A DNA stretch of 31,427 nt from a virus (taxonomy: Duplodnaviria > Caudoviricetes), in the IMG/VR virus record IMGVR_UViG_3300044858_002901, positions 1 through 31,427 of that record; one strand, 5' to 3'. Of the stretch, positions 1-31,427 are shown piece after piece. Numbering within the stretch: the first letter of the stretch is position 1; every line of letters starts with the position of its first letter. The translations under genes were made by a program, and so were the position numbers. The notes beneath the pieces were generated by a model. The model was not told the DNA's origin and did not search any database. It was given only the letters and a program-made list of their open reading frames with translations.

Positions 1-16
1 GGGTCGTGGCCATTCG

Positions 17-427
17 TCAGCTCTCCTGCCAGCGGATGTCGTAGGTCTGCGTGATCTGATACGCCGGTGGCATCTCGGCACCACCGAGTGAAACGAAGTC
101 GTCGGATTCGTTCTCCAACGACACCTGGTCCACAACCGTATTTTCCGACTGCCCACCGTATCCATCCAGAACCACACGCATGGCGTCCGCCACCTCACGG
201 GTCTGGTCATACGTGACGCCGTACACCTGATACTCCAGGGTGACACGGGGCATGCCCATCGGGTTTCGCAGCGTCTGCTCTCGCTGGATGCCGGTACGCC
301 GCCATGTGACAAAAGGCAGGGATGCCGACGCCGGTGCGAGCACCGGGTAGATGCGTGAACTCACTAGCGACGTGACGGCTGTGCTGCTGACCAGGGCGGT
401 ACGCAGCACGGCTTCTGGCGATTTCAT
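17..427 (-). CDS. tail completion/terminator protein (DUF3168-like)
   Basis: 136 aa with RIYP...A.LPFVTW motif; sits directly after the gp10-like gene with an ATGA overlap. Confidence 0.8.
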   Translation of the reverse strand: MKSPEAVLRTALVSSTAVTSLVSSRIYPVLAPASASLPFVTWRRTGIQREQTLRNPMGMPRVTLEYQVYGVTYDQTREVADAMRVVLDGYGGQSENTVVDQVSLENESDDFVSLGGAEMPPAYQITQTYDIRWQES

Positions 428-1212
428 AGGCCGAAGTCTCCGTATTTCTTCTGGGTGGCACGGATCGCTGCGGACAGTGCCTTTCGCATCTCCACGTCTA
501 GGATGCTCTGCATCTGGCTCTGCGTGGACTGAAAGGCCCGCGTCAGCGGCCTACGGGCCGGGCTTCCACGAACAGTGCCGGTGGCGATAAAGTCCACGGG
601 GTAGCGGCGGACGCCAGGCCGGAAGAACGGGCCTCGCGTCTTGAACGACGACAGCACGCCGCTACGGTTGTCGGAAACCTTCTGCCGGGATTCCAGTCTT
701 GTGCGAATTCGGCCGCCCAAAATGACGCGACCGCGCCGAATAGTTTTAGTTTTAAAGCCCGGCGTCCTGGCCTTGGTGCCGTACTCCACGAGGTGCGAGT
801 GATAGGCCCTGTTGGGGCCCTTAAGCACGGTGCCGCCGATGAAAGCTGGCGTCGCGCCCTTCTGGCTCTTGCTGTTCACCGGGCGACGAAAGCCAACCAC
901 GACCACGCCCACTGGCAGCTTCGCCTTGTTGTTCGTGTACTTCCGCGACACCTGGCTGACGCTCGCCAGCAGGTTGCCTGTGACTTCGCCAAGGGCGGCG
1001 ACGTTCTTACGCAACGCTTCCTGGCCTGGCTTCGCCGCTTTCTTGAGCGCACGCAATTGGTACTTCGTGCTGATGTCTCGCGGCAGCCTTTTGAGCTCGG
1101 CCGCCACGTCTTCGAGCGGCTCTAGTGCAAACAGGGCTTTCGCCTTCTTGCCTTTGCCCAGCGCCAGCTTAATTAGCGGCCTATCGCTGCCGCCGGCAAA
1201 GACGCCTGCCAT
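424..1212 (-). CDS. HK97 gp10-family putative tail component
   Basis: Basic protein with ALKKAAKP...TGNLLASV, HLVEYGTK and a C-terminal PARRPLTRAF motif; position after the head closure gene. Confidence 0.75.
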   Translation of the reverse strand: MAGVFAGGSDRPLIKLALGKGKKAKALFALEPLEDVAAELKRLPRDISTKYQLRALKKAAKPGQEALRKNVAALGEVTGNLLASVSQVSRKYTNNKAKLPVGVVVVGFRRPVNSKSQKGATPAFIGGTVLKGPNRAYHSHLVEYGTKARTPGFKTKTIRRGRVILGGRIRTRLESRQKVSDNRSGVLSSFKTRGPFFRPGVRRYPVDFIATGTVRGSPARRPLTRAFQSTQSQMQSILDVEMRKALSAAIRATQKKYGDFGL

Positions 1213-1532
1213 TACGGGATCGTCTCCTGGCAGATGATCTCGTGCTCGCTACGGTTGCCACGCTCGAGCAGGCTAACAATCTCCAGCGTGCGGGACCGCC
1301 AGGCGAAACGCATGTTCTGCGTCAGCCCCGGCAGGTAACGCATCCGCACGCGATGCGTGACTCCGATCTCCTGCTGGCCAAGCCCCAGCGACTCGCGTGC
1401 ACTCACGCCTTCCACGCTTGCCCACACGGCCGACGAATTGCTCCACGACAGCACCTGCTCGCCGAGGGCGTTCGTCGTGCCGCTGGCAATCTGCACCGTG
1501 ACTCGCTCGCGGAGCCGGCCGGCGTCGATCAT
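1212..1532 (-). CDS. head-tail adaptor / head closure protein (SPP1 gp16-like)
   Basis: MIDAGRLRERVTVQ...VWASVE...THRVRMRY. The start at 1532 overlaps the upstream stop (ATGA). Confidence 0.88.
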   Translation of the reverse strand: MIDAGRLRERVTVQIASGTTNALGEQVLSWSNSSAVWASVEGVSARESLGLGQQEIGVTHRVRMRYLPGLTQNMRFAWRSRTLEIVSLLERGNRSEHEIICQETIP

Positions 1533-2143
1533 CGGTAAGAGCCCCAGCGTTGCGAGTCGAGAAGGGACTTCACGCCGAACTCGACTTCCTTGGAAATACT
1601 GCCAGTGAGCACACCGCTGCGGGCACCGTCGTACCAGTGGCCCACCAGCATCAGGATCGCGTGCCGGATCGCGGCCGGCACACTCGTGCCGCTCGCCCCA
1701 TAGCCGCCCCACCACGTCACGCTGATGGCGTTGTCATCCCGCAGATGCGGCGGCCACGTCTGGCCGTAGAGCGTCTTCACGGTGCCAGGCGTGCCGGCCC
1801 GGTCCACACGGTAGCTCGCCGTCGAGTAGGTGGACGTGGTGCCGTTCTCAAACGTGAACGTCAGAGCAACCGCCGTGGTTGTGCCAGCGGCAGCCATTGG
1901 CGGGCGAGGCAGTTCGATGTCGTGCGTCCCGTCCGGCGGGAACGTGTCAAACCGCACCACCCACTGCGTATGCACCAGCGTGCGGTCGAGATACTCTTCG
2001 CACCACTCACGGGCCGCAGCGATCAGCGTGCCAATGTAGGTGTCATCGTCGCTGGTATCGACCCGCAGGTGGGCCTTGGCCTCGGCAAGCGTGACGGGCT
2101 CAACCGCTGGCGGCGTCGCTCTGGTCAGACTTCGGTACTGCAC
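1529..2143 (-). CDS. head-tail connector (gp6/gp15-like)
   Basis: EPVTLAEAKAHLRVD...DDTYIGTLIAAARE and VPAAIRHAILMLVGHWY motifs. Confidence 0.92.
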   Translation of the reverse strand: MQYRSLTRATPPAVEPVTLAEAKAHLRVDTSDDDTYIGTLIAAAREWCEEYLDRTLVHTQWVVRFDTFPPDGTHDIELPRPPMAAAGTTTAVALTFTFENGTTSTYSTASYRVDRAGTPGTVKTLYGQTWPPHLRDDNAISVTWWGGYGASGTSVPAAIRHAILMLVGHWYDGARSGVLTGSISKEVEFGVKSLLDSQRWGSYR

Positions 2144-2339
2144 GGCGTCCTCGTCTCCTAGGCGTGGCGTCTGCCGTCTCGGCGTCGTGCTCGATGGCGG
2201 CAGTCTCGATCAGATCCTGCTGCCGGTCTTCGATGGCCACGCCCTGGGCAACCAGCTGCGTCGCCAGCCCGCCCGTCATCTCAACTGACTGCCCCTTGCG
2301 GTAGGCACGCCACGCGCGGGTAAATGTGATTTTCTTCAT
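2100..2339 (-). CDS. small hypothetical protein in head module
   Basis: 79 aa (MKKITFTRAW...). The ATG at 2339 overlaps the upstream stop. Confidence 0.65.
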   Translation of the reverse strand: MKKITFTRAWRAYRKGQSVEMTGGLATQLVAQGVAIEDRQQDLIETAAIEHDAETADATPRRRGRRAVPKSDQSDAASG

Positions 2340-3070
2340 TGGGGGACACTCCATGCAGACTCAGGACGTTTGAGCGTGGTCGTGAACTGCGTGGCCCACT
2401 GAAAAACAGGGCTGCTGAGATTCTTGCCGGGCCACGTAACGACATACTCTCCGTGGCCTAGCACGATGCGCGGCGAGACGAAGACGCGGTTGCCGCTTTC
2501 CCGCCAATTCGCCCAGAACCAGATATCAGAGTCGCGCCTGCCTTCACCCCAGCCACCGTTCGGATCTGGCTGCTCCCAGAACCATGGCTTCTTGCACCGC
2601 CTGAGAGCGGCCGTGCTGATGACCGTGAGGCCGAAATGTGCCGAGTCAACTTCCTGCACGGGCTCGGCAAACCATTCCTTATCGACCTTGGTGCTGCCGT
2701 CTGGCGGCGGGTTGTCCAGCATGCCCTTGAGCGTGAGCATCGGGCGACCGTCTTCCCGCTTCGTCTGCAGCCCAGTGATGGCGTCGCACTGGAACGTCAT
2801 CGCCAAGGCGAACAGGTGCTCGATGTCTTCCTTGGTGAAAAACGTGTCGTAATCAATGCACAACAGGTACTCAGCCTTGTCGATGAACTGCTCCATCACC
2901 CGCGTGTTGACCTGGCTCCAGAACGCACCGGTGCCCATCGTAGGGCGAATGCCGAGCGGCATCAGTGCCTGAGCCCAGGCGAAGTGATTGGCAGTAAACG
3001 ACAGCCTCGGCATCGACAGAATCGCTTCCACACGGATGTCAACTTCCGTGCCGCCGACCTTGACCAGCAT
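2336..3070 (-). CDS. GT-A fold glycosyltransferase-like protein
   Basis: YLLCIDYD (DxD motif), HFGLTVI, SDIWFW and VLGH resemble GT2-type motifs. GAGGT RBS precedes ATG 3070. Confidence 0.65.
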   Translation of the reverse strand: MLVKVGGTEVDIRVEAILSMPRLSFTANHFAWAQALMPLGIRPTMGTGAFWSQVNTRVMEQFIDKAEYLLCIDYDTFFTKEDIEHLFALAMTFQCDAITGLQTKREDGRPMLTLKGMLDNPPPDGSTKVDKEWFAEPVQEVDSAHFGLTVISTAALRRCKKPWFWEQPDPNGGWGEGRRDSDIWFWANWRESGNRVFVSPRIVLGHGEYVVTWPGKNLSSPVFQWATQFTTTLKRPESAWSVPQ

Positions 3071-3090
3071 TGTCAACCTCGCAAACGAGA

Positions 3091-3119
3091 GCGGGCCGCC
3101 CCGATTTGGAGCGGCCCGC
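3091..3119 (-). terminator. GC-rich hairpin after capsid gene (weak terminator/attenuator)
   Basis: GCGGGCCGC...GCGGCCCGC inverted repeat followed by TCTCGTTT on the minus strand. Confidence 0.55.
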
Positions 3120-3150
3120 CCAGTTTCCACTTCACGTCAAGCCGTCAGGC

Positions 3151-4470
3151 TCACGCACCGACCAGGCCGATGATCGGGCCGGCTACCGTCGAGGTGCCGA
3201 GGTTAGCGTGCGTGATCGCCACGCGAGCCACCGCACGGATCACGGTCTGATCCGACAGGAAGTTCACCTGATCGCTGGACGCGATCTCGATGGCCTGGCG
3301 GATGCCGTAGTAGCTCGAGTTCGCCATGTTCCCGTAGAGGGCCATGATCGCACCCGTCGAGTCCGCACCGCTCGGGAGCCGGTCGGTGAGGACCACCGGC
3401 GAACCCAGGAAGGTCGGACCCATGCCAGCCGCCAGACCAACCGACCCGCCCTGGGCGAGGTCGAGGTTCTGCATGCACGTCGCAAAGAAGAACGGCGAGC
3501 AGAACCACTTGGCGCCCTGACGCGAGTGCTGCGGAACCGCAGCCATCATCGCCAGAAGGTTGGCCTTCGTGACCTCGTCGGGCGTGTCACCGGCAGCCGT
3601 CACAAGCGACGCCGCGTAGGTGGCAGCCGAAGACGCCAGCAGGCCACCCGTGTGGCTGGTCACAAGGCCAGCCACGGCAGGGGCGTTGCTCGGGTTGCCG
3701 CTCCACGCAGCCGCTTCCACGGCGTTGCTGAGCGTCAGCGACAGTTCCGCAGCGATCCAGTCGGCGATCGACACGATGGAGTCCTGCAGGAGCTCCGACG
3801 CGATGACCACCGCCCCGGTCACCTTCTTCGCCGTCAGCGTGACCTGGTTGGAGGTCGGGTCGCTGGCGGTGATTGCCGAGTTCTCGTCAATCCAGTACGC
3901 GGTCGCACCGGCAGTCCGACGCGGGAACAGCAGCACGTCGCTCGGCATCACAACGTTGGTGGCGTTCTGAGCAAACGCGGAGTACTGGTCCACGAGCCGG
4001 ATCACGGTCGAGGAGAGAACGTCGGGCACGAAGGCCGCGCCGGTCGTGGAACCGGTCGAACCCTGGGCACGAGCCTCAACGCCGTGGTCCTGGCACCACC
4101 GCTTAGCCTCAACGTCGCCGCCCTTGGCCTTGAACCACATGCCGACCGAGTACGCGTCCTTGGCGTTCCCGAACGCACGGAGCCGACCCGAGAACGGGAC
4201 CGCTTCGATGCGGACCTTCTCGCTCCGCTCCTCGGTGGCCTCGGGGGCCGGCGAGCAGCGATCCACCACGCTGCGGAGATTCTTCGCCGACTCGGCAACC
4301 GACTTCTCAAAGTCGATCTTCTTGGCGAGCTTGCCGGCGTCGGCCGTCAGCGTCTCGAGCTCGAGGTCACGCTCGGCGATCTTGTCCGCGTCGCCTTCGA
4401 TGGCCCGCACGGCGTCGATCCGGTTGGCGAGGGTAACGGCCTCGTCCTGCAGCTTCTTGAGGTTGTCCAC
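3151..4470 (-). CDS. major capsid protein, HK97 fold
   Basis: 439 aa with an N-terminal coiled-coil delta domain, GAAFVP, AYWIDE, VTLTAKKV...ASELLQDS and FLGSPVV motifs; follows the protease. Confidence 0.95.
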   Translation of the reverse strand: MDNLKKLQDEAVTLANRIDAVRAIEGDADKIAERDLELETLTADAGKLAKKIDFEKSVAESAKNLRSVVDRCSPAPEATEERSEKVRIEAVPFSGRLRAFGNAKDAYSVGMWFKAKGGDVEAKRWCQDHGVEARAQGSTGSTTGAAFVPDVLSSTVIRLVDQYSAFAQNATNVVMPSDVLLFPRRTAGATAYWIDENSAITASDPTSNQVTLTAKKVTGAVVIASELLQDSIVSIADWIAAELSLTLSNAVEAAAWSGNPSNAPAVAGLVTSHTGGLLASSAATYAASLVTAAGDTPDEVTKANLLAMMAAVPQHSRQGAKWFCSPFFFATCMQNLDLAQGGSVGLAAGMGPTFLGSPVVLTDRLPSGADSTGAIMALYGNMANSSYYGIRQAIEIASSDQVNFLSDQTVIRAVARVAITHANLGTSTVAGPIIGLVGA

Positions 4471-4515
4471 GTGTGTTCTCCGCCGGCGGTATTGCCGATG
4501 GAGTTCACGGTCGCA

Positions 4516-4686
4516 CTAGCGGGCACCCCTCTTGCAGAAGCGCACTTCAGAAAGTGTTGTTTTCACAAACACCACGCCACGGGCACCGCATCGCGGGCAG
4601 CGTAGATACCGCTGCCGCTCGTCACCGCATGGGCGCGAAGAACGGCACCGCAACTTCTCGCCGCACGTGCAGCGGGCGTCAGCCAT
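4516..4686 (-). CDS. 56-aa zinc-ribbon protein (Ogr/Delta-like)
   Basis: Translated by hand: MADARCTCGEKLRCRSSRPCGDERQRYLRCPRCGARGVVFVKTTLSEVRFCKRGAR. It overlaps the protease stop and is below the ORF-track size cutoff. Confidence 0.6.
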   Translation of the reverse strand: MADARCTCGEKLRCRSSRPCGDERQRYLRCPRCGARGVVFVKTTLSEVRFCKRGAR

Positions 4687-5329
4687 TGCGGAGCCTCAGA
4701 GAAGCAGCCCAGGCGGCGGCGACGCCCCGCAGGGCCGAACGCGAACGATCCGCCTGGGCCGCAGGCTCGGGCGTGGGCTCGGTCTGCGACGCCAGCCACG
4801 CTTCGTAGGAACGCATGGCGACGCCGGCCGACGTTGACGGGTAAGCGGGCACCAGAACCGGGCCAACGTCGTAAAGACCGCTCACCTCGCGGATCTGCCG
4901 CACTGCCTTGCCGTCTTCGCCGGTGCGGAACGATTCGTTCTTCGGGTCCACCGTGAAGGCGAACGACGAGCCACGCACGTCACGCCGCTGGATGAGCTCG
5001 AGCACGTCAGCCCGGCTCACGGGCGGCGTCACCACGTACCGCAGGCCCTTCTCGTCAGACGAGAGTTCCAGCGTGCCGGAAGACGTGCGACCGAGGACGA
5101 TGTTGCTGTCATGATTGAACAGGGCCACCACGTCGCCCTTGCCTCGCTGGCGGCTCAGGATCTTGTCGAACGCGCCCGGCAGGATCTCCTCTTTGAACCC
5201 GCCAAGGTCAAGCGAAAGACGGTTGTAGACGGCGGCGTAGCCGATGATCGCGGCCCGGCCATCGGCACGGCTTTCCACGATCAGTTCGTGCTCGTCCTCA
5301 AACGCAAAGTCGCGGCGTTCAATTTCCAT
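4679..5329 (-). CDS. HK97-type prohead protease
   Basis: GYAAVYN, E.ILPGAF, ALFNHD, GSSFAF and LYDVGPVLVPAY motifs. Confidence 0.95.
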   Translation of the reverse strand: MEIERRDFAFEDEHELIVESRADGRAAIIGYAAVYNRLSLDLGGFKEEILPGAFDKILSRQRGKGDVVALFNHDSNIVLGRTSSGTLELSSDEKGLRYVVTPPVSRADVLELIQRRDVRGSSFAFTVDPKNESFRTGEDGKAVRQIREVSGLYDVGPVLVPAYPSTSAGVAMRSYEAWLASQTEPTPEPAAQADRSRSALRGVAAAWAASLRLRNG

Positions 5330-6611
5330 CGGTCGCGTCCTCCTCTTCGGCCTGGTCTTCGGCGTCATCGGCCGGCGTGTCTTCAACCTCGACGGCTGGC
5401 TCGGGCATCGGCTCCGGGGCCGGCGGCTCCTGGCCCACCTTGTCCAGCGTGGTCATGTTCAACTGCACGAAGTGCTTGTCGCCTTCCGGCCCGATTGGGT
5501 TGAGGTTCTCAAGCTCGCGGATCTCGTTGATCGTCATCCACCCGTTCTGCAGGGCCGAGACGTAGTAGGCAGACCGGCTCGCGTGGTCGCCACGCAGTAG
5601 GCCACTCACGCTGTGCTCGGCGAAGTACCGCTCGTCATCAACGATGAGGTCGCGGCTGATGGCCGCTTCCCATCTCTTGAGATGTGGCAGCAGGCAGTGC
5701 TGCACGAACTCGGTGCCTTGCACTTCGATGTTGCTGTACGTCGAGCGGGTGAGGTCTTGGATCATGTGTGGCGGCACACGAAACGCCCGGCAGATCTCGA
5801 TCACCTGATACTGCCGCGTCTCAAGGAACTGGGCCGCCTCGTTGCTGCCGCTGAGCTCGTGAGCCTTAACGCCATTCGGTAGCACTGCCGTGCGGTGTGC
5901 TCGATCCGGCCCCCGGTGCATCCGCTCCCACTGCTCACGCAGACGCTCAGCCGCCTCTGCCGGGATCGGGTTGTCACTCTCCAGCACGATACCGGGCCGG
6001 GCACCGTTGCCGAAGTACGTGCTGCCGTGGGCCTCCAACGCCTGAGCCAGCCCGATGGCGTTCTGGAAAATCTTGTACGTGGGGATCGCCTTGATGCCGT
6101 CCTCGGTCGTGAATCGCAGGGCGAAGATCTGCTCTTGGCTGTAGACCGTCTGCCGGCCGCTCGGCTCGCGGTAGCGATACCGCAGCGTTCCGTCTTCAAG
6201 CCGCTCGGCTTCCATCCGAGACGAGTGCAACGGCCACAGCTCCGAGACCGCACCTCGAGCACCTGGGCGGATCTCGGCGTAGCTCGCACCGTAGTGGAGG
6301 TACATGCCCGTCATCCAATCGCGGAACTCTTGGGCCGTCTGCCACGGGTTGGGCTGCATGTGCAGCAGGCGATACACGGGGTGGCTCGTGGCCTTCTGCT
6401 TGCCACCGTTGGCGAGCCGCTCGAAGACGTGGAGCGGAAGGGCAGAGACGGCGTCAGAGATCACCCGGATGCAGGCCGTGTACGCCGAGCAAGCCATCGA
6501 GTTGTCAGCGTTGACGCGAACGCCAGACGGCGTACGGCTGGAAGAAACCTCGGGCCAGTCGATGCCACGCAGGTCGAACATCTTGTAGTCAGCGACGGCG
6601 TTTTCGTTCAT
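5319..6611 (-). CDS. portal protein, HK97 family
   Basis: LLHMQPNPWQT, FGNGARPGIVL, AQFLETR, EICRAFRVPPHMI and TINEIRELENL motifs. Confidence 0.97.
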   Translation of the reverse strand: MNENAVADYKMFDLRGIDWPEVSSSRTPSGVRVNADNSMACSAYTACIRVISDAVSALPLHVFERLANGGKQKATSHPVYRLLHMQPNPWQTAQEFRDWMTGMYLHYGASYAEIRPGARGAVSELWPLHSSRMEAERLEDGTLRYRYREPSGRQTVYSQEQIFALRFTTEDGIKAIPTYKIFQNAIGLAQALEAHGSTYFGNGARPGIVLESDNPIPAEAAERLREQWERMHRGPDRAHRTAVLPNGVKAHELSGSNEAAQFLETRQYQVIEICRAFRVPPHMIQDLTRSTYSNIEVQGTEFVQHCLLPHLKRWEAAISRDLIVDDERYFAEHSVSGLLRGDHASRSAYYVSALQNGWMTINEIRELENLNPIGPEGDKHFVQLNMTTLDKVGQEPPAPEPMPEPAVEVEDTPADDAEDQAEEEDATDGN

Positions 6612-8170
6612 AGGGTGATGATGTCCCAGTTCTGGCTGGGCGTTGTCGAAGTGGCATGCACGCCGGCAGCCATCACCAGGCTCACGATGCCGTCAATTCG
6701 CTCGTGGCTTCTCTGCTTGCTCGGCTTGATGTTTTGCCCGTCTGTCTGAATGGCCACATTTCCGGCCTGCCAGGTAAGCACTTCGTGACCACCGTGAAGC
6801 AGTTTGCCGCCGACAATCCACGCCTCGACCTGGAGCGATGGGGCCGACATGGCTCCATATCCCTGCCCAAAACCTACGACCGGGAGCCCGTCCTCTTGCA
6901 GAAGTTGCTGCGTCAAGTGCGTTGAGTTCCAGCGGTCAACCGCGATCTGTCGAATCGTGTACCGCTTGGCGAGCTCTACGATGTCACGCCGGACTGCCGA
7001 ATAGTCCGTGACGTTCCCTTGCGTGACGTGCAGCAAGCCCTTCCGTTGCCACACGTCATACGGCACCTTGTCACGTTTCACGCGTTGCTGCAGGTTCTCT
7101 TCCGGCACCCAGAAGTGCGGCTGCACCCAGAAGGTTCCATCGTCTAGCGGAAAGAGAAGCACGAAGGCCGTGGTGTCGAATGTCGTGGCCAGGTCGAGCC
7201 CGGCGAAGCACGCGCGGCCAGTGAGATCAACCGGGCAGGGCTGGTTGCCCTTGGCCCAGTTGTGCATGCCGATCCAGCGCGTGTCCTGCTCTGTCCAGCA
7301 ATTCAAGTACAGCTGCTTGAAAGTGTTTTCGTATGCGGGCATCTCAATTGCCCGCTGGCACTCGCTACGCAAGAAGTCACGCTTTACCGAGACGCCGAGA
7401 TTGGGATTGGCTATCGCCCAGGTGCTTTCTTCACGCCAGTCTGAGTCTGGCGGCGAACAGTAGATCGCCGGCAGAAACGTCTCGTCTTTGATTGCACCGG
7501 TCCTCACTGCCTCGGCGTATTTCCAAACCTCCCAGCACACCGACTTCTTGTCGTGCCCGGCTGTCGTGAGTGCGACCGTAAGCGGGTTGCGTCGCGCCCC
7601 TTGGCTCGACAGCATCACCTCCCACATCTCCCGGTTGCTTACGTGGAGCTCGTCAAAGATCACGGCGTGAGCAGACAGGCCGTGCTGAATCCCGGCCTCG
7701 GCGGAAAGTGCCTTGTACGTGGCATGCGTTGACTCACGCACGATGGCGTTGCGGTAGACCTTCAGGTGCTGCCGCAGCACTGGCGACTGCTCGACAGCAA
7801 TGCGTGCGGTGTCGAACACCAGCCTGGCCTGGTCCCTTGAGGCGGCACACGAGTAGACTTCCGCCCCAGGCTCGTCCTCGAGCATGCAACGCAAAGCGAT
7901 TCCGGCCGCCAGCGTGCTCTTTCCATTTTTGCGAGGAATGGCCAGCAGCGACGTGCGAACCTTTCGCCGGCCGTTCTCTTCTGCGAACAATGCCCGCAGG
8001 TAGTCACGCTGCCACGGCTGCAGCAGGAACGGCTTACCACCGAGCTCGCCCTTGGCGTGCGTCAGGTGCTTCTCAAAGAACCGTACCGCGAGGCAAGACG
8101 AGCACGCATTGCACGGCTTTTCAGCCGAACATGAGGCGGTCTTCGTCGTCGCTCGACGCTGCTTGCTCAA
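6608..8170 (-). CDS. terL: terminase large subunit
   Basis: Walker A (IPRKNGKST), Walker B (VIFDELH), nuclease GLDLA and ERIDGIV motifs. The start is uncertain (TTG). Confidence 0.96.
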   Translation of the reverse strand: MSKQRRATTKTASCSAEKPCNACSSCLAVRFFEKHLTHAKGELGGKPFLLQPWQRDYLRALFAEENGRRKVRTSLLAIPRKNGKSTLAAGIALRCMLEDEPGAEVYSCAASRDQARLVFDTARIAVEQSPVLRQHLKVYRNAIVRESTHATYKALSAEAGIQHGLSAHAVIFDELHVSNREMWEVMLSSQGARRNPLTVALTTAGHDKKSVCWEVWKYAEAVRTGAIKDETFLPAIYCSPPDSDWREESTWAIANPNLGVSVKRDFLRSECQRAIEMPAYENTFKQLYLNCWTEQDTRWIGMHNWAKGNQPCPVDLTGRACFAGLDLATTFDTTAFVLLFPLDDGTFWVQPHFWVPEENLQQRVKRDKVPYDVWQRKGLLHVTQGNVTDYSAVRRDIVELAKRYTIRQIAVDRWNSTHLTQQLLQEDGLPVVGFGQGYGAMSAPSLQVEAWIVGGKLLHGGHEVLTWQAGNVAIQTDGQNIKPSKQRSHERIDGIVSLVMAAGVHATSTTPSQNWDIITL

Positions 8171-8579
8171 CGGCTGAGACTCTCGCCAGGGCCGACGCCG
8201 TCAAACCGAACTGCTCTGCAAAACGCAGCATGTGCAGGCGGGCGTCCTTCTTGCGATACCAGGCCGGGTGATTCATCACCCTACCCTTATCGTCCATGAA
8301 CGTGGCCCCGTGCTGCTTCAGTTCCGCCTCGGCCTTCACCATGTCCGCCAGGGCGTCGCAGTACGCGGCCAGCGTGTGCTGGTGCCGCATGCTCATTACC
8401 TTCGACGCCTCAAGCATTGGCACGATCCGCTGCCACTCAGCACGGCCGATCTCGCACAGGTACGAAGGCGGCTCGGGAATGCCAGCAGGGGCTTCAATTC
8501 CGCTCTTATGCGGTCCCCTAACGCGAGCCCCTCGGAGCTTAAGAATCGGTTTAGGCGTAGGCTTCCGGCCCTTACCCAT
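8121..8579 (-). CDS. terS: terminase small subunit, P27 family
   Basis: GRKPTP..LKLRG, AEWQRIVP, NHPA and FGLTASALAR motifs; lies directly upstream of terL. Confidence 0.92.
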   Translation of the reverse strand: MGKGRKPTPKPILKLRGARVRGPHKSGIEAPAGIPEPPSYLCEIGRAEWQRIVPMLEASKVMSMRHQHTLAAYCDALADMVKAEAELKQHGATFMDDKGRVMNHPAWYRKKDARLHMLRFAEQFGLTASALARVSAVEQAASSDDEDRLMFG

Positions 8580-9328
8580 TACGCCACGCGATAGAACGAC
8601 GGGAACCGTGGCACGCCGGCGTCCGTCAGTTGCTGGTACTTGAACGTGAACACGGTGCCAACCGCTGGCGGATCACGACGCAGCGCGTCCGTCAGCCCTG
8701 ACGATACGCGGAACTCCGTGCCGTCTTGCAGTTGGGCAACCAAGGCACCAACGCAAGACGCATTGCGGCCGGTGCCGGATTCGTAGCCGACCACCGTCGC
8801 CTCGGCGTCGTGGAACGTCTTGACCTTGAGCAACGTGCCGCTTCGCTTCCGCTCATAGCGGCTGGCCGGCTGGCGAAGCATCAGCCCCTCGCCGCCTACT
8901 GCCTCAACGCGGGCGAGCTCCTCGAGCATGTGGGCCTGGCTCTCGCACCGCATCTGCGGCAGCACAAACGCTAGACCGCGATTGCCGATCGCGTCACGCA
9001 ACGCAGCCTGCCGATCCTCGAACCCGCCCAGCGACATCGGGGCATCAAACGCCGCGAACCGGATGGACCGCCATTCGTCGCCTCCGCCATGCGACCGCAC
9101 GACGCCGACTGTCTGCTGGAACTTGCCTCGGCCGATCCAGAGCTCGCCATCCAACGGCTCGCCAGCCGGCAAGCCGTCGAGGAACCACTGCGGGGCGTGG
9201 ATCTCCTGGCCAGAACGCGTGGCGAGCGTGCGGCAATCCCACACGGCCCGCACGCCGTCGAGCTTCTCACTCATCCACCAGCCAGCCGGATCGGAACCGG
9301 CCCACGTCTTCGCAAGTAGCACGGGCAT
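8579..9328 (-). CDS. minimal ATP-dependent DNA ligase
   Basis: Motif I SEKLDGVR, III LDGELW, IIIa FAAFD, IV EGLMLR, V LLKVK and a C-terminal PRFP OB-domain motif. GGAGG RBS; TGATG overlap. Confidence 0.93.
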   Translation of the reverse strand: MPVLLAKTWAGSDPAGWWMSEKLDGVRAVWDCRTLATRSGQEIHAPQWFLDGLPAGEPLDGELWIGRGKFQQTVGVVRSHGGGDEWRSIRFAAFDAPMSLGGFEDRQAALRDAIGNRGLAFVLPQMRCESQAHMLEELARVEAVGGEGLMLRQPASRYERKRSGTLLKVKTFHDAEATVVGYESGTGRNASCVGALVAQLQDGTEFRVSSGLTDALRRDPPAVGTVFTFKYQQLTDAGVPRFPSFYRVA

Positions 9329-9834
9329 CACGCATCCTCCAGGCCAAGTTGGGCCAGCGTCACAACGGCCGGTGCGTAGTCGCACGGCGACTTCGTCCAC
9401 GAGTACCACATGCCGTAAGGATGCCGCGAAGGCGGCAACACCGACTGGGCCGGAAGCCCGCCGAAACGCACCTCATAGCCGCCGATCTTTCGCCACCCGC
9501 ACTCAGGAATCGGATCAGCCAGGCGGAAAATGCGGTGCTCACCACGGCCGCTTGTATACGTCGGCGTGTCGGCGTTCAGCAGTCCGAGTTGCTTCACGAT
9601 CCTGAGGCCAGCAGCGTCATCAAACTCGACATCGACCAGGCCGCCATGCCCGCAGAGCAGGCCAACGTTATAGCCGGATGACAGCCACTCGGCGACCACA
9701 TCGGGCGACGTTGTCGCGGACTCATGCCACGCAATGCCGAGCGGCCTTTTGCTGCGGCGGCCAACTTTCACGCACGCCGCACCGTGCTCGAACAGGCCAA
9801 CAAGATCAGCATCACAAGCGACAGACAGCGACAT
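9328..9834 (-). CDS. stand-alone Prim-Pol (bifunctional primase/polymerase) domain protein
   Basis: NVGLLCG..LVDVEFD, TPTYTSGRGEHRIF and VLPPSRHP.G..YSW motifs. AAGGAG RBS. Confidence 0.82.
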   Translation of the reverse strand: MSLSVACDADLVGLFEHGAACVKVGRRSKRPLGIAWHESATTSPDVVAEWLSSGYNVGLLCGHGGLVDVEFDDAAGLRIVKQLGLLNADTPTYTSGRGEHRIFRLADPIPECGWRKIGGYEVRFGGLPAQSVLPPSRHPYGMWYSWTKSPCDYAPAVVTLAQLGLEDA

Positions 9835-9858
9835 GCGGGAACTCCTTGAGGATGCCCA

Positions 9859-9888
9859 ATCGTAGGCATCTACTCATCGGTTTTGCAA
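9859..9888 (-). promoter_or_regulatory. putative sigma70-type promoter for Prim-Pol/ligase
   Basis: TTGCAA-N18-TACGAT. The -10 lies inside a GATGCC...GGCATC inverted repeat (9851-9870). Confidence 0.4.
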
Positions 9889-9999
9889 TGCCGCCGGCAT
9901 GCGTTTCGTGCCTGAAAATATAGTGCAAAACGCACTTTTTGGAGGCGAGCAAATAGGGCCGCGAACGCACAGAATCACGCAGGACGCCAGCCGTTTCGA

Positions 10000-10145
10000 G
10001 GTGGCTTGTACACCCGATGACGCTGGCGGCTCGCCAGAGGCTAAACGCCAGGCCCACCAGGGGCCGTTTATTTCGGCCACGCGTGCGTGGGGCAACCGTG
10101 GGGTTTGGTATCCGGCGCGGCCCTATGATGCCGACCGCCCCCGGT
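10000..10145. other. probable cos/packaging region
   Basis: Non-coding interval just downstream of HNH and upstream of the terminase block. Position-based inference only; the cut site was not determined. Confidence 0.4.
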
Positions 10146-10464
10146 TTGTTGCATTTTGCAACACTTCGCCACGCTCACGCATCGTCTTGCGTGCGTGGCA
10201 CGCCGAGCAGCGGCACGCACCGTTGCTCATGTCATACCGCTCGCCGCCTTGAGCGATTGGCACGACGTGGTCGGCATGGTTCGCCTGGTCGATGCGTCCG
10301 CAATCCACGCACGCGAACCCATCCCGCGTCAGGACCGCCTGACGCCACCGCCTGTGTGCCTTGCCGCAATACCCACGCGCCGCCGCGTTAGGCCGTCCGC
10401 TCTCGTCACGCCTTGCGGCGGTACGCAGCCTGAGCGGCTTGTGGGTTGGGATCCGTTGCGGCAT
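10123..10464 (-). CDS. HNH endonuclease (HK97 gp74-like packaging cofactor)
   Basis: CVDCG...DHVVPIAQGG...N...CSACHARKT. Confidence 0.92.
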   Translation of the reverse strand: MPQRIPTHKPLRLRTAARRDESGRPNAAARGYCGKAHRRWRQAVLTRDGFACVDCGRIDQANHADHVVPIAQGGERYDMSNGACRCSACHARKTMRERGEVLQNATNRGRSAS

Positions 10465-10826
10465 CAGCTCTTGAACATCACCACACCGGTGGTGCCGGTG
10501 CTGTTCGTCGTGGACGAGACGATCTTCAGGAACTCGGCACCGAACACTTCGTCGGGCAGCGAGTAGGCTCGCCCGTCCGTGCTTGAGGCCGACAGGGTAA
10601 GGTCACAGACGCTGCCGTCCGTCTTGAATAGCCGGCGGAAGGTGCCGGTGCTCGATGGGCTCACCCACATCTGCAGCGTGCTGGCGTTGGTGGAGATCGT
10701 GCCAATGGAGAGCACAGCCCCGGCAACGTCACGCATATCGAGCGTGGTGGCCAGGCTCGTGGCCGTGTGCAGGGTGATGTCGAGGTCGCGGGATTTACGC
10801 GTGATGATCGAGTCGCTCATCGTCAT
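10464..10826 (-). CDS. hypothetical protein (Ser/Thr-rich, beta-rich)
   Basis: 120-aa ORF coupled to HNH (TGATG), preceded by a GGAG RBS. Confidence 0.7.
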   Translation of the reverse strand: MTMSDSIITRKSRDLDITLHTATSLATTLDMRDVAGAVLSIGTISTNASTLQMWVSPSSTGTFRRLFKTDGSVCDLTLSASSTDGRAYSLPDEVFGAEFLKIVSSTTNSTGTTGVVMFKS

Positions 10827-10908
10827 CTCCTGGTATGGCTCGGGTCGTGCCCGAATCGTGGCCTACGTCCAGCCTACGCGGTGGCGGGGCGTATCGTGCA
10901 GTTTGCGG

Positions 10909-11187
10909 TCAGTCGCCTGGCGGCAGCGTCGCCGCGTACTGCTCGGCGGTGATCTCCTCAACGGCACCGCTGGTAATGAGTTGCGGGAGCATTTCGCTTG
11001 GCAGGTTGTAGGCGCAATACTCTGCCGAAATGCGTAGGTACACGCGCCCCTGATCGTCGCTCGGCAGGTCCGCCACCAGCGGCAGCGTCCGCGCGGTCTT
11101 CGTCTGCGCGTTCGGGTACCCGTAAGCCGCGTCCAACTGGGCGCAGATGCTTGCGTACACTGCGGGCGTGGAGCGGAAGTATCTCAT
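10909..11187 (-). CDS. hypothetical protein
   Basis: MRYFRSTP...; ATGA overlap with the upstream gene. Confidence 0.65.
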   Translation of the reverse strand: MRYFRSTPAVYASICAQLDAAYGYPNAQTKTARTLPLVADLPSDDQGRVYLRISAEYCAYNLPSEMLPQLITSGAVEEITAEQYAATLPPGD

Positions 11188-11963
11188 GCAACGGTGATGC
11201 CCCACTTGCGCCCGAGGTACCGCTCAACCTGCAACCGCTGGGCGTCGGTGAGCACGCGGGGCCACACCAGTACCTCGCCGATCCAGCCGTCCAGCAGGTT
11301 CGCGCCGTTGCCGCCGCCGACAGAGACGGCCAGGCTATCGGTGTCGGACGTGTTGCCGGTGGTCTGGAACGACGTGTTGCTGCCGGCGAGAGAACCGTCG
11401 GCGTAGATGAATGCGTCCGAGTTGGCGTAGTCGCACACGGCCGACGCGATCCTCGGATTAGTCGTCCCTGTGCCGTCTGCCCGGGCGAATGTATTGGCGT
11501 CAAGTCGGCGACCGCCAACCGACAAACTGTTCACTACCGGAGCAACAGAGGCGAGAGCCGCGCGGGCCTGCGTGGAATTGGCTCCAGACGAAAAGATTAC
11601 GGCCGTATAGCCGAGCGAAATCGTGGACAGCGCGTCCCATTTGACGGCCGCGATGATCGTCGCCCCGCTCACGTTTCGCAGAAGCCCCAGCGTCGCGGCG
11701 TTGCCAAGCATCTCTTGGCCGCCCGTGTAGTCGAGGACGCGCCGGCCGTTCTGTGTGCGGTTCACCGCATTCGGCTGCGACGCGGCGGTGTCCTGCGCGA
11801 CATGCCGCCCGTTGCCCGACAGGTCGCGCCACTCGCTGACGGTGTTCCCGTTGAGCGTCAGGCTGCCGCCGTTGCTCGCGTCCAGCCACATGCCCAGATT
11901 CGGGATGGTGCGCGGGTCGAATCCGCTGGCCCGTGGCCGCAGCAGCCGGTTGTTCATCGCCAT
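11184..11963 (-). CDS. LamG/concanavalin A-like lectin domain protein
   Basis: WLDAS....TL.GNTVSEWRDLSGNGRH..Q....QP and G.IGEVLVW.RVLTDAQR.QVERYL..KWG motifs. Confidence 0.8.
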   Translation of the reverse strand: MAMNNRLLRPRASGFDPRTIPNLGMWLDASNGGSLTLNGNTVSEWRDLSGNGRHVAQDTAASQPNAVNRTQNGRRVLDYTGGQEMLGNAATLGLLRNVSGATIIAAVKWDALSTISLGYTAVIFSSGANSTQARAALASVAPVVNSLSVGGRRLDANTFARADGTGTTNPRIASAVCDYANSDAFIYADGSLAGSNTSFQTTGNTSDTDSLAVSVGGGNGANLLDGWIGEVLVWPRVLTDAQRLQVERYLGRKWGITVA

Positions 11964-11967
11964 TTGG

Positions 11968-12030
11968 TTACCTTCTCACTGCCAGCACAAATACCGCGAC
12001 GATCAGCAGGATCAGCAGCGTGTGTTCCAT
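11968..12030 (-). CDS. 20-aa single-pass membrane peptide
   Basis: MEHTLLILLIVAVFVLAVRR. Strong AAGGAG RBS; fills the gap between two genes almost exactly. Confidence 0.55.
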   Translation of the reverse strand: MEHTLLILLIVAVFVLAVRR

Positions 12031-12033
12031 GGC

Positions 12034-12258
12034 TCACTCCTTCGGCTGTAACGCATATAGCAGCCGCGTTTGCTCGCCGATCGCCTTGCCAATCTCGCGT
12101 TGCGTCTCGCCCAGCTCTTTTACGAACGCACGATGTTCTTCTACCAGAGGCAGCAACACGTCATTCCGAAGAATCCAGCCAGCGGCAACGGCAACCAACA
12201 CCGGAAAGCCCCATCGCTCCATGATGCCGAACATGGTGTCTTTCGCGGCGTCAGTCAT
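12034..12258 (-). CDS. holin-like small membrane protein
   Basis: One TM segment (WGFPVLVAVAAGWIL) followed by a coiled-coil-like tail. Confidence 0.5.
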   Translation of the reverse strand: MTDAAKDTMFGIMERWGFPVLVAVAAGWILRNDVLLPLVEEHRAFVKELGETQREIGKAIGEQTRLLYALQPKE

Positions 12259-12604
12259 GGCTGCCTCGCATGCTGTGCGTCATGGCATACATCGCGGTCT
12301 GGTTTTCCTGCCGCTCCATCCACCAGCGCAGCAGGATCTTCACCACCTCGGAGATGAGGGCAGACAGCACCAGCGTGAGGATGATGCCCATGCCGTATTC
12401 GCGGCGGGCGATCCGTTCGAGCTGACGCCCAAAATGCACGCCCACTACGTTGGCCTCGCCGGCGTCGCATTGCCGCAGCACCATGCCGGGCCAGTGCCGC
12501 ACGGCGGATGCAACGAGCCGATACACAATGCGACGCCCTGTTACGGTGCGTTGCAGCACTGGGAGTTCGTGGTAGACGTGCGATTGCAGGTCAGCGAGCG
12601 TCAC
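12251..12604 (-). CDS. hypothetical membrane protein
   Basis: 117 aa with the hydrophobic segment MGIILTLVLSALISEVVKILL. Confidence 0.65.
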   Translation of the reverse strand: MTLADLQSHVYHELPVLQRTVTGRRIVYRLVASAVRHWPGMVLRQCDAGEANVVGVHFGRQLERIARREYGMGIILTLVLSALISEVVKILLRWWMERQENQTAMYAMTHSMRGSHD

Positions 12605-12878
12605 GGCAGCCCTCCACGCATACGCTCTGTGGCTCGCGGCCCGTGCCGCCGCATGGCTGGCAAGTCACCTTGACCGTGCCATCACCGACGTAGCCACGCC
12701 CGTCGCAGTTCTGGCATTTGCCGTCGCTGGGCGGCGTAGGCGTCGGCGGGATCTGCTGCCGCATCTGCACGACCATCCGCGAGGTCTCGCACGCGATGTC
12801 TGCCGTGATGCCGTGGTCGCTCGGCAGCGTGGCAACGCAGCCGGCGGTCACGACCAGGAGTGCGACCAGGAATCGCAT
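12591..12878 (-). CDS. putative lipoprotein with DnaJ-type zinc-finger repeats
   Basis: Signal and lipobox MRFLVALLVVTAG-C, Pro-rich linker, then CQNCDGRG and CQPCGGTG. Confidence 0.65.
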   Translation of the reverse strand: MRFLVALLVVTAGCVATLPSDHGITADIACETSRMVVQMRQQIPPTPTPPSDGKCQNCDGRGYVGDGTVKVTCQPCGGTGREPQSVCVEGCRDAR

Positions 12879-13801
12879 CACAGAATCCCCCGCAGCCAGT
12901 TGTCGGGCATCTGCGTCGGCTTGAAGCCGCTGTAGCCGGCGTAGACGTAGGAATCACGGCCCGACAGCATCCGGTCACACACGTCAGCGTCAATGTAGAA
13001 TGAGCAGTTGCGCACCGCTTCGGGCATGTCGGCAGGAAAGTGCTTTCCCGTGGTATTGGAGTCGCCCCACGAGTTAGCACAGAGCAGGCCGGGCCGCTTG
13101 CCGAATCGGACGCCGATCAGGCACATGCAATGCCACCAGACGCCGCCGGCCTTGCAAAAGCCGTCTGCATCCCGCGTCATACTGAAGCCCTGGCCGCTGC
13201 ACACAACGACCGGGTAGCCGTTGCTGATCGCGGCAGCCGCCTCTCGAAATGACGTGGCCAGCGTCGTTTCGCTGCACCGTCGCTCCTTCGCGAACGGCTC
13301 GAGCACGTTGGGCACGCCGTTGCGGCCCCAGTCACGATCCCTCTGTTGCTTTCCTTCCTCGCGGATGATCGTGCCGCCGTAGTCCACGCCGTAGTGCAGG
13401 CAGCCGAAGTCACGGATGGCCTTGGCAGCGTGAAAGCCCGTGGACCCGTCGCCGCCCGTGTTCGACCGCTGGCCGCGGGCTTCCACTCGGCTGAATCCGT
13501 ACAGGCTCGCCTCGATCGTGCGGCCAGCCCACGTCTCCGCATCTTTCCGCCAGTGGATGTCGCACGCAGCCAGCACGTCAACCGCCAGGCTCGCGCCCCA
13601 GCCCACGCACGAACCGACGTTGCCCTGCGAGCCGCGACGCCAGCCCGGCGAGCACGCCAGCAGGGCCGGGTACAGAAGCACGTCTTGGTTGGCGGCCTGC
13701 AGGTCAGGCCCGGCCGTCGAGAGCGTCGGGTGCGGCAGCGTTGCCACGAACGCCTCGGCGCCCTCGGGATCGGGCACGTAGCCCATTCCATGCTCGGCCA
13801 T
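12878..13801 (-). CDS. papain-like (C1A) cysteine peptidase
   Basis: QGNVGSCVGW (oxyanion Gln and catalytic Cys), HCMCLIG (His) and ANSWG (Asn). Confidence 0.88.
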   Translation of the reverse strand: MAEHGMGYVPDPEGAEAFVATLPHPTLSTAGPDLQAANQDVLLYPALLACSPGWRRGSQGNVGSCVGWGASLAVDVLAACDIHWRKDAETWAGRTIEASLYGFSRVEARGQRSNTGGDGSTGFHAAKAIRDFGCLHYGVDYGGTIIREEGKQQRDRDWGRNGVPNVLEPFAKERRCSETTLATSFREAAAAISNGYPVVVCSGQGFSMTRDADGFCKAGGVWWHCMCLIGVRFGKRPGLLCANSWGDSNTTGKHFPADMPEAVRNCSFYIDADVCDRMLSGRDSYVYAGYSGFKPTQMPDNWLRGIL

Positions 13802-13804
13802 GCG

Positions 13805-14413
13805 TCAGCCCCTCCCGACGCCGGCCCACGCCACGGCACGACAGAACGCCACGTAGCGGGCTCGGAGGTCAGCCGTGACCGGAACCACGTCCTTGCCCAC
13901 AGCGACCGCGTAGGCGGCCTCCACGGCGGCCCGTAGCGGCTCGTTACCGCCCGGCACATGCTGCCCGATGCGGCGCCACGCGATGTCCACGGCGAGAGCG
14001 GTGAACGCCCGCAGCGAGCGAGTGTCCGTGAACACCACCTCGGTCGTGACCGCGTCTCCGGCCGCTACCGTCGCCGCTTTCGTCCAGACCTCGGCCCACA
14101 AGGCACGGTCCACGGGCGAGGCACCACGAAGGGCATCGGCAATCGGCTGCACCAACGTCTGCATCTCGGCACTCGGTGTCTCGACGGTCACGGGAGCCAC
14201 GGGGCTGGCAGGCAGCTGCGGCAGCGGCACCTTTCCCCACGCGGCGGCGATCAGTAGGGCGATGGCGGCAAAGCGGCCGATCAACCCGGAGCGGGACTTG
14301 CCGGCGGCGTACAGCCGGCCCGCCGCGTCGGCGATCTGCTGCCGGTGCGGAGCCAACGCCAAAACCACCGCCAGAGCGACGGCGACGGCACGAAATGCCA
14401 AGTCAGCATTCAC
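13805..14413 (-). CDS. membrane-anchored hypothetical protein
   Basis: GTG start overlapping the upstream stop; two N-terminal hydrophobic segments, a Pro linker and a helical domain. Confidence 0.65.
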   Translation of the reverse strand: MNADLAFRAVAVALAVVLALAPHRQQIADAAGRLYAAGKSRSGLIGRFAAIALLIAAAWGKVPLPQLPASPVAPVTVETPSAEMQTLVQPIADALRGASPVDRALWAEVWTKAATVAAGDAVTTEVVFTDTRSLRAFTALAVDIAWRRIGQHVPGGNEPLRAAVEAAYAVAVGKDVVPVTADLRARYVAFCRAVAWAGVGRG

Positions 14414-14709
14414 TTGCGGCCCTCGACTTGGAGCACAAGGAACCGCACCAGCGCTTCGCCTTCCTTGGTCCGCAGCAGGTCCGACAGCAGCCGCACAAGT
14501 TGATCGTCGGCCACGCTCTTCGTCTTGGCCGCGAGCCACTCGCACGCCTCACCGACGATGATGCTCTTCTTGTACGGGTCGATCTCGTTGACGAGCCGCT
14601 GGCCGTAGCCGATCAGCGGCGACCAGGCCGAGAGCAGTTGAATCTGCTGCCAGATGTTGAGGTTCGATCCGTACTTGTCGAGCTCGGCGGGTGTGGCTTC
14701 GTAGTTCAC
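14410..14709 (-). CDS. hypothetical protein
   Basis: 99 aa, GAGGA RBS, GTGA overlaps at both ends. Confidence 0.7.
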   Translation of the reverse strand: MNYEATPAELDKYGSNLNIWQQIQLLSAWSPLIGYGQRLVNEIDPYKKSIIVGEACEWLAAKTKSVADDQLVRLLSDLLRTKEGEALVRFLVLQVEGRK

Positions 14710-14972
14710 GGCGTGTCCTCCTCACCCGATTCTGCCTCGTCGTTGTCGGTGCCTTGCAGCGGCGTCACGTTTACGGTGTCGTTCAGCCAATCCCACGCCG
14801 AGCGGTAGCAGTCATCCGCCTCGTCTGCGATGTCCCGCTTGTCGAGCCGTAACGGCTGCTTGAACGTCTCCTCTTCGAGCACCTTGCCGTTGGCGTCAGT
14901 CATGTAGCAGTAGGCGTACAGCTGGCCGTACTCCACGACGATCCGCCGGTGTACGTGATCGTTGCCGCTCAC
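14706..14972 (-). CDS. acidic hypothetical protein
   Basis: GTG at 14972 overlaps the upstream stop; GAGG RBS. Confidence 0.6.
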   Translation of the reverse strand: MSGNDHVHRRIVVEYGQLYAYCYMTDANGKVLEEETFKQPLRLDKRDIADEADDCYRSAWDWLNDTVNVTPLQGTDNDEAESGEEDTP

Positions 14973-15331
14973 CACTGCACCTCGCCGGCCTGGTCCTCGA
15001 ACGCGTCCAAGGCTTCGTCTGTCATTTCGATACGCTTGAGCGTCACGGGCTGGCTTTTGATTACGCGGCGGTCCTCGCGTACTTCCTCGCTCCACGTCGC
15101 CTGGATCTCTTTCTTGGTCTGCTCGATCTCGCGGGGCGTCGGGTCACGCTGTCGCACCGGCTTGGCCCGTAGTCGCCTGTCGTGCCGGGGCGGCAAATGC
15201 CAGACGTGCTTTAGCCTGATGACTTGGTCGCGGGAAATGGTCCACCGCTCGCACAGTGCCCTCATCGGCATGTGCGTCAGCCAATCGGCGCGGAAAGCGG
15301 CAACGCTAATGGTCGCCGTGCAGCCCTTCAT
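14969..15331 (-). CDS. HTH-like protein with RDPTP.EIE motif
   Basis: Helical MRALCERWTISRDQVIRLKHVWHLPPR segment; similar layout to the protein at 19434-19742. Confidence 0.6.
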   Translation of the reverse strand: MKGCTATISVAAFRADWLTHMPMRALCERWTISRDQVIRLKHVWHLPPRHDRRLRAKPVRQRDPTPREIEQTKKEIQATWSEEVREDRRVIKSQPVTLKRIEMTDEALDAFEDQAGEVQW

Positions 15332-16214
15332 TGTCGGTCATCCAAGCCATAACGCATCGCTGCGACGGGTTCAGGTAAAGGTGCTGGCCCGTCGCCTTGG
15401 CGACGCTTGCGTGATACGGAACGTGCTCGCAGTCTTTCACGCCGTCATATGTGCCTTGCAGGAAGGCTTCGGTGCGGTAGATGCACAGCCCGCCGAATGC
15501 AGACGAGACGAGCACGGGAGGCGAGCCAACCGGCGGCAGCCACTGATGCTTCCAGCCGCCAAGGCCAGCGGTGTAGTCATCAAAGTAGCAACGAGACTGC
15601 CCAACTCCACGCAACGCCCAGGCATCGTAGTGCGTCCATCCTTTGCCGATCTTCGGCTTGCGATCCTCGCTCATGCCTAGCATCGTGAACTCGTTGAGCG
15701 AGACGCTGGCCATGCCGTAGGCCCCCTGCAATTGCACGAGCCATCCGATGCCGTTGAGAACCCCGGCGTGCGACCACCCGCCCCACTGGTCCCAGTCGAT
15801 GACGATCACATAGTCGGCGTCGGCGGCACAATCACGCACCCACCGCTGGCACGCATCGCGGTACTCGGCCAGGGCAATCGTCCTGCGGCCTGCGAACTCG
15901 GCCCCGTAGTGCTCGCGGCCCAGAGTCTGCGAAGTAAACGTGGCCTGCTTATACGCATCGGAAAACTCCTGGAGCACCTGAAGCGTCTGGTCGGTGCTGT
16001 CGTTCTCTTCGATGTGCAGTGCCCACGACTTGCACGACCGCACAAGGTGCTCGAGCCGCCCGAGGTTCTCAGCCAGCCGCACGGCACAGTTGCGGGCCAG
16101 CCCGACGAAGGCGAGCTTGGAATTGGCTAGTCGTGTTACGCCATCCTCATACCTTTTTTGGAATAGCTCGGCGAACGGTTCCAACGGGTAGATAAGGTGG
16201 TCGGGAATGTTCAT
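15306..16214 (-). CDS. GT-A glycosyltransferase (CAP59/Anp1-like motifs)
   Basis: GLARNC, EENDSTDQT, LAEYRD, VIVIDWD (DxD), SAFGGLCIYR and DCEHV motifs. Confidence 0.78.
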   Translation of the reverse strand: MNIPDHLIYPLEPFAELFQKRYEDGVTRLANSKLAFVGLARNCAVRLAENLGRLEHLVRSCKSWALHIEENDSTDQTLQVLQEFSDAYKQATFTSQTLGREHYGAEFAGRRTIALAEYRDACQRWVRDCAADADYVIVIDWDQWGGWSHAGVLNGIGWLVQLQGAYGMASVSLNEFTMLGMSEDRKPKIGKGWTHYDAWALRGVGQSRCYFDDYTAGLGGWKHQWLPPVGSPPVLVSSAFGGLCIYRTEAFLQGTYDGVKDCEHVPYHASVAKATGQHLYLNPSQRCVMAWMTDNEGLHGDH

Positions 16215-16744
16215 TTCTTCCACGCGACTCCGAGGCCGTAGCCTTCCGTGATGATTTCGTGCGGTGCATTGTGCTTCGCCACGAACTCGTCAAAGCACTG
16301 CATGAGATCCGGGTGAGCCGGGTGCAAGATGTCATGGAACACCACGCAGCCGCCGGGCTTCACGAGCGGCCAGACGTTCACCAGATCGGCCATGCCGCCT
16401 TCGTATGAGTGGTCGCCGTCCACAAGCACAAAATCGAACGCTTCGGCCTTCTCGGGCATTAGCGCCGGGATCGTGTGTCGGCTGTTGCCGTCGAGAAACA
16501 CACGGCGTCCGTTAAAACTGAAATCGTCCAGCAGCTGCTCGATGTGCTGGTGGTTGCCGCGTCCGCTGCCGCCGTAGTCGCTGCCCCAAAGATCCGCCAC
16601 CCAGACCGAGAGCAGGTCGGCCGCGGCGTTCTCCAGCACGATTCGCAGCGAGTCGCCTTCACGGGTGCCGATCTCGAGGTAGTGCTCGACCTTGTGCCGT
16701 TGGCAGTGCTCAGTTAGGTAGCGGTAGAGGCTGGCGTTGCTCAT
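16211..16744 (-). CDS. class I SAM-dependent methyltransferase (Methyltransf_24-like)
   Basis: LEIGTREGDS, VDGDHSYEG and VKPGGCVVFHD motifs. Confidence 0.9.
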   Translation of the reverse strand: MSNASLYRYLTEHCQRHKVEHYLEIGTREGDSLRIVLENAAADLLSVWVADLWGSDYGGSGRGNHQHIEQLLDDFSFNGRRVFLDGNSRHTIPALMPEKAEAFDFVLVDGDHSYEGGMADLVNVWPLVKPGGCVVFHDILHPAHPDLMQCFDEFVAKHNAPHEIITEGYGLGVAWKK

Positions 16745-17244
16745 CCGATCCGCACGGTAGTCCGTGCCTCCGTCAAATGAAAAGTTGCCTCGTGCTCTGT
16801 CGCTGAGATGTCAAACGCAGTGACGGCAACAGCTAGCGCCGCCCATCGGTGCTGAGAAATGCCGTAAAGCGGGCCTGGCGACTTCTTGGTGCCAACTGCG
16901 CCGCACCTGTCAATCAGAGCCTGTCGAATGTTGCCGTCCTTGGCTCGCGGCGATTGGCACAAGTGCATCTTCACGTCGCGGCGAGGAACAAGCCGCAGGC
17001 TACGAACGTGCTGCGAGAACATGCCGATTGCGAAAACCGTCTCAAAAACCTCGCGGCCAACCGCCATGCCAAAGGACTCAATCCATTCGCACGCAACAGG
17101 GTCGCACGAAGAATCCAAGTACGCAGCAAGCTCGGCGTTTGGCATATCGCCAGAACGCACAACGCGAGCGCCGTTCCACACGACGTACGAAGAGTCGCGC
17201 GGGCCTGGGTCAATCCCGGTAACGGTTTCTCTGGTAAGCGCCAT
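16741..17244 (-). CDS. RuvC-like Holliday junction resolvase
   Basis: GIDPG near the N-terminus, a central acidic E (CEWIES), and a KDGNIRQAL...AALAVA C-terminus. Confidence 0.72.
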   Translation of the reverse strand: MALTRETVTGIDPGPRDSSYVVWNGARVVRSGDMPNAELAAYLDSSCDPVACEWIESFGMAVGREVFETVFAIGMFSQHVRSLRLVPRRDVKMHLCQSPRAKDGNIRQALIDRCGAVGTKKSPGPLYGISQHRWAALAVAVTAFDISATEHEATFHLTEARTTVRIG

Positions 17245-17358
17245 GCCCGCACTATCGCGAGCATGTCAAGCCGGGCATCCTTCACGGCGTTATCCGGCGT
17301 CGCCGTCTTTCTCGGTCGCGTGTCTGCCTAGCCGCCGCGAAACTCGGTTGGTCGCCGT

Positions 17359-17395
17359 ATTAGGCTGCGAACTGGCAGCCTAATTCTTGTTCTAT
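17359..17395 (+). other. left boundary of cassette array: perfect 10-bp inverted repeat plus lone GTT core site (attI-like)
   Basis: ATTAGGCTGC-GAACTG-GCAGCCTAAT followed by TCTT-GTTCTAT. GTTCTATTTC (17389-17398) is the exact reverse complement of GAAATAGAAC (17652-17661). Confidence 0.55.
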
Positions 17396-17625
17396 TTCTT
17401 GCCGACGCCCTTCATCCGCAGCCTCAGTAGCCGCCTTCGTTCGTCCATTGAGTCCCGTCGCTTCTGGAGCCGCTTTCGCTCGCGGCCGTCATAAAACACC
17501 ACCCACAACTCCAGGCGTTCATCAATCCAGTGAATGCCACGATCCAGCCTGCGAAGCGTCTCTCTGTCCTTCTGTGAAATCGCGGAGCCACGACTCGAAC
17601 GTGGGCCTTGAGTGCGCTTACTCAT
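17392..17625 (-). CDS. cassette 1 gene, basic hypothetical protein
   Basis: MSKRTQG... (alternative GTG start at 17637). The TAG stop lies inside the GTTCTAT core. Confidence 0.65.
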   Translation of the reverse strand: MSKRTQGPRSSRGSAISQKDRETLRRLDRGIHWIDERLELWVVFYDGRERKRLQKRRDSMDERRRLLRLRMKGVGKK

Positions 17626-17654
17626 GTTCTGCACCACCTAAACTACTCCGCGAA

Positions 17655-17705
17655 ATAGAACCACGCGATGCTGCGGACTAACGCCGCAGATCGCTGGCGT
17701 TCTGT
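17655..17705 (+). repeat. attC-like site 1 (51 bp)
   Basis: ATAGAAC-CACGC-GATGCTGC-GGACTAACGCC-GCAGATC-GCTGGC-GTTCTGT. Confidence 0.85.
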
Positions 17706-17707
17706 GG

Positions 17708-17917
17708 CTACTCGCACTCCAGCGAAACAAACGCCGGGACGAAAGCACCGCCGTAGGTGTCTCGGGTCTGCCGGAGAGCGTCTACCAGTTCCTGCCGCTG
17801 CTTCTGCAACTTGGCGATCACGGCGACAAGACGCCCCATAAGTTCAACGTCGCCGTATATGTCGGATTCCTGGCCGCTTGTGATTCGGTAGTTTGCGATC
17901 TCAACAATATCGTCCAT
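17708..17917 (-). CDS. cassette 2 gene, 69-aa hypothetical protein
   Basis: MDDIVEIANY...; GAGGTG RBS; coiled-coil-like segment. Confidence 0.7.
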   Translation of the reverse strand: MDDIVEIANYRITSGQESDIYGDVELMGRLVAVIAKLQKQRQELVDALRQTRDTYGGAFVPAFVSLECE

Positions 17918-17942
17918 GACTTCACCTCGTTTTTCTACGCTC

Positions 17943-17991
17943 ACAGAACCACGCGATGCAGCGGACGAGCCGCTGATCGCTGGCGTTCTCA
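17943..17991 (+). repeat. attC-like site 2 (49 bp)
   Basis: ACAGAAC-CACGC-GATGCAGC-GGACGAGCC-GCTGATC-GCTGGC-GTTCTCA. Confidence 0.85.
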
Positions 17992-18315
17992 CTTCGTTCG
18001 TTCCAGTAGGTCGCAGATCGCTTCGTAATCTTCAATCTGCTGCATTGTCATGTCGTTGTGATCCATGTCGCGGAACGCGATCCTCACCCTGTCCACCGCC
18101 TCCCGCTCCTCGTCGGTGAGCGTCGGCGAGCGGTAAAGCGGGACGACGCCGTGATTCCCTGTAACAGCCTCGTCAATCGCCTTGGCCTCTTCCTCGATGC
18201 CATAGACATCGTAGATTCGCTGGCCGTCAGCAAGCATCACAGCCCACGCAACTGGCTCCCCGTGAGAACCAGCGGATGCAAGAGACGGCTCGTTGGTGTC
18301 GTTTGGTTTGGTCAT
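17989..18315 (-). CDS. cassette 3 gene, LTDEEREA-family protein
   Basis: 108 aa, EPVAWAV...VVPLYRSPTLTDEEREA...LLERTK. AAGGAG RBS and ATG lie inside the attC3 loop. Confidence 0.8.
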   Translation of the reverse strand: MTKPNDTNEPSLASAGSHGEPVAWAVMLADGQRIYDVYGIEEEAKAIDEAVTGNHGVVPLYRSPTLTDEEREAVDRVRIAFRDMDHNDMTMQQIEDYEAICDLLERTK

Positions 18316-18352
18316 GTCTTCTCCTTGCCGCTCCTGATCCTTGTCGTTCTAC
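18263..18352 (+). repeat. attC-like site 3 (90 bp)
   Basis: TGAGAAC-CAGCG-GATGCAAG-AG(A)CGGC...GCCGCT-CCTGATC-CTTGTC-GTTCTAC. Confidence 0.78.
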
Positions 18353-18379
18353 GTCTCCACTTTCGCTCAAGAGCGCAAT

Positions 18380-18502
18380 TCAGCGGCGTCGCCGATGCCA
18401 GCGAGGCCGATGGCTGGGCTTGTGCGGGAACCCGATAGACAATGCGCCCATCATCACGACGAATACCGCCAAAGCCAGGACGATAACCGCTGTTTCGCTC
18501 AT
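18380..18502 (-). CDS. cassette 4 gene, 40-aa membrane peptide with Arg-rich tail
   Basis: MSETAVIVLALAVFVVMMGALSIGFPHKPSHRPRWHRRRR; GAGGG RBS. Confidence 0.65.
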   Translation of the reverse strand: MSETAVIVLALAVFVVMMGALSIGFPHKPSHRPRWHRRRR

Positions 18503-18521
18503 TGTTCCCTCTCTGATTCCC

Positions 18522-18611
18522 AGAGAACCACGCGATGCAGCGGACCCGCGATGCCGCCGTCTGGTTGTAGTTTCGTCAGCGGTCGCGGGCCGCTGATCGC
18601 TGGCGTTCTCA
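18522..18611 (+). repeat. attC-like site 4 (90 bp)
   Basis: AGAGAAC-CACGC-GATGCAGC-GG(A)CCCGCGA...TCGCGGGCC-GCTGATC-GCTGGC-GTTCTCA. Confidence 0.88.
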
Positions 18612-18842
18612 ACCAAGCCGTGCCAGTATCGACTCAATCGCCTTCCTGTGCGGTTCGTACATGATCGTCGGAAGCATCCCGCGCAACGCCTCCCGCTCCT
18701 CGTCGGTGAGCGCGGGCTGCGGCTCGCGGTATGGAGTGCCGTCAGGGTTTTGGCGGACGTAACCTGCCGATGGCGATGTGATCCACTGTCGGAACAATGC
18801 CTGCTGCTGTGAATCGAACCGCGCCTTCTCGTTGCCATCCAT
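18609..18842 (-). CDS. cassette 5 gene, LTDEEREA-family protein
   Basis: 77 aa, MDGNEKARF...QPALTDEEREAL; GGAGG RBS; TGA stop inside the core site. Confidence 0.75.
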   Translation of the reverse strand: MDGNEKARFDSQQQALFRQWITSPSAGYVRQNPDGTPYREPQPALTDEEREALRGMLPTIMYEPHRKAIESILARLG

Positions 18843-18858
18843 GATTGCCTCCATTCGT

Positions 18859-18907
18859 TGAGAACCAAGCGATGCAGCGGACGAGCCGCTGATCGCTGGC
18901 GTTCTCA
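18859..18907 (+). repeat. attC-like site 5 (49 bp)
   Basis: TGAGAAC-CAAGC-GATGCAGC-GGACGAGCC-GCTGATC-GCTGGC-GTTCTCA. Confidence 0.85.
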
Positions 18908-19138
18908 CTTCGTGCGCTCCAACAGCGACCAGAGTTTTGCGGAATCTGCGCCAACAACCCGATACATCGCGCGAAATATCACCTGCCGCTCCTCGTCGGT
19001 GAGCGTGGGCTGCGGAATCCAACTCCTGCGGTCCAGTTCTCTCGCCGCGTCCAGCAAAACGTCACTGTAATCGGCACCGCAAATGTTGAGCGCGTCGCTC
19101 ATGTCTCGCAGCCGTTCGGCCAGTTCGTTCTGTGTCAT
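18905..19138 (-). CDS. LTDEEREA-family protein at right end of array
   Basis: 77 aa, ELAERLR...AAREL...QPTLTDEERQV...LLERTK; AAAGGA RBS. Confidence 0.78.
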   Translation of the reverse strand: MTQNELAERLRDMSDALNICGADYSDVLLDAARELDRRSWIPQPTLTDEERQVIFRAMYRVVGADSAKLWSLLERTK

Positions 19139-19209
19139 ATCAACGTCCTTTCTCGGGCTGCTCTCTGTGGTCAGTGATGATCGCCGCCTATTTTCGCGGT
19201 TTTCGCTGA

Positions 19210-19437
19210 TTATCGGTCAAAATCCACGCGACACCGTGCAATCAGTTTCTCCAGCACGGCCGCGTGCCGCTCCTCTCCGGGCGTGTCGGCGTACGCCGCA
19301 AACCACGCAATCGCCTCCCGCTCCGCTTCGGTGAGCCGCAGGCGTGCGACCTCCGCCTCTAACTGCTGCACTCGCTCCATCGCCTGGATGAGCGCATCCA
19401 GATCGTCAGGCATCATCGGCGGCACAAGATCACTCAT
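19210..19437 (-). CDS. LTEAEREA-family protein (outside attC array)
   Basis: LEAEVARLRLTEAEREAIAWF; ATGA overlap with the upstream gene. Confidence 0.72.
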   Translation of the reverse strand: MSDLVPPMMPDDLDALIQAMERVQQLEAEVARLRLTEAEREAIAWFAAYADTPGEERHAAVLEKLIARCRVDFDR

Positions 19438-19742
19438 GCCACACCTCTCGGTTGATGTATCCGGCGCCGCCATTGCGACACTTTGCTGTGCGTGGTAGTC
19501 ACGTCTTCCGCCATGCGCTCCGCGATGTGACGTGCCTTTAGTTCCGCCTTCATCCGCTCGATCTCGTCTGGCGACGGGTCACGCGATACCTGACACGGCC
19601 GCGTTGGCCGTGCCGGCAGCTTATACCGGGCCGCCATTTTGTACGCCGTACTGGCCGAGACGCCGAAGCGATTGCCAATCGACTCGGCCGTCTCGCCAGC
19701 CATCCACATTCGCGTCAGGATCAATGCCGTCTGGTTCTCCAT
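19434..19742 (-). CDS. HTH protein, GcrA-like N-terminus
   Basis: LTRMWMAGETAESIGNRFGVSASTAYKMAARYKLPAR followed by RDPSPDEIE. Confidence 0.65.
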   Translation of the reverse strand: MENQTALILTRMWMAGETAESIGNRFGVSASTAYKMAARYKLPARPTRPCQVSRDPSPDEIERMKAELKARHIAERMAEDVTTTHSKVSQWRRRIHQPRGVA

Positions 19743-19744
19743 GG

Positions 19745-20854
19745 TCACTCCGTAGCCAGCGGCATGATGACGCCAGTGAACGTGTCGGTGCGGAGCACCA
19801 CGGCTGACTGTGCGTCGGTGGCCTGGACGCTCACCGTGGGCTCGCCGTCGGCCGGCAGGCCCGACAGCCACTCCCTGACGAACACCGGATCGAGCTTCAC
19901 CGTGCACGCCTTGCCGGCCTCCACGATGTCGCACGTCACGCTCGACTCGCCGGCCTCGGCCGACTGCCCGTGCAGGTGGATGCCCTCGGCAGTGAACGTG
20001 TACTGCACCCCCTTCGACTGCTCGCTCGTCACGATTGCCGCCGCCCTGGTCGCCGACAGCAACTCCGTGGCCAGCACCGTAGTCGGCTCGCCGCCATCCG
20101 ACGGGATCACGTCACGCCACCGCGGGAACCGGCCATCGGTCAGCCGAGCCGTGACGGTCGTGCCGCCAATCGTGGCCAGCAGCTCGTTGCCGGTGGCCTC
20201 CAGCTGCACAGAGCCATCCCCCGCCGCAACGGCGACGCGGGCGAGGATCTGCATCACCCGGCTCGGCACGAGCGTCGTGCTGTCATCCACCGCCAGGTCA
20301 TGCTCCATCTCGCACGAGCACAGCCGGCGGCCGTCCGTGGCCACGAACGTGACCACGCCGTCCTTCACGTCCACGAGCACGGCCCCGAGGGCGAACCGGC
20401 TGGACTCCTGGTCAGCCGCGAACACCACGCCACGCACCGCCCGAGCGAACTGGTCCGCCGGCAGCCGAGTCACCGGCTTGGCGTCCGCCGGCTCCCAGAT
20501 CGGGTATTCAGCCGCGTCCTCGACGGGCAGCGTCCACGTGCCGTGGCCACACCGCACGACGCACTGCGTCCCCTTCGTCTCCAGCGTCACCTCGTCACCT
20601 CCGGCAGCGCCGAGGATCGCCATGAGCCGTCCGTGCGGCAGCAGCATGGCATCGCCGTGGTAGTCGATGGCGGCGTCGATCCGCACCTCGAGGTCCGTGC
20701 CGGTTACGAGCCCGTCACCCAGACGCACGTTCGTCAGCACCGGCTTCGGTGCCCGGCTTGGCACCGCCGGACTGACAGCGGCGAGAGCACTCCTCAGATC
20801 GGCGACGCTCAATGTCACGCCACCACTCCGCTTGCGTTCCTTCGTTGCGGCCAT
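19745..20854 (-). CDS. dnaN: DNA polymerase III beta sliding clamp
   Basis: 369 aa with PKPVLTNV, GTDLE, SRFALGAV, VATDGRRL, RLTDGRFP and GVIMPL motifs. Confidence 0.93.
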   Translation of the reverse strand: MAATKERKRSGGVTLSVADLRSALAAVSPAVPSRAPKPVLTNVRLGDGLVTGTDLEVRIDAAIDYHGDAMLLPHGRLMAILGAAGGDEVTLETKGTQCVVRCGHGTWTLPVEDAAEYPIWEPADAKPVTRLPADQFARAVRGVVFAADQESSRFALGAVLVDVKDGVVTFVATDGRRLCSCEMEHDLAVDDSTTLVPSRVMQILARVAVAAGDGSVQLEATGNELLATIGGTTVTARLTDGRFPRWRDVIPSDGGEPTTVLATELLSATRAAAIVTSEQSKGVQYTFTAEGIHLHGQSAEAGESSVTCDIVEAGKACTVKLDPVFVREWLSGLPADGEPTVSVQATDAQSAVVLRTDTFTGVIMPLATE

Positions 20855-20963
20855 AATCGTTCTGTCCTTTCTTCATCGACACTCCCACCAAAACGCCCAG
20901 CACGAACGTGCCGGCAAGCGTCAGGTGGCCAATCGCAATCAGCACAAACTGCTCTGCGGTCAT
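20715..20963 (-). CDS. small membrane protein (overlaps dnaN 5' end)
   Basis: N-terminal TM segment (FVLIAIGHLTLAGTFVLGVLVGV); ATGA overlap upstream; 140-bp overlap with dnaN. Confidence 0.5.
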   Translation of the reverse strand: MTAEQFVLIAIGHLTLAGTFVLGVLVGVSMKKGQNDYGRNEGTQAEWWRDIERRRSEECSRRCQSGGAKPGTEAGADERASG

Positions 20964-21196
20964 AGCCCCATCCCCGGGTCTTCGTCGTCCAGCAACGGAA
21001 AACTACGCGACGCCAACTCGGCCTCGACAATCTCCAAACACTTGGCGTTGCTCGTCACACGCTCCATCAGCTGCTCGATCACAAGCGACGCCCGCTCGAG
21101 CAACCGCCGGCTGCGGTCGTCAACGTCGTCATCCCACGCGCGACGCAGGCATGCGTTCGCAATCGCCCGCGGCGAGACCTGGCGGCGTGGCCTCAT
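20960..21196 (-). CDS. hypothetical protein
   Basis: MRPRRQVSPRAIA...; GAGGTG RBS; ATGA overlap. Confidence 0.65.
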   Translation of the reverse strand: MRPRRQVSPRAIANACLRRAWDDDVDDRSRRLLERASLVIEQLMERVTSNAKCLEIVEAELASRSFPLLDDEDPGMGL

Positions 21197-21414
21197 GACA
21201 CCACCTCGATTCCACGAGTCTGACGGGCACGGCGACGCAACAGCCCCTTCTTCTCCAGGGCACGGATGTGGCACATCGCACCGTTGGGAGAACGGAACCC
21301 GAAGTGGTCGCATATCTCGCGGACTGTCGGGCCGCAGAGCGCGGTGCGTTCGCGGACGAACGCAAGGATCTCTCGCTGGCGGTCGGTGGCGGGTGGCGGC
21401 TGCGTGGTGGTCAT
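21193..21414 (-). CDS. LexA-type winged-helix DNA-binding domain only
   Basis: TDRQREILAFV...PTVREICDHFGFRSPNGAMCHIRALEKKGLLRR; no peptidase domain. Confidence 0.88.
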   Translation of the reverse strand: MTTTQPPPATDRQREILAFVRERTALCGPTVREICDHFGFRSPNGAMCHIRALEKKGLLRRRARQTRGIEVVS

Positions 21415-22313
21415 AGGCTCTCGTCCTTGAGTTTGAGTGTCGTGGCAAGCGCAGTTACTACGCCTGCACCTTGCTTGTCTCGGCGCCAGATGGCGTACTC
21501 ACGCTCGGTCATGTTCTGGCCGGCATCGCCACGCCAGTAGCGTTTCTTCGCCTGGTCAACCGGCGGCGGTGTCGCCTGCCGTGCAGCCTCTCGGTGGGTG
21601 CCACCACGATCCTGGCACTTGCTCAGCCACACAGTGGTGAGCCAGCGTCGCCAGTTCGATTTGCGTGCCTTCTTGGGGTTCGCCTTCAGCCACTGATTGG
21701 CCTTGGCGAGTTCAACGGGAAGGTCAGCCGCCGGGTAAGCCTGTGACCATTCCGCATGGTCAGCGTCGGTGATTCCTTCCCAGCCCGATTCCGCAGACCA
21801 CCGAAGCGGATCGGCCGGCTTCGAGCATCGCCGCCGCTGCGGCGTGCTCGGAGCACCCAAAGGATTAGAGGTAGAAGGATTAGAGGTAGAAGGATATAAG
21901 GCGCAAGAAGCCGGGGGATTTCCCGGCTCCAGCGTTGGATTTCCCGGCTTTGCGTTTCGCTCGGGAAAAACGATGGTTTCCGCCGATTCGTCGGGTGGAG
22001 GCAGCCCTTCGTCACGCTCGTCTGGGTGACACCTCTGGTGCTCCCCAAAAGTCGGGATCTCAAGCACCTTCACGTTGCCCGATTCGTAGGCTCGGACGAA
22101 GCCCCTGTCGGCCAGCTGCTTGAGCAGGCCGACGATGTCGCAGTTCTCATACGGGAAGAGCTCGGCCTTGATCCGCAGCGGGCGGAACTCCATCCGGCCC
22201 TGGCTGTCGGCCAGCGTCCAAAGCCCGACGAAGAGCAGACGAGCCATCGGCTCGCACTCGGCCAGGTACTCGTTCTTGAAGAACGACGGCTTGATGCTAC
22301 GAGTGCGTGCCAT
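21411..22313 (-). CDS. phage replication initiator (replisome organiser)
   Basis: MARTRSIKPSFF...ARLLFVGLWTLADSQGR N-terminus, a repetitive linker, and a C-terminal YP..D...EL.KA..WL.ANP domain. Confidence 0.82.
   Translation of the reverse strand: MARTRSIKPSFFKNEYLAECEPMARLLFVGLWTLADSQGRMEFRPLRIKAELFPYENCDIVGLLKQLADRGFVRAYESGNVKVLEIPTFGEHQRCHPDERDEGLPPPDESAETIVFPERNAKPGNPTLEPGNPPASCALYPSTSNPSTSNPLGAPSTPQRRRCSKPADPLRWSAESGWEGITDADHAEWSQAYPAADLPVELAKANQWLKANPKKARKSNWRRWLTTVWLSKCQDRGGTHREAARQATPPPVDQAKKRYWRGDAGQNMTEREYAIWRRDKQGAGVVTALATTLKLKDESL
21860..21949. repeat. iteron-like repeats / putative replication origin
   Basis: AAGGATTAGAGGTAG twice plus AAGGAT (21860-21895); GGATTTCCCGGCT at 21916 and 21937 (21-bp period). 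Confidence 0.55.
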
Positions 22314-23064
22314 CCGTGGCCTCCTGTACGCGCTTAGACCTTTGCGAATCCCTTTGGGCCGCACGCAAATTTGAAGCGCCATTGCCAGCCGGATTTAGAA
22401 GCCCGACGAAAAGAGCCTCAATACGAAGTCTGTCGTTCTTGTCGCAGTGCAATACCCCAACCATCCTGTCGCCAATCTCTGGCCTCGATGCCTGAACACG
22501 AGAAGGAACGTTGATACTTTCTCCTACATAGTGTGCTGTTCCGTCACTATTCCAAGCGATGTACACGCCAGAGAACGGGTCCATGGCGTTGACATCCCTT
22601 GCCGTGTAAAGCGGAGGCGGAGGCGTAGGCAAAGTGTTAAGTAATTTGCCGCACTCAGCCGCAAGGATTGCCTCTCTGGCCTCTGGGTTTCTTGCTGCGT
22701 CACGCCAAGACGCAAAAAGGAACTGCCTCACTATTCCAGCGGGCCACTCAAACCGCTTGACCTTGCCTTCATATCCAGCCTTCTTGATTCGTAGCCCCTT
22801 CGTCTTTGGGTGCAGTTTCTGGTCCGTTTGCCCAACGTCAGCACTGCCGCTCAAGTCCATCGGAAGTCTGTGTTCGTCGCGCCTATTCCAATCAAATGTG
22901 ACGTGAACAGAGCCTTCCGGCTGACGCTTTAAAATCCACACCTTGGCAGCCAGCGGATCGCCGATGTGGTCCAGCTCATAAAACAAATCGAGCGGCGTCC
23001 ACGACGGTTCAAGCACAACAACGCTGGTCGTATTGTCAGGCCACAAGGCAACGACTGTAGGCAT
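22297..23064 (-). CDS. protein with C-terminal GIY-YIG-like nuclease domain
   Basis: SGVYIAW....HYVGESINVPSR...IEALFVGLLNP..N. Visibly less GC-rich than its neighbours. Confidence 0.65.
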   Translation of the reverse strand: MPTVVALWPDNTTSVVVLEPSWTPLDLFYELDHIGDPLAAKVWILKRQPEGSVHVTFDWNRRDEHRLPMDLSGSADVGQTDQKLHPKTKGLRIKKAGYEGKVKRFEWPAGIVRQFLFASWRDAARNPEAREAILAAECGKLLNTLPTPPPPLYTARDVNAMDPFSGVYIAWNSDGTAHYVGESINVPSRVQASRPEIGDRMVGVLHCDKNDRLRIEALFVGLLNPAGNGASNLRAAQRDSQRSKRVQEATDGTHS

Positions 23065-23384
23065 CACGCCACCCTCCAAACCGTGGCCATCCGTCCGCTA
23101 GCCGTCTTCCGCGTCCCGGCCTCGACCACAAGACCACGCCGTGCAAGTTCGATCCGCCGTGGCCGCTGCGTGGACGGGTTCATTGCCAAAGCGGCCTGCT
23201 GTTCCTCGTCTGTGAGACCGTGCGGGTTCTCCCGCAGCAGCTCAAGCACACGCCGCTGTAGTGCGTTCAGCGTCGCCGGCCCGAGCGAGTCGGCAGCTGC
23301 GGCCGAGGTGGCCGAGCCTTTGACGGACGGGGCTCGAGCGGCGAAGAGCGGGCCGGCACAGCCTTCGATGCCGTAGTGGTTCAT
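23064..23384 (-). CDS. winged-helix DNA-binding protein
   Basis: LQRRVLELL...GLTDEE...NPSTQRPRRIELARRGLV..G.RKT.SGR.A.VW; AAAGGA RBS. Confidence 0.75.
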   Translation of the reverse strand: MNHYGIEGCAGPLFAARAPSVKGSATSAAAADSLGPATLNALQRRVLELLRENPHGLTDEEQQAALAMNPSTQRPRRIELARRGLVVEAGTRKTASGRMATVWRVA

Positions 23385-23540
23385 CACGCATCCTTTCGTG
23401 TGTATTAGCCCCGTGACGTGGGGCACTCGGTCGCATCACCTCTGGGAGAAGAGGCTGCGACTGCCGGCGTTGGTCCGCACTGGGCCGGCTCTACGGGCGG
23501 ATGCAGCTGTGAGCCGCTCAGGCAACCGCGTGCCGTTGGT

Positions 23541-23801
23541 TCAACCGTCGCTCATTGGTCCTGGTTTGCCGCCTCTGTCGTTGACCAGCGGCGCAGGCGG
23601 CTCGTACTGGTGCAGTCGCTTCACCATCTCTGCGAGTTGTGCAGCCCATGACGCCTCGAGCCGATTGATGTCTCGCACCTGCCGATCCATCTGCCGCACG
23701 TAGGATGCAAACCGCGTGTAGCCGCTGTGGTGCAGCAGATTCGCGATGTCATTGCCGCTGAACGTCAGCGGCTCTTCGGCGAGCGGGTGTCGCTTACGCA
23801 T
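23541..23801 (-). CDS. hypothetical protein
   Basis: MRKRHPLAEEPLTF...; overlaps the annealase stop. Confidence 0.6.
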   Translation of the reverse strand: MRKRHPLAEEPLTFSGNDIANLLHHSGYTRFASYVRQMDRQVRDINRLEASWAAQLAEMVKRLHQYEPPAPLVNDRGGKPGPMSDG

Positions 23802-24642
23802 TGGTCTGCTCCGATCCGGCGGCTTCGGCGGCGAACTCCTGGCCGTTGTCCTCGGGCTCGCTCTCAAGCCACTCGCACTTCGTGTCGATCAGCCCGATCA
23901 ACTCGTCACGCTGGGCCTCGGTGAACGTGCCATCGGCATGCCGCTGGTGCACTCGCTGACGGTAGGACGCCAGCACATCGAGGTTGTTGGTCTTTTGCAC
24001 CAGCAGCCTGACGTTCGCCATCGCACCCGAAGCGGCCGTCGTCTGTGCCGCCGCGGGGGCGTCAAGCTTCGGACGCACCACAACGGGCTCGTGGGCCGGG
24101 GCAACCGTCGGGTAGTCCTGTGCCTCTTCGGCCGTAATAAGCCCACGCAGAGCGTCGGCGAATGCGTTACGCAAGGCGAAGCCACGTGCTCGCAGCGTCA
24201 GCATTCGAGCCGGGTAGTTTTGCCAAGGCCCGGCCTTGCCCCACAGCCCCGCCTTCTTGGCGTCGGGCACCGAGAACCGCACCGTTGTGGGTGTCGGGTA
24301 GCCTCGCCGCTTGGCCTCGCACACGGCGACCAGCTGCTCGCCGTCTCCCTCGGTGTACTCGCGGACGTACTCGCAGACCGGGCTGCTCTGCACCAGGGCC
24401 AGGGCAGCGTCACCCCAGATCGTGGGCCGTCCGTTGATAACCGCGATGCTCTGCAGGCTCTGCATCGGGGACAGGCCAACCTCGCTGCCGTGCTGGATGG
24501 CCAGCATGCAGGACTCGGGCTTGCCGCGAAAATCCTTCGGGGCGAACTCCGACGCCGACACCATCTTGGAGAATCGGTAGGCGTCATCGAACGATTGAAG
24601 GGCCAAGCCGCTGGCCCGCTGGGTGCTGATCTCCGTGCTCAT
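23794..24642 (-). CDS. RecT/Red-beta-like single-strand annealing protein
   Basis: AIQHGSEVGLSPMQSLQSIAVINGRPTIWGD and KAGLWGK.GPW..YP.RML..RA..FALR..F.D.L.G motifs. Confidence 0.82.
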   Translation of the reverse strand: MSTEISTQRASGLALQSFDDAYRFSKMVSASEFAPKDFRGKPESCMLAIQHGSEVGLSPMQSLQSIAVINGRPTIWGDAALALVQSSPVCEYVREYTEGDGEQLVAVCEAKRRGYPTPTTVRFSVPDAKKAGLWGKAGPWQNYPARMLTLRARGFALRNAFADALRGLITAEEAQDYPTVAPAHEPVVVRPKLDAPAAAQTTAASGAMANVRLLVQKTNNLDVLASYRQRVHQRHADGTFTEAQRDELIGLIDTKCEWLESEPEDNGQEFAAEAAGSEQTNA

Positions 24643-24798
24643 CTCGCGCGTCCTTTCGTGTTTCGCGAATTGCGAATGTCCTATGAAAATCCCGCTCTGC
24701 GTCCTGCTCGGCGGGTGGCTCGTCCTTCCGTGGTCTGCGGCTCCCTGCCGCCTCCTTCCGCACCTGCGTCTCCGACGCTGGGCGGTCCTTTGCTTCGT

Positions 24799-25071
24799 TC
24801 AGAACGGCACAATTTGTTCGGCCGTCACCGCGTAGTGCAGGTTGCCGTGGTCGGGCACATGCCGACGCACGTGGTACGTGTCCTCGGTGAGCACCTCGAC
24901 CACGACGCCAGCCAGCGTCTGGCCCTTGTCGATGAACCGAATGCGGTCGCCGACCGCGTAGGTGGTGACGAGCGTGCCGTCGCGGTAGCTGGTGGTGCCG
25001 CTCGATAGGGTGTGCTCGGGCATTGCGGCGACGGCGGCGAGGTATTCGCGGGCGTGGGGATCGGCGTGCAT
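24799..25071 (-). CDS. hypothetical protein with KOW/SH3-like C-terminus
   Basis: YAVGDRIRF....LAGVVVEV; AAAGGAG RBS; has its own promoter. Confidence 0.68.
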   Translation of the reverse strand: MHADPHAREYLAAVAAMPEHTLSSGTTSYRDGTLVTTYAVGDRIRFIDKGQTLAGVVVEVLTEDTYHVRRHVPDHGNLHYAVTAEQIVPF

Positions 25072-25098
25072 GCGTGTCTCCTTTGGGTTTGGGTGGCA

Positions 25099-25126
25099 AC
25101 TATACCGGCGTTCAGTGGGGCGTCAA
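25099..25126 (-). promoter_or_regulatory. sigma70-type promoter
   Basis: TTGACG-N16-TATAGT. Confidence 0.65.
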
Positions 25127-25179
25127 GCGGGGGCAACCAACAAAATGAGGGGACTGGAAATTGCGTACACCTGTTTGGC

Positions 25180-25219
25180 GTAGCGTCAGTTAGGCTAACG
25201 AGTAGCGTCAGTTCGTCAA
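25180..25219 (-). promoter_or_regulatory. promoter with 12-bp direct-repeat operator candidates
   Basis: TTGACG-N16-TAGCCT; GTAGCGTCAGTT at 25180-25191 and 25202-25213. Confidence 0.55.
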
Positions 25220-25359
25220 GAGAGAAACCTAGTCAGCGTTCCGATGACGAAATCGATCGCGTGGGCGATGTTCTGGGCCAAGCTCGAGTCGGTGCCCAGT
25301 TCCTGGCCCATGCGGATCAAGACGAGCGATTGCATGGCGGCGTTCCATTGGCGTTTCAT
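25216..25359 (-). CDS. 47-aa hypothetical protein
   Basis: Translated by hand: MKRQWNAAMQSLVLIRMGQELG...; GGAGG RBS. Confidence 0.55.
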   Translation of the reverse strand: MKRQWNAAMQSLVLIRMGQELGTDSSLAQNIAHAIDFVIGTLTRFLS

Positions 25360-25449
25360 AGTGCGGCCCTCCCTGGCCGGGTAATCCTGTGTGCGATTGC
25401 CACCCGTTTCGCAGCTGTCGGCAGGCCGGGTGGCCCCACCCTTGAATTG

Positions 25450-25809
25450 TCAGTTGGCCATGAGGATTTCGGCGTCATGCTTTCCGTTGTGGCGAGAAGC
25501 CCACAACTTGACAACGCCATCGCGGACAACGCATGGAAAGTTCTCGCGATTGGCACGCATGATTTCGCTATCGCTGCCGCCATTGGCGACCGCTGCGCGG
25601 ACGGCGTCAACAGTTTTCGCGAACCGAGACAAATACTTGATGTCGGTCGCGTTGCCGCTGCCGCCGCGAATCTTGCTAGCACAGATGACGCCCCAGTGCT
25701 GCTCTTCGCCGCTCACCTCAACGCGAACCGTCCGCTTGAGGTTCGTCTTTCCGCAGCAGCCGCAGGTGTCTTCGTCGCTCGTTCCAAGGATTTTGATTTG
25801 GTCGTTCAT
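25450..25809 (-). CDS. small zinc-binding hypothetical protein
   Basis: TCGCCGKTNLKRTV...HWGVICA; AAAGGA RBS. Confidence 0.72.
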   Translation of the reverse strand: MNDQIKILGTSDEDTCGCCGKTNLKRTVRVEVSGEEQHWGVICASKIRGGSGNATDIKYLSRFAKTVDAVRAAVANGGSDSEIMRANRENFPCVVRDGVVKLWASRHNGKHDAEILMAN

Positions 25810-25877
25810 CGTTCGGTTCCTTTCGTCTCGTGGTGTCGTGCCCGTTGGCCCAGGTGCCAGCGGGCGAGGATGTGCGG

Positions 25878-26177
25878 TCAGATCGCGGCGATGAACGCCG
25901 GGCTGACGCCGCTGATGTTCATGGTGAAGCAGCCGTGCAGCATGGCCGAGTAGCCGCCGACCCCCGAGCCGTCCGTGCCCCACATGCTGCCGCCGCGAGC
26001 CTTCACGAGCGACAGGATGCCGTAATACTCGCCGTCCAGCTTGACGAACTCCTCACGGCTGCCAGCGGTGAAGTGCTTGGTGATCGTGACCACGTTTTCG
26101 CGGCTGCTGATCTTCCATCCAGCCTCACGGGCGGCGGCAACAAACTTGGCGGCGGCGGTCTTGGTGGCGGTCTTCAT
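25878..26177 (-). CDS. hypothetical protein
   Basis: MKTATKTAAAKF...; GGGAG RBS; downstream of the promoter at 26229-26257. Confidence 0.7.
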   Translation of the reverse strand: MKTATKTAAAKFVAAAREAGWKISSRENVVTITKHFTAGSREEFVKLDGEYYGILSLVKARGGSMWGTDGSGVGGYSAMLHGCFTMNISGVSPAFIAAI

Positions 26178-26228
26178 CGTTCGTCTCCCGGCTGGCGTTG
26201 CGTCAGGTCTCATGTGCCTGACGTGTGT

Positions 26229-26257
26229 ACTCTAGGCTATCGTCACTTAGGCGTCAA
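26229..26257 (-). promoter_or_regulatory. sigma70-type promoter
   Basis: TTGACG-N17-TAGAGT. Confidence 0.65.
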
Positions 26258-26303
26258 GTGGGTGAGAAAAGATTTTTTTGGGGGCGTTTTCGCGGGGGAA
26301 ACG

Positions 26304-26582
26304 CTACTTCCGGCGACGTGCGGCCTTCTTGGCCGTCTTCCGTTTGGCGGCTGGCCGCTTGGCGAGATGCCGCTTGCCATTGGCCCTGGTCGTCAGGCCC
26401 GCCTTGGCCTCGGTGGCGGCGGCCTCGGGGATGAGCCAGACCCGCTGGCCGATCCGCTTCGCTCCGCGGAGCTTGCCAGCGCCCAGGAGTGTCCGCACCC
26501 ACGCCTCGGAGCACCCCATGTACTCGACGGCCTCGGATACGGTGAGCCACTTGCCCGGCGCAAAGTCTGCCATAGCGATCAT
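26304..26582 (-). CDS. excisionase-like HTH (HTH_17/MerR-like) with Lys/Arg/Ala tail
   Basis: WLTVSEAVEYMGCSEAWVRTLL..GKLRG.KRIG.RVWLIP; divergent from the recombinase. Confidence 0.82.
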   Translation of the reverse strand: MIAMADFAPGKWLTVSEAVEYMGCSEAWVRTLLGAGKLRGAKRIGQRVWLIPEAAATEAKAGLTTRANGKRHLAKRPAAKRKTAKKAARRRK

Positions 26583-26588
26583 GCCCAA

Positions 26589-26617
26589 ATACTAGGTTGC
26601 CGATAGTTCGCAGTCAA
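26589..26617 (-). promoter_or_regulatory. sigma70-type promoter (probably leaderless transcript)
   Basis: TTGACT-N17-TAGTAT, with the ATG starting 7 nt after the -10. Confidence 0.6.
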
Positions 26618-26798
26618 ACTGTCCTGCCGCCGCATCCAGCAGAATCCGCCCACTTCCGCCAATCCGAGAATCGCAGTCCCAACACCGCGACAATCGAACT
26701 AGTGAACAAAAGTAGTAGCGGAGGGCATGGGAGCAGGAAAGTCGTACACACTGAACTTGTGTATACTGCCGCTACAACACCAAACGGGAGGCAGTCAG

Positions 26799-27740
26799 AT
26801 GAAGATTCGGGAGCTTTTGCACGAGCGGTACGCACCGTTGCACAACCTGTCGGCCAGGAGCGTGGTGCTCTTCGGCCATTCCATCGACCGGCTAAAAGAC
26901 TTTCTGCAGCGGGAGCCGGAAACTACCGACTTTGACGATCTGGTGATTGCGAAGTTCTTGCGATGGCGGGCCGTCACACCGCACCGCGGCAAGGTCTGCT
27001 CGCCGGCCAGCGTGGCGAAGGACAAGGCCCACATCAGCGCTTTGTGGAACTTCGCCGCGAGAAAGCGGATCGCTGCCGAGTTCCCTGATTTGCCACGCCT
27101 GCGGGTTCCCACGCGGCCCCCACTGGGCTACACGGTCGCCGAGGTGTCTGCACTCGTCAGAGCGGCCAGAACGGCACACGGCTCAATTGGTGGCGTGCCA
27201 GCCCCATGGCTATGGATGACACTGATTCAGTCCCTTTGGTACACGGGCGAGCGGATCGGCAGCCACCTGCGGCTGCGGTGGTCGGAGGTGGAGCTCGACG
27301 CCTGCCGCATTACGTTCTTGGGCGAGACCCGCAAGGGTGGCATCGAGACGATCCAGCGTGCGATCCACCCTGACCTGGCCCAGCAGCTGCGTCGCTACCG
27401 CAGGGCGGATGCCGATCTCGTCTGGCCGTGGCTCGAGCACCGTCGGCCCAGCAGCCTATTCCAATCGCTCAGGCTGCTGTGCCAGCGGGCCGGCGTCAAA
27501 CCGAGGGGATTCCACGCCATTCGCAAGGCGAGCGGTTCATACGTGAAAGCAGGGGGCGGCGATGCCACGGACCACCTTTCGCATTCCAATCCGAAAACGA
27601 CAAAGGATCATTACATCGACGTTTCGATCACGGGCCAGCAGTCGGCCCTGGACTACCTGCCGCCGCTCGACCTGAACGAGCCGCCGCAGGGAGGAGACAG
27701 GCCAGCGGCTGAATTGGGTAGCAACACGGAAACTAGGTAG
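26799..27740 (+). CDS. tyrosine recombinase/integrase
   Basis: Catalytic set R (YTGERIG), K (TRKGG), HxxR (FHAIRK), H (LSHSN) and Y (KDHYID); GGGAGG RBS. It is the only confident plus-strand gene. Confidence 0.93.
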   Translation: MKIRELLHERYAPLHNLSARSVVLFGHSIDRLKDFLQREPETTDFDDLVIAKFLRWRAVTPHRGKVCSPASVAKDKAHISALWNFAARKRIAAEFPDLPRLRVPTRPPLGYTVAEVSALVRAARTAHGSIGGVPAPWLWMTLIQSLWYTGERIGSHLRLRWSEVELDACRITFLGETRKGGIETIQRAIHPDLAQQLRRYRRADADLVWPWLEHRRPSSLFQSLRLLCQRAGVKPRGFHAIRKASGSYVKAGGGDATDHLSHSNPKTTKDHYIDVSITGQQSALDYLPPLDLNEPPQGGDRPAAELGSNTETR

Positions 27741-27755
27741 TGAAGTAGGTAGGAC

Positions 27756-27826
27756 GAGCCGGGCAAGCGGGGAGGCGTCGCGGGGGAAAGGATGACCCTA
27801 CGCCGCCTCGACCCGCCGCCCGGCTC
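27756..27826. terminator. 71-nt extended hairpin between convergent genes
   Basis: Nested stems GAGCCGGGC/GCCCGGCTC, GCGGG/CCCGC and GAGGCG/CGCCTC; no U-tract. Confidence 0.45.
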
Positions 27827-28037
27827 AATCTCCACGGATCTGCGACAGCGACGGCAGCTCATCCCGCTGTGCAATCGTCACGGCCAGCCGGCCCTTCACT
27901 CGCGACAACTCGGCAAGCAGACGCATGACGTGCGCCGCGAGCGTGCCGCTCGTGCCCTGGTCCCAAGTGCCCTGGAACTTGCGGGCGTCGAACTCGCACT
28001 GCTGGAGGTAGGCGTCGGAGAGGGGCTCAGATGGCAC
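27825..28037 (-). CDS. hypothetical protein
   Basis: GTG start with GGAGGAG RBS; ARKFQGTWDQGTSGTLAAHVMRLL. Confidence 0.65.
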   Translation of the reverse strand: MPSEPLSDAYLQQCEFDARKFQGTWDQGTSGTLAAHVMRLLAELSRVKGRLAVTIAQRDELPSLSQIRGD

Positions 28038-28551
28038 CGTTCTCCTCCCGGTACAGCAGCAGAGCCAGCAGGGCATACGAAGCCAGATCCATGAGGTTGT
28101 CCTCGACTCCCTCGTGCGTGAGCGTGCCAGTGCGGTTGAACGTGGCCAGCCGCGTCACCTTGTCGGACAGGCGAACCATCGCGCCCTTCCACGGCTCAAT
28201 GCCGACGAACACGGCACCGTTGCGAATGTTGGCCAGCGGGTCGTGCTCGCTGCCGTAGTCGCGGCTCTTGGAACTATGCAGAGCCTTCATGCGGTCCAGT
28301 AGATCGAAGTACGCCTGGCTTGTTGGGTGCACGCCGGTCTGCGTCAGCCCGTCGCCACGCAGCCTGTCCCACTCGGCATAGGTCTCGCTGACGTGTTGCT
28401 TTTCCTCTGCTTCTGCAACTTCTTGCAGAGGTTCCGTTACAGCCGGCGACACATAGCCCACCATCTTCGGATCATCTGCTGGCGTCGCGTCCAGCCTGGT
28501 GCGCACCGCATTGCGGAGTGTCTCGTTAGCCGCTTCAAGTGTCGTGCTCAT
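28027..28551 (-). CDS. DUF1599 / nucleotide modification-associated domain 1 (Nmad1)-like protein
   Basis: KSRDYG...DPLAN...VRLSDKVTRL...EGVEDNLMDLASYA. Confidence 0.75.
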   Translation of the reverse strand: MSTTLEAANETLRNAVRTRLDATPADDPKMVGYVSPAVTEPLQEVAEAEEKQHVSETYAEWDRLRGDGLTQTGVHPTSQAYFDLLDRMKALHSSKSRDYGSEHDPLANIRNGAVFVGIEPWKGAMVRLSDKVTRLATFNRTGTLTHEGVEDNLMDLASYALLALLLYREENGAI

Positions 28552-29624
28552 GGTGTCCCCTTTCGTAGATCGCCGTCGCAGAACAGCGGGTACGCCTTCG
28601 TGACTTCCTTCCTGCCGTGGTCGATGACCACGCATCCCTGGCATGGCCGCTCCGGGCTTGCCTTGATGGCCACAGCGTACGGCGAGTGTCCAATCACCGA
28701 GCCGTTGCTCACATACCGCCCACCACGCAGCCAGCCCCAGGTGTGGTAGTGGCCGAACACTGTCAGGTCGGCCCGGCGGTGAGCGTCCCACGCGGCAATC
28801 GCCTTGCTGGCCGGCAGTGCCAGACCGTAGACGCCCCCGGCGTAGCGGATGTTGTGACCGTGGCAGGTGCGAACGATGAACCCGTCAAGGTCGATGTAGT
28901 TGAGATGGCCCGTTCCGATCTGCCACGAGACGTTAGGATTCTTCTCCTCACGCCGCAGCACTTGGAACATGTACTGTTCCCACGAGTGATCGAGTTCCGT
29001 GGCGATGCGATTCTTTTCCGTGCTGCGCCCATGGTTGCCTGCGTTCGTGGCCACTACTACAGAATCGACTCTTTCCGCTATCGCGTCGATGATTCCGCGA
29101 AGCCTGCCCTGGATCCACAGCGTGGCGTTCTGCGGTGAGAGTTGCGCCACCTCGGCGCAGTCTGGGTGGATGTGGCCTGTGATGAAATCGCCACCCAGCC
29201 AGACGAGAACACGCCGCACGTCGGTCAGGTGTCGCTCGTGATCGAGCATGAGGAAGAAACGGTTTAGCAGTTCATCTAGTCGCCGCTCGCAGACTTCGAG
29301 CGAGTAGTCGTTCTCGCCGTTGACCGTCTCGGGCGCGACTCGCTCTTCGCAGTGCACGTCGCTGAGCATCAGCACCATTGTGGCGTCATGTTTTTTGGCT
29401 GACTTCTTCGACGCGACCTTTGGCCGCACGGGCTTCACGCCCTGGAGCGAAAGCATGGAATCCGCCCGCTCGCGTTCCTTGTCGATCTGCGACAGTGCCG
29501 CCTTGTAGCGGCCCTTCAGCGATGCCACCTCAGAGCGCAGCCGCGCGAGTTCCGCGTCGGCCGCGAGTTGGGTGACGTTGGCGAGTGAGTCCGCCACTTC
29601 AGAGGTCAGGGTTTTTCGAGCCAT
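28548..29624 (-). CDS. calcineurin-like metallophosphoesterase with N-terminal coiled coil
   Basis: SDVH, GGD, GNHG, HGH and GHYH motifs. Confidence 0.88.
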   Translation of the reverse strand: MARKTLTSEVADSLANVTQLAADAELARLRSEVASLKGRYKAALSQIDKERERADSMLSLQGVKPVRPKVASKKSAKKHDATMVLMLSDVHCEERVAPETVNGENDYSLEVCERRLDELLNRFFLMLDHERHLTDVRRVLVWLGGDFITGHIHPDCAEVAQLSPQNATLWIQGRLRGIIDAIAERVDSVVVATNAGNHGRSTEKNRIATELDHSWEQYMFQVLRREEKNPNVSWQIGTGHLNYIDLDGFIVRTCHGHNIRYAGGVYGLALPASKAIAAWDAHRRADLTVFGHYHTWGWLRGGRYVSNGSVIGHSPYAVAIKASPERPCQGCVVIDHGRKEVTKAYPLFCDGDLRKGTP

Positions 29625-29854
29625 CTGGTTACTCCCGAGTGGCCGATGTTCACGCCGCGAGCCTGCAATCCCTTTGCGAGACTATGGGCCAGTGCGGTTT
29701 TCGTGGTCGCCAGTTTGCCGTCACGCCACTGGGCCTTGATCGCTATTGCCTCTGCGGCCAGGTCGGCTGGTAGCAAGTCGATCCACGACGCAGGCCCACG
29801 GCGGTCTTTCAGGTTCGCCTTCACTTCATCAAGCAAACTACTCGTCTTCGCCAT
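29606..29854 (-). CDS. hypothetical protein
   Basis: 82 aa; GGAGGT RBS; overlaps both neighbours. Confidence 0.68.
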   Translation of the reverse strand: MAKTSSLLDEVKANLKDRRGPASWIDLLPADLAAEAIAIKAQWRDGKLATTKTALAHSLAKGLQARGVNIGHSGVTRWLEKP

Positions 29855-30131
29855 CCTGCACCTCCCTGTAACCGAGACTCCATAACACCCGTGCGATGTC
29901 CTTGCCCTGCTGCTCGACGTGCTCTTCGCTCTGCGTCGGATTCAAGGCGTGCAGCAGCTCGTGCACCAGCACCTCGAGCTTCTTCCGCCCACGCATGCGA
30001 GCGTCTAAGATAATTCGCGGGTTCTTCGCCTTCTGGCTGAACGTGTACCCGTAGGCCGCACCCTTCAATGTGGTGAACCGGATGAGCCACCGCTCGTCGC
30101 CGTTCAAAGTGAAGACGTGATCGTCGGGCAT
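29838..30131 (-). CDS. small HExxH metallopeptidase-like protein
   Basis: LEVLVHELLHA...SEE motif. Confidence 0.72.
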   Translation of the reverse strand: MPDDHVFTLNGDERWLIRFTTLKGAAYGYTFSQKAKNPRIILDARMRGRKKLEVLVHELLHALNPTQSEEHVEQQGKDIARVLWSLGYREVQDGEDE

Positions 30132-30134
30132 GCG

Positions 30135-30278
30135 TCACCTCGCCGCCATGTAGAGTCCGACGTTCGCAAACGCATAGCCCAGGTAAGCAATCGCCAGCCC
30201 GGTCTTCCCGTGCCACGCGAGGTCCGCGGCAACGACTGCGTAGATGCCGCCAGTGAGAATGATGAGCCAGCCGGCCAT
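30135..30278 (-). CDS. 47-aa two-TM membrane protein
   Basis: MAGWLIILTGGIYAVVAADLAWHGKTGLAIAYLGYAFANVGLY; AAAGGA RBS. Confidence 0.68.
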   Translation of the reverse strand: MAGWLIILTGGIYAVVAADLAWHGKTGLAIAYLGYAFANVGLYMAAR

Positions 30279-30313
30279 GGCGAGTCCTTTCCCACGCCAC
30301 GGTAGCGGGGGCG

Positions 30314-30616
30314 TCAACCGATACCGAACTTCCGGCCCAGGTTGTTTAACGCTTCCTGCCGCTTCTTGCACCCACAGTCCTTGACGCCGACCGCAGATGC
30401 CACGGCCTGCACCCGCTCCTTGGTGACGCCGATGGCGTCGAGGCCAGCGGCCACCATGTCGCCCAGGCCGGGCTTCGCTCGCGGGTACGCGGGGTGCGTC
30501 TCGTCAACCGTGATGACCGCACCGCGCTCGCTGACAATGCACGGTCGCACCTGCTCCAGCGCGTAGCCACGCTCGCGGCATCGGGCCTCAAGGTGTCGCA
30601 GGTGACAGCGAATCAT
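30314..30616 (-). CDS. hypothetical protein with GLGD...CGC motif
   Basis: PGLGDMVA..L..IGV...DCGCKKRQEALN; ATGA overlap. Confidence 0.72.
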   Translation of the reverse strand: MIRCHLRHLEARCRERGYALEQVRPCIVSERGAVITVDETHPAYPRAKPGLGDMVAAGLDAIGVTKERVQAVASAVGVKDCGCKKRQEALNNLGRKFGIG

Positions 30617-31347
30617 GGGAGGGGATTCAAGTCGCGAATAGCTACGGTGTCCATATTGATCCCCTGCCAGCAGTCTTTGTTGCAGTAGTCGCTGTCAATG
30701 TTGAAGATTGGATGCGGCTCCGTTAGCGGTTTCCATTGGCACCCGCCATCAGGACCATACCAATCAGACACGCTTGAGGTCAGTTCGTCGCCTAATGATT
30801 CGGGGCAGCCTGTTTCATCAAGAACGATTGAGAACGAGCGTTTTGTAAGCCTTCCGCGATTGCTTTCTGCGCCGGCGCAGTATTGCAATTGGCACACTTC
30901 CAGCGTGTATTCGCCAGCGGCATTACACAGAAGCCGCATGCACGGTGCCAGCTCAACAGACACCCACCAAATCGGAGGCGGGTCGCGCACGTCTGGGTTG
31001 TCTGTAAACTCGCATATGATGAAATCGACCGGCTCAAAGCCTTCGTAGCATCCACCGTTCCCACAAACACATATGTCACCATCCGGCACGATATCAAAAT
31101 CGAAGCATGTTTGGCACGGCGTAAGGGTCTGCAAATAGCATGAATCGCTGGCGTTATAAGCGGTCGCCTCGCCTTCAGTTGGCTCTGGTGGCGTGTCGCC
31201 CAGCTCCCATTTGCCGCGCTGATTGAACGTGTAATCCACTGCTTTCTCACAAGCGCACGGAGTGCACCCGCAACAGCACTCCTGCTCCGTCCCTACCTTT
31301 CCGTCACGCAGGACGGGCTTGCCGTCTTGAAACGTGATGAGCGTCAT
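30613..31347 (-). CDS. cysteine-rich acidic protein (possible tail/receptor-binding accessory)
   Basis: 244 aa with 21 Cys by hand count, including an N-terminal CCC; visibly lower GC. Confidence 0.7.
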   Translation of the reverse strand: MTLITFQDGKPVLRDGKVGTEQECCCGCTPCACEKAVDYTFNQRGKWELGDTPPEPTEGEATAYNASDSCYLQTLTPCQTCFDFDIVPDGDICVCGNGGCYEGFEPVDFIICEFTDNPDVRDPPPIWWVSVELAPCMRLLCNAAGEYTLEVCQLQYCAGAESNRGRLTKRSFSIVLDETGCPESLGDELTSSVSDWYGPDGGCQWKPLTEPHPIFNIDSDYCNKDCWQGINMDTVAIRDLNPLP

Positions 31348-31427
31348 GCGGCGGTTGAGCAGGTGGTGACCGAGTACCACACCAGGCACGGGCCTGTGGT
31401 GTTATGCCCTAGCAGCTGGACGGAGGC
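31344..31427 (-). CDS. 3' end of a gene truncated by the window edge
   Basis: Open frame ASVQLLGHNTTGPCLVWYSVTTCSTAA* ending in an ATGA overlap. Confidence 0.6.
   Translation of the reverse strand, partial: ASVQLLGHNTTGPCLVWYSVTTCSTAA

Follow-up and report, generated by a model that had tools for sequence, protein, structure and literature searches.

A probable integrase-less integron platform in a tailed phage, with an attI-like site, attC cassettes exchanged at G|TT and a putative role for a Pirellulales host integrase

Integrons have been seen as bacterial devices and lately as stores of anti-phage genes, and attC clusters in phages have so far been reported as rare captures. The window analyzed here, i.e. 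the whole stretch of 31,427 nucleotides of one phage record (Caudoviricetes; IMGVR_UViG_3300044858_002901), probably carries an integrase-less integron platform, comprising an attI-like site and attC cassettes that are exchanged at G|TT, likely by the IntI of a Pirellulales host acting in trans. Qi, Rajabal, Ghaly, Tetu and Gillings (2023) found 17 CALINs in 10,705 phages (PMC9892861), a CALIN being defined, in the excerpt of its source, as at least two attC sites without a neighbouring integron integrase (PMC4889954). Five of the six phage attC sites tested recombined with IntI1 at attI1, the arrays of TJE1 and PH101 were described as having a typical cassette structure, and attI was found only in a cryptic Shewanella prophage and in class 1 fragments (PMC9892861). 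Those phages and the window are alike in harboring integrase-less attC clusters, the window array having more than the two sites of a CALIN and no neighbouring integron integrase. For the former, no shuffling among relatives was shown and no planctomycete phage was named (PMC9892861), whereas the present arrays hold phage-type genes in inverted orientation, with a phage attI-like site at their head and variation at G|TT over about 100 loci. Phage attC clusters as such are already published (PMC9892861); an inverted, attI-anchored and actively exchanged platform was not found in the literature searched.

As portrayed in excerpts of four sources, the classical integron comprises IntI, attI, Pc and attC cassettes (PMC4889954, PMC8946536, PMC5027507, PMC5371416). 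The window resembles it in attC anatomy (R and L boxes, a spacer left unpaired, a variable loop, and two extrahelical bases separated by 6 bp, the terminal one being T), in its G|TT crossover and in attI insertion; unlike it, the window has no intI, no Pc that we could see and genes that face attI, and in the phage arrays the starts often lie inside attC and the stops in or near R'. The mosaic early-region genes of tailed phages (DUF551 and similar) are likewise small and variable and located between genes for replication and a resolvase, but here every gene is enclosed by recombination sites, and the breakpoints are fixed. The isolated-phage collection held no match to the sequence at 17300-19200.

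The preliminary description had claimed five sites of attC geometry in the window. A structural scan for AAC-5-L''(8)-loop-L'(7)-6-GTT on both strands of the whole 31 kb recovered exactly the same five (Table 1), vs. 0 in each of 30 dinucleotide-type shuffles under the same scan, the thresholds of which were chosen after the sites had been seen. In all five, the attC top strand is the + strand, and all show the palindrome, the spacers of 5 and 6 nt and the conserved AAC and GTT (5/5). The unit lengths as claimed are those of Table 1, and the single extra base in L'' (seen in the scan as well as in the folds), the second unpaired base of both long sites, the compensatory change in site 1 and the location between a resolvase gene and a clamp gene, both found as flanks, were also borne out. 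According to the excerpt of PMC5027507, attC sites display two extrahelical bases with a 6-bp stem between them, the last one being T. In predicted folds of the window sites, extrahelical bases lie opposite the bottom-strand AAC, the last is T and 6 bp of stem separate them; in the short sites this T is at the edge of the loop, and the first extrahelical L-box base on the bottom strand is C vs. the usual G. The R boxes depart from the consensus RYYYAAC/GTTRRRY, with GTTCT in all five sites; host sites depart from this consensus likewise. We rejected the minus strand as the attC top strand, given an attI-like end at the left and a full attC at the right.

Table 1. Positions of the array, its cassettes and other genes in the window
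Feature	Position	Strand	Remarks
Holliday junction resolvase gene	16741..17244	-	phrog_1770; flank, outside the array
attI-like primary insertion site	17341..17393	+	crossover G at 17389; 10-bp hairpin at 17359-17384
Cassette 1	17390..17699	+	310 bp; newest position; R'' complements own start over 7 nt past the triplet
Cassette 1 gene	17392..17637	-	81 aa (77 from inner ATG), basic; no family match
attC 1	17655..17705	+	short type; AAC 17659, GTT end 17701; compensatory T/A pair in L box; structural scan
Cassette 2	17700..17985	+	286 bp; gene 17708-17917 (-), 69 aa
attC 2	17943..17991	+	short type; AAC 17947, GTT end 17987; structural scan
Cassette 3	17986..18346	+	361 bp; gene 17989-18315 (-), 108 aa
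LTDEERE-like C-terminal coding repeat	18085..19342	-	four copies, at 18085, 18675, 18968 and 19300
attC 3	18263..18352	+	long type; AAC 18267, GTT end 18348; loop contains own gene's start
Cassette 4	18347..18605	+	259 bp; ORF 18380-18502 (-), 40 aa
attC 4	18522..18611	+	long type; AAC 18526, GTT end 18607; structural scan
Cassette 5	18606..18901	+	296 bp; gene 18609-18842 (-), 77 aa (81 from upstream ATG)
attC 5	18859..18907	+	short type; AAC 18863, GTT end 18903; structural scan
Decayed sixth cassette	18902..19163	+	gene 18905-19138 (-), 77 aa
HTH gene	19434-19739		precedes beta-clamp gene; outside the array
Beta-clamp gene	19745..20854	-	Pfam; flank, outside the array
Tyrosine recombinase P0001	26727..27740	+	not an IntI; rival candidate enzyme

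Beyond the window, 343 attC sites were detected in 101 of 182 phage loci. Among 164 distinct sites, 93-100% of L-box pairs were Watson-Crick vs. 60-99% in shuffles, with several types of compensated pairs, although these rates lean high as the detector demanded 5/7 L pairs; the bottom strand was the more stable in 106/164 (mean 0.5 kcal/mol). R'' was complementary to the start of its own cassette at all 4 positions in 103 of 123 distinct phage cassettes, a set that leaves out first cassettes as their starts had been located by own-start complementarity, while in-place complementarity with R' was found in 18/123 (permutation mean 24.3, maximum 39; 10,000 permutations). Host arrays, serving as positive control, yielded 18/24 for own-start vs. 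1/24 for in-place complementarity. In the window, 4/5 cassettes show own-start complementarity, the sole exception being cassette 4, in which only 2/4 positions match.

That this is a shuffleable cassette array had been proposed at the outset, and a comparison of gene order and breakpoints among related phages was set beforehand as the test that could refute it. The array came through, with related phages varying in cassette number, identity and order and with breakpoints at G|TT, as evidenced by (counts that are not independent, since the cassettes and phages are related): 1) of 13 pairs of homologous cassettes, all 13 have a different right neighbour and 9 a different left one; 2) in 4 pairs, the same cassette follows attC in one phage and comes directly after an attI-like end in another; 3) in 2 pairs, the same cassette sits behind two different attI-like ends; 4) in a single 1601-nt lake contig from run X1, which is the whole evidence for this deletion, position 17388 is joined to 17699, with cassette 1 precisely missing from the same phage and 0 other differences, cassette 1 being present in runs X2, X10 and X14. 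At the level of alignments, these data establish the cassette as the unit and G|TT as the crossover point, with cassettes gained and lost exactly there. Back-joints (e.g. 18607 to 18361) were not accepted as excised circles, since their letters differ from the window. In 4/13 pairs, attC arms had been exchanged at R'' and in 1 the loop alone had been replaced, outcomes not to be expected if recombination took place on the bottom strand only.

In one Pirellulales family, canonical integrons are filled with sites of this same attC family. For comparison we took the sedentary chromosomal integrons of freshwater Pirellulales (L097, L373, L377-L380, L382, L385 and L438), with L097 being a complete integron whose IntI scores 406 bits vs. 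a cut-off of 265. The attC-family motif was present in 122/151 genomes of the family of genome G046, and the loose attC pattern in genomes gave at least 123 matches, mostly by chance, with a family site at only 13 loci. Pirellulales integrons and phage arrays are alike in attC family, related attI, own-start complementarity and a single strand orientation of the sites in each array. The Pirellulales integrons differ in having intI beside attI and genes on the top strand, including toxin-antitoxin and membrane genes; in a median cassette size of 608 bp vs. mostly 230-520 bp in the phages; and in the dinucleotide after GTT, mostly CG or AG in hosts (38/52) vs. CT or AT in 314/343 phage sites (CT in 266/343). 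In L096, a host chromosomal array, the first cassette is of the inverted phage type, and its protein shares 94% identity with one from a phage cassette over 50 aa. These comparisons show the window sites to be akin to host integron sites, and we surmise from the shared sites that this Pirellulales family is the likely host.

The window array begins at an attI-like site that moderately resembles the attI beside intI in Pirellulales genomes, in two of which it aligns with an attI that lies 224 nt upstream of intI. Its place at the array head is in keeping with attI, as is the turnover of first cassettes, the same site preceding different ones in about ten relatives; the likeness to host attI is moderate and the spacing from AAT box to GTT differs, being 4 nt in the window site vs. 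6 in hosts. When a profile was built from 16 phage left ends only, its two best matches in 631 kb fell at the place of attI in two host intI loci; both are weak (E 0.09 and 0.23), and only 2 of 80 intI loci reached this level. The second class of phage left ends, likewise made into a profile, matched no host attI. A hairpin with the AAT-N6-GTT layout is common to nine host attI regions, with which the phage left ends of L008 and L009 share long stretches. The window-left-end motif matched 44 times in genomes, with 0/44 beside intI and 1 with downstream attC-like sites, a search that is uninformative as the motif would likewise fail to recover the host attI already known in L097. Judging from the junctions compared, the attI-like site takes up cassettes directly.

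Searches for IntI found none in the window and none above cut-off in 45 phage records, 11 of which are at least 90% complete (the records are linear and may be incomplete); a word search of viral contigs, a method that detects close relatives only, also found no IntI relatives. The window lacks the intI with IntI-specific insertion beside attI that marks a complete integron. Because no phage IntI is present in the records searched, the phage likely borrows the integron enzyme of its host, which would swap phage cassettes in trans. The cassettes would move via circular intermediates, with attC sites folding as the bottom strand for recombination. The attC bottom strands may lie on the lagging-strand template; a search for the replication origin yielded nothing but two short-repeat pairs within the initiator gene.

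In place of host IntI, the phage's own short tyrosine recombinase P0001 might conceivably shuffle at G|TT, but we deem this improbable. P0001 has no arm-binding extension, yet it is also devoid of the IntI-specific insertion, which is needed for folded attC binding (excerpt of PMC4889954). Its relatives occur in most array-bearing records (PF00589 match in 25/45, with 17/20 retrieved proteins matching P0001), but 3/11 near-complete array-bearing records have no PF00589 match, and among 17 relatives at least 90% complete, P0001 was present in 12/12 without the attC motif and 4/5 with it, which marks it as a core gene with no link to the arrays. In host bins, none of the 10 loci with a P0001 homologue has a neighbouring tRNA, and a role as prophage integrase is therefore not supported; P0001 sits, on the other hand, 8 kb from the array. 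The window attI spacing is unlike that of the host, while the window's sites are those of IntI-bearing host integrons.

More doubtful still is that the sites, captured from host integrons on a single occasion, are now mere repeats for RecT-type homologous recombination, forming a mosaic hot spot devoid of site-specific recombination. The phage does encode RecT, and short homologies are offered by attC arms and the LTDEERE coding repeat, but although attI-like ends and attC have only ~5 nt in common, one and the same cassette can be joined to either of them precisely at G|TT, and such junction pairs already largely refute this reading. Cassette proteins are mosaic and attC arms and loops are sometimes swapped; against this, L'' and L' remain matched within sites, whereas crossovers inside the loop would break the matching, and own-start complementarity is kept even with rare R boxes. 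That the palindromes are RNA elements of the early operon (processing, termination or translation-start hairpins) with an incidental likeness to attC is very improbable, since, albeit located in a transcribed operon and many of them enclosing a start codon, they had no Rfam match (16500-20000, E up to 1), the same sites bound canonical cassettes beside bacterial intI with genes running the other way, and an RNA role leaves the end complementarity ~300 nt apart and the exact gain and loss at G|TT unexplained; a secondary RNA effect may exist.

Returning to the cassettes as units of an integron platform, all cassette ORFs in the window are on the minus strand, which is the bottom strand of attC, whereas ordinary cassettes have theirs on the other strand. 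By a crude longest-ORF rule, the longest ORF is on the bottom strand in 103/123 phage cassettes and on the top strand in 19/24 host cassettes, with the longer ORF on the top strand in 20/123 and on the bottom strand in 5/24, respectively; neither the window nor those 103/123 cassettes of relatives carry the classical top-strand ORF upstream of attC. As judged by these ORFs, cassette genes are inverted relative to bacterial cassettes. The ATG lies within the cassette's own attC in 59/78 long-site cassettes vs. 1/78 short-site cassettes, and the attC loop of long sites would supply its own gene with ribosome-binding site and N-terminus in about three quarters, a leader that an occasional exchange at the R'' box may swap. 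Because the genes face attI, a Pc on the attI side could not express them. The number of sigma-70-like sites in 16700-20000 was 0, and the cassette genes might be transcribed from a phage early/replication promoter at the far array end, in which case the newest cassette would come last in the transcript and a Pc would be superfluous.

With somewhat more confidence than doubt, we postulate that freshwater planctomycete phages have domesticated a host integron, with an attI of their own, mirror-image cassettes of phage genes, a shared pool, host IntI, N-terminus exchange at R'' and occasional deposits in host chromosomes. Mirror-image denotes here a start codon in the attC loop and a stop in the R box. 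The cassette pool would be common to phages of 34-97 kb, and N-termini would be varied via a second exchange at R''. A common lake-phage group appears to run its own attI-anchored cassette system with the enzyme of the host; if true, phage genomes would have a site-specific way of becoming mosaic, and genes could pass in both directions between the arrays of phage and host. The creation of cassettes is stated as unexplained in the excerpt of PMC4889954; phage-gene cassettes with attC leaders, matched ends, swapped arms and decayed remnants make the question of cassette origin testable through genome comparison and simple assays, and if the integron has indeed been domesticated, these arrays would be a living place to watch cassette birth.

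As for the genes themselves, the window cassette proteins matched no informative family in Pfam, NCBIfam or PHROGs; three cassette proteins of relatives match DUF551, and the LTDEERE-like module is present in 28/142 cassette proteins. The preliminary description had placed exactly one ORF between successive sites, which needs amending in two units: in unit 3 the ORF begins within site 3, with ribosome-binding site, ATG and first 17 codons all within attC 3, and that of unit 4 has only 40 aa and no family match. The inversion of the genes, the attI-like platform, the lack of IntI and the probable host had not figured in that description. The gene of cassette 1 has its stop codon inside the R' box. 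The cassette 2 protein has a 44% homologue in a cassette of the relative L135, and that of cassette 3 has 245 relatives among 50%-identity clusters, many aligned over only part of the protein, with an Atlas search giving only matches under 0.9. The array had been bounded at 17389..19138; the left bound is the G of the attI-like site, while the ORF at the right bound belongs to a sixth cassette with its attC mostly deleted. The right part of the attC loop and the L' box of this cassette remain at 19130-19163, with R'', L'' and R' lost; the remnant is identical in 34/34 nt to part of an intact attC in L034, and loose contig ends at 19125 and 19163 run on into the intact attC.

The preliminary description had read five sites of attC geometry from the sequence, and all five were recovered in place when the 31,427-nt window was scanned structurally on both strands: the scan returned exactly 5 sites vs. 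none in 30 shuffles, with thresholds picked once the sites had been seen. The + strand is the attC top strand for all five, and the claimed unit lengths were likewise borne out (table). No Rfam family matched the array region. In viral contigs, 94 stretches matched the exact pattern of the short attC site. After the addition of relatives gathered via the resolvase (21 loci) and via the clamp (the 80 best matches of 150), the set comprised 182 phage loci, some of them overlapping and 14 short ones excluded; of these, 101 contained a total of 343 attC sites, none lying opposite to the others within its locus. Across 164 distinct sites, Watson-Crick pairing at the seven positions of the L box was 93-100%, compared with 60-99% in shuffled sites, and compensated changes occurred at five of these positions; both the pairing and the G at the extra position lean high because the detector demanded 5/7 pairs and a G there. 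The bottom-strand fold was more stable in 106 of these sites, equal in 4 and less stable in 54. The second extrahelical base is T, preceded by a 6-bp stem, which the accessible part of PMC5027507 gives as a requirement. The first is C as opposed to the usual G, and the R boxes depart from the GTTRRRY consensus. In structure and arrangement, the window array has the features by which attC sites and CALINs are recognized.

Once a cassette is excised as a circle, the R'' box of its site pairs with that cassette's own start. Among 123 distinct attC-to-attC cassettes of at most 560 bp, R'' was 4/4 complementary to its own cassette start in 103, vs. 18 for the R' in place, while pairing at random gave a mean of 24.3 and a maximum of 39 in 10,000; the corresponding figures were 18/24 and 1/24 in host arrays, and 4/5 window cassettes matched their own start, cassette 4 being the exception. 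In 13 cassette pairs homologous across the whole body, the right neighbor differed in all 13 and the left in 9, the remaining 4 having the same short attC type on the left. Identity begins at G|TT in 1) four pairs with the same cassette behind an attC in one phage and behind an attI-like end in another; and 2) two pairs with one cassette behind two different attI-like ends. Relatives with a clamp 88-95% identical carry 0 to 5 detected sites and differing cassettes at the array place. Four lake sequencing runs were compared over the region: contigs of X2, X10 and X14 run through cassette 1, while X1 had no cover at 17428-17635 and yielded a 1601-nt contig (one contig, depth 21) joining 17388 to 17699 with zero other differences, cassette 1 missing exactly, to within 5 shared letters at the crossover. 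Insertion at attI would be the simpler reading of this difference. The notion of a shuffleable array thus survived comparison with relatives, in which cassette number and identity vary with breakpoints at G|TT, and we consider it very likely from these alignments that cassettes are shuffled at this point. One phage array (L025) holds the same cassette twice, at 96% identity. An abundant relative of cassette 4 in three runs has a different start, with an attC resembling site 4 ahead of it; this relative may be a tandem copy, a circle or a same-type neighbor, the contigs fitting each.

Coordinates of features in the window and in two compared loci
Record	Position	Feature	Detail
Window	8579-9834	Ligase and primase-polymerase genes	
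Window	15306-16744	Methyltransferase and 305-aa protein	
Window	16741-17244	Resolvase	
Window	17341-17393	attI-like left end	
Window	17389 to 17699 (crossover G)	Cassette 1	310 bp
Window	17699 to 17985 (crossover G)	Cassette 2	286 bp
Window	17985 to 18346 (crossover G)	Cassette 3	361 bp
Window	18346 to 18605 (crossover G)	Cassette 4	259 bp
Window	18605 to 18901 (crossover G)	Cassette 5	296 bp
Window	18361-18607	Relative of cassette 4 in three runs	
Window	18905-19138	ORF of sixth, decayed cassette	
Window	19745-20854	Clamp	
Window	21411-22382	Replication initiator gene	
Window	21860-21949	Direct repeats	two 15-nt, two 13-nt
Window	26304-26588	HTH_17 gene	
Window	26727-27740 (+)	P0001, tyrosine recombinase	
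L025	4417-4776, 5557-5916 (oriented)	Cassette present twice	
L096	4634-5042	Inverted cassette	

The window is a tailed phage fragment with terminase, portal, protease, capsid, RecT and clamp genes. Since the genes around the array are all on the minus strand and + is the attC top strand, the cassette genes are read on the attC bottom strand, opposite to the arrangement in ordinary integron cassettes; 103/123 phage cassettes have their longest ORF on this strand, vs. 19/24 host cassettes with theirs on the top strand. Stop codons in phage cassettes cluster at distances of 1, 4 and 9 nt from where the cassette begins, and an ATG lies within the cassette's own attC in 59/78 long-attC cassettes (window cassette 3 included) vs. 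1/78 short-attC ones. C-terminal modules are common to 28 and 20 of 142 cassette proteins, and DUF551 was found in 3/4 scanned cassette proteins of relatives. The cargo looks phage-native; compared with 124 host loci, the cassette proteins had one sole match, in L096, a single binned Pirellulales contig with chromosomal genes on which the first cassette behind an attI-like end is inverted and of phage type, with a canonical cassette next in line. This end has no adjacent intI, one being found elsewhere in the same bin (L377). A 3.3-kb contig from an unclassified bacterial bin (L095), with a purely inverted phage-type array of 7 sites, probably represents a phage fragment that ended up in the bin. 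Four of the 13 pairs have different attC arms on the same cassette body, the junction lying at AA|C, and one pair differs in its loop alone; cassette leaders are probably exchanged by another route as well, through top-strand recombination (known to be less frequent; PMC9892861, and PMC5027507 in its accessible part) or homologous recombination. The ORF right of cassette 5 has its start in 34 remnant nucleotides that match a portion of an intact attC without any difference, and belongs to a cassette fixed through loss of its attC site. Array size and place vary, with about 17 cassettes in a row in L012 (genome G009), over 12 sites in L049 (G026), a phage of 97 kb, and arrays at differing genome places in three other genomes (G056, G083, G085).

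An attI-like rule, applied to 93 candidate starts of first cassettes, was satisfied by 32 distinct left ends. These form two classes of 16, and the class of the window has a hairpin and an AAT box ahead of GTT. A complete integron in a Pirellulales genome bin (L097; IntI 406 bits, cut-off 265), with the attC family seen in the phage, has its attI 224 nt from intI; this attI aligns with the window left end, and about 30 nt are nearly unchanged between it and the phage locus L009. When 631 kb from 80 intI loci were searched with a profile of the 16 phage ends alone, the top two matches were the attI of this integron (there L372) and of L373, both weak (E 0.09 and 0.23); the profile of the other class matched no attI in the same loci. 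A genome pattern search for the window's class placed 0/44 beside intI, with a pattern that would miss the L097 attI too. The same hairpin and AAT layout occurs in 9 of the 11 close host loci listed, with 6 nt from AAT to GTT vs. 4 nt in the window; about 10 relatives with the window's end ahead of different first cassettes suggest that this shorter site works.

No IntI exceeded the cut-off in 45 phage records, 11 of them at least 90% complete, a set that excludes 4 loci. The window's tyrosine recombinase, P0001, matches tyrosine-recombinase models weakly and lacks the IntI insertion. It is present in 12/12 near-complete relatives without the attC motif and 4/5 with it (16/17 in all; these 17, at least 90% complete, come from 49 relatives chosen mostly for having no sites near clamp or resolvase), and 3/11 near-complete array-bearing records have no PF00589 match; P0001 is therefore a core gene independent of the arrays. 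Its gene is divergent from a small HTH_17 gene, and in some members of this family of short tyrosine recombinases the catalytic motifs are altered. Of 151 genomes in the family of G046, a host-type bin, 122 carry the attC motif (up to 14 each vs. at most 3 for the reversed control; 122 is an upper count, since a single match that recurs may lie in coding sequence), and 9 contain P0001 relatives. From these counts we infer that this family is the host, and its IntI is probably the enzyme. The window array behaves like a classical integron but differs from it in intI and gene orientation. The G046 bin also holds a second intI (C230, L123) with one in-frame TAG inside the profile match, and a second clamp gene, 58% identical, on a contig (C195, L472) that is probably a related phage fragment.

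We postulate that attC x attC recombination by host IntI would release cassettes as circles, in infection or lysogeny, and that these circles would be inserted at the phage attI-like site, with cassette genes transcribed from an early promoter at the array's far end and the newest cassette last. If the fork runs leftwards from the initiator gene, bottom strands would be on the lagging-strand template, an orientation that increases excision according to the accessible part of PMC5371416. A search of the window did not locate a replication origin; direct repeats within the initiator gene are possible iterons. Phage CALINs have been described (17 in PMC9892861, with five of six sites active with IntI1), but the accessible part of that paper mentions neither inverted arrays, turnover among relatives nor planctomycete phage. 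The inverted attI-anchored layout was not found in the literature searched, including the accessible parts of PMC4889954, PMC8946536 and PMC8876359, most subscription papers and bioRxiv supplements being beyond reach.

Two genes downstream of the resolvase, one for a Methyltransf_24/TylF-like methyltransferase and one for a protein of 305 aa that matches no family, are kept in many relatives, while the resolvase gene, which separates them from the array, is often replaced. A small ATP-dependent DNA ligase gene and one with a primase-polymerase N-terminal domain lie directly ahead of the terminase genes.

Follow-up and report, generated by a model that had tools for sequence, protein, structure and literature searches.

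A phage cassette array with host-type integron sites and inverted genes, probably moved by the integrase of a likely planctomycete host

Integrons are known as bacterial tools and, lately, as stores of anti-phage genes, and an integron-like array inside a tailed phage raises the question of how its units are built, whether they move and which enzyme moves them. The array lies in a stretch of 31,427 bases, here called the window, which is a whole virus record and may be a genome fragment. Tailed-phage gene matches in the window include terminase, HK97-type portal and capsid, ligase, Prim-Pol, sliding clamp and RecT, and nearly all genes lie on the minus strand. The array is flanked by a Holliday-junction resolvase gene on one side and the clamp region on the other; it comprises one attI-type site, five cassettes with intact attC sites and eroded distal ones, with IntI absent from the record. 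Five intact attC sites in a record without intI correspond to a CALIN (at least two attC sites and no nearby intI), and the window has no intI with an integron-specific domain next to the array, as a complete integron would. The stretch is held in lake and freshwater metagenomes, with at least half of its words present in 20 of the 24 runs listed, and attC arrays also occur in phages whose capsid and terminase genes are unrelated. Together, the evidence makes it very probable that the region is a phage-borne integron platform whose cassettes an IntI from the host, likely a member of Planctomycetota, would excise and insert. We regard it as a real variant of the integron system, in which the acting enzyme is the part that we infer.

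All five cassettes and their attC sites are read on the plus strand, and each cassette carries a minus-strand ORF. Cassette 1 (17390..17699, 310 bp), probably the latest insertion, encodes 81 amino acids (17392..17637), with a stop that overlaps the R' box. Its short-type attC1 (17655..17705) consists of R'', a 5-nt spacer, a bulged L'', L', a 6-nt spacer and R', and its bottom-strand fold has a z of -3.8. Cassette 2 (17700..17985, 286 bp) holds an ORF of 69 amino acids (17708..17917) and an attC2 of the shortest type (17943..17991; fold z -3.5). Cassette 3 (17986..18346, 361 bp) encodes a 108-residue protein (17989..18315) of the LTDEERE...LLERTK family, which has many relatives in other arrays. 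The ribosome-binding motif and start codon of this ORF lie in the loop of the long-type attC3 (18263..18352), and its stop lies in the R' box. The arms of attC3 pair with both bulges in place, and its whole-site fold is no better than that of shuffles (z -0.6), a weak value because the loop is coding. Cassette 4 (18347..18605, 259 bp) has a 40-residue ORF with a hydrophobic N-terminal half (18380..18502) that stops short of the R' box; its attC4 (18522..18611; fold z -5.2) is long, fully paired and near the host type, and is near-identical to a site in a host integron, L354 (3 mismatches over the 35 nt tested). Cassette 5 (18606..18901, 296 bp) carries an ORF of 77 amino acids of the LTDEERE family (18609..18842) and attC5 (18859..18907; fold z -5.1), which is of the shortest type, is the last intact site and is nearly identical in sequence to attC2. 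Pfam and PHROG assign no family to any cassette protein of the window.

The five sites share the integron attC anatomy: R'' (AAC) and R' (GTT) enclose paired L'' and L' boxes with unpaired spacers, in the layout AAC, 5 nt, 8-nt box ... 7-nt box, 6 nt, GTT. Across 313 distinct sites collected with weight matrices and no pairing filter, the arms pair at 8.66 of 9 positions against 7.06 when shuffled, a comparison that keeps partial circularity, since a pairing rule had served to find the sites on which the matrices were first trained. Compensatory changes in these sites mean that each position shows several types of pair. Position 4 of L'' fits best as a bulge (top-strand G in 306 of 313 sites) and a second unpaired base follows six positions on (top-strand A in 298 of 313), and the extrahelical bases read T-N6-C on the bottom strand. 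Sites with T-N6-C are excised well by several IntIs in the experiments covered by the accessible part of PMC3053210. The first unpaired base on the bottom strand is C here, compared with the usual G. The core consensus GTTRRRY / RYYYAAC is not followed, as the cores mostly begin GTTCT; host sites beside IntI deviate likewise, and the sections of PMC5027507 consulted describe only the core triplet as universal.

This anatomy also gives the array its polarity. The R''-L'' arm is defined as the one that carries the extrahelical bases of an attC (PMC2727003, in the portion available), so the minus strand is the recombining strand. The first-pass annotation had taken the plus strand as the top strand on the ground that the ends of each cassette are complementary. 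Its assignment stands, and its proof does not: the match of a cassette's own ends is strand-symmetric (GTTCT...AGAAC on both strands) and therefore cannot set the top strand. The assignment is supported by the unpaired bases on the plus arm that starts with AAC, by the attI-type site at the left end and by the strand of host genes. Folding energy was tried as a strand marker and dropped, the top and bottom strands differing by less than 3 kcal/mol.

The complementarity itself holds. The cassette-end sequences quoted in the first-pass annotation are all found at their positions, and the contiguous match between a cassette's own ends is 10 (of 10), 8, 8, 5 and 9 nt for cassettes 1 to 5. Within the array, R'' and R' of sites 1 to 5 match over 5, 5, 5, 6 and 7 nt and are mostly mismatched past GTTCT, also as first described. 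Among the 120 permutations of the five left cores, no other scores as high as the true pairing, and 4 of 720 assignments reach its score when the R' of site 5 is added as a sixth candidate core. The annotation had proposed a permutation test across homologous arrays, with own ends no better than shuffled pairings as the refuting outcome, and own ends clearly exceed shuffled ones. A first attC pattern matched at least 130 viral stretches (80 with flanks) and provided 102 cassette clusters, in which own ends match over 7.74 nt on average, in-array boxes over 4.75 and shuffled pairs over 5.10 +/- 0.14; none of 20,000 shuffles reaches the observed value, and the excess is restricted to positions 4-8. 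Three further patterns added 9, 15 and 106 stretches. The resulting 266 clusters come from 186 partly overlapping sequences of at least 1.5 kb, with units counted only at 100-750 nt and near-identical window records merged by clustering; they give 7.88 for own ends, 4.92 in-array (243 with a complete site) and 4.97 +/- 0.08 for shuffles (maximum 5.25 in 10,000).

Own-end matches of 5 nt or less occur in 18 of the 266 clusters, which means that cassette 4 is not alone as an exception. It had been singled out from the start, and it carries identical mismatched ends behind a different site in locus L016. Host (Planctomycetota) cassettes are own-end paired as well (6.4 versus 4.3). Each unit runs from GTT to the next GTT with its own attC and with R boxes that pair in the circle form. 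This is an expected, textbook property of integron cassettes, for which the attC belonging to a cassette is the one of its circular form (PMC2674596, accessible sections).

Direct comparison of arrays indicates that these units move. A 1,601-nt contig from run X1, at a depth of 20.7, joins 17388 to 17699 with no other letters and no gaps and lacks exactly the 310 bases of cassette 1, which is present in runs X5, X14 and X21. In L433, a copy of cassette 1 at 93% identity has an attC ahead of it and a different cassette after it, and the body of cassette 4, with the same ends, is the first cassette behind a main-type attI in L016. Two cassettes occur in opposite order in L045 and L053, and arrays differ among close phages and inside one population. 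Several bodies carry different attC types across phages (clusters 17, 84, 85, 86 and 195), a switch that needs a further process. Where left neighbours differ (36 clusters), identity starts exactly at G in 22; where right neighbours differ (31 clusters), identity always includes GTT and goes no further in 12. These boundaries place the crossover within GTT. Of the crossover at G/TT that had originally been proposed, the triplet is thereby bracketed by sequence comparison, and the exact point is that of the integron literature. The circular joint from 17699 to 17390 is absent from the listed joints, which come from assembled contigs only; the remaining joints in the contig table derive from repeats at 90% likeness and were left out of the analysis. 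The initial proposal that the units move by site-specific recombination, with the R box split on insertion, is well supported by the exact loss of cassette 1 and by the same cassettes lying behind different sites.

Homologous recombination between the repeated hairpins could in principle swap cassettes without site-specific cutting. The phage has a RecT family match, the almost identical attC2 and attC5 offer homology, and identical bodies with different attC types would suit such exchange. The junction left by the loss of cassette 1 nevertheless shares only five bases between the attI-type site and cassette 2, and cassettes that follow attI in one phage follow attC in a second, their boundaries lying at G. 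Homologous exchange also has no need of conserved bulges or of own-end pairing. As the explanation of the array it is very unlikely, and as a route of insertion at attI it is largely refuted, although it may act in addition to site-specific movement.

The insertion point at the left end has the features of an attI. It spans 17359..17391 on the plus strand and consists of a 10-bp palindrome (stem at 17359-17384), a short spacer and GTT at 17389-17391, without an R''/L'' arm. In 24 loci with either of two attI patterns, a full attC follows rightward in 20, only a left arm in 2, and the sequence ends too soon in 2; a full attC lies to the left in 0 of the 24. In L164/L171, an identical site precedes a first cassette that differs from that of the window, and a sister site precedes differing cassettes in L163 and L165-L169. 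The main phage attI type closely matches host attI sites, and a palindromic attI-like type adjoins a divergent IntI in host G352 (L424). The site thus qualifies as an attI at the array head by position, by reuse and by likeness to sites adjacent to host IntI genes. The exact variant of the window is found beside no IntI in the loci compared, and its gap between palindrome and GTT is 5 bases versus 7 in the host palindromic sites. The palindrome has a weak terminator score on the plus, non-coding strand. A scan for sigma-70-like promoters, which is insensitive for such a host, finds none near attI on either strand. A Pc promoter could not drive the inverted genes.

The cassettes are built in reverse. 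Classical cassettes need a gene in the opposite orientation for expression (PMC5027507, consulted in part), on the top strand, ending at R'' and read from Pc; all five window genes are on the minus strand. Of the 266 phage clusters, 218 have a bottom-strand ORF with a ribosome-binding motif that ends in or beside the left R' box. Mirrored onto the top strand, the rule selects 6 of 266, none of which looks like a convincing gene. The same rule applied to host loci gives 0 of 59 on the bottom strand and 11 on the top, a count that omits five phage-like or mixed genome loci (L134, L138, L141, L143 and L148). Host loci found later do contain inverted cassettes. Among 217 bottom-strand ORFs of the phage arrays, 120 start inside attC and 97 in the body, and a ribosome motif with a start codon occurs on the bottom strand of 76 of 113 long attC loops in phages against 6 of 83 in hosts.

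Hairpins that lie on the transcribed strand ahead of genes, often holding the ribosome site, might be read as RNA elements such as terminators or processing sites, with the end pairing forming a long-range RNA stem around each gene. Such a layout makes an effect on translation plausible as a second role. As the main role it is highly improbable, and cassette mobility at GTT already contradicts it. An Rfam scan of the window returns no match, no terminator-like site is found at any of its attC sites, and 8 bp would make a weak long-range stem. The RNA reading also leaves the attI, the gain and loss at the DNA level and the IntI-linked host copies unexplained.

The cargo is at odds with a piece of host integron that was captured once and passively carried since. 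The attC and attI families are host-like, as that account would have it, and prophage captures have been published for Vibrio and Shewanella (PMC9892861, in the part available). No phage cassette, however, matches any of the 59 host cassettes tested. Phage cargo is short, inverted and phage-like: in the first 150 of the 217 ORFs scanned, DUF551 accounts for 26, compared with 3 of 176 host genomes, a few encode methyltransferase, Mom, HNH, HTH or zinc-ribbon proteins, and most have no match. With 0 of the 6 top-strand candidates resembling a real gene, and with arrays that vary between close phages and within one population, there is hardly any room for a single passive capture.

IntI is found in 0 of 18 array-bearing phage records, 14 of which are at least 90% complete and two of which have terminal repeats. 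An IntI relative is encoded at 29 viral loci, none with an array of the window's attC family. Because the phage encodes no integron integrase, a host enzyme likely does the swapping. The window does encode a tyrosine recombinase of its own (26727..27740, plus strand; Pfam Phage_integrase 21.6 bits, PHROG integrase), 8 kb from the array, and that enzyme could move the cassettes instead of a host IntI. It has relatives in 8 of 10 array-bearing phage genomes, five or six loci place one near the array (L006, L025, L031, L233 and L239), and in L006 it lies on the bottom strand to the left of attI, as in classical intI. The window recombinase, however, has no match to the integron-integrase model TIGR02249. 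Its relatives are only 20-51% identical, yet the att sites are nearly identical, and from phage to phage they keep no fixed position or strand with respect to the array. No such relative is encoded by G451, a complete phage of 204 kb that does have attC cassettes, and phage att sites match sites that adjoin host IntI. The phage recombinase is thus an unlikely candidate, and the host IntI remains the preferred one.

Host genomes carry the matching machinery. The attC pattern has 34 genome-stretch matches, mostly in Planctomycetota bins, and in four of these the same attC family lies directly beside IntI (454 bits for the IntI of L146). Of 301 genomes in the likely host's class, 87 have an IntI that scores above the cut-off, as do 61 of 151 in its family. 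A planctomycete is the likely host of the phage. In G383, a genome with two IntI genes, 5 of 15 CRISPR spacers match phages of this array type, including the sister attI (32/32), a flanking gene (33/33) and window attC4 (34/35, at 18576-18610). From the look of its repeats and neighbouring ORFs, we take this CRISPR to be type I-E with an AAG motif. Phage-type inverted cassettes are also found in host loci L354, L427, L428 and L429. L354 has the order IntI, attI and two inverted cassettes, and cassettes in the other three have 89-99% protein identity to phage copies; these host genomes are metagenome bins, in which single chimeric joins are possible.

A host integrase likely shuffles this phage-specific inverted pool, as far as sequence comparison can tell. 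In an infected or lysogenic cell, the substrate of the host IntI would be the minus (bottom) strand of attC in its folded form. Recombination between two attC sites would excise a cassette as a circle with a fully paired R box, which would account for the own-end match, and recombination between attC and attI would insert it at 17389. With genes on the bottom strand, inserted cassettes would be co-oriented with leftward phage genes. Phage promoters lying to their right would transcribe them, with the newest cassette at the end of the transcript. Each attC precedes its gene, and about half of the cassettes take their ribosome-binding site and first codons from it. The inversion would also separate the pools, since a phage cassette lies antisense in a host integron, as does a host cassette in a phage.

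Several known systems share parts of this arrangement. Phage CALINs (Qi et al. 2023, PMC9892861, available in part) likewise place attC arrays in phages that lack intI; five of the six such sites assayed were recombined by IntI1, and DNA methyltransferases are among the cargo, which is also true of some arrays here. In that study, 17 CALINs in 10,705 genomes were viewed as captured bacterial material, and the only attI sites reported, in the portion at hand, belong to class 1 elements and to a cryptic Shewanella prophage. The same portion describes no inverted phage-specific pool, gene start in attC, host-matched attI with varied first cassettes or natural variant. The sedentary chromosomal integrons of Planctomycetota (attC class in the consulted part of PMC8352920; L146, L149, L162, L332-L349 and L424) have the same 77-79 nt attC family, both attI types and own-end pairing. 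They differ in encoding IntI, in a median cassette length of about 609 bp versus 362 bp in phages, and in genes that lie mostly on the top strand.

Classical cassettes (PMC2727003, PMC5027507, PMC3053210 and PMC2674596, each in part) have the same R''-L''-L'-R' order, two unpaired bases on the R''-L'' arm, a purine-rich bottom-strand loop (0.61 here) and a unit that runs from the T of GTT to the next G. Unlike them, the phage cassettes have a core of the GTTCT type and not GTTRRRY, a gene that faces attI and is not readable from a Pc-like promoter, and an attC that precedes the gene and is often coding. Insertions at attG (bioRxiv 10.1101/2022.09.11.507474, seen in part) likewise involve an integrase in trans and cassettes far from intI. 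The attG sites described there are short chance motifs, whereas a conserved host-like attI is here reused by many cassettes across phage lineages. In a full-text literature search, with subscription journals mostly outside its reach, the accessible text (including PMC8618304, PMC8352920, PMC4889954, PMC8946536 and PMC8876359) contains no description of phage cassette pools that are inverted and have a host-type attI. The existence of attC clusters in phages is already known; the window adds a cassette lost exactly in a natural variant, a crossover bracketed to GTT, CRISPR spacers that tie these phages to a host with IntI, and attI types that match those of hosts. Phages appear here to reshuffle their own accessory genes through a host integrase, using a reversed cassette design and a docking site copied from the host, and this reshuffling is caught in a natural population. 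The window sites are concrete substrates for a standard recombination assay.

The distal end of the array suggests what becomes of old cassettes, as the oldest ones at the far end would lose their attC and turn into fixed phage genes. The ORF of an eroded sixth cassette (18905..19138, minus strand, 77 amino acids) has its stop in the R' box of attC5. A relic attC follows (19125..19170, plus strand) that keeps the loop and part of L' of a 74-nt type; its left arm is lost, and a short deletion precedes the next core. Bases 19125-19163 are 97% identical over 38-39 nt to intact 74-nt sites in L181 and L055/L056, after which comes the damaged core. The DNA past the relic matches a cassette start in L021/L046, and loose contig ends in X5 and X14 run on into an intact version of the site.

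A survey of gene copies shows the same trend at loci selected by attC patterns, a sample of array-bearing phages. The LTDEERE family has 179 copies: 94 lie within arrays, 55 no more than 1.5 kb beyond them on the distal side, 26 immediately left of a first attC (attI not recognised) and 4 elsewhere. For 60 DUF551-like copies, the corresponding numbers are 42, 9, 7 and 2. Site-less family genes therefore pile up just distal of arrays, with almost none left of attI. These positions fit erosion of old cassettes and give no direct support for de novo cassette genesis. It is conceivable, if rather doubtful, that several unrelated Planctomycetota phage lineages have made the host integron machinery their own and act as factories of new cassettes from phage genes, in which a host-derived attC is grafted onto a gene start and an R box onto its stop. 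The pool would then record cassette making while polarity filters sharing, giving one integrase and separate gene pools. A large, uniform pool of at least 266 clusters with attC and gene fused offers a handle on how cassettes originate. Beyond the relic site, a cassette-family gene without an attC (19210..19437, minus strand) is probably an older eroded cassette, and contigs from X5 and X14 join its start to an attC arm.

Integron integrases (IntI) in the host family occur in two layouts (L424 versus L146 and L332-L349). In one, IntI is directed towards the array and is accompanied by the main attI type, whereas in the other it is divergent and accompanied by the palindromic attI. Both host attI types are also present in phages. 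Across all arrays, the AAC-to-GTT span of attC falls into discrete classes of 38-40, 44-47 and 74-81 nt, and 78-79 nt is the prevailing length in phage and host alike. IntI relatives are encoded by 29 viral loci (L357-L385), two of which, L381 and L382, carry their own attC-like sites of a different family on the opposite strand.

Inverted phage-type cassettes are found in chromosomal host arrays at four loci: L354 (6783 to the end, reverse strand), L427, L428 and L429. In three of these four, they lie immediately behind an attI-like site. A search for host-type cassettes among the 266 phage cassette clusters gave no convincing case. Five clusters (17, 84, 85, 86 and 195) each comprise one cassette body with differing attC types between phages, which gives the encoded protein a differing N-terminus. 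Such differences point to an exchange that took place either at the R'' side or within the gene start.

The att sites are the most conserved parts across array-bearing phages, and they are targeted by at least two of the 15 spacers in a CRISPR array of the likely host (L425, contig G383:C200, about 1520-2600). One spacer matches the attI of the phages at 32 of 32 positions, and another matches a phage attC at 34 of 35; among the host loci compared, matches of the latter are confined to phage-type sites. Cassettes of L047, L234, L069 and L226 carry DNA methyltransferases, a Mom-family protein and an HNH nuclease, plausibly as counter-defence genes.

In the window, four neighbouring small proteins share an LTDEERE motif encoded by a repeat at 18085-18127, 18675-18717, 18968-19010 and 19300-19342; none has a Pfam or PHROG match. 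At 15306-16744, a methyltransferase gene (Methyltransf_24/TylF) and an unassigned 305-aa gene form a pair that is conserved directly to the left of many arrays. Phage-type cassettes are also borne by a 32-kb, high-coverage contig (L138) in a Cyanobium isolate assembly. This contig may represent a phage of a bacterium co-cultured with the isolate, which would offer a possible route to a culture.

Follow-up and report, generated by a model that had tools for sequence, protein, structure and literature searches.

How a phage comes to carry a row of integron-type recombination sites whose genes all run against the usual direction is the question raised by one locus in a 31,427-nt stretch of phage DNA (hereafter the window, ~79% complete). 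Integrons are usually treated as bacterial devices, and classical cassette ORFs mostly lie on the top strand, where they are read from Pc and where their stops often overlap R''. Between 17389 and 18907 the window contains an attI-like site followed by five attC-bounded cassettes (Table 1), a row of five complete integron-type cassettes next to which a sixth ORF has a relic attC only. A first-pass annotation had read all six ORFs as cassette genes on the minus strand; the strand is correct for every one, and the cassette assignment holds for five, since ORF6 has only the relic and the GTT at 17389 belongs to the attI-like site. Four stops do sit inside the GTT core as it had proposed (TAG 17394-17392; TGA 17991-17989, 18611-18609 and 18907-18905, in 7-nt cores starting at 17389, 17985, 18605 and 18901), and for the remaining two the distance to the core G is 9 and 34 nt. 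All six cores do read GTTCT, which retains the GTT triplet and departs from the GTTRRRY consensus; this departure is not phage-specific, being found at 36 of the 66 sites from arrays of bacterial genomes and at 245 of 245 viral sites, a viral set that was seeded with an AGAAC pattern and is biased for core comparison. The layout departs from the usual order, in which attC comes after the gene. Our preferred reading, to which we assign a probability of roughly two in three, is that five cassettes stand behind a likely attI with their genes inverted relative to the bacterial layout, and that a host integron integrase likely excises and inserts the units in trans.

Table 1. Features of the cassette array and of the surrounding phage genes (window coordinates; score, codon-model score; z, folding relative to shuffled sequences).
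Feature	Positions	Strand	Remarks
Holliday junction resolvase gene	16741..17244	-	left flank; PHROG 1770, E 2e-11
attI-like site	17359..17395	+	10-bp hairpin 17359-17384, then core GTT 17389-17391; inferred crossover G/TT
Cassette 1 ORF	17392..17625	-	77 aa, basic, no family; TAG in core; score 6.1 (from inner GTG); homolog in L119, 92%
attC1 (short)	17655..17705	+	R'' 17655-17661, R' 17699-17705; z -3.6
Cassette 2 ORF	17708..17917	-	69 aa; stop 9 nt from G; score 14.2; distant homolog in L107
attC2 (short)	17943..17991	+	extra base G17958 (bottom strand: C); z -3.1
Cassette 3 ORF	17989..18315	-	108 aa; TGA in core; score 20.3; 335 homologs at E<=0.001
attC3 (long)	18263..18352	+	loop bears ORF3 translation start; arms pair; z -0.46
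Cassette 4 ORF	18380..18502	-	40 aa; N-terminal half hydrophobic, tail basic; score -0.1
attC4 (long)	18522..18611	+	left-arm extra bases G18537, A18544 (bottom strand: C, T); z -5.6
Cassette 5 ORF	18609..18842	-	77 aa; TGA in core; score 7.7
attC5 (short)	18859..18907	+	z -5.8
ORF6	18905..19138	-	77 aa; TGA in attC5 core; score 9.9
Relic long attC	19124..19170	+	loop intact, left arm gone, right arm minus 11 nt including crossover bases
ORF7	19210..19437	-	cassette-like protein, no attC; has the repeated module
Replication initiator gene	21411..22313	-	PHROG E 2e-43
Candidate origin repeats	21860-21895 and ~21915-21950		short/tandem repeats within initiator gene region
Excisionase-like HTH gene	26304-26588		divergent from tyrosine recombinase
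Tyrosine recombinase	26796..27740	+	PHROG integrase E 8e-20; no TIGR02249 match; without IntI-specific insertion; not IntI

In the five intact sites the R'' and R' boxes carry the AAC and GTT triplets, and the L boxes pair to give a single-strand hairpin. Extrahelical bases in the AAC arm of the top strand, as in attC4, and an unpaired central spacer are further hallmarks of attC that the array shows. Four of them fold far better than shuffled sequences (z -3.1 to -5.8), whereas attC3 does not, although the pairing of its arms is retained. Extra bases on the AAC arm are the mark of the top strand (Nivina 2016, PMC5027507), and because they sit in the left (AAC) arm here and the cassette joints map to plus-strand GTT, we take plus to be the top strand. 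The first extra base is a C on the bottom strand, where the canonical base is a G, which counts against our reading; host sites also have a C. With five same-strand attC within 1.25 kb and no intI nearby, the locus falls under the definition of a CALIN as a same-strand attC cluster with sites less than 4 kb apart and intI absent nearby (Cury 2016, PMC4889954). A search of the window against Rfam gave no match.

A codon model was trained on 22 genes of the window and assigned the correct strand to 68 of 68 held-out 240-nt pieces. It scored the six ORFs as listed in Table 1 and gave no plus-strand ORF in 17250-19500 a score above 0.4. The weakly scoring 40-aa ORF4 has four homologous matches at 88-95%. 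ORF3, ORF5 and ORF6 have a C-terminal module in common (family D1), and Pfam and PHROGs returned no family for the cassette proteins scanned, ORF4 having been run in PHROGs only and the ORF5 reference being out of frame in one scan. Substitutions in these ORFs show a third-position bias that favours coding; as an antisense frame can share third positions, we did not use it for strand.

A survey of ORF strand against attC polarity in related phages and candidate host integrons, as the first-pass annotation had suggested, found phages inverted and hosts standard. (An initial genome scan for sites was too loose, its 120 loci giving only 6 distinct full sites.) None of the window ORFs has the typical arrangement of a top-strand ORF with attC downstream, all being on the bottom strand, and the same holds across an enlarged viral set with 168 of 180 cassettes bearing a bottom-strand ORF and 0 of 180 a top-strand one, a set biased by loci fetched via minus-strand proteins. 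Loci found by pattern only, without such bias, gave 101 of 108 bottom and 0 top; all these counts are of sequences, many of common descent, and not of independent events. Arrays beside IntI in likely hosts, with similar attC arms, gave 20 top and 0 bottom among 30 cassettes. Bottom-strand calls numbered 10 among the 49 genome cassettes, 3 of them weak (scores 3-5) and 7 on a single contig, L309, whose phage-type cassettes make it likely a binned phage piece. In the phage cassettes the stop codon lies at most 10 nt from the core G in 131 of 142 cases, and the translation start lies inside the right attC at 71 of 97 long sites and 0 of 45 short ones, as in attC3, which holds an SD-like sequence, the ATG and ~16 N-terminal codons of ORF3.

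Under the preferred reading of host-driven cassettes, the substrate of IntI would be the folded minus (bottom) strand, here also the sense strand, and early transcription would proceed leftward through the array, reaching the oldest cassette first and attI last. Each hairpin would stand in front of its own gene, often supplying its ribosome-binding site and first codons, with the core supplying the stop. New arrivals would be added at the end farthest from the promoter, older cassettes would end up without an attC as permanent phage genes, and host cassettes entering the phage attI would lie antisense to the operon and so likely be silent and not kept. The related proposal that the cassettes are built for a leftward phage operon rather than captured from a host is borne out as to polarity and a phage-specific build (top-strand ORFs in 0 of 180 phage against 20 of 30 host cassettes, and no blastn match between 72 host and 183 phage cassettes), and in 26 of 28 arrays the left-flanking genes are bottom-strand. 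In one related phage, G003, the array is opposed to the flanking operon yet retains inverted cassettes, a poor fit to operon read-through that we count against our reading.

Why the genes became inverted is a separate matter, on which the replication geometry may bear. Excision is more frequent when the bottom strand is on the lagging template (Loot 2017, PMC5371416), and with genes co-oriented with a leftward fork only the inverted layout puts the bottom strand on that template, so inversion could have been selected for high recombination. This account, which addresses the selective cause alone and is compatible with a host IntI, seems to us rather unlikely. Its geometry follows from the strands, as the first-pass annotation had argued; the initiator gene lies 2.5-4.5 kb right of the array, a second phage (G021) is arranged alike, the flanking genes have the predominant orientation given above, and the initiator gene together with the short repeats at 21860-21895 would fit a candidate origin there. 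The rest of that argument fared less well: GC skew has no sign change (-0.055 left, -0.024 right) and so locates no origin, the initiator was matched in 4 of 39 related records and strongly in 1 (that one with the same geometry), and G003 is opposite in orientation and keeps its inverted cassettes nonetheless. One founding event, inherited ever since, would yield an identical pattern.

As to the enzyme, a search of 39 phage records gave no IntI, and the window has no intI with the IntI-specific insertion beside attI, as a complete integron would, in a sequence ~79% complete. IntI genes turned up in 60 of the 301 genomes sampled from the likely host order, many of which may be incomplete and whose assignment as hosts is inferred; presence in only a fifth of the sampled genomes is counted against the preferred reading. 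The attC arms beside host IntI (L633, L683) closely resemble both phage subtypes. A search of the genome contigs with the recombinase gave no clear integrated prophage. The phage's own tyrosine recombinase might instead shuffle the cassettes, in which case the phage integron would be self-contained and driven by an enzyme other than IntI. Its catalytic motifs are apparently intact, it has homologs in 17 of 39 related records and is present in 13 of 17 near-complete ones, and it adjoins the array in G003 and G016. We nevertheless consider this improbable, as the protein lacks the IntI insertion and its gene is divergent from an excisionase-like gene in the style of a lysogeny module, and as it does not track the arrays: of 35 records fetched by the recombinase 5 had attC-type arms, including 1 of 4 near-complete ones (matches read by eye, which the third-mismatch subtype would escape), a complete relative (G101) has the recombinase and an empty site, and two near-complete ones (G035 and G058) lack a PF00589 match despite their attC sites. 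Non-IntI recombinases near attC are likewise described as scattered over the tree and beside few sites (Cury 2016, PMC4889954). Because the phage records lack IntI and the resident recombinase neither carries the IntI insertion nor follows the arrays, host IntI is, by elimination, the likely acting enzyme, in trans.

That the cassettes are discrete units is seen in related phages. L437 contains the unit 18346-18609, comprising cassette 4 and its right attC, at 95.5% identity and bounded on both sides by GTT cores, and cassette 4 stands behind attI-like sites in L437 and L020, whereas cassette 1 is preceded by an attC and not by attI in L119 and in a run X1 contig covering 17389-17701. Each of the two thus follows an attI-like site in certain phages and an attC elsewhere, and the right-hand attC travels along. 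Cassette pairs sharing their last 30 nt had a right attC of equal length class in 37 of 37 cases, and pairs sharing their first 30 nt had a left attC of equal class in 24 of 51, against a background of 56%; an earlier joint test on whole-cassette pairs (7 pairs, 4 vs 3) was uninformative. Of 108 cassettes, 82 have own ends complementary over at least 7 nt; the corresponding count within a site is 14 of 108. In the window such complementarity reaches 10 nt between the attC1 R'' and the start of cassette 1, 8 nt for attC2, 8 nt for attC3 and 9 nt for cassette 5. The mobile unit accordingly runs from G/TT to G/TT with its own ends complementary, as in gene cassettes, and the units, their joints at plus-strand GTT, their inversion and their spread among related phages are matters of observation. 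Hairpins that merely offer repeated homology to the phage's RecT-type recombination (RecT gene at 23794-24642), with genes swapped by homologous exchange and not by site-specific cutting, are a very unlikely alternative to this: the attC arms are near-identical, and the cassette proteins are mosaics with common short modules, which points to some homologous exchange, but one and the same cassette is joined at the same GTT to attI-like sites without homology to attC (L437, L020, L119), and complementarity of a cassette's own ends is a prediction of circular-cassette recombination. That these are ordinary cassettes, with minus as the real top strand or captured from a host array, is largely refuted and has next to no probability left, for although the R boxes are symmetric and both strands fold with similar energy, extra-base position and joint mapping contradict such a polarity, the same arms bear top-strand genes in hosts, and 72 host and 183 phage units share no cassette by blastn.

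At the left end of the array no attC arms precede the GTT at 17389, and the site behaves as a docking site: its type heads different first cassettes in L465 and L468, with the loop flipped in L467 and L469. Its match to a host attI matrix, built on eight attI chosen by eye, is weak (top 4.3% of random GTT), and this hairpin variant is counted against our reading; by the same matrix 17 of 28 phage left ends lie above the 99th percentile. The hairpin also scores as terminator-like on the plus strand. A scan for sigma-70-like promoters, which may not suit the host, found none in 17000-23500, where 0.9 would be expected by chance; a Pc running from attI, if present, would be antisense to the phage cassette genes.

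The distal end of the array is decayed in a way that fits a conveyor. The relic at ORF6 matches the loops of intact sites in L437 and L420 with 37/39 identity (score 70, null maximum 41), making ORF6 likely a frozen former cassette, and at ORF7 no attC relic was found (best score 25, inside the null). We tentatively extend the preferred reading to a mirror-image integron running on host IntI, with a phage-only pool of cassettes whose hairpins serve as translation start and N-terminal peptide and which are traded via the phage attI, inversion acting as a firewall and arrays as conveyors; taken as a whole, this picture is somewhat more doubtful than even. If the firewall is true, a host cassette, even one with a defence gene, would go unexpressed once in the phage, as would a phage cassette under a host Pc. 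If the conveyor is true, genes would be added at one end and fixed as ordinary phage genes at the other, and such arrays would hold natural before and after states of cassette making and loss. The phages run from an empty site through a docking site bearing a single gene and a full array to decayed ends, a natural series bearing on the formation of new cassettes, named as an open question in a 2021 review (PMC8618304).

Were a phage family to maintain an inverted cassette pool of its own at integron recombination sites, it would be a case of phages using integron machinery for their accessory genes. Recent preprints, to judge by their titles, reportedly present integrons as stores of anti-phage genes. 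We found no paper on an inverted phage cassette layout in the open-access literature; phage attC clusters have already been published (Qi 2023, PMC9892861). Those phage CALINs are likewise attC clusters in phages without intI, and 5 of 6 phage attC bottom strands tested recombine with IntI1. The TJE1 and PH101 cassettes are there called typical in direction, and no inverted-ORF rule was noted there; the present system differs from those described in that work by an attI-like site, a large phage-only cassette family and starts inside attC. The sedentary chromosomal integrons of Planctomycetota (IntI TIGR02249, attI and attC arrays) have similar attC arms and extra bases, an attI similar to that of most phage arrays, and joints at G/TT as in the phages. 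Their genes are top-strand and followed by attC, whereas the phage genes are inverted, and the phages have no IntI, no detected Pc, mostly shorter cassettes and none in common with them. Trans-acting integrases likewise put cassettes away from intI in attG insertions, SALINs and small CALINs (bioRxiv 10.1101/2022.09.11.507474); the attG sites described there are unlike att sites, whereas the phage arrays begin at a conserved attI-like site that accommodates varying first cassettes.

The array occupies the space between the Holliday junction resolvase gene and the clamp region of a window that spans an entire virus record, is ~79% complete, carries capsid, terminase, sliding-clamp and RecT genes and has nearly all of its genes on the minus strand. 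It comprises five hairpin repeats, with AGAAC at their left end and GTTCT at their right end, plus one lone GTT core, and six minus-strand ORFs fill the spaces. These features are read as a real, mobile cassette array of the integron type, whose genes are inverted and which has an attI-like site but lacks IntI. This architecture is well supported; its enzyme, its expression and the cause of the inversion we infer.

Window features at and around the cassette array
Feature	Position (nt)	Remark
ATP-dependent DNA ligase gene	8579-9409	odd location, just upstream of terminase genes
Primase-polymerase domain gene	9328-9834	odd location, just upstream of terminase genes
Methyltransferase-like and glycosyltransferase-like genes	15306-16744	two genes, judged by eye
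Holliday junction resolvase gene	16741-17244	left flank of array
Hairpin of docking site	17359-17384	6-nt loop
Lone GTT core	17389	
Cassette 4 and right-hand attC	18346-18609	
LTDEERE-like repeated coding module	18085-18127, 18675-18717, 18968-19010, 19300-19342	
Stand-alone LexA DNA-binding domain gene	21193-21414	upstream of array; Pfam E 3e-15

The whole finding is carried by attC polarity, and because of the symmetry of the R boxes and the similar folding of the two strands, polarity was tested in three ways. First, the plus strand has extra bases on the AAC arm, described by Nivina 2016 (PMC5027507) as a mark of the top strand. Second, cassette 4 with its right-hand attC is 95.5% identical in a related stretch, L437, and the identity is bounded by GTT cores; in L437 and L020 this cassette comes after an attI-like site and in the window and L018 after an attC, cassette 1 is preceded by an attC in L119, and a contig of run X1 spans 17389-17701 behind an attC-like stretch (85% likeness). 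Across all cassettes, the same last 30 nt came with a right attC of equal length class in 37 of 37 pairs, and the same first 30 nt with an equal left attC class in 24 of 51, against a background of 56%; neither count is of independent pairs. Third, bacterial cassettes with the same arms, drawn from 8 of the 28 IntI neighbourhoods retrieved, had genes on the top strand in 20 cases, on the bottom in 0 and unclear in 10 (n=30). Bacterial arrays can also contain an individual inverted cassette that has a promoter of its own. The extra bases, the mapped joints and the top-strand genes on the same arms in bacteria therefore indicate that the plus strand is the top strand and that the phage genes are inverted.

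Trained on 22 genes of the window, a codon model that called the strand correctly in 68/68 held-out pieces prefers the minus ORFs at the array and gives every plus ORF ≤0.4, bearing out the initial claim that all array ORFs lie on the minus strand. ORF4 scores near zero, yet it has four close homologous matches, and ORF3 has 335 homologs. The four stop codons first assigned to the cores do fall within the 7-nt cores, and the remaining two lie 9 and 34 nt from the G. Fold z values were −3.1 to −5.8 for four attC sites and −0.46 for attC3, and an attC detector at its strict setting, which missed attC3 itself until relaxed, found no site on the opposite strand or in the reversed window. Cassettes 1-5 each begin with bases complementary to the R'' of the same cassette (10, 8, 8, 5 and 9 nt, respectively), and such own-cassette end complementarity of at least 7 nt was seen in 82 of 108 viral cassettes, versus 14 for both ends of one site.

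A search with the left-arm pattern hit 133 viral stretches, of which 80 had full flanks; the collection is estimated to hold ~260. Loci found by pattern only held 101 bottom-strand, 0 top-strand and 7 unclear cassettes (n=108), and an enlarged set including the window, with added loci partly fetched via minus-strand proteins, held 168, 0 and 12 (n=180). Among 142 bottom-strand cassettes shorter than 520 nt, the stop lies in the core in 73 and no more than 10 nt from the G in 131; left-site class had no predictive value for start position in the 142, and the predicted start falls within the right-hand attC in 71 of 97 cassettes whose right site is long and in none of 45 whose right site is short. 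The attC hairpin thus stands before its own gene and often provides the predicted gene start, as in ORF3.

Qi 2023 (PMC9892861) describes 17 CALINs in phages and shows IntI1 to be active on phage attC sites; in contrast to the inverted genes seen here, the portions of that paper drawn on describe no inverted-ORF rule. In searches covering mainly open-access literature we found no paper on an inverted phage cassette layout; the background drawn on also includes Cury 2016 (PMC4889954), two reviews (PMC8946536, PMC8876359), PMC8618304 and an attG preprint.

The first-pass annotation regarded the cassettes as phage-specific, made for a leftward operon rather than captured from a host. Consistent with this, blastn of 72 bacterial against 183 phage cassettes returned no match, and flanking genes are on the bottom strand left of 26 of 28 arrays and right of 18 of 19 arrays with enough sequence, the viral records G003 and G016, whose flanking genes are oppositely directed, being exceptions. 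The arrays of these two (L579, 2775-6046, and L580, 3300-6861) immediately adjoin the phage recombinase gene.

Replication offers a possible reason for the inversion. An initiator gene with short repeats lies near 21.9 kb and, by analogy with lambdoid phages, makes an origin here plausible. A fork moving left from that point would have the minus strand as lagging template, so the geometry suggested at first holds, and excision is higher with the bottom strand on the lagging template (Loot 2017, PMC5371416); the GC skew of the window, however, has no sign change, among relatives only G021 (with the same arrangement) gives a strong initiator match, and G003 has the other orientation.

Array left ends are conserved across related loci. 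On an attI matrix built from eight sites beside host intI genes, chosen by eye, 17 of 28 phage left ends exceeded the 99th percentile of random GTT (2107 positions), and the window's docking site, a hairpin variant, reached no more than the top 4.3% on these eye-picked sites, a weak match. It recurs in L465 and L468 with different cassettes, and judged by such sequence comparisons the window left end behaves as a docking site. In L467 and L469 the hairpin loop is inverted with the rest of the site matching, as would be expected if the hairpin extrudes and then flips. At the other end, 37 of 39 bases at the start of ORF6 agree with the loop of an intact long attC, which gives a score of 70 against a null maximum of 41, and its relic attC has lost the left arm and 11 nt of the right. 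The last attC has a mutated core in L586 and L587, L584 has a docking site and gene without attC, and at the array position the relative G101 (L613), itself complete, is empty. New cassettes would be gained at attI, which is promoter-distal on the leftward transcript; attC would be lost at the far end. In Planctomycete genomes (L382, L384, L385, L386, L388, L389) the array and its attI-like site follow intI downstream on the intI strand, an inverted-integrase layout from which L383 differs.

No IntI scored above cut-off in 39 viral records, nine of them near-complete. Of 16 chosen genomes, 10 carry IntI, as do 60 of 301 genomes of the likely host order, and attC arms beside host IntI come near both phage subtypes; host IntI acting in trans is the likeliest enzyme, a step that we infer. 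That the phage's own tyrosine recombinase shuffles the cassettes seems unlikely to us: some tyrosine recombinase occurs in 13 of 17 near-complete records, and the counterpart of the window's enzyme adjoins the array in G003 and G016, but the window's enzyme is integrase-like, sits beside an excisionase-like gene and has no IntI insertion. Records fetched through it had attC arms in 5 of 35 cases, 1 of 4 near-complete (matches were judged by eye, and one subtype would escape), and G035 and G058 carry attC sites without a PF00589 match; by these counts it does not track arrays. Its homologs occur in 17 of the 39 viral records and in 82 of 401 genomes from the order to which G040, titled Pirellulales, belongs; this supports that host group. 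Integron integrases are often LexA-controlled (PMC3108266), and the product of the LexA-domain gene might affect host intI expression.

Cassettes of this family are also present in a far larger phage (L401, 1620-2534, in the 205-kb record G058) that gives no match to PF00589, which suggests a pool shared between phage types. The contig L309, assigned to a bacterial bin, has seven bottom-strand cassettes, some resembling viral ones, and is likely a binned phage piece. The LTDEERE-like module is common to ORFs 3, 5, 6 and 7, the last cassette-like but without attC, and to 21 of 101 viral cassette proteins, among which two further terminal modules recur; the cassette genes look like mosaics, perhaps assembled through exchange at shared modules.
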